Below, in pieces: positions 1-64,000 of a stretch of DNA of 64,000 bases. The position numbers and the translations under genes were made by a program. Source of the stretch: Coraliomargaritaceae bacterium (GTDB lineage: Bacteria > Verrucomicrobiota > Verrucomicrobiia > Opitutales > Coraliomargaritaceae); assembly GCA_965656495.1 (NCBI GenBank), contig CBFHKU010000001.1, positions 306,781 through 370,780 on the forward strand. Direction: 5' to 3'. Below the pieces are notes generated by a model. That model saw nothing but the letters and a program-made list of their open reading frames with translations, did no database searches and was not told the DNA's origin. Position 1 is the first letter of the stretch; the number at the start of each line of letters is the position of its first letter.

Positions 1-849
1 AGGCTCGTAGCGGTTTTCACGAATGACGGTGCGCAGGGTTTCAAGGAGGGTTTCTTCGGCTTCGCTCAAATTCTGATTGGCGGCCCATTCGGCGATACTG
101 CCAATGGTGAGATAGCGGGCATGGATGCCGTCCACGATGTCGTGGAGCGAGTAGGCGGTGTCGTCAGCCCAATCCATAATCTGGCATTCGATGCTCTTGA
201 ATTGGTTGAGGGCCTTGGGTTCCTGGAGTTCTGAGGGGAGTTCGCTGCGGTTGAGGATGGTGTCTCGCCAGTTTACTTGCTCGTCATAGATGAAATGGTT
301 TTTGGGAGGGGTGCCATCGCGGGTGATCCACTCGGATTGGAGGGCTTTGTATTTCATGACGCCATCGAGGAAGGCGCGGGTCGGGGCGATGCCCTTGGTG
401 CGACCGGGGCGTTCGTAGATGAGTTCGGTCAGGATGCGGAGGGTTTGGGCGTTGCCCTCGAAGCCGCCGGAGTCCGCCATCAATTCATTGAGTTTGCGCT
501 CGCCGATATGTCCAAAGGGTGGGTGGCCCAGGTCGTGAGCGAGGCCAATCGCCTCGGTGAGGTCGGCATCGATGTAGAAATCCTCGCGCAGGAGGGGGGA
601 GCGGGCGCGGAGGTATTCGCAAATGGAGCGGCTGATTTTGGCGACTTCGATCGAGTGGGTCAGGCGGGTGCGGTAGAAATCGTATTCGCCGGACTGAAAG
701 ACCTGAGTTTTGGATTGGAGACGACGGAAGGGGTAAGAAAAGATGATGCGGTCGCGCTCCACCTGAAAGGGGTTGCGATAATCGGTGTCGGATATATCCG
801 TCGGCGGGAAGCGCTCGAGGTCAAAGTCGTTATAGAAGTTATTGGGCAT
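1..849 (-). CDS. dgt: deoxyguanosinetriphosphate triphosphohydrolase (dGTPase, HD family); 3' part runs off the window
   Basis: Not in the ORF track. Minus-strand translation from ATG at 849 gives [10 protein letters not shown]...[27 protein letters not shown] and later [22 protein letters not shown], both dGTPase signature motifs. Confidence 0.92.
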
Positions 850-903
850 GGGCTGTACTTCTGCTTGTCAATTGAACCATATCTTGGGATGCTTTTGTTC
901 ATC

Positions 904-1527
904 ATGAAAGCCTCAATCACACCACCCACACGATTTTTACTGATTTTTGTCTGCCTCTTGTCGAGCTGGCTGCCAAGTTTGCAAGCACGGATTGGGGAGA
1001 GTCAAAGCACGATTGAGGCGCGCCTCTTTCGTTCCGGCGGGATTGTTTATCGGGATGATGCGACGGAATTGAACCGTCAGCGGGGCATGCCCTATGTGCC
1101 CCATTTGGAACTGATGCCAGACGTGCGTGTGCGGATCTATTTTAAGAGCGCGGATGGTAGCAAACCGAAGTCCTCAGACATGGATCCGAAGCGGTCATCG
1201 CCCGGATGGGACATTCACGTGCTTTATCTCGGGGGACGCTCGGTGATGGAGGTTTATAAGCGCAGCTCTGGCATGACGAAAGTGGAATACAACCAACTGT
1301 TGAAGTTGCAGGCGGGTGGTTCGTATTGGAAAAAGCTGGGACGTCCGGCAGAGGGCGAGAAGCGTTTGTCGATCTTTGGCTGTGATATGGAGCGCGATGA
1401 CGGCTTGGTGCGTGCGAAGGGCGGGGGTTCGCTTTTATTGGTCACCCGTGAATTGGATGAGGAATTGGCGCGCCGGAAGGCGCAGCAGGAGGAAGCGGAC
1501 GCGCCCACAAGCCTCATGGGTTTCTGA
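904..1527 (+). CDS. hypothetical secreted protein
   Basis: C-terminal part of ORF 277..1527. MKASIT... carries a signal-peptide-like hydrophobic stretch ending LQA/RIGES; the upstream part of the ORF is the antisense shadow of dgt. Confidence 0.7.
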   Translation: MKASITPPTRFLLIFVCLLSSWLPSLQARIGESQSTIEARLFRSGGIVYRDDATELNRQRGMPYVPHLELMPDVRVRIYFKSADGSKPKSSDMDPKRSSPGWDIHVLYLGGRSVMEVYKRSSGMTKVEYNQLLKLQAGGSYWKKLGRPAEGEKRLSIFGCDMERDDGLVRAKGGGSLLLVTRELDEELARRKAQQEEADAPTSLMGF

Positions 1528-1609
1528 TTTTCTAGCGCCAACGGTCGCGAAATGAACTTGGGGGTTGAAAAATCCCTCAAGGCGAACTGTGTAGTGTGTA
1601 TAAGATATT

Positions 1610-3076
1610 ATGGCGAAGGACTGGCTAGATGGTATTGATGACAATTACGACGTGGTGGTGGTAGGCTCCGGTTTGGGCGGCCTGACCAGCGCCAATTATC
1701 TCGCCAAGAATGGGCACAAGGTTTTGTTGCTGGAGCACCACTACCAATTCGGGGGCTTGGCGACCTGGTTCAAGCGCCCCGGGGGTCACATCTTTGATAT
1801 CTCGCTGCACGGTTTTCCCTATGGGATGGTGAAATCCTGCCGCAAATACTGGACACGCGAGATCGCCGACTCCATCCACCAGCTTAAGGACGTGCGATTC
1901 ATCAACCCTCAGATGGATGTTTGGACGACCTTTGACCGGGAGGACTTCACGCGGATTTTGGTGGAGGATTTCGGGATTGAGCGCGAAAAGGTGGAAGGGT
2001 TCTACGCGCACCTCGCGCAAATGAATTTCTACGATGAAAATACCCAGACCACCGGTGAAATGTTTGAGGAATTTTTCCCGGGCCGGAGCGATGTGCACCG
2101 GTTATTGATGGAGCCGATTTCGTATGCAAACGGTTCGCACCTGAATGATCCCGCCATCACCTACGGTATTGTTTTTTCGAACTTCATGAACAAGGGGGTC
2201 TTCACCTTCCAGGGAGGGACGGATACCTTGATCAAGAAGATGGTGGCGGAGTTGAAGGCGAACGGTTGCGAGGTGCGCAAATGCGCTTTGGTCGAAGGCC
2301 TTGATATTAAAGACGGTGAAGTGGTCGGGGTCCGCGCCCGCAGTCAAAACACCGGGGAGGAAACCTTTCCCACGCGGCACATCGCAACACGGGCAGTGCT
2401 CTCTAACGCCAATATCCGCAATACCATCGAGCACCTCGCGGGTGAGGAAAATTTCAGCCCGGAATTTCTGGCAGCGGCGAAGGCGGTCCGCAACAACACC
2501 AGTTCCTGTCAAGTCTATATGGGGATTAAAAAAGGCGAAACGATACCCAATATCGGCGACCTTGTTTTTACCTCGGCGGCACCGGAATACTCCATCGCGG
2601 AGTTGACTTCGATCAAGACAACCAGTCACACCTTCTCGGTTTATTACCCTGAAACACGTCCACATTTAAAGGAACCGCGTTACGCCGTAGTGGCTTCATT
2701 GAATGCGCGCTGGGACGAATGGGCCGCGCTCACTGAGGCGGAGTATCAACGCGAGAAAGCACGTTTGTGTGAGGAATGTCTGGAAAGTTTGGAACGCTTC
2801 ATTCCGGGGGTGCGTGATAAAATCGATCATATTGAAGCGGCGACGCCCCGCACCGTGAATCATTATACCAAATCGATGCAGGGCACCTCCTTTGGAACGA
2901 AATTTGAAGGGTTGAAAGTTTCCATGGATTTACCGGAACAGGTGAAGGGTCTTTATCACGCCGGATCGGTAGGGATCATTATGTCCGGCTGGCTGGGCTC
3001 CATGAACTATGGAGTGATCATCGCCAACAAACTCGATAAGTATTTATACGAAACCCGGACTGCGTTAACGCCCTAA
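1610..3076 (+). CDS. NAD(P)/FAD-dependent oxidoreductase, phytoene dehydrogenase-like family
   Basis: N-terminal [11 protein letters not shown]ossmann motif followed by [15 protein letters not shown] and GLYHAGS near the C-terminus. Confidence 0.85.
3012..3076 (+). repeat. left copy of 65-bp direct repeat (3' end of the oxidoreductase gene)
   Basis: 57/65 identical to 9619..9683 by manual alignment. Confidence 0.92.
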
Positions 3077-3144
3077 GTTTTTATTAGAGGACATTGGATA
3101 ATTTTTAGTGGCGCTGCCGGTTGCGGAGTAGAAGCCTTGCAATG

Positions 3145-3209
3145 GCAAAATGCGGAGCGGGGTGACCCGGGGCGTCAGTCCCCGAGTTGAGCCGCGCGAC
3201 TGGTTCTAC
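3145..3209 (-). other. attC site, terminal, core mutated (ATT instead of GTT)
   Basis: Minus strand GTAGAAC-CAGTC-GCGCGGCTCAACTCGGGACTGACGCCCCGGGTCACCCCGC-TCCGC-ATTTTGC. Confidence 0.75.
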
Positions 3210-3658
3210 TCCATTTCTTCACCTAAACCTTCGAGGTCAGCGAGATCTTTCAGTCGACCGCTGCTTCGCTTGTTTTTAACTAAGTCTTCGTAAGCCAGAA
3301 ATGGTATGGCTATACCATCCGCTTCGATTTGTATTCTGTTTTCGTAGCTGTTCGAGAAATCAATGCCTGTGGCTTCTGTTATAACTTCAATTCTCATCGG
3401 TGGTGTCCCCATCCTGAAAGCATTTCCCTTTTCTTTGAAGAAGTCCTTTGAGATACCAGATGGAACACCAAACTCGACTAAGGATTCAATCAGTCCATCC
3501 ACGTTTTCATCTTCAGTGCCAATCCAAATGTCCATATCGCCCGTTGCGCGAACATAGCCATGGACTCCCAGTGCCCAGCCTCCAACGATTAAGTATCTAA
3601 CTTGCTTCTCGTTTAAGATACTCAGGAAATCTCTGAAGTCGTCCGGTAGATGCCGCAT
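3206..3658 (-). CDS. nucleotidyltransferase family protein (DUF6036-like), TA-type cassette
   Basis: YLIVGGWALGVHGYVRATGDMDI motif and C-terminal KRSSGRLKDLADL. Confidence 0.82.
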   Translation of the reverse strand: MRHLPDDFRDFLSILNEKQVRYLIVGGWALGVHGYVRATGDMDIWIGTEDENVDGLIESLVEFGVPSGISKDFFKEKGNAFRMGTPPMRIEVITEATGIDFSNSYENRIQIEADGIAIPFLAYEDLVKNKRSSGRLKDLADLEGLGEEME

Positions 3659-3797
3659 CGCCCCAAAATGCTTCTCTCAATTGCTGAACGCAAGCCAACC
3701 TTTCCTTCATGGTGAGCTGAGAGCAGTCCTTTCGATAGGCTGATTCAGATGAACTCTGCCTGCTAAATTCAATCTGTAGATTCCGTCTTTTCTCCAT
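3597..3797 (-). CDS. small hypothetical partner of the nucleotidyltransferase
   Basis: 66 aa with a T..ERL..V..LRE pattern of the kind seen upstream of such NTases; overlaps the NTase start. Confidence 0.6.
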   Translation of the reverse strand: MEKRRNLQIEFSRQSSSESAYRKDCSQLTMKERLACVQQLREAFWGDAASTGRLQRFPEYLKREAS

Positions 3798-3879
3798 CGT
3801 TCATTGGACGATAGCTGATCAATATTGGGAGTCTACCAAAATGTGAATCATCGCTTGCTTTGAAAGCGTCCATTTTCTT

Positions 3880-3898
3880 GTAGAACGTCAATAGTAGC
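3880..3898 (-). other. half attC site (L'-spacer-R' only)
   Basis: Minus strand GCTACTA-TTGAC-GTTCTAC; GTTCTAC is the exact complement of the GTAGAAC inverse core at 3203..3209. Confidence 0.7.
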
Positions 3899-3977
3899 TT
3901 GTTTCTACAGCATGGATGATTGAGTTCACCGATAAAGCGGGAAGCTAGAGGAAGGTGAGGAACTTTATTCTTTTTTC
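3887..3977 (-). pseudogene. eroded cassette remnant
   Basis: Follows GTTGGCT-GAAAAAAGA with ATA where sibling cassettes have ATG; reads (I)KFLTFL*LPALSVNSIIHAVET and then runs into a half attC. Confidence 0.45.
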
Positions 3978-4033
3978 AGCCAACGTCAGAGGAGTGGCGC
4001 GCCTACGGCGTTGCCTCAAGCGACTTGTTCTGC
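3978..4033 (-). other. attC site
   Basis: Minus strand GCAGAAC-AAGTC-GCTTGAGGCAACGCCGTAGGCGCGCCACTCC-TCTGAC-GTTGGCT; L' box is imperfect. Confidence 0.8.
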
Positions 4034-4034
4034 T

Positions 4035-4598
4035 TTAGTTTTTGATTAGGCGGATGATGCCCCAAACCATTAGGGCAATCAAGGAAATGGAAATGTAGAA
4101 GAACTTGATCGCTAAAATCGGGATTGCTATCGCAATGAACATCAAGTTTCCCAGCAGTGGAGTCCAGAAATTTGGATTCCGTGGCTCTACCCACTCAATA
4201 TTCTGTATTCCTTTTCCTTTGATAGCATCTAGGAAGGCAGTCTTCGTAAAGGGGCCAAGCGGTTCGTTTGTCGTCTTCGGAATCAAAAAATACCATTCTT
4301 TACCGTAGTCGACATTTTCAAAAGTGTCGCCCTCGAAAAGATCCCTGAGAACCCTACCGGCATTCTTGGTGAGAATAAACTCACTCTTCATATCGTAGGC
4401 AACGACAGGCCCGACCTCGGCAAAGTCTTGCGGATACAGAATAAGACTCCCGCCAGTTTGTCCTATACATACCTCCATGCTATTGGCGCGAAAAATCATG
4501 TAGCCATCGCCAATGTCAAGGCTGTAATCATTCCAGCCGGTGGCATGGGCACTGCCTGAAATAGACACCAAGGCGAGAATGGCTAAGATTCGATTCAT
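4035..4598 (-). CDS. cassette-encoded exported protein with C-terminal membrane anchor (DUF3997-like)
   Basis: True start is MNRILAIL at 4598, just after the attC GTT. Signal peptide ends AHA, followed by DYSLDIGDGY; hydrophobic C-terminus. Confidence 0.7.
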   Translation of the reverse strand: MNRILAILALVSISGSAHATGWNDYSLDIGDGYMIFRANSMEVCIGQTGGSLILYPQDFAEVGPVVAYDMKSEFILTKNAGRVLRDLFEGDTFENVDYGKEWYFLIPKTTNEPLGPFTKTAFLDAIKGKGIQNIEWVEPRNPNFWTPLLGNLMFIAIAIPILAIKFFYISISLIALMVWGIIRLIKN

Positions 4599-4606
4599 TT
4601 TCTTTC

Positions 4607-4664
4607 GCAGAACGCGAAGGTGACTCACGCGCGGTAGCGCGTTGAGTCCACCGCCTTGTTGGTC
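4607..4664 (-). other. attC site
   Basis: Minus strand GACCAAC-AAGGC-GGTGGACTCAACGCGCTACCGCGCGTGAGTCACC-TTCGC-GTTCTGC, with the extra-helical base in L''. Confidence 0.92.
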
Positions 4665-4711
4665 ATTGTTTTTTATAGGGCTGAGATGCTCAAATGGCGA
4701 GCAAGCTTTTC

Positions 4712-4747
4712 TTGACGACGCGTGTCGCATGATTTATGACACTCGTC
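4712..4747 (+). promoter_or_regulatory. sigma70-type promoter of the MTase operon containing two GAC-N4-GTC sites
   Basis: TTGACG (4712)-17 bp-TATGAC (4735)-7 bp-ATG (4748); GACgcgtGTC at 4717..4726 and GACactcGTC at 4738..4747. Confidence 0.65.
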
Positions 4748-6439
4748 ATGATGAAAAAGCTCATAAATCCAGTGCTCCAAACCTTGCGCCAGACGCTAGA
4801 AGACAAATTCTTCTACAAGGCTTCAGGCTTCGATGGTCGCACGAAGATTCTCACGATTGGCGAAGACCACGGAGGCACCCGCGACAACGCACTTTGCTTC
4901 GAGGTTTACGCTGGGGCTCCATTCGTTCTCTTTGTGGCGTTCGGTGCCGAAGCTACGAAAATGCTTCGGCAGTGCGCTTTCGACTATGCCTTGGGGACAG
5001 AAACCATCGGAACTGTGGCTTTCTTCGATCAAGAAACAGAGGATTTCGAGGCATTTAGAAGACGCTTTCGCGATAGTGAGTTCGAAGCCGTTAAAGGCAT
5101 CGAATACTACTACAAAGGTTCTGCAGGTGGTGAGATGCGCTTGTTCGAAGATTCTGGCGAATACAAAATGAAAGGCGAACGCGAAGATTCAAAGCTCATT
5201 CCGATCACCAATAAGCTTGAAGACCTTTTCTTCGAAATTCACTCGGTAATGCGGGATATCGACGGGCTTCACGCCGATGCCGCACTAGAAGAACTCTGCA
5301 AGCTCCTCTACCTGAAATCTCATCTTGAGGAGCAAGTGGGCAGTCTGCCTTTTTCTCCCGTCAAGACTTCGTCGTTCGGAACAGTAGAAGAATATGCGTC
5401 TTGTCTCAGAGGGCTATACCGAGAGGCCATAGATTATGATCTTCGAGTGTATCGGCTAAAAATTCCAGAATATGAACGTTCGCGAGGTGTGTTCAATCTG
5501 CCGATCTTTCTTTCAAGTGCGGCTCTAGTTAAAGCTTTTCAGCAAATTGAAGACTTTTCACTCTCTCGAACGGATGCCGATCTTAAGGGACGGGCATTCC
5601 AAAAGGTCCTCACGAAATCAGTGCGGTCAGGCATGGGTCAATACTTCACGCCAGTGCCAGTTTGCCGTTTGATGGTCGGCATCACTAGCCCATCAAGTTC
5701 AGATCTCGTGCTTGATCCTTTCTGCGGTTCAGGCCACTTCCTAACCGAGTCTCTTGCTCACGTGAGGCATTCTGCATCAGATCACACAAAGGAGTATCAT
5801 GAATTCGCATTCGGAAAGCTGCACGGCATCGAAAAGAGTGACCGAATGACTCGGGTAGCCATGACCGATATGCGATTGAATGGAGATGGCCATTCAAACA
5901 TTCGATGCACCGATGCCCTTTTGGAATTCCGCAACTACCCCGATATCAAGCCCGATAGTTTCGATCTAATTCTTACGAATCCACCCTTTGGATCAATTCT
6001 TGGGGTGGAGGCATTTTCTGCTCTTGGGCATTTCGAGCTTTCTGAGAATCGGAAAAAGGTTCCTCTCGAAATCGTAGGACTAGAGCGAGCAATTCAGTTC
6101 CTGCGACCTGGTGGGCGTATTGGAATCGTCCTTCCAGAGAGTGTCTTCAGTGCCGAATCTTGTAGGCACGTTAGAGAATGGCTTTCGAATCATCTCGCAA
6201 TTCGTATTGTGATCGATCTTCCAAACGAGACATTCGCGCCCTTCGGTGCCAACGTTCGAAGCGGGGTGCTTTTTGGACGGAAGCTTAGGCCGGGTGAAAA
6301 AGCTGAGCCGAAGGCCAGGGTTTGCATGATTCGAATTGATAGCCTTGGATACGATGCATCTGGCAGAGACACAGGTGGCTCGGAAGCAGAAGAGGCCGTC
6401 AAGGTAGCATCGGACTTTCTTAGAAAGGAGGGTTGGTAA
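4748..6439 (+). CDS. N6-adenine DNA methyltransferase, HsdM-like M subunit
   Basis: GQYFTP, DPFCGSGHFL (motif I), ILTNPPFG (motif IV), LRPGGRIGIVLP. Start could be 4736, 4748 or 4751. Confidence 0.92.
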   Translation: MMKKLINPVLQTLRQTLEDKFFYKASGFDGRTKILTIGEDHGGTRDNALCFEVYAGAPFVLFVAFGAEATKMLRQCAFDYALGTETIGTVAFFDQETEDFEAFRRRFRDSEFEAVKGIEYYYKGSAGGEMRLFEDSGEYKMKGEREDSKLIPITNKLEDLFFEIHSVMRDIDGLHADAALEELCKLLYLKSHLEEQVGSLPFSPVKTSSFGTVEEYASCLRGLYREAIDYDLRVYRLKIPEYERSRGVFNLPIFLSSAALVKAFQQIEDFSLSRTDADLKGRAFQKVLTKSVRSGMGQYFTPVPVCRLMVGITSPSSSDLVLDPFCGSGHFLTESLAHVRHSASDHTKEYHEFAFGKLHGIEKSDRMTRVAMTDMRLNGDGHSNIRCTDALLEFRNYPDIKPDSFDLILTNPPFGSILGVEAFSALGHFELSENRKKVPLEIVGLERAIQFLRPGGRIGIVLPESVFSAESCRHVREWLSNHLAIRIVIDLPNETFAPFGANVRSGVLFGRKLRPGEKAEPKARVCMIRIDSLGYDASGRDTGGSEAEEAVKVASDFLRKEGW

Positions 6440-7101
6440 TGAAAACTAGAACTATATTGGTCTCTGACCTCTTAGAAGTTGGAAAATGGAGAGCTGATCT
6501 CCACGTTCATTCGGACTCAGAGATCAAATCCGATCGCTTCGAACTACTTGCAATCGGCGAGATAGTCGTTGAGTCTAAGCAAGCAACAGACCCTGCCGAC
6601 GTAGATGGACAGTTTTACTACATCGGACTTGAACATGTTGAACCTGTCACTGGCGATGGTAACGGGATTGAACTTGTTACAGCGGAAAGTGTTCGATCTC
6701 GGTCGAAAATGTTCGAGGAGGGCGACATTCTCTATGGACGACTTCGTCCCTATCTCAGGAAAGCGTTCTTCGTGGAAGGGCTTTACAAGCGAGGACTCTG
6801 CTCGACAGAGTTCGTCGTCTTAAAACCAAAAAAGGACATGATTCTCCCGCTATTCCTTCGAGAAGTCCTAGTGTCTGATATGGTGACTGAACTCGTTACG
6901 CGAATGCAAGGAGGCGCGGCACTCCCTCGAATCTCGTCGAAGGATCTATTAGGTATTAAGGTTCCAGTTCCGCCTTTGTCCTACCAAAAGGAGTGTGTTG
7001 CTAAGATCGAGAAGGCTCGGACTCAGCGCCATGAACTGTTGCAAAGGATCGAAGCACTATCAAAAGAAGGGAGTCGGGTTGTTGAGGAGGTATTCTCGTA
7101 G
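6439..7101 (+). CDS. half-size (single-TRD) specificity subunit, HsdS-like
   Basis: GDILYGRLRPYLRK, STEFVVL and GAALPRIS...VPVPPLSYQ followed by a coiled coil; about 220 aa; ATG overlaps the M stop (TAATG). Confidence 0.88.
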   Translation: MKTRTILVSDLLEVGKWRADLHVHSDSEIKSDRFELLAIGEIVVESKQATDPADVDGQFYYIGLEHVEPVTGDGNGIELVTAESVRSRSKMFEEGDILYGRLRPYLRKAFFVEGLYKRGLCSTEFVVLKPKKDMILPLFLREVLVSDMVTELVTRMQGGAALPRISSKDLLGIKVPVPPLSYQKECVAKIEKARTQRHELLQRIEALSKEGSRVVEEVFS

Positions 7102-7115
7102 TCCAGTCAACACAT

Positions 7116-7910
7116 TCACTTGATGGCTTTTGCGACTCTCGGAAAGTTCCTCGCCATGAAATCGATGAAACGGGCTTTCGTAGCGTCTGACTCATATTCC
7201 CGTTTGAGGATTTCCTTACCCCTGCTGCCACGTGAACCTAGCATTCTCAAAAGCCCGCCGAAGTTTGCGGCATAGGAGACTCCCGATCCTCTGGCAGACT
7301 CAGGCCCAGTTCTCCTTTCGCGGATGCCCGAAGCATTAAGCGGTTCGCCTTTATGGGCACCGTCTTTGACAAAGGTTCCTCCGCGTTCTAGGTGCAGCAC
7401 ATCTCTTAGCTCAGCGATTGGCAGAGCATAGCCGACGAAGTAGTCTAAGATTGCAGGGTAAACATTTTTTGAGCCTTTTTTGTGTTGCGTCCAATCCCAG
7501 AGAAAAACCGCAAGCAGTTCGTTGTGAGCGAACTCGTGCTGAAGTCGGTCAAAATGGGCCTTTGATTCGTCCGCCGAAGCAACCATGGATTTAACTTCAA
7601 TTCGGAACAACTCGCCTTTTTTTGATACAGGATCCCAGTCCCCGTCTGTCAGAACACAAGCGAAATCATTATATTCGTGTCCATAGATCCAGCCAAGCTC
7701 GTAGTCGATGCCGTCTTCAGCCTTCAGAATTCGATTTACCTGAAATCCCCATAACGCTTCGACCACACTACCCATGCCGCTCCCGATGCGGCCTCCTCGC
7801 GTCACAAACATTTTTCGCGTGAAGGCATTTACGGCATCAATCGCTGAATGCGTGCTTGTGATTACTTTTTCAGCAGCTGAGTGCGCGTGGTCTGTAGGTT
7901 TGTCTGGCAT
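7116..7910 (-). CDS. putative Type II restriction endonuclease (PD-(D/E)XK-like)
   Basis: Convergent with M-S inside the same cassette; G..VEAL, YNDFAC and IEVKS fit the E...D...ExK catalytic layout. Confidence 0.7.
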   Translation of the reverse strand: MPDKPTDHAHSAAEKVITSTHSAIDAVNAFTRKMFVTRGGRIGSGMGSVVEALWGFQVNRILKAEDGIDYELGWIYGHEYNDFACVLTDGDWDPVSKKGELFRIEVKSMVASADESKAHFDRLQHEFAHNELLAVFLWDWTQHKKGSKNVYPAILDYFVGYALPIAELRDVLHLERGGTFVKDGAHKGEPLNASGIRERRTGPESARGSGVSYAANFGGLLRMLGSRGSRGKEILKREYESDATKARFIDFMARNFPRVAKAIK

Positions 7911-7928
7911 TTGTGTCTTCTATTTTTT

Positions 7929-7988
7929 GCCCAACGTCAAAGCTCAGGCGCGCGGCTTGTCCGCGTTGCCTGCAGCGTCTTGTTCGGA
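7929..7988 (-). other. attC site
   Basis: Minus strand TCCGAAC-AAGAC-GCTGCAGGCAACGCGGACAAGCCGCGCGCCTGAGC-TTTGAC-GTTGGGC. Confidence 0.92.
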
Positions 7989-8804
7989 TTTTATGGGTTT
8001 AAGGTCTTCAAGTGACATGACGGTGGGACACGGAGTCATTCCTTGAGGAACATCAAATTTCAACTTCAATGTAGATCCCAAGTCAGATGATCCATAGCCG
8101 TGAGCCCATAAAAACAACTCGCAACCAAGGGCAGAGGGCGTAGCAAGTATTCCGCCTTCTACAGGCGGCTCAAAATTTTGCGGACGCCTCTTCTTGAGGC
8201 TGTCACCATTCCCATAGACAAAAGTCTCGATTAAATCCTCTTTGTTAAGACCAAAAAAAGCATGATTAAGAATGGATGATATTTGCTTCATCTCATCTGA
8301 GGTGAACTCCATTGCCGCGAAATACGACGAGAACGGAATCAACACCTCAAGCTTACTTCTGTCATCCATATTGAACTGGAAATCCTGCCCAATGAAGCGG
8401 TCATAGATGCTTCGATAGAATACGTAGTGACTTCTTACTTGGTAGCTAGACAGCCTTGCGACTAGCGAGGACCAAGATGCCCCACGGTCATCACGACTTA
8501 TTTTTGATCGAGATGATGCTAAAACGCCTCCAAAGTATTCTGCCGTAAGCGGGTCACTACAGAATGAACCCTTGTCAAGGACCTCTTTCAAAACTCTGGG
8601 AGGAATTGCTTCTGGTTCTTCGATTTTGTCTCCGAGTTTCTTTTGTGCGTTTTGGAAGATCGCCGAGACGTTATTTACGCGTTGCTCGGTCCAAGATTGG
8701 ATTCCCCCACCGATATATTCGGCCGTGGGGCCCAGCAGCTTTTCTACAAGCTTAGCACCACCTAAAGCAGATCCGAGTATTGCGAGTCCTGTTCCTGGTT
8801 CCAT
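7944..8804 (-). CDS. cassette protein, Abi-alpha/DUF4393-like
   Basis: KLLGPTAEYIG...IPPRVLKEVLDKGSFCSDPLTAEYFGGVLASS...LVARLS resembles the DUF4393 pattern; stop codon lies inside the attC. Confidence 0.6.
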   Translation of the reverse strand: MEPGTGLAILGSALGGAKLVEKLLGPTAEYIGGGIQSWTEQRVNNVSAIFQNAQKKLGDKIEEPEAIPPRVLKEVLDKGSFCSDPLTAEYFGGVLASSRSKISRDDRGASWSSLVARLSSYQVRSHYVFYRSIYDRFIGQDFQFNMDDRSKLEVLIPFSSYFAAMEFTSDEMKQISSILNHAFFGLNKEDLIETFVYGNGDSLKKRRPQNFEPPVEGGILATPSALGCELFLWAHGYGSSDLGSTLKLKFDVPQGMTPCPTVMSLEDLKPIKSEQDAAGNADKPRA

Positions 8805-8814
8805 ATTCTTTTTC

Positions 8815-8881
8815 TCCGAACTTAGAGAGTAGCCGACGCCTAGGCGCAGCCTAGGTGTTGCGCTATCTCGACTGGTTGGCT
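8815..8881 (-). other. attC site
   Basis: Minus strand AGCCAAC-CAGTC-GAGATAGCGCAACACCTAGGCTGCGCCTAGGCGTCGGCTACTC-TCTAA-GTTCGGA. Confidence 0.9.
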
Positions 8882-9421
8882 CTGTTTAGAGAATGTCTCG
8901 TAGGTTAGGCAAGAACCGAATCCAAAAAGACTATAGCTCATGAAAATTAGAATGATACAAAATGCCCTTAGCCTATCACCCCACTTCTCTTTGTCGGAGG
9001 TATATGCGCTCTGGCAAAGATAAGCTCCTCCTGTTGCTGTGGTCGCAGACAATACGCCGAAAACGTATAATTCCAAGGAGTTTGCGAGTAGTGAGTAATC
9101 ACCCTTAACATTCCCTAAAAATGTCAAACAGGCAACAGCAGCACCTCCATTGATGAGTATAGCACTTCTTAATGCTAAGCCACTCAACGTGATGGTGGCA
9201 TTAAGCATTACTCTGTCGGTTTCTCTATTTTCCTTCCAGTTCTCTAGATCTGATTTGTGATTTAATTCAACACAAAGCCTATCTGATTCGTTTTCTTCTG
9301 CTACGAAACGTTTGTATAGCTTCCGAAGGGTATCGATCATGAAGTCGATTTTAACTGCTCCAGAGCCTTCCTTTTTCTTTTCTTTTAGGAGGTCTGCTAA
9401 CTGTTTGATGTCTTCGCTCAT
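8840..9421 (-). CDS. cassette membrane protein (charged N-terminal half, 3 predicted TM helices)
   Basis: 193-aa ORF in the first cassette; hydrophobic segments in the C-terminal half; stop inside the attC. Confidence 0.7.
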   Translation of the reverse strand: MSEDIKQLADLLKEKKKEGSGAVKIDFMIDTLRKLYKRFVAEENESDRLCVELNHKSDLENWKENRETDRVMLNATITLSGLALRSAILINGGAAVACLTFLGNVKGDYSLLANSLELYVFGVLSATTATGGAYLCQSAYTSDKEKWGDRLRAFCIILIFMSYSLFGFGSCLTYETFSKQSQPVEIAQHLGCA

Positions 9422-9618
9422 ATTCTTTTAGCTAAACAGTTATTATCAGGTTTTCAGATAACCACAAAAAAATTGATAGTTCAAACTAAAACCCTACTAG
9501 AGAATGGGTTATATGCTTGACGGATATCATGCACCCACTGCCCGCAAAACTACTTGCCGGCTAGCGTGGGCGTCTCAATGAGGCTGATGTCGGAGCGGGT
9601 CAATAACCGCACTAACTT

Positions 9619-9683
9619 GAGTGATTATCGCCAACAAACTCGATAAGTATTTATACGAAACCCAATGTGCCCTCACGCCCTAA
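9619..9683 (+). repeat. right copy of 65-bp direct repeat (displaced 3' end of the oxidoreductase gene)
   Basis: Encodes [20 protein letters not shown] versus [20 protein letters not shown] at 3014..3076. Confidence 0.92.
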
Positions 9684-9690
9684 ATATTAA

Positions 9691-10206
9691 TTAGGGGGCA
9701 TCGGGTATTTTAAAACGGAGCTGCCGGTCACGGAGTTGAAGTTTGGGGGCGGCGAAACTGCTCTTACTGGGCGCACAGGCAGGCAAGCCGAGCAATAGGT
9801 TGCGCGTGTTTTGGTCAATATCCCAGGGGCTTTGGTTGCTTAACTGACTGAAGTAACTCGTTGTGATCAACTTAAATTTGATTTCCTTCATAATCACGCT
9901 GAGTGCTTCTCTTAGGGCTTTGACATCGGAAGACTCCTGCCTCTCCGTTGGTTGAATGGCCTGAAAGGCAAACCAAGAGGGGAGTTCATTGAGGTAATCC
10001 AGTTCGGAGTAAGTTGGAAATAAACGGTATACAATTTCTGAGATGTGTAGATCATCATTTGCGCTGGGCAAGAAACGCACAGGAGTTTGCTCAAGAGAGA
10101 AACCGACTTTGGGTGGTTGCTGGATTTGGGCTCTGAGTGGGGGAATAAAAAATGGACTGAGCGCAAGGCACGCAATTAGGTTAATCTTTAATAAGTAAAT
10201 ATACAT
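9691..10206 (-). CDS. hypothetical secreted protein
   Basis: 171-aa ORF with a signal-peptide-like N-terminus, downstream of a very AT-rich upstream region. Confidence 0.5.
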   Translation of the reverse strand: MYIYLLKINLIACLALSPFFIPPLRAQIQQPPKVGFSLEQTPVRFLPSANDDLHISEIVYRLFPTYSELDYLNELPSWFAFQAIQPTERQESSDVKALREALSVIMKEIKFKLITTSYFSQLSNQSPWDIDQNTRNLLLGLPACAPSKSSFAAPKLQLRDRQLRFKIPDAP

Positions 10207-10357
10207 GGCCGTACAGGGTGTTAGGCCATTATTTTAATCACATATACTAAAAAAACACTAATACATAAGTAATAAAACAAATATAATGGGTTTATAAACT
10301 TATATATATAAACTTATTAATTTTTTATTAATATAAATCAAAGTGAGTAGTCGGTAC

Positions 10358-10384
10358 AAAAAAAGCCGCTGCATGTGGAGCGGC
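10358..10384 (-). terminator. intrinsic terminator
   Basis: Minus strand GCCGCT-ccacatgc-AGCGGC followed by T7. Confidence 0.6.
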
Positions 10385-10654
10385 AAAATGCGAGTTACTG
10401 CATATAGATTTGCAAACATTACCTTGATCTCAAATCCACAGAAGAGGCCGACCAGTTTTGGCTGATCCTCCCCGTGTGCAGCAACCTAACAAAGCTCGAA
10501 AAGAGGGAAGGGCGGTTTGAGGCGGTTAATTACGACGATTGATTACGTGGTAAATCGCTCCCGGATATTTCACTGGTGACCGACGCGCAATTTCCAGAGA
10601 TTCAAATAAATCATTGGGCTGACCCTTTTGGCTCAGGTTCGGCCCCAGTCCTTC

Positions 10655-11230
10655 TCAAAGCTCCCAGCCCATTTCCTCTGCAACACACTCTGCAAAACGA
10701 GGCAGTGTTCGACCCAAGTCCGCAAGAGCACGTTGAGGGCTTATATCACGGCTTTCCGCGATTTCGTGGATACGATTGGTGACGAGTTGCGGGCTGAGTT
10801 CGTAAAGCGTTGCCAAATAGGCCTGAGGATGAACCGCTTCTATGCCCCATACGGTGAGCACGGAAGAGGGGAAGTCTTTCAAATTAAAGGTGCAGATATG
10901 CTGTGCCTGTCCTTTAATCGTCGCAGCCAATACGTGCCGGTCGTCCTCGTCTGGCATTTCTAGAACTGGTATTAAAGGTTCGTATCCGGTTATGATTGCC
11001 TCCGGGAAGTTCCGAGTCACTTCGTTTTGCCAGTGTTGCGCCAGTTCCAAGGGCCAAGGTCGTTTAAGGCGCTCAGTGTGAACGGTGTAAACCTCCCGCA
11101 TAATGTCTGCAGACATCACAGGTGAATAGAGCCGCGGATACTCTGCTAAACGCAACAAGAGGTCACAAACAGCTTGGTTGGCGAGAACATTGGCGTCCAG
11201 ACAGACTCGAAAATCGGCTCGCAGTGACAT
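10655..11230 (-). CDS. PIN domain protein (PIN_3 type), putative toxin
   Basis: VCLDANVL, PDEDDRHVLAA and TFNLKDFP motifs. Confidence 0.88.
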   Translation of the reverse strand: MSLRADFRVCLDANVLANQAVCDLLLRLAEYPRLYSPVMSADIMREVYTVHTERLKRPWPLELAQHWQNEVTRNFPEAIITGYEPLIPVLEMPDEDDRHVLAATIKGQAQHICTFNLKDFPSSVLTVWGIEAVHPQAYLATLYELSPQLVTNRIHEIAESRDISPQRALADLGRTLPRFAECVAEEMGWEL

Positions 11231-11233
11231 GTT

Positions 11234-11689
11234 TTAGTCTCCTGTGTAGTCAGAGTCATATAAACCCGCCTCCTGAACTTTCTTTGTGAGTGCATCCAAT
11301 GTTTTACGACGGGCGGTATCGCGCAATCTCTCATATGTCCGTAAGTCGCTCATATATATTCGGCGATGACTCCCGACGTAGTGGAAAGGGATTTTCTCCT
11401 CTACCAGCAGCTTCACGAGATAAGGGCGAGATACACCGAGATAGTTGGCGGCAGCTTGCGTTGTGAGCACTTCGTTCTCGGCCAAAACTACCACAGATTG
11501 GCCCTTCAACATTGCACGGACAATCTGTGTAAGGTGGTGAAGTAGTGGCTCTGGAAACTGGATATGTGCTCCCTCGCGTCCAAGTAGGACTGGACGTTCG
11601 TCTCCGTTAATTACATCATTGAGCTTAGCCAGCAATTCGCGGTCATGCGCCGACATTGCGGCGATTTGTTTTGTAGCAGTATCTGTCAT
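11234..11689 (-). CDS. excisionase-family (HTH_17) DNA-binding protein, putative antitoxin
   Basis: LTTQAAANYLGVSRPYLVKLL...IPFHYVGSHRRI; lies 3 nt upstream of the PIN gene. Confidence 0.88.
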   Translation of the reverse strand: MTDTATKQIAAMSAHDRELLAKLNDVINGDERPVLLGREGAHIQFPEPLLHHLTQIVRAMLKGQSVVVLAENEVLTTQAAANYLGVSRPYLVKLLVEEKIPFHYVGSHRRIYMSDLRTYERLRDTARRKTLDALTKKVQEAGLYDSDYTGD

Positions 11690-11725
11690 AATAAACGAAA
11701 TAAACAAAATAAACGTAATTAATGC
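11690..11725. promoter_or_regulatory. 9-bp direct repeat array, putative operator
   Basis: AATAAACGA AATAAACAA AATAAACGT AATTAATGC abutting the start codon of the HTH_17 gene. Confidence 0.55.
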
Positions 11726-12023
11726 AAGCCCAACTTCAAGGTCACCGCAAATTTCTCGTTTTCAGCTTCGCAACCGCCAATGGCCCCCTGCATGGATGAT
11801 TTAAAACTAATAACATCCCAATTGCAGATTGGCCCCTTCCCTTTAAGCCTCTACAAAATTCTCTAAACCTAATTTTTGCTACAGGGTGGTACGGCAAAAA
11901 CTTCACGCTTGGGCCGACAGGATTGTTGCGCCATCTGCGCATTTTCCGGGCGGAACATCTGTTCCTGAAAATGCTGCGTTAAACCTGCTGGTTCGCAGGT
12001 TCAAAATGGTAGTCGCGGTACAC

Positions 12024-12049
12024 AAAAAAGCCCCTCGGGATGGAGGAGC
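12024..12049 (-). terminator. intrinsic terminator after tRNA-Pro
   Basis: Minus strand GCTCCTC-catccc-GAGGGGC followed by T6. Confidence 0.65.
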
Positions 12050-12060
12050 AAAAGTGTTCA

Positions 12061-12142
<82 letters not shown>

Positions 12143-12295
12143 TGAAAGGGTGCACATTTGGGAATCAAGCCCATCGGGTCAAGCGAATAGAGTATGGAAT
12201 GCTCTGAGTAGATTTATGGTTTTCAAATTCGCTGTGTTTATTGACTTCGAGATTCGGGTTTAGCAAAACCATGTCATCTTTCATGGAAGCTTTGA

Positions 12296-14083
12296 TTAGG
12301 GATTGAGTTGCGCTTCGAGTTGATAAAAACGTCGGTTGGTAGTTTCAGTGGATTCATCCCGCACCGTGACGTTGATTCCACTGGCAGTGTTTGTTTCGGT
12401 GATGGTTGCACTGCCACTCCATGAACCGTTGGCGGAACGAGTCGCAATGGTAATCCAATCGCCGATGTCCAGGTTCGTTCTCATTTTTACAGTGACGATA
12501 AGGTTGGCTGAGGCATCGTTATCAACGGCGAAACTAAATTCCGGTTTGTCATTGATGTTTAGGCTCGGCAATTCGGTGGCAGGAACCTCTGACTGCCCAG
12601 GGTTCAAGCCCAGCAGGTACTCGATGCCGTTTTTGATTCCGTCAGCCTCGAGATCACCAGAGAAGGCGGCATTTGTGTTAACATCAGGAGTGACGCCGGA
12701 TTGGGAAAAAATCCAAAGTTCATAGGGTTCGGCAAGACTGATATTTGCGGTAGCGAGCGGGTCGCCTATCACGACGGTTTGCCAGGATATTTGCTGAATG
12801 GAGGCCCAAGCTGCCTCCACAAAGGTGAAGCCTTGGTTTAGGAAACGGTCGAGAAAGATTTGGCTTCTGGAGATACCGAAGGTGAGGGGTTCCCATACCG
12901 GGCCCGTGGCAAAAGTCCCACCGGAGTCGAACCACTCTTCTACTTGTCCTTGGCTGCTGTTAGATAAACCTCCCAGGCCTTTAGCTCCAAAACTTTCATA
13001 GGCAGAAAAAGCGGCACCGGGCACCAATTGGCCTGCGTAAGTTAAAAGGTAGTCGCGTTGGCTACCGCCACTGTGATTGACTCCATAGCTATGCAAATAT
13101 GCCACAGGGCCGGTGATCACTTGAGTGGGGGTGTATGGGATGCTGGATGCGTTGCCGACTAGAAAGGTGCTGTTATTATTCCAAGTGGTTTGCTCCCAAG
13201 TAGATATCATTGAATTATAGGCGTTAGAGTAGTCATTGGAATCCAAGTTTGAAGCCCCATCGCTGTCGAATAAGAGGGCATCAATATCGCGCCGGAACTG
13301 AATGTCTTGAGCGCGATCGATCATATCCTTGACCGTCTGTAGCGTGTCCGCATCAAGCCTGGCGGTCAGATAGATATGGCCGGCATTTGCGATGCCTCTC
13401 TGCGAGCCAGCGCCAAAAGTATTGTATAAACGCCACCAAGAAACAGGAGGGTCGGTTGAAACTTGAAGGGTGAAAAAATTGCGTCGGTTGCTGGTGATTC
13501 TTGAACGTGAGTAACTACTGAAGGGGCTCGTATCATTGTAATACGGATTATATACAGGGTTGTCGGCAAATGAATCGTAAGCGCCATTGTTTTCGCCGTC
13601 ATTTAAATCGAACTGGAGTAGGGTTAGCTCTGAATCCACGGATGCAAAATTGGCCTTGCCCTGAATATACAGATTTAGTGACGCATTGGCATTATCGCCA
13701 ACGTTGGGATTTGCAGGATCAAGACCCTGAATGCGGTGCGGAAGGTTCTTCGTGAGCACCAAAACCTGCACGGTTTGCTCTAAATTATTGTTGTTTAAAT
13801 GATTCCGTATCGGGTCGCGGATTTTTTGAGCAAAGTCTGCATAGCTTATGTTGCCGGGACCAAGGCTTGCATCATTGAGGTCAAAACTTAAAACACCGCT
13901 CCGCTTGCTTTGATAGTAATTCTTGATCTCAAGACTCGTAGTATCCGGAGAGTTGTAGATGACTAAAACATTGCCGGGTTGAATGGCTGCAAGGGAGCTA
14001 ACAGCGAGTGCTGTGACAGGTATACCAAACCTGTATGCTTTCCTAAAAATACGTGCGGTTGTTAGTGTACAAAAGATTAGCAT
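12296..14083 (-). CDS. TIGR03790-family-like exported protein
   Basis: NVLVIYNS...IKNYYQSKR, ASVDSELTLL, ARLDA, GGTFATGPVWEP, SWQTVVIGDPL; C-terminal DGIKNGIEYLLGLNP...RRFYQL tail. Start uncertain. Confidence 0.75.
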   Translation of the reverse strand: MLIFCTLTTARIFRKAYRFGIPVTALAVSSLAAIQPGNVLVIYNSPDTTSLEIKNYYQSKRSGVLSFDLNDASLGPGNISYADFAQKIRDPIRNHLNNNNLEQTVQVLVLTKNLPHRIQGLDPANPNVGDNANASLNLYIQGKANFASVDSELTLLQFDLNDGENNGAYDSFADNPVYNPYYNDTSPFSSYSRSRITSNRRNFFTLQVSTDPPVSWWRLYNTFGAGSQRGIANAGHIYLTARLDADTLQTVKDMIDRAQDIQFRRDIDALLFDSDGASNLDSNDYSNAYNSMISTWEQTTWNNNSTFLVGNASSIPYTPTQVITGPVAYLHSYGVNHSGGSQRDYLLTYAGQLVPGAAFSAYESFGAKGLGGLSNSSQGQVEEWFDSGGTFATGPVWEPLTFGISRSQIFLDRFLNQGFTFVEAAWASIQQISWQTVVIGDPLATANISLAEPYELWIFSQSGVTPDVNTNAAFSGDLEADGIKNGIEYLLGLNPGQSEVPATELPSLNINDKPEFSFAVDNDASANLIVTVKMRTNLDIGDWITIATRSANGSWSGSATITETNTASGINVTVRDESTETTNRRFYQLEAQLNP

Positions 14084-14124
14084 GTAATGGGAAGAGCTTA
14101 AATCCCCATCGCCAGAGAACGCTG

Positions 14125-14790
14125 CTACCTCCGGCTTGCGAGGAGGTAGAGGAGCCAACCGAGACTGGAGACGAATGCGGCGACATAAGTATATGCGGCG
14201 GCGTCGAGGGTGCGGTTGACCCCTTCCAGTTCGTCGCGTTCCACGATCCCGAGATCCACGAGTTGCAGCTTGGCGCGTTTGCTGGCGTCAAACTCGACGG
14301 GGAGGGTAACGAGTTGGAAGATCGTCAGCACGAGGTAAACCCCGATGCCGAGATTCAGGAGGAGCGGGCCGAATCCGCCAAAGAAGAAGCCCCCGAACAT
14401 AACGACCGGGAGGAGTTGGGAGGCAAAACTGGTGACTGGGACGAGTGCCATGCGGAGATTGAGGGGGGCGTAAGCCTGCTTGTGCTGGATGGCGTGCCCG
14501 GCTTCGTGGGCGGCGACTCCAAGGGCGGCGAGGCTGGTGCCACGGTAGTTGTCCTGGCTCAAAGCGAGGCGTTTGTGGGTGGGGTCGTAGTGATCGGTGA
14601 GGGTGCCGTGGCACTCGACGATCTCAACATCATGGATGCCGGCATTGCGCATGACAGCGGCGGCGGCTTCGCGCCCGGTGATGCGACCACGGGAGGGCAC
14701 CTGCACGTATTTACCGTAAGCGCTTTTTACTTTCATCTGGGCCCAAAAACCCACAGCGAGCGGGACAATAATTAAAATTAGAAAATTCAT
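14125..14790 (-). CDS. membrane zinc metallopeptidase, YugP family
   Basis: LTDHYDP, AAHEAGHAIQH, TLPVEFDASKRA and AAAYTYVAA motifs. Confidence 0.92.
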   Translation of the reverse strand: MNFLILIIVPLAVGFWAQMKVKSAYGKYVQVPSRGRITGREAAAAVMRNAGIHDVEIVECHGTLTDHYDPTHKRLALSQDNYRGTSLAALGVAAHEAGHAIQHKQAYAPLNLRMALVPVTSFASQLLPVVMFGGFFFGGFGPLLLNLGIGVYLVLTIFQLVTLPVEFDASKRAKLQLVDLGIVERDELEGVNRTLDAAAYTYVAAFVSSLGWLLYLLASRR

Positions 14791-14892
14791 TTAAACTTTG
14801 TTAGATTATGAGTGTCAGTATGAGAATGGGTTCCATTTCGTTGGAAAGTTATTGTAACGGTAAGGAAACTGCAAAATATATCTATTAATATT

Positions 14893-15381
14893 ATGACTAA
14901 AAAAGCAATTTTTCTATTCATGGGCGCGGTTTTTTCCTGCCTGCCACTGTTTTCATTTGGGGCGACCGATGCCGGCAAGGTGATGGCGCATGGCGCAGGC
15001 CTCGCATGGGAAACGGACTTTAAGGCAGCGCAAGCCAAGGCAAAAGCAAGCGGCAAGCCGATGCTCCTCGACTTTACCGGATCGGATTGGTGCGGCTGGT
15101 GCATTCGTCTCGACAAAGAAGTTTTCGACCAACCGGAATTTGCGGCCTTCGCCTCCAAAGCGCTGGTTTTAGTGGAATTGGATTTCCCGCGCGGGAAGTC
15201 GCAACCCGAGGCCATTAAAAAACAAAATGAAGCCCTCGCGAAGCAATACGGGGTGCGTGGATTCCCGACCATCATTTTGCTTTCGCCGGAAGGAGAACTG
15301 CTCGGGCAAACGGGTTACCAAAAAGGTGGAGCCGCTAAATATGTGGCGCACTTGAAGGAATTACTCGCGGGCAAACTGTAG
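14893..15381 (+). CDS. periplasmic thioredoxin-fold protein
   Basis: Signal peptide; FTGSDWCGWC; GFPT. Confidence 0.9.
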   Translation: MTKKAIFLFMGAVFSCLPLFSFGATDAGKVMAHGAGLAWETDFKAAQAKAKASGKPMLLDFTGSDWCGWCIRLDKEVFDQPEFAAFASKALVLVELDFPRGKSQPEAIKKQNEALAKQYGVRGFPTIILLSPEGELLGQTGYQKGGAAKYVAHLKELLAGKL

Positions 15382-15389
15382 CGCTGGCT

Positions 15390-16265
15390 TTACGCCTCGG
15401 GGCTTTCATCGAGCCCGGACCACCAACCTTCACTGGCTCGCAGGCTTTCGGGGCTTTGTCCCGCCTCGCGCAATTCCCGCAAGCTGAGGGAGTGGTGTCG
15501 CTTGGCGAGCCGTTGTCCTGCTTGATCGACCACCAGCGGGGCGTGGTAAAAATTGGGGGCGGGGCATTGCAGGGCTTCGTAAAGGAGGAGCTGGCGGGCG
15601 GTTGAAATAAGGAGGTCTTCGCCGCGCACCACTTCTGTTATTTGCATGGCAGCATCGTCCACCACCACCGCGAGTTCGTAGGAAGGGACGCCATCCTTGC
15701 GCCAGATCAGGAAATCTCCAAAATCGCGGAGGCTTTCAAAGGCGCAGGGCCCGAGGCGCAAATCGTCAAAATTGAGGGTGCGGTGATCCGGGACACGGAA
15801 ACGCCAGTTGTAGGCGCCCGGTTCATTGAGGTTTTTTCCGGTTCCCGGGGCCGGGCGCCAATGTTCGGGGTAAAGGGGCTCGCGCTCGTCCTCGGCATGG
15901 GGCGCCTCGCTCGCACGGGCGACATCCCGGCGCGATTTCTCGCAGGGGTAAATGAAGCCGCCATCTTTAAGTTTTTTCCAAGCTTCGAGAAAGAGGGCGG
16001 AGCGCTCGCTTTGACGGTAAGGGCCAAAGGAACCGCCGCAGTCCGGCCCCTCCTGCCATTGGCAGCCAAACCATTGAAGATCTTCGATCGCGCTTTTGGC
16101 GTATTCAGCGCGGCAACGCTGCGGGTCGAGGTCCTCCTCGCGATAGAGGAGTTCCCCGCCGGCCTCCGCGGCGCGTTCCATTGCGATCCAGAAAGTGCGG
16201 GCGTGACCCAGATGCAAGTAGCCTGTGGGGGTGGGTGCAATACGGCCTCGGTAAGTTTTGTTCAT
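15390..16265 (-). CDS. gluQ: tRNA glutamyl-Q(34) synthetase GluQRS
   Basis: GRIAPTPTGYLHLGH, YELAVVVDD, VVRGEDL, RLAKRH; no anticodon-binding domain. Confidence 0.92.
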   Translation of the reverse strand: MNKTYRGRIAPTPTGYLHLGHARTFWIAMERAAEAGGELLYREEDLDPQRCRAEYAKSAIEDLQWFGCQWQEGPDCGGSFGPYRQSERSALFLEAWKKLKDGGFIYPCEKSRRDVARASEAPHAEDEREPLYPEHWRPAPGTGKNLNEPGAYNWRFRVPDHRTLNFDDLRLGPCAFESLRDFGDFLIWRKDGVPSYELAVVVDDAAMQITEVVRGEDLLISTARQLLLYEALQCPAPNFYHAPLVVDQAGQRLAKRHHSLSLRELREAGQSPESLRASEGWWSGLDESPEA

Positions 16266-16274
16266 AGCTGCCGC

Positions 16275-17510
16275 TCATTTGCCTATACCGATATTGATAT
16301 CAGTCTGAATTTCATTGGCTTTTTCGATCGCGGGAATCGCAATGGCGGCTCCAAAGCCCAGCGGCACGATGCCTAAGAGTTGTTTGGGTGAGAAACTACC
16401 ATATTGCTCAAATAGGATGTTTCCATCGGCAATGGTGGATGCACTGGCATAGGGTTTGTAGAAATCACCCACGAGGCGCTCAATGGCTACTTCAATTACC
16501 GGAATGAAAGGGGCTGTCTCCATGTCTTGCTTCAGCGCAGGGCCAATCAATGTCATTATATCGAAGCCGTTGCTGTATTCATAGAGCAGGGCTTTAGGGG
16601 GGAGCTGTGCTGAAAACTCTTTGAAATTTTTCGTATCGGCAAGACTGGGCTGCCCCTCACCTGCAATCCAGGTAGGGTCGGTGTAGAGGACCAGATCACC
16701 TGATTCAGTGGATTTTGCGAAGAGTGAAAACTGACTCGCTTTTAAGAGTGGCGAGAAATCCGCCACGATTTGCTGGCCTTCTTCGGAAAATGTTACCGGC
16801 AGATCCAAAGCTTTCAGTTCCTTAACCAGGAAACCGGCTTCGGAGACCTGCAAGTAAAAATCCACTTTGGGAGTGTTTGGATCCGCTAGAGAAAAACGAT
16901 AAAACCCATCCCATCGGGTGCTGAGAGTAGCGATTAGCTTTTGCAGGGTCACCGCTTCGCCGAGGACGGGCTTTTGCAACTGGCTTTGCATTAACATTTG
17001 ACCCACCGGACCCAATGTTTGCACAAAGAGGGCTTCCACCGTTTCGCTTAGCGCCAGCCAATTCAGGGTACCACTGAATGCTCCGTTTGCATCGGCAGGA
17101 GCCATTTCGGCGGCTTTGAAGGACATTGGTTGAGCTTCTGCTAAGAAATAAAATTTCAAGAGCCCTTCTGGCGCACCATTCATCATTAATGCGGCGCGGT
17201 TTCGGAGTAAGCCGGATCTCAACTCTTTTGAGCTCAAGCCCCATGATTCAACCGTCGCAAAACCCAGATTCTTGAAGAGGAGATCGTAATCGATGGGTAA
17301 TATCGCCTTGCCGGGCGCTACTTTTTGCAGGGCCTTATAGATGGCATCCAGATCGTCTGCGATCTCTTTTCCGTCACCCTCAAAGTCAATATAAGCTAAT
17401 AGCGATCCATCCCTGTCGAGATACTTGGATGTCGATTCAAAGGATGCCCCTGATAGAATTAAGGGGCTGAGAAGAACTAATAAGAAAACAATTAGCGATG
17501 GACTTTTCAT
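16275..17510 (-). CDS. hypothetical exported protein
   Basis: Long ORF with a signal peptide and a hydrophobic C-terminal AAIAIPA segment. Confidence 0.7.
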   Translation of the reverse strand: MKSPSLIVFLLVLLSPLILSGASFESTSKYLDRDGSLLAYIDFEGDGKEIADDLDAIYKALQKVAPGKAILPIDYDLLFKNLGFATVESWGLSSKELRSGLLRNRAALMMNGAPEGLLKFYFLAEAQPMSFKAAEMAPADANGAFSGTLNWLALSETVEALFVQTLGPVGQMLMQSQLQKPVLGEAVTLQKLIATLSTRWDGFYRFSLADPNTPKVDFYLQVSEAGFLVKELKALDLPVTFSEEGQQIVADFSPLLKASQFSLFAKSTESGDLVLYTDPTWIAGEGQPSLADTKNFKEFSAQLPPKALLYEYSNGFDIMTLIGPALKQDMETAPFIPVIEVAIERLVGDFYKPYASASTIADGNILFEQYGSFSPKQLLGIVPLGFGAAIAIPAIEKANEIQTDINIGIGK

Positions 17511-17665
17511 AGTTAGCGCCATTTTGCCCAAAGCTTACTGACTGTCAAACCGTAGCTGGAAGGCTTTTTGCTTTCTCCTTGATCTCCAGCAAGAAAGCGT
17601 ATCTGTTATAGGGTTTTCAGGACCCGGGTGATGAAAAGGCCGGGCGTTTCAACACCCTCATACAT

Positions 17666-18886
17666 ATGACATTTAAAGAACTGGGCCTCGGGTCCAAAAT
17701 TCTCTCGGCAATCGAGGCCTCGGGTTACACCGAGCCTACTCCGATTCAGGCGCAAGCCATTCCCGAAATTCTCGCAGGTCGCGATGTGATTGGCTCTGCC
17801 CAAACCGGAACCGGAAAGACCGCCGCCTTTGCCTTGCCGGCGCTTCACATTCTCGGAGGCCACAAAAAAGGGGCGCCCCCGCGTTGCCTCGCCCTCGGGC
17901 CCACTCGTGAACTGGCCGCTCAGGTGCAGGGACAATTCGAGAAATACGGCAAAAAGACCAAACTCAAAACCACCCTTGTGCATGGCGGGGTCGGCTATGG
18001 TCAGCAGCGCAAGGACCTCGAGCGCGGTTCCGACGTGGTGGTCGCCACTCCCGGGCGGCTCCTCGATCATGTGGAACAGGGCAGCATCGACCTCAGTTCG
18101 ATTGAACTGCTCATCTTGGATGAAGTCGACCGCATGCTGGACATGGGCTTCATCGAAGATGTGAAACGCATCATCAAACTCTGCCGCCATCCCAAACGCC
18201 AGACCCTCCTCTTTTCCGCCACGGTCTCAGAGGAAATCAAACGCCTCATTGCCCGCAGCCTCAAGGATCCCGTCGAGATCGCGATTGCGATTAAAATAAC
18301 GCCTGCCGAAACCGTGAAGCACGAAGTGTATCCGGTGGGAGCGATGCAGAAATTCGACCTCCTCGTTGCGCTGATTGAAAGCATGGAAATTGATAGCATG
18401 ATCATATTCTGTCGCATGAAAGTCGGGGCGGATCGCATTTCGCGATGGCTCACCGAGCGCAACTACAACTGCGCCGCGATGCATTCCAACCTCCCGCAGA
18501 AAGCCCGCACCAAGGCCTTGGATAAATTCAAAAACGGGGAAATCAAGATTCTGGTCGCGACCGATATCGCCTCACGGGGTCTCGATATCGCGAATGTGAC
18601 CCACGTGATCAACTACGATGTACCGGAGCACTGCGAGGATTATGTCCACCGCATCGGACGCACCGGACGGGCGCAACGCGAAGGCGATGCCGCAACCATT
18701 TTGGCGCCCGACGAAACTTCCAAAATCGATGCGATTGAGAAATTCATCGACCAGCAAATCCCACAGCGACGACTCGAGGGCTTTAATTACTTTTACGAAC
18801 CGCACATCCGGGAAGCCGAGACCGCGACTCCCAAGCGTCGCCGTCGCAATGCTTCCACCAGTAAATTTGGCCGTCGCCGCCGTTAG
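17666..18886 (+). CDS. DEAD-box RNA helicase (RhlE-like)
   Basis: AQTGTGKT, PTRELA, DEVD, SAT and HRIGRTGRA motifs; basic tail. Confidence 0.95.
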   Translation: MTFKELGLGSKILSAIEASGYTEPTPIQAQAIPEILAGRDVIGSAQTGTGKTAAFALPALHILGGHKKGAPPRCLALGPTRELAAQVQGQFEKYGKKTKLKTTLVHGGVGYGQQRKDLERGSDVVVATPGRLLDHVEQGSIDLSSIELLILDEVDRMLDMGFIEDVKRIIKLCRHPKRQTLLFSATVSEEIKRLIARSLKDPVEIAIAIKITPAETVKHEVYPVGAMQKFDLLVALIESMEIDSMIIFCRMKVGADRISRWLTERNYNCAAMHSNLPQKARTKALDKFKNGEIKILVATDIASRGLDIANVTHVINYDVPEHCEDYVHRIGRTGRAQREGDAATILAPDETSKIDAIEKFIDQQIPQRRLEGFNYFYEPHIREAETATPKRRRRNASTSKFGRRRR

Positions 18887-18898
18887 ATTTTTAGAAAA

Positions 18899-19645
18899 AT
18901 GAACCTCCTGCTTTTCGAGGAAGCATTTGAGCAAATCTGTATCGAATCGACGGACACCCGTGCCGCGCATCTCAGGGAGGTATTAAAAGTCGAGCTTGGA
19001 AGTCTGGTCTTTGTTGGGTTTGTGGGTGGTCGGCGCGCCCGGGCAAAAGTCACGGAATTACCGGATGACGGTTCGGTGCATTTGGAAGTGGTCGCTACAG
19101 AAGCGGCACCGCCGCCGTTGCCGGTCGCGCTCTTGATGGGCTTACCGCGTCCCCACACCGCCAAGCGGCTCCTCTTTGAGGCCGCCAGTCTGGGGCTGAG
19201 TCGGATCGATTTCTTTGAAGCGGAAAAAGGGGAGCCTTCTTACGCCCGCAGTAGCCTTTGGCAGGAAGATGGCTGGCGCGAGCGCCTGCGCCTCGGAGCG
19301 GAGCAATCCTTTGGCACGCACCTTCCCAAAGTCGCGATGTATCCGGATCTCCAGAGCGCCCTCAGCGCGCAGAACCCGCAGGCCGCGCGCCTCGCCTTGG
19401 ATAATTATGAAGCGGCGGCATCACTGGGCGAACAGATCCCAGCCGAGGCAACGGAGGTGGTGCTCGCCCTAGGACCAGAACGCGGTTGGAGTTCCGGCGA
19501 ACGCGACACTTTGCAACGCAATGGTTGGCAACTCGCGCACTTGGGTTCCTTCGTCCTGCGTTCCGAGACCGCGGCGGTTGCAGCGGTGAGTGTGGCCGCC
19601 TCGCGTATGCAGGCCTGGAAGGTCCCGACTGCGACGCAGCTTTAG
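18899..19645 (+). CDS. rsmE: 16S rRNA m3U1498 methyltransferase
   Basis: HLREVLK, GAEQS, LGPERGWS, LGSFVLRSETA. Confidence 0.88.
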   Translation: MNLLLFEEAFEQICIESTDTRAAHLREVLKVELGSLVFVGFVGGRRARAKVTELPDDGSVHLEVVATEAAPPPLPVALLMGLPRPHTAKRLLFEAASLGLSRIDFFEAEKGEPSYARSSLWQEDGWRERLRLGAEQSFGTHLPKVAMYPDLQSALSAQNPQAARLALDNYEAAASLGEQIPAEATEVVLALGPERGWSSGERDTLQRNGWQLAHLGSFVLRSETAAVAAVSVAASRMQAWKVPTATQL

Positions 19646-19659
19646 ACGCGGTGTTTTTA

Positions 19660-19756
19660 AACTACGAATCACACGGATAACACGAATCAGGCGGATGTAC
19701 ACTAATGTGCGCTAATGTTTTTTTATAAGCGGATATTAGCGAAAATGAGTGGTTCC
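19660..19756. repeat. degenerate ~9-bp repeat element between convergent rsmE and rsmD
   Basis: ACTACGAAT/ACACGGAT/ACACGAAT...ACACTAAT/GCGCTAAT units followed by the inverse ATTAGCG...GAGTGGTT. Confidence 0.55.
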
Positions 19757-19788
19757 AGCTCCGCTGGTTTTTAGCCAGATCGCAGGCT

Positions 19789-20361
19789 TCAGGACTGGGG
19801 AGGGCGCTGGTAAACCGCGACGCTGGGTTTGTCTTTGCCGGATTTTCCAAGGCGCCGGATGCATTCCCAATTCGGGAAATCGAGTTCGAGCGCGCCCGGC
19901 ATTTCAAGACAGATGAGTCCGTCCGCTGCGGTGAGGGGTTCGATGTTTTCCGCAAAAATAGTCTGCATCTTGGACTCGATCATGGCGTAGGGGGGATCGA
20001 TAAAGACGAGGTCAAAGGGGCCGTGGTTGGCGTTGAGGGCATACACTTTTTGAGTCAACACCTGCCAGTTTTCGGTGTTTTCCAGTTGGCAGCTTTTAGC
20101 GACGGCGGCGAGGTTGCGGCGGAGGCAGGCGACGACTTCGGCGCTGTTCTCGACAAAGAGTCCGGCGCTCGCGCCACGGCTCATGGCCTCCAGCCCGTAA
20201 GCGCCGGTTCCGGCAAAACAATCCGCAATTCGCGCGTCTTCGATGCGGGAACCGAGAAAAGAAAAGACCGCTTCCCGCATTTGATCGGTAGCGGGGCGGG
20301 TCTCGCGCCCCTTGGGAGCGGTGAGTTGGATGCCGCGTGCCTTGCCTCCGGTGATGCGCAT
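19789..20361 (-). CDS. rsmD: 16S rRNA m2G966 methyltransferase
   Basis: MRITGG, TRPATDQMREAVF, FAGTGAYGLEAMSRGA, DPPY. Confidence 0.92.
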   Translation of the reverse strand: MRITGGKARGIQLTAPKGRETRPATDQMREAVFSFLGSRIEDARIADCFAGTGAYGLEAMSRGASAGLFVENSAEVVACLRRNLAAVAKSCQLENTENWQVLTQKVYALNANHGPFDLVFIDPPYAMIESKMQTIFAENIEPLTAADGLICLEMPGALELDFPNWECIRRLGKSGKDKPSVAVYQRPPQS

Positions 20362-20373
20362 GGTGGGTGGGTT

Positions 20374-21165
20374 TTAGCGAACCGCCTGCCAGACGCGGAG
20401 GAGGCTTTCCACGAGCGCCGGTAATTCCGCGAGGGGGATTTGGCTGGCGGCGTCGGAGATCGCTTGTTCCGGGTTGGGGTGGGTCTCCAGGAAGACGCCG
20501 TTGGCTCCGGCGGCGAGGGCGGCGCGTGCGAGGGCGGGGACGTGTTCGCGTTGACCGCCGCTGATCCCGCCCGCCGCGCCGGGGAGTTGGACGCTATGGG
20601 TGGCATCGATAATGGTGGGGTGCCCGTTTGCCGCCATGATGCCAAAACTGCGCATATCGACGACGAGGTTTTGGTAGCCGAAGGTGGTGCCGCGATCGGT
20701 TTGCCAGATTTCGTTGGCTCCGGCTTCCTCCAGTTTTTTGACTACAAATTGCATTTCCTGCGGGGAGAGGAACTGACCTTTTTTGACGTTGATGGCGCAG
20801 TCGGTTTTTGCGGCGGCGAGGAGGAGGTCGGTTTGCCGGCAGAGAAAGGCGGGGATTTGGAGGGCGTCAACCACCGCGCCGACCGCCTCGCATTGTTCGG
20901 GCAAATGGATATCGGTGATCGTTTTAAATCCGTATTCGGCTTTGATAGTCTGGAATATTTCGAGCCCGCGATCGAGGCCGGTGCCACGGTCACTGCCAAT
21001 GGAGGTACGGTTCGCTTTGTCGAAGGAACCTTTGAAGAGGATATTCAGCTCGGGGTGTTGTTCCTGCAAGGCTTTGAGGGCATCGGCGACCGGACGACAG
21101 GTTTCGAGGCTCTCGAGGGAACAGGGGCCCGCGAGGAGGAGGAGTTGATCCGGGTTGTGCAGCAT
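20374..21165 (-). CDS. kdsA: 3-deoxy-8-phosphooctulonate synthase
   Basis: [42 protein letters not shown]; start MLHNP at 21165. Confidence 0.95.
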
Positions 21166-21218
21166 AGTGATATTTAGGGTAAATTTGGTTGAAACGCCAA
21201 GCGGTAATGTAGGTTCTT

Positions 21219-22469
21219 TTATTCCGCGATGAGGAGGTTTAATTCTTTCCGGAGGTCGGGTTCGAGTTCGGCGGTTTGAATCCACTCGGCGGCGGCATTG
21301 GGATCGCTGGCGTTCCACGATTCAAGGGATTCCGCGAGCTTGCGGATGCGTGCCTCGGGTTCGCTGATGGCATTGCTCCAGAGGGTGGCAGCTTCGGGGG
21401 AGTGGGCTTGAATGCGTTGAACAAAACCCTGAATGGCGGCGTCACGCTGCGGCCCGGGAGCTTGTTCGCTGAGCCAGGCCGAGGCGGCGACTGAGTCGGT
21501 GCGGGTCCATTCGTTGAGGAGGGTTTCGGTGGCGGCATTATTTTTGAGCGGGTCGCCTTCGGGGAGATCGTTCAACCATGCGGCGGCGCGGGTGGGGTCG
21601 TTGCGGGCGAGTGAGGCAACGTATGCCTCCAGAAGCGGTGCATCGGGGAAGGTTTTTAAGTAGCTACGCACCAGTCCTTCGGCAGTGGCGGGATCGCTCT
21701 CGGTTATTTTACTCAGACAATGTTCGAGGGCTTCGCTGGAACCGAGGAGCGCTTCTTGCGCCGCCCATTCGGTGGCGGCTTGGGGGTCAGCGCTGCTCCA
21801 TGCATCCAAAAGCGCTTGTGCCGCTACGAGGCGCGAGGGGCCCAGTGGGATGCCTTCAATCCATTGCGCGGCGGTCGCGGGGTCTTGTGCGCCCCATGAT
21901 TCGGCGAGCGCCGCCGCGGCGACATCTTTACTGCCATCGCTAGCCATGCCGTCGATCCAAGCTGCGGCGGCAGCGGGGTCTTGTGTGCTCCAGAGGGTCA
22001 CGCCATTCTTGAGGGTTTCGCTGCGCGCGAGGCCTTGGGCGTTGGACTCGAGCCACAGGAGGGCACCCTCCGCATCTTTGCTCGCCCATAGCGCGACCAC
22101 TTCAAGCATCGCCTGCATTCGCGGGGCGCCGGGGTCTTGCTCTTGAAGCCATCCCATCGCGTCCGAGGGATCCAGTTCGGCGCGGCGACGCGCTTCATTC
22201 AGGAGGGATTCAAGGTAGGAATTGGGTGCGCTGATAGCGGGGCGTTCCGGGAGATCCGAATCGCTTTGTGTTTCGGATTTGGGGGTGGCTTCGGGTTCAG
22301 TCGGGGTGTTGTTTGAAATTTCGGGGAGGTGCAGGGCTTGGGGTGCCGGGGGCTGGCTGCGGCGGAGCAGTTCGCGCAGTTGTTGCTCGAGGTGCAGACC
22401 GTAGGGGATTGCCACGCAGAGGAAGAGCAGGAAGGCGATGGCGAGCCAGTTAGTCGGTCGGTTATTCAT
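21219..22469 (-). CDS. membrane-anchored alpha-helical repeat protein
   Basis: N-terminal TM helix followed by repeated W...DPxxAxxW units. Confidence 0.75.
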
Positions 22470-22475
22470 AGGGAT

Positions 22476-23282
22476 TTATTCCAGGCCAAAGAAGTTGCGG
22501 GTATTGGCAGTCGTGATGGCGGCGAGTGCCTCGGGCGCAATACCGAGTACCTCGGCGGCGCGTTCGGCGATATATTTCAGATAAGCGGGTTCGTTGCCTT
22601 CGCCGCGGTGTGGTTCGGGGGCGAGATAGGGGCAGTCGGTCTCAAGCATGAGGCGTTCGAGGCCCTGAGTGGCGAGTGCGGCCCGTACCGAGTCCGCTTT
22701 TTTATAGGTCACAATCCCGGTAAATGAGGCGCGTCCACCGCGCTCGTTGATTTGTTTGATTTCTTTGGGCCCATAACTGAAGCAATGAAAGACGACCCGC
22801 GCCCAATCGATACCGGATTCGTCAATCATACGCCGGGTGTCGTCAAAGGCATCGCGGCTGTGAATGATGACCGGTACTTCCAGTTCGCGGGCCAGCGCCA
22901 GTTGCTCGCGGAACGCCGCTTCCTGGTGGAGGATGGTCTCGCCCGCCGCGACCGGATCCTTTGGCAGGTGAAAGTAATCGAGCCCGATTTCTCCAAGGGC
23001 GCAGGGAGGGTGGGGCGGCATGAAGAAGGGGGAGAGCTGTGTCACATCGTCCGCCCAATCGGCCTCGACGTAGCAAGGATGGAGTCCGGCGGTGTAAAAA
23101 ATTTTCCCCGGATGGGCGGCGCTCATTTCGCGATAGGGGACCCAGTCGCTCGTGGAGGTACCGACCGCGATCATTTGCCCGACCCCCGCTTGTTCGGCCC
23201 GTTGCAGCACTTCGCTCAGGGTGCCGTTTTTTTGAAAACCCTGTAGGTGGCAATGACTATCGATGAGGAAATTGGAGGGCAT
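22476..23282 (-). CDS. tatD: TatD family hydrolase
   Basis: [37 protein letters not shown]. Confidence 0.92.
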
Positions 23283-23302
23283 GTTTTCAGGCGGGGTTTG
23301 CG

Positions 23303-23680
23303 TTACCAAATAAATAATTTTAGATCAGGGACTCGTTTGAAGTGTTTGGCGTTGGCGGTGACAAGGGTAGAATCGGTGCAGCGTGCATGTGCGGCGATTT
23401 GGGTATCAAAATCACCGATCTGAATCCCTTTACCAGTCAAATATGCCAAGAGTCGTCCGGTAGCCTGCGCTGCTTCCGATTCAAAGGGTAGGACTTTAAC
23501 GGCATCGAGGAGGACTTGAACTTTCTTTTTTTCCCGTTTTCCACCGGCGTGGTGAACGCCCGCCCAAAGTTCACTTTCAACGACTGCGCTGATGCAACAA
23601 GCCTCGCCCTCAATTTCGGCGGGCGGTTGCGCACCGCGCAAGAGGTTTATGCAGGCGGAGGTGTCGAGCATGTACGACAT
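23303..23680 (-). CDS. vapC: VapC family PIN toxin
   Basis: [34 protein letters not shown]. Confidence 0.9.
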
Positions 23681-23925
23681 TAAACCTCCTTGCTTGCTTT
23701 GAGGTTAACGCGTTGTCCGGTGGTGCTTTGCGGGAGGCGGTCCGGGAAATCGCCGCCAATTTCAGCGCAGGTTTCCGCCACCTGAGCGAGGGATGGATTG
23801 CGGGGGCGGATGATGATGTGGTCCTTGTGGCGTTCGAGGCTTACCTCGCGGACGCCACTGACCCAGCTTTTGGGAATTCGCAGGGCAATGGAGCGCCCGG
23901 TTTCAAAGAGTTTTGCGGTTTTCAT
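23680..23925 (-). CDS. vapB: VapB antitoxin (AbrB/MazE fold)
   Basis: MKTAKLFETGRSIALRIPK; stop overlaps the vapC start. Confidence 0.88.
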   Translation of the reverse strand: MKTAKLFETGRSIALRIPKSWVSGVREVSLERHKDHIIIRPRNPSLAQVAETCAEIGGDFPDRLPQSTTGQRVNLKASKEV

Positions 23926-23949
23926 GGTATATACCATGATATGTATCAT
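23923..23949. promoter_or_regulatory. tandem palindromic vapBC operator
   Basis: Perfect palindrome CATGGTATATACCATG (23923..23938) plus overlapping ATGATATGTATCAT. Confidence 0.65.
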
Positions 23950-24035
23950 TCGACTTGTCAATGAAAGTGCTTGAGATGTGCGGCGAGGGAATCATCTTGC
24001 AGTGAAATTCTTTTTATACGCCTAATAAAAATATT

Positions 24036-24962
24036 ATGGAAGATGTCATCATTCTAGGAACCGGATGCGCGGGTTTGACCGCTGCAATTTATACCGGTCG
24101 TGCGCAGTTGAATCCCCTCGTGTTGGAGGGAACACAACCGGGGGGTCAATTGACGACGACCTCGGAGGTGGAGAATTTTCCGGGTTTCCCGGAGGGGATT
24201 GATGGGTATACCATGATGGATAACCTGCGGAAACAGGCGGCGCGCTTTGGGGCGCGATACGAACACGCCAAGGTCGACCGCATTGAGGTGGAGGGCGAAG
24301 TGAAGCGCCTGCACGCTGGGGAAAAGGTTTACGAAGCACGCACCGTTATAATTGGCACGGGGGCGCGTCCGCGGCTCCTGGGCATCCCGGGCGAACAGGA
24401 AATGTTTGGCGGGAAGGGTGTCACAACCTGCGCGACCTGCGATGGTGCTTTTTACCGCGACATGGACGTGGTGGTCGTGGGCGGCGGTGACTCCGCCTGT
24501 GAGGAGGCGCTCTTTTTGACGCGTTTTTGTTCAAAGGTGACTTTGATTCACCGGCGTGACAGTTTGCGGGCTTCCCAGATTATGGCGGAGCGTGCCATTG
24601 CGCATGAAAAGATCGAGATGGCTTGGAATTCCCTGCCGCAGGAGATTTTGGCGGACGAGACGGGGAATGCGCGGGCGATTCGCGTGAAGGATGCGGTCAG
24701 TGGCGAGGAGCGTGAGATTCCCTGCAAAGGAGCGTTCATTGCGATTGGGCATATTCCAAACACCGATTTTGCGGAGGGTCTGCTGGAACGCGATGGGGAC
24801 GGCTATATCGTGCCGGCAGCGGGGAGCCAGGTTAAGACTTCGATTCCGGGGCTCTTTGCGGCGGGTGATTGCGTGGACCATGTTTACCGTCAGGCTATTA
24901 CGGCGGCGGGGATGGGTTGCCAGGCGGCGATTGAAGCGGAGCGTTGGTTGGCAGAACAATAG
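24036..24962 (+). CDS. trxB: thioredoxin-disulfide reductase
   Basis: [32 protein letters not shown]. Confidence 0.96.
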
Positions 24963-25004
24963 GGATTCGTTTGCGTTGATCCCAGTTAGCCTACAACTTG
25001 CTAC

Positions 25005-25643
25005 ATGGATTTATCGGATCGCAGAGCGGATTATACCAAGCATGCCCTCGACATAGGGGACTTGGCGGATTGTCCGTTTGCGCAATTTCGCAGCTGGTAT
25101 GCGGCGGCAGAGGATTGCGAATTGGAGGAACCGAATGCTTTTTGCCTCGCGACTGCGGATGCAGGCGGGCAGCCCTCGACGCGCATTGTTTTGCTGAAGG
25201 AATTTTCAGAGAAGGGTTTGGTTTTCTACACGAATTACGAAAGCCGCAAGGCGGAGGCGATGGAAGCAAACCCGCAGGTCTCGGCGAATTTCCTCTGGTT
25301 GCCCCTGCAGCGTCAGGTGAACGTAGCGGGTCGGGTCGAGCGCATCAGCAAGGCGGAATCCCTGAAGTATTTTCTTTCACGTCCCTTGGCGAGTCAGTTG
25401 GGGGCATGGACTTCGCCGCAAAGTAAAGTGATCCGCTCGCGTCAAATTCTGGAGGCGAAATGGGAACAGATGAAGGCGAAGTTTTCGGAGGGCAAGGTGC
25501 CGCTGCCGGATCATTGGGGCGGGTATCGCATCGTGCCGGAGCGCATTGAATTTTGGCAAGGGCGACCCAGTCGTCTGCATGACCGCTTCGTTTACCAGCG
25601 CGATGCTGCGGGGGCGTGGTCGGTGGAACGTTTGGCACCTTAG
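25005..25643 (+). CDS. pdxH: pyridoxamine 5'-phosphate oxidase
   Basis: [32 protein letters not shown]. Confidence 0.96.
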
Positions 25644-25658
25644 AGAGTCTGGTGTAGA

Positions 25659-26510
25659 ATGCGCGTTGATTGCCACATGCACACGCCGCTTTGCGGTCAC
25701 GCTTTCGGGCATCCGATTGAATACGCTCTGGCGGCGCGGGATCAGGGGATTGATCTCGTTACGATCACCTGCCACATCCCGATGGAATGGGCGGATTTTG
25801 GGCAGGCAGGGATTCGGATGACGCGGGAAGATTTGGATTTGTATATTGAAATGGTGGAAAAAGCGGCGGTGGTGGCGTCAGATTTTGGGGTGGAGATGCT
25901 CTGTGGAATTGAGGCCGAGGTTTTCCCGGACGAGACGCATATGGAATCGATGGATGCGGTTTTGGCGGCCTATGATTTTGATTTCGTGCTGGGCTCGCTG
26001 CACGCGCAGTGCGCGAGTTACCGGGGATGGTTGAAGCAAAATAAAGTCAAGGACGATGCCATTATCATCGATTCGTATTTCCGGCATTTAAAGGACGGGG
26101 CGGAATCGGGTCGCTACGATAGTATGTCGCATCCGGATGTGATTCGCACCTACGGGGTGGTGGGGCATTTTGAACCCGCCGCGCACGAGCCCGTCATACG
26201 GGAATTTCTGCAGGCGGTGGTGGATGCCGATATGTGCATGGAGGTGAACACCAGTGGCCTGACAAAGGGCGATTTTGAGGTGCATCCCGATCCTTTGATT
26301 TTGGGTTGGGCGGCGGAGATGGGGGTGAAATTAACGATGGGTTCGGATTCGCACGCGCCGGGCTCGGTGGGGCAATATTTTGATACGGTGCAGGCGCTTT
26401 TGCGGGAGAAGGGCTTTCGGGATTTGCATTATTTCCGGGGGCGGAAACGCGTAAGGATTGATATGCCGGTGCCGCGCGATGCGGAAACAGTCGGTTCGCT
26501 TGAAGGCTAG
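25659..26510 (+). CDS. histidinol-phosphatase, HisJ/PHP family
   Basis: [36 protein letters not shown]. Confidence 0.88.
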
Positions 26511-26582
26511 GTCGGTTTTATCGGGGCAGGGGAAAGGCGACATGACGCTTGCCACCGGCGCGGGAGCAAGTTTGCTGAGGGT

Positions 26583-27842
26583 ATGCCCATTACAGCCCAG
26601 TCACGTTTTTTGGAGTATACAAGCGCCCAGCGCATCGCGGAGGAATACGGCACGCCTTGTTATGTTTATGATGCCGCGACCCTCGATGCCAATGCCGCGG
26701 CGGTGCTGGCGTTTCCGAATGCCTATGGTTTGACGGCGCGTTATGCGATGAAGGCCTGCCCGAATGCGAACATTCTGCGCCGCTTTGAGGCGGCGGGTCT
26801 GCACATCGATGCGAGTTCGGGCTACGAGGTGAAGCGGGCGATGGCGGCGGGTTTTGCGCCGGAGAAGATTTCGCTCAGCACGCAGGAATTGCCGGAGGAT
26901 TTTGCGGCATTGTGCGGGCAGGGGGTGCTGTTGAATGCCTGTTCCCTGAATCAACTGGAGCGTTTTGGTGCCGCCTTTGAAGGGGGCGAGGTGGGCTTGC
27001 GCTTTAATCCCGGCGCGGGCTCGGGCGGCAATAACCGCACGAATGTCGGCGGGCCGGCATCCAGTTTCGGTATTTGGCATGAGTGGTTGCCGGAGGTGCA
27101 GGCGCTCGTTGCGAAATATCAACTCAAGGTGGTGCGCATTCACACACACATCGGTTCGGGGAGTGATCCGGCAGTCTGGCAAAAAATTTCCAGCATGAGT
27201 TTGGATTTGGTGCGGGCTTTCCCGGAGGTGCATACCCTGAATCTCGGCGGAGGCTATAAAGTCGCCCGTATGCCGGAAGAGACAGGTACCGATCTGCAGG
27301 CATGTGGGGCGCCCGTCGCGGAAAAATTCCGCGAGTTTGCCGCCGAGACCGGCCGTGAGATCCATTTGGAAATCGAACCGGGCACCTTCCTGCTCGCGAA
27401 CGCCGGAGCGGTGCTCGCCAAAGTACAGGATATGGTTTCCACCGGCCCGCAGGGCTACGAATTTTTGAAGCTCAACACCGGTATGACGGAATTGCTGCGC
27501 CCCTCCCTTTACGGCGCACAACATCCCGTGACCCTTCTGCAAGCCGAACCTTCCGGCGAAACGGTGGAGTACGTTCTGGCGGGGCATTGTTGTGAATCGG
27601 GCGACATCCTAAGTCCGGCACCGGGCGATCCGGAATTACTCGCACCCCGTGCTTTGCCGCGCGCCGCGATTGGAGACCTTTGCGTGATCGATGGGGCGGG
27701 GGCCTATTGTGCCGCCATGACCGCCAAGCATTACAATTCCTATCCCGAGGCCGCTGAAATCCTCCTCGAATGCGACGGCTCGACCCGTCTGATTCGCAAG
27801 CGACAAGCCCCGGACGCCCTCTGGGCAGACGAAATCGCATAA
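26583..27842 (+). CDS. lysA: diaminopimelate decarboxylase
   Basis: YAMKA, HTHIGSG, LNLGGG, IEPG, CESGD, GAY. Confidence 0.92.
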
Positions 27843-28043
27843 TTACCGCGAGTATGTAAGTCCATTGTTAATGGGCCCGCTGCTATTTGAAGCTGTGGGG
27901 CGTCTCATATTAAACACCACAGGTGTAAATCTAGGGTCTTCATTTGCTGAATGTTCATGAATTGATATTATTTGTGCTATAAACAGCAATTGGTTGAATG
28001 ACGGAATTAAGGTAAACTATAAGTTCCCTCAAAGATCAAGTAG

Positions 28044-31000
28044 ATGCCTACATACAAGTCTAGTACCCTAAAGCCCTTATCGACAAACCCTCGCGGGTTT
28101 GCCTTGGTCATCGCGCTTTCGTTGATGTCCTTTGTTCTGCTCTTGGTTTTGAGTTTGTCGGCTTTGCTGCAGGTAGAAAACAGCACCGCTACCATCAGTG
28201 CCGCGGAACTGGAGGCACGCATGAACGCGCAACTCGGCGCCATGATTGCGCTGGGCGATTTGCAACGCTACACCGGCCCGGATCAACGGGTCACGGCGCG
28301 CGCCGACATTTTGCTGGCACCGGGTGAGACGGGCCGCACAGGACAAGAGCGCTGGACGGGGGTCTGGTCCTCGAAGAGCAATATCAATGACCCTCTAGAT
28401 GGGATTGATGGCTTGAATAATCGACAGCCGGTCTGGTTGGTGAGCGGTGAAAATCCGAATGCATACTCAGCGATTGGGACAAACGCCGTAGCATTGGCAA
28501 CGGTTGGTAAAAGCGTAATCGATAAAAGCGCCAAAGCTGGCGATGACACCGTTCGAGTGGAAACGGAGGCGATTGTGGGAAGCGAAGCGGAGATCAGCGG
28601 TCGCTATGCTTACTGGGTGAGCGACGAGGGCATCAAGGCGCGGGTCAACTTATCGGATCCACATTTGGATAGTTCCGATCCCGATGCGGATTACTACCGC
28701 AACGCGATGGCACAGGTCGCCGATCCGACCGCAGTCTCAAATTTTGAGGGCAAGCAAATTTTGTCCGCGACCGAGTCACGCTGGAAAAAGGTGGAACTCG
28801 ACCCTGCCTCCATCACCAGTTTGAAGAACATCCCGATGTTCCTTGAGCCGGACTTGGGAGACGAAAAATTGGACAGCGTAAACCGCGAGTTCTTCCACGA
28901 CTTCACGGTACATTCCAGCGGTGTGCTCGCCAACGTAAAGGACGGCGGTTTGAAACGCGACCTCTCGACGGCGCTGTTGGATTTGCCGAAAGATTTAGAG
29001 GACGAACTTCTCTTTGAACCTCATGGAAACGAACCAAGCCCCGGTGATCCGGGAGGTCCCACTTGGAAACAACTGGCCAACTTTTTTAAAGCTTCCCTCG
29101 AAGAAAAATCCGGGGATCCCAATCAGGTTGAATTCCGTATGCCGACTGAAGATCAACCGGGCATTGTTCCGGTGGTAACCCGTTGGGTTTTTATCTATCA
29201 CCCCTTTGCGGCTTTCACCAGCGATACCCCGATAAGCGATGGCTCAGAGGGTTTTCAGGTACAGAACTACTCCAATAACTACGAATATAGCATCGGGATA
29301 TTACCGCTTATAACTTTGTGGAATCCGTATGACAAGGATCTGGTAATTGGCGAATCAGACGAAGACGCCATTGGGGTTGAGTGCGAATTTTTTCGCGACG
29401 CGGTATGGCGCCGTTGGCCAAGAAGCAACGACATCGTCTGTGATATAAGAAATGCAGGAAACTGGAGCTACTCGATGCCCGTTTTTTCAAATGCGGCTCG
29501 GGCTTGGGTGTTGCGGTTTAAGATCAAAGGCCTAACCATTCCTGCTGGGGAAGCCCTTAACTTTTCGCCACCCCTGAATTCATACTATCAAAAGGTCGTG
29601 GCGGCAGATGGAGCGGGAGACAATTACCTTGTGCCGGGTGCGAGTGGCGAGTTGGTCAATGGGTTTTTCAGCGTACCGAAGCGGGGGGAGGCTCGGCAGG
29701 GCAATTTGAACAACCCTGCCTTTACCGGAAATAGCGGCGCCGGTTTTGGATTCTATAATCAAGCTGCGGGCATGGTCGCAAATCCTGCCCTTCAGCTTAA
29801 CCATGTATGGCAGACGAAAAATTCCGGTGGCGATTTGGGCAGCACGACCATTCAAAACGGGACGATGACCCGGCAATTGCTCAACCTATATTATTTGCCC
29901 AATGTCAGCGGTGACTGGCAGGACGTCGACCGTTTCAAAGCCTTGAGTTTTCGCGGGCCGGAAAAAACCGTGTATGAGAACAAGATGCGCAGCGTCCTGC
30001 TGAACCGCGCTATCACTGACCCCGATGCCGCTTGGAATGTTGCTCCCATTACATTTGACGACGCCATTAATCCCAAGGGTGCCAGCAAAAATGCCAATTT
30101 TAATGATGGGCTCATCGATTTGACTGATTTTAACACATTTAAATTTTCTGGAAAGGCATTGCGAGGCGTGACAGCGGTTTTGAAGTTCCCGATGGCAGCG
30201 ACCGATGCCGGTACAACATTTGGGTATGACCTGCCCTCGCACCTGTATGGAAGGCTCAATCCTACTTCACCGGTGAGTAACAGCCCGCTCGGCACCGAAA
30301 AGAATCAATTCTTCAACAAAGATTATTCCCTCTACACCAGAGGACCGGCTTCGGATCCCAGCCACTGGGCCGGTAACCCGAACGTCCCGCCACTAGAGAA
30401 CCTGAATTTTGCAGCTATGGACGAGGCGGCCACATACGTTGGGCTAGGGGACACTTTTTCAAATAAGGGTAGTAAGCAAGCGGTGCTCTTTGAAATCCCG
30501 GATAAACCTATCATCAGCGTGGGGCAGTTGATGCATGCAAATTTGTCCTCCCTGAGAAGCAGCAACAGCGGCGGCGAGTTTAATCAGGAAAACCATTTCC
30601 CGCTCGACAACATGATTCAGGAGTCCGGCGGAAAAAATACAAATCGCTTTCATGCCTATGCTGCGCCGGCACACGCCATCGGTAACTCAATGGCACCGGT
30701 GTCCATTAGCCTCAGTCAGACCAAGGATTTTGAAGCGGATGGGGTCAATTTGGACGAGGCTCAAATTCCCGCCATGGGTGCCAGTTATGATTATTCCTAT
30801 GAATTGAATGCGGCCCTCTGGGATCGTTTCTTCTTTAGCGGCCACAACAACACATCGCCAACTTACCCCCTGCCCAATAGCCGTCTACGCTTTTGGGACG
30901 AAGATACTTCCTCCGCAAGTCTCGCTCTGGAAAATGAGGCCGCCGCGCATTTGCTTCTCGCGGGTGGCTTCAATATTAACTCTACCTCAGTGGCGGCCTG

Positions 31001-31763
31001 GGAATCCGTTCTGGGCGCAATGCGCGAGATTCCTCTGCCCGATGGCACCAGTTCCAGTGAAGCGGAGCAAAAGCACCCCTTTGCACGTTTTACAAAACCC
31101 CTCTCTGGCAACACCGGCTCCCTTCCGGGTTCAACGACTGACAAGGCTGCTCTGGCGGCCGGTTACAGAAGCCTTACCGACGCCCAAATCTCGGCATTGG
31201 CAACCGAGCTGGTAGCAGAAATCCGGCGACGCACCAGCGCCCTTCGCAACAACGGTTTTCGTCACCCCTTCCTCTCGCTCGCTGATTTCATTAACCGCTC
31301 CCTTGTCCACAGCACTAAATCCTACGCCCTCAGTGGTGCAATTCAGGCCGCCATTGACCGCACTGACATCAACGGTTCCAAGGCTGATTCCAGCGGATTA
31401 TGGAATGCTACCGAAACAGCCGCCCTGCCTAATTACGCTGAAAACGACTTGAAGCTTGAGAATCGTCCCCTCACCGAGGGGATGCCCGGCTTCCTTATGC
31501 AGGCTGACCTCTTGAGCAAGATCGGGTCGATTTTGCAGGCCCGCAGCGACACCTTTACAATCCGTGCTTACGGCAGTGCCGAGAATCCCGTTACCAATGC
31601 CGCCCGTAGCCGCGCCTATTTCGAGATCACGGTACAACGCCTGCCCGCATATATTGATGCTACCAACTTGGATTATGAAGCAGCCAATTCGCCCCTTAAT
31701 CAAAGTTTTGGTCGGCGTTACAAAATCATCTCGGAGCGCTATCTGGGGGGCGATGAGATTTGA
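28044..31763 (+). CDS. large prepilin-type (PilX / Verru_Chthon cassette A-like) protein
   Basis: RG/FALVIALSL class III signal, GPDQRVTARA, YAYWVSDEGIKA, FNINSTSVAAW, ARSDTFTIRAYG, FGRRYKI. Confidence 0.75.
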   Translation: MPTYKSSTLKPLSTNPRGFALVIALSLMSFVLLLVLSLSALLQVENSTATISAAELEARMNAQLGAMIALGDLQRYTGPDQRVTARADILLAPGETGRTGQERWTGVWSSKSNINDPLDGIDGLNNRQPVWLVSGENPNAYSAIGTNAVALATVGKSVIDKSAKAGDDTVRVETEAIVGSEAEISGRYAYWVSDEGIKARVNLSDPHLDSSDPDADYYRNAMAQVADPTAVSNFEGKQILSATESRWKKVELDPASITSLKNIPMFLEPDLGDEKLDSVNREFFHDFTVHSSGVLANVKDGGLKRDLSTALLDLPKDLEDELLFEPHGNEPSPGDPGGPTWKQLANFFKASLEEKSGDPNQVEFRMPTEDQPGIVPVVTRWVFIYHPFAAFTSDTPISDGSEGFQVQNYSNNYEYSIGILPLITLWNPYDKDLVIGESDEDAIGVECEFFRDAVWRRWPRSNDIVCDIRNAGNWSYSMPVFSNAARAWVLRFKIKGLTIPAGEALNFSPPLNSYYQKVVAADGAGDNYLVPGASGELVNGFFSVPKRGEARQGNLNNPAFTGNSGAGFGFYNQAAGMVANPALQLNHVWQTKNSGGDLGSTTIQNGTMTRQLLNLYYLPNVSGDWQDVDRFKALSFRGPEKTVYENKMRSVLLNRAITDPDAAWNVAPITFDDAINPKGASKNANFNDGLIDLTDFNTFKFSGKALRGVTAVLKFPMAATDAGTTFGYDLPSHLYGRLNPTSPVSNSPLGTEKNQFFNKDYSLYTRGPASDPSHWAGNPNVPPLENLNFAAMDEAATYVGLGDTFSNKGSKQAVLFEIPDKPIISVGQLMHANLSSLRSSNSGGEFNQENHFPLDNMIQESGGKNTNRFHAYAAPAHAIGNSMAPVSISLSQTKDFEADGVNLDEAQIPAMGASYDYSYELNAALWDRFFFSGHNNTSPTYPLPNSRLRFWDEDTSSASLALENEAAAHLLLAGGFNINSTSVAAWESVLGAMREIPLPDGTSSSEAEQKHPFARFTKPLSGNTGSLPGSTTDKAALAAGYRSLTDAQISALATELVAEIRRRTSALRNNGFRHPFLSLADFINRSLVHSTKSYALSGAIQAAIDRTDINGSKADSSGLWNATETAALPNYAENDLKLENRPLTEGMPGFLMQADLLSKIGSILQARSDTFTIRAYGSAENPVTNAARSRAYFEITVQRLPAYIDATNLDYEAANSPLNQSFGRRYKIISERYLGGDEI

Positions 31764-32626
31764 AACAGCGCGGTATATCTTTTTCCGGACTATGCCTCGG
31801 GCTTTTATTGGCGCTTACATGCAGCGCGCAAAACCAGTCGGGTTCCCTCGCTAGTGATATAAGCTACAGTTTCACGGTCTTCTATTTAAACTACGCTACA
31901 TCGGAAGACCAAGGTGACCCCTATAACGTCACGAACCTGAAGTTTCTCGACCGTGGTGCGCCCGTTAATTTGGTCGTGCATCACGGTTCGGTTTCGCGTC
32001 AATTTGCTTACCGGGGTCAGTCTTCTTTTAGCTTCGTAAAGGAAATCGCGGCACAAGATGGAGTACTGCAATACAGGCCGCTGCTTTCAGTGGATTTTGG
32101 AACACCCGGGCAAAAAATGATCGTTCTCCTGCGACGCCCGGACGCCACGCTGCAAGCCCTGGTCTATGACCTCAGTGTCCAAGTTATTCCGGGTGAAGTG
32201 GTGTGGCTGATTAACCTGAGTCGACAAACGCTTCTGGCTAAGATTGATGAAAAAAGCGCACAAGTGGCATTTCGGCAGATGGAGGAATTTCCGGTGGAAG
32301 GCGAAGGGACAAAATATCGGGTGCCGTTTGTATTGGCTTATGAAATGGGTAACACTCCGCAATTCATTGAAAGACGCCGTCTTGCAGTGCGAAAAAACGG
32401 ACGCGTGCTCCTTATCGTATACCCGGAAAGACAAAACCCAATGCAACTGACCTACCACAAGCATGGGGTGGGTAAGCCGCTTACTCCGGATCACACAAAC
32501 GCATCTGACAAAGTTTACAATTACCGCCGCAGCACTATAGAAGAAGAACTGGAGAAGCGCCGGCAAATTTTGCGGGAAGCCGGACGCGGTGCGGCTGCAG
32601 AAAGTACTCCGGATCCACAGCCTTAA
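31760..32626 (+). CDS. hypothetical exported protein coupled to the pilin-like gene
   Basis: TTG start overlaps the upstream stop; signal peptide. Confidence 0.65.
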   Translation: MKQRGISFSGLCLGLLLALTCSAQNQSGSLASDISYSFTVFYLNYATSEDQGDPYNVTNLKFLDRGAPVNLVVHHGSVSRQFAYRGQSSFSFVKEIAAQDGVLQYRPLLSVDFGTPGQKMIVLLRRPDATLQALVYDLSVQVIPGEVVWLINLSRQTLLAKIDEKSAQVAFRQMEEFPVEGEGTKYRVPFVLAYEMGNTPQFIERRRLAVRKNGRVLLIVYPERQNPMQLTYHKHGVGKPLTPDHTNASDKVYNYRRSTIEEELEKRRQILREAGRGAAAESTPDPQP

Positions 32627-32731
32627 AACTTTGGAGCCGCATGGCCTATCCCGGGCCGACTCATGGAAATCTTCAGTTCTCGATTCAAAAAGCTCCATTG
32701 CGGGGGCGGGCGCATTGCGCTAGTTTGAAGG

Positions 32732-34186
32732 ATGTCACTTTATAAAATACTCGCCGCCTGCGCCCTGTGTCTTGGATGTCTGGTGAGCGGTGGTCATCTC
32801 TCTGCTGGAGAGGATCTCCGTGGAACGCGCCCGAACATCGTCTTCTTCCTGGCGGATGATCAAAGTTTCCCGGACCACGCCATCAACGGTAATTTCAAGG
32901 TGCCGACGCCGGTGACGCTGGCATTTTCGCAGGAGGGTTTGGTCTTTGATCGCGCCTACACGGGGCAGGCGGTCTGCGCCCCCAGTCGGTCGATGCTTTA
33001 CTCGGGTTTGTATCCCATCCGCAATGGTTGTTTCCTGAATCACTACGCGGTGCGCCGGGGGGTGAAGACCCTCGCTTCCTATTTGCGGGAACTGGACTAC
33101 ACGGTCGTTCTCGCGGGGAAGTCGCACGTAAAGCCAGCTTCGCAATTCCCCTGGTCGGAACACATGAACCCCGTCCGTCAGCAGGGGCTCCCGCGTCCGG
33201 TTATTCCGGTGGAAAAGATGGATCGTTTCATCGGAGGAGCGGGGGATTCGCCTTTTTGTATTATCGTCGCGAGTGAATACCCACACGGGCCCTACATTAA
33301 AAACACGCCCTTCGGGAAAGGGGATATTCAAATGCCGCCCTATCTACCGAGCACGGAATGGAACCTGAATCGCGCCACCCAGTATTACGCCAGCATCCTG
33401 CAAAAGGAGAAGGAATTCCTCGCGGTCTTGAATCTCTTGAAAAAGCACGGGCGCGAATCGGACACCCTGGTTTTTTATGCCGATGATCACGGCGCGGATA
33501 TGGGGAAGTTCACGGTTTCGGATCGCGGGTTGCGGGTTGCGTTCATGGCGCGTTGGCCGGGTAAAATTACGACCGGTCGCACCGCCGCGCTCACGAGTTT
33601 TGCGGACTTTGTGCCGACCGCGATTGAACTGGCAGGTGGGACGGTGCCTGCGGGGCTGGACGGCAAGAGCCTCCTTCCGGTTCTCAGCGGCGCGAGCCAG
33701 CAACATCACGACTACGTATACGGAGTTTCTCATAACCAAGGAATTCAAAGACGCAGCGTCTTTCCGCAACGTTCGGTGCATGATGGGCGTTATCACTACG
33801 TCCGCAACTTTAACACCATGGAACGCATTGAGCGCGATCGTGCTGCGGGTAAGGAGATCAATTACTTCCTGGAGCGCGGCGCGAAGGAACACGGTAAACC
33901 CGAAGAGGAACTCTACGATACCGAGGCGGATCCCTTTGAATTCAAAAACCTCGCTGCCGACCCTGCGCTCGCGGCAACGAAGGCTCGCCTGAAAGCGGCA
34001 CTCTTTGCTTGGATGGAACAACAAAAGGATCACCTCAGCGAGGATGGACCCATCACTTTGTTCGCGGTGGAGAAACATCAACTCAATCTGACTGAGCCGC
34101 AATTCAACTATACCGTACCGGAGGAACACGCCGGCCCCGTTGCCGGACTTGTTGATCCCCACGCCAGTACCGAGCCGAACCCCTGA
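32732..34186 (+). CDS. formylglycine-dependent sulfatase
   Basis: RPNIVFFLADD, CAPSR (CxPxR), GKSH, ELYD...DPFE..NLA. Confidence 0.93.
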   Translation: MSLYKILAACALCLGCLVSGGHLSAGEDLRGTRPNIVFFLADDQSFPDHAINGNFKVPTPVTLAFSQEGLVFDRAYTGQAVCAPSRSMLYSGLYPIRNGCFLNHYAVRRGVKTLASYLRELDYTVVLAGKSHVKPASQFPWSEHMNPVRQQGLPRPVIPVEKMDRFIGGAGDSPFCIIVASEYPHGPYIKNTPFGKGDIQMPPYLPSTEWNLNRATQYYASILQKEKEFLAVLNLLKKHGRESDTLVFYADDHGADMGKFTVSDRGLRVAFMARWPGKITTGRTAALTSFADFVPTAIELAGGTVPAGLDGKSLLPVLSGASQQHHDYVYGVSHNQGIQRRSVFPQRSVHDGRYHYVRNFNTMERIERDRAAGKEINYFLERGAKEHGKPEEELYDTEADPFEFKNLAADPALAATKARLKAALFAWMEQQKDHLSEDGPITLFAVEKHQLNLTEPQFNYTVPEEHAGPVAGLVDPHASTEPNP

Positions 34187-34274
34187 GCTAAAGCTTCTGC
34201 ATGAAGGCACTTGCTGAGGCCTTTTTTTAAAAGGTGTTTACTTTGGTTAAATATTTTGATTCTATGGTATAATA

Positions 34275-34919
34275 ATGAATAAATGTAAATTTTTTATAGT
34301 TCTTGTTTTTGCCGGTTTACTGCAACTTTCATTTACAGGGCTATATGGACAGGCATTGATCGCATACACCTTGAATTTATCTGAGGATTTAACAGTGAAT
34401 GCTGATAAGTCACAGGCCGTATGGACTGAAGGAGATCTACGTCTGACTATTTCTGTGGATATTGATGAATATAATGGCGCAGGCTTGGCGGGAATTTCTC
34501 ACGCACCGAATCGTTGGGGTATTGATTTATTTGCTGGGGTTGATGACGAAATGAATTTGTCTTTTAACAAACCCGTTAAAATCAAAAGTCTTAGGTTCCG
34601 AAGGAGCCGATACTTGGATAACAACGATAAACTTGAATTCAAAATTAACAGTAGCGTGGTCCACACCTTAAGTGGAGTGACATCTTTGAATCCGAATGAC
34701 TATAGTTTTAATTCCGTAATTGAATTAGCGGCAAATGAAACTTTGGTGATTCTTTCTAAACATTTTACAGACGCCGCTAACCAACCTTTTTCGAAACAAC
34801 TTGTTGTGGATAGAATGTATATCGATGTTGTTCCCGAGTCCTCGTACTATCCAATTATTTTTGGATTACCGGTCTTTATCCTTGTGATGCTTCGCCGTAT
34901 TAATGGCAATCGCCCCTGA
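34275..34919 (+). CDS. PEP-CTERM-like surface protein
   Basis: Signal peptide; C-terminal VPES, TM helix and LRR; low GC. Confidence 0.75.
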   Translation: MNKCKFFIVLVFAGLLQLSFTGLYGQALIAYTLNLSEDLTVNADKSQAVWTEGDLRLTISVDIDEYNGAGLAGISHAPNRWGIDLFAGVDDEMNLSFNKPVKIKSLRFRRSRYLDNNDKLEFKINSSVVHTLSGVTSLNPNDYSFNSVIELAANETLVILSKHFTDAANQPFSKQLVVDRMYIDVVPESSYYPIIFGLPVFILVMLRRINGNRP

Positions 34920-34926
34920 TATTAAT

Positions 34927-35772
34927 TTAAGTTCTTCTGTTCCACCGTGCCCAGGTGCCACTGGGAACCTGCAGCACGGTGTCTTCTCCCTGTAGGAGCA
35001 TCTCGCCCTGTTCGAGTGTTCCGCCGGGGAGAAGCTGCCGGAGGAGGTTGCTCAGCACGGTGGGTGTGAAGCCGGGGGTATGACTGGTCAAATAAACGAA
35101 AGCGGGTCGGTCGCTGAGGACGTTCTTGACAAGCTGCAGGGTCTCGAGGAGGGCGTGTTCGATTTTATAGAGTTCACCGCTCTTGCCGCGCCCGAAGGAG
35201 GGCGGGTCGAGCAGCACCGCATCGTAACGCCGGCCCCGGCGTTCCTCGCGTTGCAGGAATTTGTTGACGTCGTCCACGATCCAGCGGATGGGGTGTTCCT
35301 CTAATTGATTGAGCGCGGCGTTTTCACGCGCCCATGCAACCATACCTTTGGAGGCGTCAACGTGACAACAATGGGCACCTCCCTGTGCCGCCGCGAGGGT
35401 GGCGCCGCCGGAATAGGCAAAGAGATTGAGGAAATTCAAGGGTTCTTTGCGGCTCTTGGTTTCCGTTTTGATCCGTTCACGAATCCAGCGCCAGAGCTCA
35501 CGGGTTTCCGGGAAGACCCCGAGGTGACCGAAATCGGTGGTGGCGAGTTTCATACAGACGCCCTCAATGGTGGCGTTCCAGGCCTCCGGGAGCGCTTCAC
35601 GGCCCCGCCATTCCAAGCCGTCCTTGCGGGTGAAGTAGGCATCGGCTTCTTTCCAAAGCGCCGGGGTGGAGGGATTCCAAACCGCCTGTGCGCAGGGCCG
35701 ATCCAAAAGGATGGTTCCGAAGCGTTCGAGTTTGCGGCCGTGACCGCTGTCGAGGAGGGCGTATTCGTTCAT
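34927..35772 (-). CDS. class I SAM-dependent methyltransferase (RlmI/RlmK-like)
   Basis: [28 protein letters not shown]. Confidence 0.88.
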
Positions 35773-35870
35773 GGGTTTGGCTGGTTGCAGCTTCTAACTT
35801 CTGATTCGGCCCCGCAGAATTGGCGACTATTAATTTAGGCTGCGGGGGCAGATGTAGTTAGTGGTGAAAA

Positions 35871-36355
35871 GAACCACGAAAACTTTGAACATCGAACATC
35901 GAACATCGAACGTTGAAGGGGAACCACGAATGGGCACGAATGGATTGTATCTCGTGGAAGCGACAATCCTGTCGCTTTGGTTGCACGGTTTGGGGAGGAA
36001 CCACGAAATAGACGAAATACACGAAAAGGGTGTTAGGGTCACTGACTTGTTACCATGTGCCCGGCATAGCCGGGAACCACTAATCTTCACTAATCTACGC
36101 TAATGAGGGAGGGGGTAATGGTGGGAAAGTATGAAGGTGGGAAGGTGGGATCAGTCTTAATCTTATTCTTACTCTTAATCATAATCTTGGGAGCTTCGAA
36201 CGGATTGCGTCTCGTGGAAGCGACAATCCTGTCGCTTTGCTTGTGCGGCTTGGGTTGAAAAGCGACAGGATTGTCGCTTCCACGGCTGGTGGATTAAGAT
36301 TAAGAGTAGGATTAAGATTAAGATTAGGATTAAGAGTAAGATTAGGAGTATGATT
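35871..36355. repeat. composite repeat mosaic (6/7/8/9-mer tandem tracts + REP palindromes)
   Basis: (GAACATC)n, AACCACGAA/ACACGAA units, GTGGGAAR units, TCTTAA/TTAAGA tracts and three copies of GTGGAAGCGACAATCCTGTCGCT. Confidence 0.88.
36214..36283. mobile_element. REPIN-like inverted REP doublet
   Basis: GTGGAAGCGACAATCCTGTCGCT (36214..36236) and its exact reverse complement (36261..36283). Confidence 0.75.
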
Positions 36356-36395
36356 TTGACAGCTTGACAGCAAATATATTTGATGCTTTGATGCT
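36356..36395 (+). promoter_or_regulatory. 8-bp phased repeats / promoter-operator of TA locus
   Basis: TTGACAGC TTGACAGC aaatatat TTGATGCT TTGATGCT immediately before the antitoxin ATG. Confidence 0.55.
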
Positions 36396-36398
36396 TTT

Positions 36399-36674
36399 AT
36401 GCGAACAACGGTAACTTTGGATGCGGACGTGGCGGAGTATATACGTGAGGCCTGTCACAAACGGAAGCAGAGCTTTAAGGCAGTGCTGAATGAGGCGTTG
36501 CGGGCGTCTTTGAAGCCGGCGGGGAGGCGTTCGCCGGAGCTTTTGAAGCCGCAGTCGTTGGGTTTGGTGGCGGGAGTGGATTCGCGGCGTTTGTCGGAAT
36601 TGGCGGACGATCTGGAGGCGGAAGCAGTGCTGGCGGCTGAGGCTCGAAGTAAATACGGAAAGGCGGGGGAATGA
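36399..36674 (+). CDS. RHH/CopG-type antitoxin
   Basis: MRTTVTLDADV...SFKAVLNEALR; overlaps the toxin start (ATGA). Confidence 0.85.
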   Translation: MRTTVTLDADVAEYIREACHKRKQSFKAVLNEALRASLKPAGRRSPELLKPQSLGLVAGVDSRRLSELADDLEAEAVLAAEARSKYGKAGE

Positions 36675-37108
36675 TTGTGCCGGATGTGAATTTATTGCTG
36701 TACACGGTGAACACCGATCTTCGGGAGCATGAGCGGGCTTTTGCGTGGTGGTCTTCGGTTTTAAAAGCGGGGATGCCGGTGGGTCTGTGCGGATGCGTTA
36801 GTTTTGCATTTGTGCGTTTATCGACGAACCCGCGTGTGTTTTCGCGGCCGTTGGAGGTTTGTGATGCCTTTGCTTATCTCAATAATTGGCTGAGTTTTGA
36901 GGGGGTTCGAATCTTGGAAAACGAGGCGGGTGATCTGGCGGTTACACAGGGATTTCTTGAGGCAGCGGGTACGGGCGGCAATCTGGTGACCGATGCTCAG
37001 GTAGCGGCGGTGGCGCGGCGGGTTCAGGGAACGGTTTATAGCGCCGATGCGGATTTTGGGCGTTTTGAGCGCCTGCGCTGGAAAAACCCGCTGGTGGGGA
37101 AGCCGTAA
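36671..37108 (+). CDS. vapC: VapC family PIN toxin
   Basis: MIVPDVNLLLY, FVRLSTNPRVF, GNLVTDAQVAA, SADADFGRF, WKNPL. Confidence 0.9.
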   Translation: MIVPDVNLLLYTVNTDLREHERAFAWWSSVLKAGMPVGLCGCVSFAFVRLSTNPRVFSRPLEVCDAFAYLNNWLSFEGVRILENEAGDLAVTQGFLEAAGTGGNLVTDAQVAAVARRVQGTVYSADADFGRFERLRWKNPLVGKP

Positions 37109-37178
37109 GAGTCGGGCTGGGAAGCTGGGGGTCAATTTTCCTCGTTTACAGCGGGGCCTCGTGCATTAGCTTCGCAGA

Positions 37179-37691
37179 ATGGACAGTTTATTGATTATTA
37201 CTATTAGTGGCCCGGATCGCGCGGGTCTGGTTGAACGACTCGCGGAGGAAGTGGCGGCCAACGGTGGGAATTGGGAGCATTGTCGGATGGCGCATCTCGG
37301 GGATCGTTTTGTTGGTCTGTTGCAGGTGCGAGTGTCGGGGGATCGCCAGCAGGATTTGGAGAGTGCGGTTCGTGCCATTCCGGATTTAGATGTTTTGATC
37401 GCGCATTCGGAGGGCGAGACTGCCGATGCTCCGAGCGAGGAAGTCTTTGAACTGGAGGTAACGGGCAGTGACCACCCCGGGATTGTGCGCGATATTTTCC
37501 GCGCCCTCGCGCAAGCCGGTGCAAATGTGGAGTCCCTCCGCACCGAAACCAGCAATGCCGCCGAGACCGGGGGCTTGCTCTTTACTGCGAAGGCGCGACT
37601 CAGTGGGAGTGCTGCCTTGGATATGGATTCCGTGCAGGCGAGTTTGGAAGCAATTGCGCAGGATATTCTTGTGGATTTTGTCTTAAAGTGA
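37179..37691 (+). CDS. tandem ACT-domain protein (GcvR-like)
   Basis: GPDRAGLV and GSDHPGIV ACT motifs. Confidence 0.85.
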   Translation: MDSLLIITISGPDRAGLVERLAEEVAANGGNWEHCRMAHLGDRFVGLLQVRVSGDRQQDLESAVRAIPDLDVLIAHSEGETADAPSEEVFELEVTGSDHPGIVRDIFRALAQAGANVESLRTETSNAAETGGLLFTAKARLSGSAALDMDSVQASLEAIAQDILVDFVLK

Positions 37692-37692
37692 G
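37661..37692 (+). repeat. left copy of 32-bp direct repeat (3' end of the ACT-domain gene)
   Basis: GGATATTCTTGTGGATTTTGTCTTAAAGTGAG, 31/32 identical to 44468..44499. Confidence 0.92.
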
Positions 37693-37920
37693 GGGCGTCA
37701 TTTAAGTCTTATTGGAGCTATTCAGGATCTCAATCTCTTGAGTGTGCCGTATCTGCGGCTAGATTACGAAGGGCAAATTGTGATTTAGGATGCCCCTTTG
37801 TTTATTCTTAGCTGGAAGCTTGGCGAGCTTACGGAACCTTTAACGATTATACGTTTATAACGGACGATCTACTTTGTCTGTTTAGATTTATATTGTGTAG
37901 TATTTTAAGTGTAAATAAGT

Positions 37921-40296
37921 ATGTTCATGTTAAAAACCTTTACTTCTATGTATACTTACGCCGTAAGCCGCTCTCTGCTATTGCTGAGTTTTTTGACACT
38001 GAGTGGAGCCTTGTTTGGCCTGCCGGATTTGCGGGTTGCAATACTCCGTGATGGTGCATCGACCTACTTCGACCGTTTGAATACTCAGTTTAAATCGGAA
38101 TTGGAAGGGCTCTCAGAGGGTAAGCGTCGCATCATATTTGAGGATTGTTTTGATGCGGGCTATGATCCTGTGCGTGTACGCGAGCATCTCGAAGAGGCCT
38201 TGAGTGATGAAGGTATAGATCTGGTTTTTGCGGGAGGGCTTTTGGCAACAAAATTCAGTCAAACACGCAATGGCTTGGAAAAGCCAGTGATTGGAGGCGC
38301 ACTCCAGTTCTCTCCGGTCGATTCCGATTTTTTATCATCCAGCGGAACTTCAACGATTCCAAATTATACCTTTATTGCGAGTCATCAGCGGGTATCGACC
38401 GATTTAAATCAATTGGAGTCACTTACGGGGGCGCGTAAAATCTATATATTGGTCGATGAAGTTTACCGTGAGGTGCTGCGTGAGCGCGTGGATGTTGATG
38501 GCTTGGTTGGGATAGAAGGGACAAATCGGACGTACCCGCTCATTTTTGTGGGAGCAGAGGCCGATGCCACCTTGAGGGCAATTCCGGCAGACGCGGAAGC
38601 CGTCTATGTGACGGTATTGCCGCGTATGAATGAAGCGGACATGCAGGCTCTATACAAAGGTTTAGCGAATCGAAAGTTACCCTCCATTGCAATGGCGGGT
38701 CGTAGCGGAGTCGAGCAGGGTGCTTTGTTTGGCTTGGCTCCCAACACACTGAATGCGGTGGCGCGGCGAGCAGCACTCAATGTGCATTTTCTGGCTTCCG
38801 GTGAAACCACCGAACAATTACCGGTTTATCTGCCAGTGCAGGATCAATTAGTGATCAACGCCGAAACTGCCCAAGCGATTTCATGGTCTCCGGATTATGA
38901 CACCAGTCTGGCAGCTGAATTTATAGGGCGGGAATTTCGGATGGAGGGCGAGGGCATGCGCCTTAATCAAGCCTTGGCTATGGCGAGTGAGTTGAATGCG
39001 GATGCTGAGATCGCACGTGAGGAGGCTGTGATATCGCAGTCAGATATGAAGTTGGCGCGCAGTAATTTATTGCCGCAGGTAAATTTGGTTGGGAGTGATG
39101 GTTATACGCGGATGTATGACCGCATCACTCCAAGCACCACCCCGCAAAGTAATAATCAATTGAGCCTTGGCCTACAGTTGCGTCAGGTACTTTTTAACGA
39201 TGCCTTGAGGACAAGTTTTAAAACCAGTAAGATGCAGTCCGAGGCATTAAAGCTACAGGCGCATTCGGTAGAGCTGGATGCGGTGGCAGCGGTTGCAAAA
39301 GCCTATTTTAACTGCCTGCGTAGTGAGTTATTCTACAAGATTGAACGGGATAATCTGCGCTTGACGGAAAACCACTATCAGATGGCGAAGTTGCGGGTTG
39401 AAATAGGCTCGGCAGATGAGGCGGAGATCTATCGATGGGAGCAATCGCGTGCGCAGGGTCGGGCGGCCTTAATTCAAGCGGAGGCGGCGCGACTGAACGC
39501 AGTGGTGGAGTTTAATCGGCTTCTTGGTTTTCCCGGCGGCAAGCAATGGGATTTTGAGTCGATTGAAATGAGTGAGCGGGATCTATTCTTTATGGATTCA
39601 TATCTACTACCCCTGCTGGGTAACGCGGATCAATTCATGCGATTTGGCGATTACTTGAAGCAATGCGCGGTGGAGTATTCCCCGGAATTGAAGGCCTTTG
39701 ATGAGCAGATTTTGGCACAGGGGCTGGTTCTGAAGCAAAAGAAACGGCGTTCTTACCTGCCCGAGGTCGCGCTTTCTGCAAGCCTCAGTCACTCCAACCG
39801 CGACAATGATTTTATTAACAGGGATTCTGAACATCAGGCCTATGCGGAATTGACCTTCACGCTGCCAATATACGAAGGGTATCGCAAAGGTGAGGAAATT
39901 ATAAAAGCGCAGAGAACCCTGCGTCTTTTGAATGCACAGCGCGAAAAGGCGATTCAGCAAGTCGAGGCGGCCGCGATGAATGCTTTTCATACGATCCTTT
40001 CAGCGCATCCAAATATTCGATTGAGTCGTGCTTCGCTGGAGGCGGCGCAATTAAACTTTGATTCCGTCAGTGAAAAATATGCCGAGGGTGCGGCGAGTAT
40101 TCTCGATTTGATTGACGCGCAGCAAAGCTTGCTGGCTCGCCGTCAGGGAGCGACGGGAGCGGTTTATGACTACCTCACTGCGATTTTCCAAGTGCAGCGT
40201 TCCATCGCCTGGTTTGAATTTCAACAGAACGAAGCGGCCCGCTCGGAATGGGCTGAAGGATTTGGAACCTTTCTGCGCACCAACTCTCAAAAATAG
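37921..40296 (+). CDS. TolC-family outer membrane factor fused to an N-terminal ABC substrate-binding-like domain
   Basis: C-terminal ~450 aa have OMF repeats (LLPQVNL, YLPEVAL, KYAEGAASILDLIDAQ); N-terminal ~330 aa end in VEQGALFG...QLPV...QLVINAETAQAI. Confidence 0.8.
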   Translation: MFMLKTFTSMYTYAVSRSLLLLSFLTLSGALFGLPDLRVAILRDGASTYFDRLNTQFKSELEGLSEGKRRIIFEDCFDAGYDPVRVREHLEEALSDEGIDLVFAGGLLATKFSQTRNGLEKPVIGGALQFSPVDSDFLSSSGTSTIPNYTFIASHQRVSTDLNQLESLTGARKIYILVDEVYREVLRERVDVDGLVGIEGTNRTYPLIFVGAEADATLRAIPADAEAVYVTVLPRMNEADMQALYKGLANRKLPSIAMAGRSGVEQGALFGLAPNTLNAVARRAALNVHFLASGETTEQLPVYLPVQDQLVINAETAQAISWSPDYDTSLAAEFIGREFRMEGEGMRLNQALAMASELNADAEIAREEAVISQSDMKLARSNLLPQVNLVGSDGYTRMYDRITPSTTPQSNNQLSLGLQLRQVLFNDALRTSFKTSKMQSEALKLQAHSVELDAVAAVAKAYFNCLRSELFYKIERDNLRLTENHYQMAKLRVEIGSADEAEIYRWEQSRAQGRAALIQAEAARLNAVVEFNRLLGFPGGKQWDFESIEMSERDLFFMDSYLLPLLGNADQFMRFGDYLKQCAVEYSPELKAFDEQILAQGLVLKQKKRRSYLPEVALSASLSHSNRDNDFINRDSEHQAYAELTFTLPIYEGYRKGEEIIKAQRTLRLLNAQREKAIQQVEAAAMNAFHTILSAHPNIRLSRASLEAAQLNFDSVSEKYAEGAASILDLIDAQQSLLARRQGATGAVYDYLTAIFQVQRSIAWFEFQQNEAARSEWAEGFGTFLRTNSQK

Positions 40297-40301
40297 ATTT
40301 T

Positions 40302-41351
40302 ATGAACCAACCCACTTGTAAGCTCTTAGCGAAATCCAGTCTCGTAATCGGATTTTTTCTTTTAATCGGGTGTAGCTCTGAAGAAGTAGCAAGCCCTCAG
40401 CCGCGTCTTGCCGAGTTTGTTTTGGTGCCGGCGCCTCAGGCCGAACTGGCGCGTAGTTTTTCGGGTATATTGCAATCCACGCAGGCGGTTAATTTATCGT
40501 TTGAAGTCGGCGGGCGCACGCAGGCGGTTTTAGCATCGCAGGGGCGTTCATACCCGGCGGGGGCGGTATTGGCTCGCTTGGATGCGACCGATTATGAGAC
40601 ACGCCTGGATGAAGCGAAAGCATTGCATACGCAGGCAACGCAGGATTTACGTCGTTTGCAGCGACTCTTTGAATCGGGTAACACGAGTCAAAGTCAGCTG
40701 GATGCCGCGATTGCACAGGAGATGCGCGCCCGGGCCAGTGATGAATTGGCACGTAAGCAAGTAGAGTATTGCACCTTAACGATGCCCTACGCTGGAATGG
40801 TGGCTTCGGTCGATGTGGATGCTCAAGAGGTTGTGAAGGCGGGGCAAACTGTCATGCGGGTGCAAGGTGAAGGTGCCATGCAATTTGAATTCAGCGTGCC
40901 TTCTAATTTGATTGCGCAGGTTGCGCCGGGGCAGGAATTGACGGTGCAGATTACGGATGCCGGTAAGTATGCCGCGCGGGTGAAAGAGGTTTCGCCCATC
41001 AGTGAGCAAAATGCCGCATATCCGGTGATTGCCCAATTGTTGAAAGTGGATGCTGCTTTGCGTGAGGGGATGGATGGCGAAGCATCGCTGGAATTTTCAA
41101 ATCCTGACGGTCAGTATTCAAGCTTGCCCCTTTCGTGTGTAAGCGGAGCGACCGGCGAGTCGCAATATGTCTGGGTCATCAAGGAGAACGGAACACCTGG
41201 AACCGGAAAACTAACGCGCCGTGAGGTGGAGGTGGGGCCTTTGTTGGCAGATGGAAAAATCGCCATTATGAAAGGACTTGCGGCTGAAGAGCGGGTGTTG
41301 AGTCGTGGCGTCAACCGCGCGGAGGAGGGACAGGAAGTCCGGCTTCAATAG
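40302..41351 (+). CDS. RND efflux periplasmic adaptor (MFP), lipoprotein
   Basis: LIGC lipobox, LSFEVGG, LTMPYAG, GLAAEERV. Confidence 0.9.
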   Translation: MNQPTCKLLAKSSLVIGFFLLIGCSSEEVASPQPRLAEFVLVPAPQAELARSFSGILQSTQAVNLSFEVGGRTQAVLASQGRSYPAGAVLARLDATDYETRLDEAKALHTQATQDLRRLQRLFESGNTSQSQLDAAIAQEMRARASDELARKQVEYCTLTMPYAGMVASVDVDAQEVVKAGQTVMRVQGEGAMQFEFSVPSNLIAQVAPGQELTVQITDAGKYAARVKEVSPISEQNAAYPVIAQLLKVDAALREGMDGEASLEFSNPDGQYSSLPLSCVSGATGESQYVWVIKENGTPGTGKLTRREVEVGPLLADGKIAIMKGLAAEERVLSRGVNRAEEGQEVRLQ

Positions 41352-41379
41352 ACCCCTTTTCCTCAAACCTATCTCAACA

Positions 41380-44300
41380 ATGCTGAATCCCACAAAGCTT
41401 TCTCTGGAGAATAACCGTACCACATTGGTGCTGTATGGCATGCTCATGCTTATGGGCATCGCATCTTATTTTAATATCGGGCGTCTGGAATATCCTGAGA
41501 TTACGATTCGAAGTGCTCAGGTTGTTACCCAATATCCCGGGCGCAGTTCAATCGAAGTGGAACAGGAGGTCACGAATGCCCTTGAGCAGGCGATTCGACA
41601 AATGCCGGAAGTGGATACAATCGCATCCACCTCAAAACCGGATCTTTCGATTCTCAGCGTTTCTATTAAAAGTAGTTACAATGATTTGGACCGCGTTTGG
41701 CAAGATATGCGCAATATCGTCAATGAAACGCGCCTGCCCAGCGGAGCCGTTAAACCTTTGGTCAATGACAGCTTTGGCGATGTTTTTCCATATGTGTATG
41801 CCTTGCGCTCAGACGGCTTTTCGGCGGCTCAGATGTTGGATTATGCGGAGGATATTCGCGACGCGCTCTTGGCAACTGATGGAGTTGGCAAGGTCGAACT
41901 ACACGGCGTGCAAGAAGAATACATCTACCTTGATTTTTCTTCCAGTGAATTGGCGGCAAAGGGGATTTCACCGAGTCAATTAGCGCAGCAACTCAGTCAA
42001 CAAAACGCGATTGCTTCCAGTGGCAGTGTGCGTGCCGGTCAGGAGCGTCTCAATCTCGTGACACTTGGGGAGTTTAAGACCCTCCAGGAGTTGGCTGATT
42101 ACCGCATCGCGATCCCGGGGGAATCCGGAAGCTTGCGTGTATCCGATTTGGTAAGGGTGCGACGCGGATATGTGGAACCGGCGAAGTCGAGAACGCACTT
42201 TAATGGCGAGCGGGTGATTTGTCTCGCCGTTTCAATGGTCTCTGGTGAAGCGGTCACGGAGGTAGGCGAACGGATAGAGAAAGTAATGGAAGGCATGGAG
42301 GCTGATTTGCCGCTTGGCTTGGACATCGAGACGATGTTCTACCAGCCGGAATATGTGGAGCAATCCATTCGCAATTTTATCGTCAACCTTGGGCAGGCAT
42401 TCTTTTTTGTGATTTTGGTGATGTTCCTTTTTGCGGGGATGCGACTGGCGCTGATTGTTGCGATCCTTATTCCCTCCACGATATTGATGTCGTTTGCTTT
42501 GATGCCGAGTTTTGATGTGGAGTTAGAGATGATGTCGATTGCGGCGCTCATCATCGCTTTGGGCTTATTGGTGGACAATGCGGTGGTTGTTTCGGAGCAG
42601 GTGCTGGTGCGTTTAGGGAAGGGGCAGGACCGAAAAACTGCGGTAATTGAGGCTGGAAAGGGCTTAATGATTCCACTTTTGGCGGCGAGTGCTACCACGA
42701 TTGCGGCGTTTTCACCGGTGGCGTTAGCGGAAGGAGGATCTTCGGAATTTACGCGCAGTCTTTTCGTGGTGGTTTCGCTCAGTTTGCTCTCCAGTTGGCT
42801 GCTTTCGATGACGATTATTCCGATGGCTTGTTACAGTTTCCTCAAGCCGTTGAAGCGCGACACCTTTATTGGCCGCCAGCTTGCGCGGTGCTATGACCCC
42901 TATGAGCGCTTATTGCGTTTTGCTTTGCGCATGCGTTGGTTTTATCCCGTTTTGATTTTAGCTTTAACGGTGCTTGCGGGAATGGCTTTTAAAATGGTGC
43001 CGAGTATATTCTTCCCGCCAAATGAGCGCGGGCAATTTGTCATTAATTTTGAATTACCAATTGGCACTGACATTGTTGAAACAGAGCGGCAGGTTTCCGA
43101 ACTGGAAACGTGGCTTCTCGAGGCTAATGCAGACCGTGTGCAAAGTGTATCAACTTGGATTGGAAATGGTGGCCCGCGCTGGTACCTGGCGCTTTCTCCT
43201 GAGGCCGCCAATCCAAATTATGCTCTCTTTTCAGTCATTACAAAGACCGAGGACCCCGCAGTATTAAATCGTTTTCTGCAAACAATAAGCGCATACGCTG
43301 AGGAAGCATTTCCGGATGCCCGGGTTCAACCGCAGGCATTGGAGAACGGTCCGGCGGTGGGGGACCCCATTCAGATCCGTCTTTATGGCAAGGATCTGGA
43401 TACTCTTTACGGCTTGCGGGATCGCATTGTCGAGACGATCCGAAACGTTTCCGGCCTGCATAGTTTGCGGGATAGCTGGGGCGCATGGATTAAACAGGTC
43501 GAGATTGATCCCGACCCGGTGCGATCCGCTCGATTGGGCTTAAGCACGGATGCCATTGCGGAAAGTTTGAATCTGCAATTTTCTGGGCTGACCGTGACCT
43601 CTTTTCGCGAGGCTGATAAATCGATTCCAGTGCGTCTGCGTGCCCAGGATGATTTCAGGGCACAACTGGAGCGTCTTCGGGATGTTCCGATTTTTGACGG
43701 CGTTAATAGTTTCGTTCCTTTGGGGCAAGTTGCCGATGTGCGGGTGCGGTTTCAACCGGGCTCAATTATACGAGAAAATACGGAGCGTACTATGACGATC
43801 AAAGGGCGAGTGCACGGGCGTTATGCCAGCGAGGTACTGCAGGATATTGTGCCGCTTTTGGATGACTTAACGGAAGGCGGGGAATGGCCGCGTGGTTACC
43901 GCATTGAATACGGCGGTGAAATTGAAGAAAGTAGCGAATCACAAAAAAATCTAGCCGCAGTCATGCCCCTTGCAATGGCTATGCTGTCGCTGATTCTTAT
44001 CGTTCAGTTCAATAGCCTTCGCCGTTTTGCTATTATTATGCTTACCATTCCACCTATGTTGGTGGGGGTAACGCCGGGTCTATTGCTGACCGGTTCTTCC
44101 TTTGGTTTCATGACCCTTCTGGGTATGATCGCCCTGCTGGGTATTATCGTTAATAATGCCATCCTTTTGATTGACGAAATCAATCAAAAGCTGGAGGGCG
44201 GCCTCGCGCTGACCGAGGCAATAATAGCTGCTTGCCGTTCACGTTTACGACCGATTCTTTTGACGACCTGCACGACCATCATCGGGCTGCTACCGCTTGC

Positions 44301-44454
44301 GCTGGGTGGCGGAGGGATGTGGAGTTCTATGGCATTTGCCATGATGTTTGGGCTCGGTTTTGCAACGGCGCTTACCCTCATGCTTTGTCCGGTGCTTTTC
44401 TATCTCTTCTTCCGAAGAAGCTACCCTGAAGATCCTGCAAGTTTACAAGGATAG
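41380..44454 (+). CDS. RND efflux permease (AcrB/AcrD/AcrF family)
   Basis: EVEQEVT, GLLVDNAVVV, GIIVNNAILL, RLRPILLT. Confidence 0.95.
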   Translation: MLNPTKLSLENNRTTLVLYGMLMLMGIASYFNIGRLEYPEITIRSAQVVTQYPGRSSIEVEQEVTNALEQAIRQMPEVDTIASTSKPDLSILSVSIKSSYNDLDRVWQDMRNIVNETRLPSGAVKPLVNDSFGDVFPYVYALRSDGFSAAQMLDYAEDIRDALLATDGVGKVELHGVQEEYIYLDFSSSELAAKGISPSQLAQQLSQQNAIASSGSVRAGQERLNLVTLGEFKTLQELADYRIAIPGESGSLRVSDLVRVRRGYVEPAKSRTHFNGERVICLAVSMVSGEAVTEVGERIEKVMEGMEADLPLGLDIETMFYQPEYVEQSIRNFIVNLGQAFFFVILVMFLFAGMRLALIVAILIPSTILMSFALMPSFDVELEMMSIAALIIALGLLVDNAVVVSEQVLVRLGKGQDRKTAVIEAGKGLMIPLLAASATTIAAFSPVALAEGGSSEFTRSLFVVVSLSLLSSWLLSMTIIPMACYSFLKPLKRDTFIGRQLARCYDPYERLLRFALRMRWFYPVLILALTVLAGMAFKMVPSIFFPPNERGQFVINFELPIGTDIVETERQVSELETWLLEANADRVQSVSTWIGNGGPRWYLALSPEAANPNYALFSVITKTEDPAVLNRFLQTISAYAEEAFPDARVQPQALENGPAVGDPIQIRLYGKDLDTLYGLRDRIVETIRNVSGLHSLRDSWGAWIKQVEIDPDPVRSARLGLSTDAIAESLNLQFSGLTVTSFREADKSIPVRLRAQDDFRAQLERLRDVPIFDGVNSFVPLGQVADVRVRFQPGSIIRENTERTMTIKGRVHGRYASEVLQDIVPLLDDLTEGGEWPRGYRIEYGGEIEESSESQKNLAAVMPLAMAMLSLILIVQFNSLRRFAIIMLTIPPMLVGVTPGLLLTGSSFGFMTLLGMIALLGIIVNNAILLIDEINQKLEGGLALTEAIIAACRSRLRPILLTTCTTIIGLLPLALGGGGMWSSMAFAMMFGLGFATALTLMLCPVLFYLFFRRSYPEDPASLQG

Positions 44455-44467
44455 CTGAAATCCAGAT

Positions 44468-44499
44468 GGATATTCTTGTGGATTTTGTCTTAAGGTGAG
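44468..44499 (+). repeat. right copy of 32-bp direct repeat
   Basis: GGATATTCTTGTGGATTTTGTCTTAAGGTGAG; reads DILVDFVLR* versus DILVDFVLK*. Confidence 0.92.
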
Positions 44500-44565
44500 C
44501 TTGCCGACCGATACTGGTGTAAATGAACGCTTGTTTTGAGGATCATTAAGCGCTAGTCTGGAAGC

Positions 44566-45060
44566 GTGATGTTTCATGAAGAAGTGAGTAAATTTTGGAT
44601 CTTCTTATTGGTATGCCTGGCAGTTTATCATCTGCAGGCAGGGGAATTTCGAAAATTTACCAGCGTGGAAGGATCTGTCATTGTTGCGGAATTATTAGAG
44701 GCCTCAGAAAGTTGTATCAGTCTGCGGCGTGATGATGGCCTTATTTTCAAGGACGTGCCGCTTGAGCGCTTCAGTGAATATGACCGTCACTACATAGAAA
44801 TATGGATTTCGAAATCCGGGATCTCCGGTCGTCCGCCCATCTACCGCGTCGACGTCGGAGGGTCGCCTGCTGGATCTCAATGCTATTGTAACAGTCGATG
44901 GTCCTATGATGTTGTCCGGAGCGAAGACGCGGTCATTTTCATATCGAGACCGGTGCAAGTTCCCTGTCGCCGGCACTTCATGTCAGTTGCTGCGGGCAAA
45001 TTAACTCCCCGCATCCAGATTTTTGGAAGTGATGGCAAGCGTGTGCTGGTGGTGAAATAG
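44566..45060 (+). CDS. secreted protein with SHD1-like N-terminal domain
   Basis: FRKFTSVEG..IVAEL...LRRDDG...VPLERFSEYDRHYI. Confidence 0.65.
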   Translation: MMFHEEVSKFWIFLLVCLAVYHLQAGEFRKFTSVEGSVIVAELLEASESCISLRRDDGLIFKDVPLERFSEYDRHYIEIWISKSGISGRPPIYRVDVGGSPAGSQCYCNSRWSYDVVRSEDAVIFISRPVQVPCRRHFMSVAAGKLTPRIQIFGSDGKRVLVVK

Positions 45061-45158
45061 GGAAATTGTTGGCATATCTAAGCACGCAGTTTAAGCGAGG
45101 TATAAAAATTTAAAATTTATGTTTAAAACTTTTATAAAATCATAATAAGGTTAATTGT

Positions 45159-45938
45159 ATGAACGTTTATAATTTGGGCACAGGTCTTATATCCAGAATT
45201 GCTTTATTAGGTGTTTTTATTTTTTGCAGCCTCAAGCTCGCAGGGGGTGACTTTCGTGAATTTTCCAATTCGGACGGTGTGCGTATTGAAGCGGAGGTGC
45301 TGGAAGCGACCGCAACGGTAGTCACGATACGGAGGCAGGACGGCAAGGTTTTTAGAGATGTTCCTCTGGAGCGATTCTGTAAAGCGGATCGCAATTATGT
45401 GAAACAATGGCTTGCTAATAAAAAGGAACTTCAGGACAACGCCGATATCAGCGCGGATTCCAAAGTGAAGCTGTTCTTCATGAAGGGGAGGGATGACGAC
45501 ATGAACGATTACGGGGATATTGATGATCGCATCTTAAATTTTGAGCCGGCGGTGGTGATTACAAGCGAGGAAAAGATTGTATCCTATCCGGATGTTGAGG
45601 GCACCTTTGTAGTGGTCGGGCAGGGGGTTGTTAGGGACGACCAATATACGATTCTGAATAAACAGGATTTCTCAATCGGGGTTTTTCCAAGGCAGAAATC
45701 CCGATGGGAAGGGGAATCGTTTGAATGCCGCTATGATCCCGACTACGGGGGCTTTGAATATGGGGGTTATCTTTTGGTGATTCGTAATCGCGCTGGAAAT
45801 ATCGTCCTCACCAAAGCCTCCAAGTCGCACTGGGAGAAGCATCCAAACGCTATTCTGAATGCGAAGAAATTTCAGGGCTACGATTCAAAATTCGAGAAGA
45901 AATCCAGCTTGTACACAACCTTTGGGATCCCGCGTTAG
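45159..45938 (+). CDS. secreted protein with SHD1-like N-terminal domain
   Basis: FREFSNSDG..IEAEV...IRRQDG...VPLERFCKADRNYV. Confidence 0.72.
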   Translation: MNVYNLGTGLISRIALLGVFIFCSLKLAGGDFREFSNSDGVRIEAEVLEATATVVTIRRQDGKVFRDVPLERFCKADRNYVKQWLANKKELQDNADISADSKVKLFFMKGRDDDMNDYGDIDDRILNFEPAVVITSEEKIVSYPDVEGTFVVVGQGVVRDDQYTILNKQDFSIGVFPRQKSRWEGESFECRYDPDYGGFEYGGYLLVIRNRAGNIVLTKASKSHWEKHPNAILNAKKFQGYDSKFEKKSSLYTTFGIPR

Positions 45939-45951
45939 GAAACAGAGACAC

Positions 45952-46683
45952 TCAACCGAAGCGGCGGTGCATGGTGGATAACGGAAAATTTTTACCGGGG
46001 CAGACGGTTTGCTCGCCCTTGATTTCGCGGTGACCGGCGAAGCGAACTTTGCGGCGCAGAACCGAGCTCTGCAGCCAATCCACGAGGAGGGTAAAGGATT
46101 GCAGTTGCTTGCGGGTGGGGCGCTCGATCTCGAAATTCCCGACGAGGCAGATGCCGATCGCAACGAGGTTGAGCTGGTGGTTTTTGACGTGCCCGCCCTG
46201 GAGTTGTTGGGTCCAGCGGGGACCGACCTCGATTTGACCATCGCCGGAGTCGATGCCGTTGCCAATGACGAAGTGGTAGGCGAGCCCGTTTTGCATTCCG
46301 CGTTTGCGGTGGGTGCGTCCGTAGGATTCGGCGTTGCCTTTTTTGATGGCGCTGTGGTGCGCGATGATGGCCTGCCAATTGGAACGCTTAACGTTGATGC
46401 GTGCGGTCTCGGCGCGCACGGTGCGGAGGGGGTCGAAGTTGGCGGCGGCCTGCGCTGGAATGATGAGTTTTTGCCCGACTTGGATGAGGTCAGTGCGCAG
46501 GTTGTTGCTGCGTTTAAGGGCGGAGACGGTCGTACCGTAGCGCTGGGCGAGTCCGCTGAGGGTGTCGCCGCGTTTGACGGTGTGAATACCGGAACCGGCT
46601 GCCAGTGCCTCGCTTAGGAGGACCGGGCTCACTGTGGCGGTGAGCAGGGCATTGCGGGTAAAGTCTCGGCGGCTACAAGGCAT
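45952..46683 (-). CDS. LysM + N-acetylmuramoyl-L-alanine amidase (Amidase_2), Tat signal
   Basis: SRRDF Tat motif, [11 protein letters not shown]ys[34 protein letters not shown]. Confidence 0.9.
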
Positions 46684-46773
46684 TTGTCTGGAACTTATCA
46701 AATACATTTCCAAAGCCAATCCAAATTTATCCATGCTCGCCAAAAGTCCTTTCAACGATTTTGTTGCATGGGA

Positions 46774-48261
46774 ATGGAAACAAGTCTGAGACAATATGCT
46801 TTGGGTGAATCGCTGGTGGCGAGTCCGCACTCGGTGGTGGGTTGCCTGCCAACGATGGCGGATGTGCGCGCCTACGAGGAAAAAGAATCGCGGGTCTGGT
46901 CGGCGCTGGAAGGGGGGTACCCGCGCTTTGTGGAGCATGTCTGGGTGCGGGAATTGAAGGCATTTTATATGGAGCGTGCCGGGCTGGAAATCACAGATGC
47001 CGCGCTGCTGCGGGGCGAGCCGGCCCTTGCGTCGCTCACGGATTTATTGGGTGGGGACTTCCGCTCCCTCGAAGTGGAACCGGGGCTTTTTCTGGTATGG
47101 CTCGAAGGCGCTGCTGATAGCAAGGCGCTCATGAAATACATTCAGCATACCGGTTGCGGGATCTCTTCCCGCGAGGCGGAGGACTGGCTCGTAACGCATA
47201 GCCTGAAAGCGTCGGTCTTTGAAGAAGCGACTTATGCAGGCGATGCCGATGCGGCGGTGCGGAGCGAACTGGCGCGTCTGACCGGTGCGAAGCCTTCGGA
47301 AATATGGCCCTGCGCCTCCGGTATGAATGCCTTTTACAGCGCGTTTCGAGCGATACAGTCGGTGCAGCGCGCGCGTGGTCGCCGGCGTTGGTTGCAACTG
47401 GGCTGGCTTTACGTCGATTCGGGATCGATCCTCGAAAAATATCTTGGAGCAGGAGAAGAACTGGAAATTTGTCACCGTGTTGAAAGTGTTGAATCCGTCT
47501 TGGAGGCGATTGCGAATTGTGGCGAGGAACTCGCGGCGCTCGTGGTGGAATGTCCTTCCAACCCGCTCATTAAAAGTTGTGATTTAACACGCATCGCGGC
47601 GGCGGTACGGGCGCAGGGCGGTATGATGCTGATCGACCCCACCATCGCCTCGGTCTATGCGGTCGATGTCCTGAAATACGCCGATGTGTTGGCGACCAGT
47701 CTCACGAAATACGCCGGGCATGGAGCGGATCTCATGACCGGGGCGCTGGTCTTGAATACGGACTCAAGCCATGCCGCCGATTTGCGGCCCGGGCTGGAGC
47801 GATGGCATCTAAAGCCCTACGCCCGCGACCTGGCACGTCTGGCTGAGAGTATGCAGGACGCGCCCGCGAGAGTTGCCGCTATGCAGGAAAATGCCAAACG
47901 ATTGCGCGCATTCCTCGAAGCCCATCCCGCGGTGGAACGCGTCCACGCATCCACCGGTGCGGCTTTTGAAGCGATTGCCAAAGAAGCCGACTGCGTGGTT
48001 CCCTTGTTTTCAATCGTCTTAAAAGGTTCGATGGAGCGCTTCTACGATGCCGTCACCGTAATGAAAGGCCCCAGCTTCGGCGCCGACCGCACCATTCTTT
48101 GTCCCTTCATGTATCTCGCGCATTACGACCTCGTCACTTCCCAAGCCGGGCGCAGTCAATTGCAAGCCGCCGGAATCGACCCGGATTTGATACGCATCGC
48201 GGTCGGCACCGAGCCCTACGAGGAACTCGAAGCGGTCTTCGCCGCCGCCCTCGAAGCCTGA
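46774..48261 (+). CDS. PLP-dependent Cys/Met metabolism enzyme (cystathionine gamma-synthase-like)
   Basis: GYPRF, ASGMNA, ECPSNP, SLTKY, KGPSFG, LIRIAVG. Confidence 0.85.
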
Positions 48262-48346
48262 AGCGCGGGCAAATTCGGCGTGGGCGTCGGGAGCGAATCG
48301 GGCTCATGGCTGGGTCGTATGCAAGTCTCAGCGGCTTTTTGAGTAG

Positions 48347-48363
48347 TTGGCAAAAAAACTGCT
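48347..48363 (+). promoter_or_regulatory. putative sigma-54 (-24/-12) promoter
   Basis: TTGGCAAAAAAACTGCT: GG (48349)-N10-GC (48361), 13 nt before the ATG. Confidence 0.55.
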
Positions 48364-48375
48364 TAGAGGACGCTT

Positions 48376-62168: not shown

Positions 62169-63656
62169 TTAGGGCAACTTGGTGGTGCCCATGAGGAATT
62201 TGTCACACTCGCGGGCGACGGCACGGCCTTCGTTGATCGCCCAAACGATGAGGGACTGTCCGCGGCGGACGTCACCGGCGGCAAAGACTTTGTCAACGCT
62301 GGTACGGAATTCGCCGTATTCCGCCTTGATGTTGGAACGGGCGTCCTGTTCAAGCTCAAGTTCCTCCACGATGGTGGCTTCGGGTCCGAGGAAGCCCATC
62401 GCAAGGAGGACGAGGTCGGCGGGGAGGACGCGTTCGCTGCCTTCAACTTTTTTGGGAATGAAGCGTCCGTCTTCGTTGGCCCACTCGATGTTGTGGACGT
62501 GTACGGCTTTGACGTTTCCGTTTTCGTCGCCTTCAAATTTACTGGAGGTGACGAGGTATTGGCGGGGATCTTCGCCTTGAACGGCGGCGGCTTCTTCCTG
62601 GCCGTAATCCATCTTGTAAGTCTTGGGCCATTCGGGCCAGGGATTGTTCTCGGCGCGCTCGGTGGGTGGCTTGGGCATGATCTCAAGCTGGGTTACACTG
62701 GCGCAGCCGTGGCGGAGGGAGGTGCCTACGCAGTCGGTGCCGGTATCGCCACCGCCGATGATGACGACGTTTTTACCCTTGGCGAGTTCGGAGAATTGCT
62801 CGGCCTTGCCTTCTCGAAGGTCCCAAAGTTCTTTGGTGTTGGGGCCGAGGAATTCCATGGCAAAGCGGATGTTGTTGAGCTCGCGTCCTTCGATGGGGAG
62901 GTCGCGGGGCTTGGTGGCACCGCAACAAAGAATGACGGCATCAAATTCGTTAAGGAGATCTTTGGAAGCGATATCTTTACCGATTTCGACTCCGCATTTA
63001 ATGGTGATACCTTCGGCTTCCATAAGCTCGGTGCGTCGGGTGACGGTATCTTTTTCGAGTTTCATGTTGGGGATGCCATACATGAGGAGGCCGCCGGGTC
63101 GGTCGGCGCGTTCGTAAACGGTGACGAGGTGACCGGCCTTGTTGAGCTGGTCAGCGGCGGCGAGGCCGGCGGGGCCGGAACCGACTACTGCGACTTTCTT
63201 GCCGGTGCGTTCGGCAGGGGGTTGGGGGGTCACCCAGCCCTCGGCCCAAGCTTTATCGATGATGGAGCACTCGATGTTCTTAATGGTAACGGGTGGTTCA
63301 ATGACACCCAAAACGCAGGAACCTTCACAAGGAGCGGGGCAAACGCGACCGGTGAATTCGGGAAAGTTGTTGGTTTTGGAAAGGCGTAGATAGGCTTCGT
63401 GCCATTTGTCGCGGTAGACGAGGTCGTTGAACTCGGGAATGAGGTTATTGATCGGACAACCGCTGGCCATGTTGGCGAGGGTCATGCCGGTGTGGCAGTA
63501 GGGGGTACCGCAGTCCATGCAGCGCGCGCCCTGTTTTTGCACGGCCTCGGGATCGAAGGGTTCGTGGATTTCATTCCAGTCATTGATGCGTGCAAGTGGT
63601 TCGCGGTTGGCGATCGTCTTGCGCTCGAATTCTAAGAAGCCTGTTGCTTTGCCCAT
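62169..63656 (-). CDS. gltD: glutamate synthase small (beta) subunit
   Basis: [52 protein letters not shown]. Confidence 0.96.
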
Positions 63657-63660
63657 TTTA

Positions 63661-63723
63661 TTAGAAGTTAGAAGTTAGAAGCTAGGAGTTGGAAGCTAGG
63701 AGTTGGAAGCTAGAAGTTGGAAG
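63661..63723. repeat. 7-bp tandem repeat x9 (YTRGRAG)
   Basis: TTAGAAG x3, CTAGGAG, TTGGAAG, CTAGGAG, TTGGAAG, CTAGAAG, TTGGAAG. Confidence 0.92.
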
Positions 63724-63730
63724 AAAAGAT

Positions 63731-64000
63731 TCAGGAAGACGCCAGCACTTTGCCGATATAGCGGTTGAGCATTTTGGCGATTTCGTTGAGTTGATTTTTG
63801 AGTGAGTCTGTCTCGCTGTAGCCGAGATCTTTAGTAAGCCGCAGGTAATAGAGGTATTCGTTAAGCGAGCCTTGAGCGATGTTGTAGAAGCGCGCCTTGT
63901 CAGCGGAACTACGCTTGCCGTAACCTTCCGCAATATTGGCAGGTATCGACACGCCCGCGCGACGTATTTGTGGGCGGAGTCCGAACTTTTCGCTTTCTGG
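63731..64000 (-). CDS. four-helix-bundle protein (23S rRNA IVP / Avd-like); 5' end outside window
   Basis: PESEKFGLRPQIRRAGVSIPANIAEGYG...FYNIAQGSLNE...DLGY. Confidence 0.92.
   Translation of the reverse strand, partial: PESEKFGLRPQIRRAGVSIPANIAEGYGKRSSADKARFYNIAQGSLNEYLYYLRLTKDLGYSETDSLKNQLNEIAKMLNRYIGKVLASS

Follow-up and report, generated by a model that had tools for sequence, protein, structure and literature searches.

A three-gene, controller-less Type 1 1/2 restriction-modification cassette in an integrase-less array, with twin GAC-N4-GTC sites in its predicted methylase promoter

The window (the whole 64-kb stretch of Coraliomargaritaceae DNA that was analysed) carries a restriction-modification (R-M) system in which one gene cassette holds three intact genes: a promoterless endonuclease gene (R) in the orientation of the array, and an inverted pair of methylase (M) and specificity (S) genes with their own promoter. 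Judged by its gene content, the system is Type 1 1/2, the class of AhdI, PshAI and BsaBI, combining a gamma-class M, a half-size S with one target-recognition domain (TRD), and a stand-alone Type II endonuclease. We hold with moderate confidence that it is best explained as a mobile R-M cassette without a controller (C) gene, parked third in an array that lacks an integrase, and operating by the steps proposed below. No description of such a system in integrons, of twin promoter sites, or of the PshAI genes was found in the literature.

A box-model scan (boxes R'', L'' with one extra base, L' and R') identified three perfect attC sites in the window (L boxes 7/7), all on the minus strand, at 4607-4664, 7929-7988 and 8815-8881; all three lie within 3000-10000, where 30 Markov shuffles gave a mean of 0.1. 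The same scan found no internal attC at 4670-7925, just 5/7 and 6/7 matches that lie in coding sequence and are at chance level (shuffle mean of 0.63 for 6/7 matches). With two canonical attC sites and none inside, the three genes form a single cassette, as the preliminary description had proposed, although its limits of 4665..7935 are corrected to 4613..7934 (minus strand): the cassette proper is 3,322 bp long, starts with the TT of the upstream core, ends with the G in the core of its own attC, includes that attC, and has ends that match in homologues. This attC (4607..4664, minus strand) consists of R'' GACCAAC, L'' GGTGGACT, L' AGTCACC and R' GTTCTGC (L boxes 7/7; -13.5 kcal/mol). The flanking cores, described previously as nearly matching, are GTTGGGC (7935-7929) and GACCAAC (4664-4658), complementary at 6/7 positions; core pairing in the neighbouring cassettes of the array is 7/7. 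The end pairs co-vary in homologues (GTTGGGC/GCCCAAC in loci L007 and L047; GTTACGC/GCGTAAC in L049 and L050), with 7/7 complementarity between start and inverse core in all four. Of the 18 closest loci, 11, across three phyla, have this R-M unit as a cassette whose start and end cores match, and its neighbours differ from host to host.

The array begins with an AT-rich, attI-like junction ending in a GTT core (9426..9445, minus strand), inferred from its likeness to the junctions of L016 and L049. The first cassette ORF (193 aa; 8840..9421, minus strand), with its attC at 8815..8881, and the second (286 aa; 7944..8804, minus strand) have no family match in Pfam or a profile search; the attC of the second (7929..7988, minus strand) provides in its R' box, GTTGGGC, the start of the R-M cassette, which is third. 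The fourth cassette encodes a 187-aa membrane or secreted protein (4035..4598, minus strand; ORF list and Pfam) and has a degenerate attC (3978..4033, minus strand; L boxes 4/7 by eye), and the last (3203..3886, minus strand) encodes a 66-aa ORF and a DUF6036 nucleotidyltransferase, a toxin-antitoxin-like pair that has a decayed attC and is delimited by a core/inverse core match. Sequence comparison places the ends of the insertion at a 123-bp direct repeat, the left copy being the 3' end of a FAD oxidoreductase gene (3012..3134, plus strand) and the right copy being 80% identical (9619..9741, plus strand). In genome G008, another cassette stands before the last one of the array. Overlapping contigs from an independent metagenome cover 4584-7198 and 7173-9600, and thus the layout is not an assembly artefact. 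Two contig joints, one linking 3525 to 3839 and the other returning from 9614 to 3431, are flanked by short sides, contain filler sequence and match neither attC nor repeat ends.

There is no integrase near the array, and the 31 contigs of the genome, searched apart from 8,000 bases, yielded no TIGR02249 match over the cut-off and just two XerC/D-like matches by tblastn with an IntI. The array is therefore an attC cluster lacking an integrase (CALIN) rather than a complete integron, with no intI beside attI. An integrase is absent from all six same-genus genomes and present in 40 of 101 family genomes searched; without the arrival of an integrase, the array is frozen in its own genome. IntI is adjacent and divergent at 5 of 80 loci, all within the close clade, and was not found at the 62 more distant loci. 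Searches using the R of the window as query found no R among viral contigs, nor in the phylum sample (400 other genomes), and no close M was found in plasmids.

PADLOC and Pfam support the identities previously proposed for the AhdI-like set of M, half-S and convergent R. M (563 aa; 4748..6439, plus strand) is a gamma-class N6-adenine methylase (PADLOC E 1e-143; PF02384 E 4e-25; structure model) with the motifs DPFCGSG and NPPF, which are invariant across 22 homologues. Its start is most likely at 4748 or 4751 according to the alignment of homologue promoters, rather than at 4736, and its mRNA is probably leaderless. The N-terminal ~120 aa have no match in Pfam or NCBIfam; they model as a restriction-endonuclease-like alpha/beta fold with middling scores (best Z 7.4, rmsd 3.8, 104 residues aligned; HsdR N-terminus, Z 6.8). 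An SsoII-like fused repressor was rejected for M, given this nuclease-like alpha/beta model and the lack of a helix-turn-helix match among those listed. S (220 aa; 6439..7101, plus strand) has a single PF01420 stretch as its one TRD, a PVPPL hinge and a C-terminal helix (PADLOC Specificity_II E 5e-40), and is coupled to M by an overlap, TAATG, together with the ribosome site AAGGAGG. R (264 aa; 7116..7910, minus strand) is a PD-(D/E)xK endonuclease (PADLOC REase_II E 5e-66) with residues D82, E105 and K107 invariant; the nuclease reading of 7116..7910 is borne out by a structure model (pLDDT 86.5) with an EcoRV/SwaI/NlaIV-like fold (SwaI Z 9.3, rmsd 4.5, 141 aligned; NlaIV Z 8.1; EcoRV Z 7.1). 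Assignment to Type I R-M was rejected, as R has 264 aa without a helicase motor and S has one TRD, not two, as was assignment to MADS (MAD2, 157 bits against a cut-off of 720; MAD5, 29.8 against 400).

The inverted M-S pair has a predicted promoter beside the attC (4712..4740, plus strand), in agreement with the preliminary description: -35 TTGACG (4712-4717), a 17-nt spacer, and -10 TATGAC (4735-4740). The -10 of close homologues is TATGAT or TACGAT, that of the window having a final C instead of T, and a strict consensus scan did not pick the promoter up. Within it are two features that the preliminary description overlooked, along with the probable PshAI-type N4 target that they indicate: GAC-N4-GTC sites at 4717..4726, overlapping the last base of the -35, and at 4738..4747, overlapping the -10 and ending immediately before the start codon. 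Both are perfect and lie 11 bp apart, a twin pattern that occurs once in the 2.06-Mb genome. Allowing at most one mismatch, twin GAC..GTC sites with the 11-bp gap precede M in 52 of the 57 family rows with flanking sequence, the window counted; 17 are N4+N4, 7 are N4+N5 and 28 are N5+N5, and 32 are perfect. Random windows (31/1,320 with the twin pattern) were not masked for the real promoters, so this control was set aside. Central bases of the sites vary freely across the promoter alignment.

The comparison with AhdI of Aeromonas hydrophila (PMC2275141; PMC2878638) suggests what these sites would do. AhdI likewise has separate M and half-S genes, a convergent R, and GAC..GTC over the M promoter, and methylation of its own site at the -10 reduces M-S transcription ~2-fold in vitro and 4-fold in vivo (PMC2275141). 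In contrast to AhdI, the window cassette is without a C gene, a C-box or a hairpin separating its two units; it has two promoter sites rather than one, an N4 instead of an N5 spacer, a shorter R, and the form of an integron cassette. We consider it likely that an M2S2 enzyme would methylate GACNNNNGTC, the PshAI site, at its adenines, and that unmethylated sites would be cut by a separate R dimer, the stoichiometry and the methylation of an interrupted palindrome being drawn from PMC2878638 and the promoter sites. As in AhdI, M would probably damp its own expression through methylation, and we have good, if slightly lower, confidence that the twin sites over the -35 and -10 would render the promoter of M-S strong as long as the cell is naive and weaker after methylation.

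The stops of the convergent S and R genes are separated by 14 bp (7102..7115) with no terminator-like hairpin, and S-R gaps in the family are mostly <30 bp or overlapping. Across 22 folded junctions, strong hairpins occur at L029, L031, L035 and L066 and are not shared by the cassette clade; at L030 a C gene is accompanied by no clear hairpin, and at L066 hairpins occur in the absence of C. We tentatively propose that strong transcription of M-S early on, meeting no terminator in the gap, would continue antisense through R and hold R down, until methylation damps the promoter and R, fed by transcription entering from upstream, is released. Under such a scheme, methylation would precede cutting even if the cassette came first in the array; mobility and the ceiling of R output, not the delay, would then be what the integron provides, and in this genome R output would depend on read-through from upstream. 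C-independent control is known for CfrBI, by promoter methylation, and for EcoRI and Eco29kI, by antisense transcription (PMC12707154), systems that likewise use own-site methylation or antisense RNA to time R. CfrBI differs in having divergent, overlapping promoters (PMC12707154); in EcoRI and Eco29kI the reverse promoters are inside R, whereas the antisense RNA proposed here would be read-through of the M operon from a methylation-sensitive promoter.

An alternative that we regard as possible, albeit unlikely, is that, in its own host, the cassette is in storage or in decay: M-S supplies an active methylase, R is near-silent or being lost, and timing is irrelevant. There is no integrase and a promoter scan found no clear array promoter, the cassette occupies the third position, and an 11-aa Cys-rich loop, which would follow residue 185 and is kept in 116 of 118 homologues among the matches listed, is missing from R. 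Furthermore, one independent population has a 1-nt frameshifting deletion in R at 7617 (single contig). On the other hand, the M, S and R reading frames are all intact in the window, both promoter sites are perfect, and R retains all conserved columns except the loop and an I16V substitution. In a comparison with its loop-less sister P0001, none of 31 differences fall within the 104 conserved columns (12.2 expected), which indicates that R is under purifying selection after loop loss. Metatranscriptome run X19 yielded four RNA contigs, all in M-S, that give neither strand nor absence and could have originated from DNA. R, the remaining cassettes and the host genes on either side had no contig; since contigs cannot show absence, this pattern is no evidence for a silent R.

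A lower probability is given to the model of the preliminary description, in which the timer is not a C protein but array position together with the integron promoter. Its observations stand: R is promoterless within the cassette, with its ATG at 7910, 18 nt past the core, and an A-rich leader in which no -10 is conserved across homologues; there is no C gene in the cassette (no HTH ORF was found). An excised circle would be expected to transcribe M-S alone, so that R should be silent there or at a distal position while M-S works, and position-dependent defence is reported for other cassettes (bioRxiv 10.1101/2024.07.02.601686). What is weakened is the claim that the integron takes the place of C. 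Counting relatives whose sequence upstream of R extends for 400 nt or more, a C-type HTH_3 gene precedes R in just 2 of 70 (L029 and L030), in or out of integrons, and no C gene was found at 60 of the 62 more distant loci, some of which have little flank. These counts indicate that the absence of C is the norm of the family and predates the cassette; six of the 18 closest loci have no cassette ends and likewise no C. Moreover, two integrons (L016 and L049) apparently carry the cassette at the first position, and the same study states that attI, where incoming cassettes are inserted, is the position of highest expression (bioRxiv 10.1101/2024.07.02.601686); thus, position alone cannot give the delay. 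The lack of IntI in this genome and its six same-genus relatives also argues against such a timer. At four sister loci outside integrons, an 81-82-aa ORF lies just 5' of R; that of L014 is winged-helix-like by eye, with no Pfam match.

The spacer of the promoter sites bears on the target. On a quick tree of R, the N4/N5 spacer class changes 5 times compared to 18.9 when shuffled, kin sharing labels, the spacer switching from N5 (the AhdI site) to N4 (the PshAI site) along the tree. Given the twin sites and this switch, the target is probably GACNNNNGTC, with N4, and not the AhdI site, an assignment that rests on promoter sites. The N4+N5 promoters at 7 loci, and the GAT-N4-GTC sequence that forms the second site in most close homologues, mean that some conserved sites must be non-cognate. 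It is improbable, though slightly less so than an R promoter within the junction (see below), that the system is an AhdI isoschizomer (GACN5GTC) whose methylase binds the N4 palindromes as operators without methylating them. In length, the best PADLOC models equal the AhdI subunits (M, 532; S, 227), seven promoters combine N4 with N5, and S has no internal indel between N4 and N5 loci, being merely a few residues shorter at its ends (S length was accordingly rejected as an N4/N5 marker). The N5 site is also the rarer in the host (O/E 0.63, against 0.84 and rank 16 of 64 for N4, whose avoidance is weak), in counts dominated by codon phase. Nevertheless, the promoters of the window and the core clade have no N5 site, all aligned promoters of that clade have at site 1 a perfect N4 sequence whose centre is free, and PshAI shows that N4 exists in this enzyme class, M.PshAI (GAC N4 GTC) being classed as Type 1 1/2 (PMC3874165, Table 3). 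The predicted target and subunit make-up are those of PshAI; no PshAI-named protein was among the matches listed. Least probable is that R has a weak promoter of its own, formed across the junction at the attC, or is controlled by a host regulator encoded elsewhere: the attC spacer offers TTGACG just 5' of the core and the best upstream score is 8/12 at -92, within the previous cassette, but there is no -10 at the proper distance, 8/12 scores are background, and the junction differs with each neighbour.

DrdI provides a further comparison; its site is GAC N6 GTC and its methylase is a fused M~S (PMC3874165). Plasmid pDrdI (NZ_CP031163.1) encodes a 396-aa protein homologous to R (29% over 137 aa, E 7e-12), which from the plasmid name and its neighbours we infer to be R.DrdI, near an N6-methylase homologous to M. 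It differs in having divergent genes and a single 703-aa methylase, and it is not a cassette. As a positive control for promoter sites, pDrdI showed no GAC-N6-GTC upstream of its methylase, and thus the promoter-site rule does not reach this relative. Anti-phage integron cassettes including type II R-M have been reported, with defence stored as attC cassettes of compact genes (bioRxiv 10.1101/2024.07.02.601686). According to that study, integron system types among 783 anti-phage systems surveyed never exceed two components, whereas the window cassette has three genes, two of them inverted; the survey may have counted such systems as M+R.

On arrival in a naive cell, an R-M system has to methylate first and cut afterwards, and integrons place newcomers at the most expressed position; the window cassette is a compact case in which this problem must be met without a C protein. 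The defence cassettes known from integrons are hereby extended to a three-gene unit with inverted genes, beyond the two-component limit that one survey reports (bioRxiv 10.1101/2024.07.02.601686). The promoter sites offer a way of reading the target of a methylase, and the family yields candidate PshAI-type enzymes together with a natural nuclease without the family-wide Cys loop. The findings suggest that the textbook AhdI circuit is the exception within its own family. As a still tentative proposal, the AhdI/PshAI family would be mostly controller-less, with its timer in the layout: a twin-site, methylation-sensitive M promoter whose unterminated transcript would silence the convergent R until the chromosome is protected. 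Such a system would be safe behind any promoter, which may have let one lineage become a three-gene cassette across several phyla, and its promoter would spell out the target, recording the switch from N5 to N4 with N4+N5 intermediates.

The minus-strand cassette array (3135–9618) sits in the 3′ end of a FAD oxidoreductase gene and is flanked by a direct repeat of 123 bp (3012–3134 and 9619–9741; copies 80% identical). An empty site was identified in a genome of the same genus (G011), which aligns to 1473–3139 and then to 9619–10331; its single repeat copy is a left/right hybrid, like the left repeat as far as the stop codon and like the right one from there on, placing the crossover near the stop codon. 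In another genome of this genus (G008), the last cassette is at the identical site, but the preceding cassette differs. This last cassette (3206–3797; 94% match in G008) is toxin–antitoxin-like, comprising a 66-aa ORF and a DUF6036 nucleotidyltransferase. The array has no internal integrase.

A box-model scan of the 64-kb window found three perfect attC sites (4607–4664, 7929–7988, and 8815–8881), with 0.1 expected by chance in shuffles of the 7-kb region. Nothing between the first two exceeds chance, which upholds the preliminary description of M (4748–6439, plus strand), S (6439–7101, plus strand), and R (7910–7116, minus strand) as a single cassette with no internal attC splitting the genes. 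Two overlapping contigs of an independent metagenome span the unit plus its neighbors, and the sequencing runs containing this DNA are marine or aquatic. Judging by its genes, the host appears to belong to Verrucomicrobiota. The R-M unit is a true cassette within an integrase-less array; integron integrase (IntI) was found neither in the assembled genome (searched with 8,000 bases withheld) nor in same-genus genomes (0/6), so the array cannot be reshuffled at present unless an integrase arrives.

Upstream of the array, a 126-bp non-coding element (9455–9580) may hold the array promoter; a 79% copy (G000:C16:23180–23304) precedes three short co-oriented ORFs in the same genome. An attC-like relative of 8827–8877 follows a series of short minus-strand ORFs (G000:C7:18984–19033), and a second R-M pair (L100:2875–4803, equivalent to G000:C7:26874–28802), a Dcm-type C5 methylase with a 231-aa ORF that has weak GIY-YIG-like matches, terminates in a perfect attC followed by a 75-aa ORF. 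An HTH_17 and PIN_3 gene pair (10655–11707), which separates the island from a tRNA-Pro-like sequence, is missing at the equivalent place in G011, and a minus-strand dGTP triphosphohydrolase-like ORF, recognized by eye, is cut by the window start (1–850).

M is a gamma-class N6-adenine methylase; its N-terminal domain (4748–5110) models as a restriction-endonuclease-like fold, resembling HsdR and Type IIG N-termini, with no obvious catalytic motif. S has a single recognition domain and a C-terminal helix. The top PADLOC models were MTase_II (532 positions) for M, Specificity_II (227) for S, and REase_II (314) for R; these are probably AhdI-family models, since their lengths fit the 532-residue M.AhdI and 454-residue AhdI S dimer given in PMC2878638. 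Among 1,315 candidates, 656 were R homologs, with D82, E105, and K107 invariant. The confident structure model of R has SwaI, NlaIV, and EcoRV as its best matches, and its sole plasmid match is a 396-aa protein adjoining an N6-methylase on pDrdI. In the accessible text of PMC3874165, DrdI (N6), AhdI (N5), and PshAI (N4) are grouped as GAC..GTC enzymes, and “Type 1 1/2” is the label for the AhdI, PshAI, and BsaBI methylases. The system is of this Type 1 1/2 kind.

Upstream of M is the predicted promoter TTGACG, 17 nt, TATGAC, 7 nt, ATG, which is overlapped at both −35 and −10 by GAC-N4-GTC palindromes (4717–4726 and 4738–4747) 11 bp apart; these were absent from the preliminary description, and the twin pattern occurs once in the 2.06 Mb genome. 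Of 66 promoter rows, 57 (this one included) had M and enough flank, nine being dropped as too short, and 52/57 have twin GAC..GTC sites with an 11-bp gap and at most one mismatch: 17 N4+N4, 7 N4+N5, 28 N5+N5, and none with N3 or N6. Half-sites are conserved and central bases vary. Spacer classes are grouped on the R tree, needing 5 changes vs. 18.9 when shuffled (quick tree, in which kin share labels), the cassette clade (closest relatives, many of them integron cassettes) falling in the N4+N4 class. Seven M promoters (L014, L018, L055, L065, L074, L079, and L090) combine one perfect N4 with one perfect N5 site and fall into two widely separated regions of the tree; they may represent specificity intermediates or dual-spacer enzymes. 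Read most simply, each promoter would carry the target of its own enzyme, AhdI-like at N5 loci and PshAI-like here. For AhdI, PMC2275141 describes a site at −10 that, once methylated, cuts M-S transcription ~2-fold in vitro and 4-fold in vivo. M is probably leaderless, judging from sequence, since in most close homologs the ATG directly follows site 2 with no ribosome site.

We retrieved relatives from 35 genome and 45 metagenome loci, several of them near-duplicates. S and M converge on R in 32 of the 35 genome loci, the other three being interrupted by contig ends. Where R is at least 67% identical, cassette ends (R preceded by a core, M followed by an attC or inverse core, or the two together; partly by eye) occur in 11/18 loci (L006, L007, L008, L009, L016, L047, L049, L050, L051, L056, and L081), with neither end in 6/18 and flanks missing in 1/18. 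Cores are of two types, each paired with its own complement. An adjacent, divergent IntI was identified in 5/80 loci, all within the cassette clade. Among the hosts are Akkermansiaceae, Trueperaceae, Thiohalocapsa, and Ectothiorhodospira. In L016 and L049 the cassette apparently occupies the first position next to attI. IntI is absent from the other 62 loci, where the two attC matches are at chance level. In L006 a 311-aa transposase-like ORF splits IntI (1698–3681); in L008, by eye, the IntI match is cut short at a 362-aa ORF (3580–4668) and an apparent group II intron end breaks the cassette’s own attC at the inverse core (10270–10679).

The proposal that integron architecture replaces the controller protein (C) is weakened. 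Among 139 small ORFs scanned around R starts, an HTH_3 gene was found in 2/70 loci whose upstream flank was 400 nt or longer, both of them from Bacillota; therefore, C-less systems occupy the family tree well beyond the cassette clade. Searches by tblastn with these two proteins found no further C genes. The system is not AhdI-type C-controlled. What is retained is the expectation of a silent R in an excised circle or at a position deep in an array. As a caveat on the rarity of C, an 81–82-aa ORF with no Pfam match lies directly upstream of R in four sister loci outside integrons (L014:6701–6943, L054:674–919, L055:1783–2028, and L059:629–874; winged-helix-like by eye in L014), a possible non-canonical controller.

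R lacks 11 residues, including three cysteines, that are present in 116/118 listed homologs, the two exceptions being P0001 and a fragment of R itself. P0001 has the same gap and shares four private residues with R; of 31 differences between them, none falls in the 104 conserved columns, where 12.2 would be expected (P 5e-8), so the short, loop-less form has been maintained under selection. Pointing the other way, a single contig from an independent population is missing a base in the 7-T run at 7617, causing a frameshift in R.

In the AhdI-type family, methylation is the work of M2S2, whereas R cleaves sites that carry no methylation, and the cassette enzymes would act likewise on their target. 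By analogy with AhdI, the unmethylated M-S promoter would be strong in a naive cell, and methylation would then lower its output. Because the S–R gap is short (14 bp) and has no hairpin, we tentatively propose, at somewhat under even probability, that M-S read-through would silence R early, then free it after methylation of the chromosome. According to PMC2275141, a hairpin separates the convergent units of AhdI. Gaps in relatives are mostly <30 bp or negative; strong junction hairpins occur in L029, L031, L035, and L066, and in L031 and L035 R is additionally preceded by an 11-of-12 promoter. A 2025 review treats methylation of the promoter and control by antisense RNA as two distinct known mechanisms, with methylation in AhdI acting on the methylase only (PMC12707154). 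We found no description of their coupling as proposed here in the literature searched.

Restriction genes are known from Pseudomonas and Xanthomonas integrons (PacI and XbaI). Defense systems, including type II R-M, have been described in integrons (bioRxiv 10.1101/2024.07.02.601686; bioRxiv 10.1101/2025.06.18.660453), with two components the maximum stated for system types in the accessible text of the former, the supplements of which may include relatives of this cassette. Our literature search, which reached few subscription papers, turned up neither a Type 1 1/2 system described as a cassette nor any account of twin promoter sites. The parts were known already; what is new is the three-gene cassette lineage, the specificity-tracking twin-site promoter, the low frequency of C, and a nuclease without the loop.
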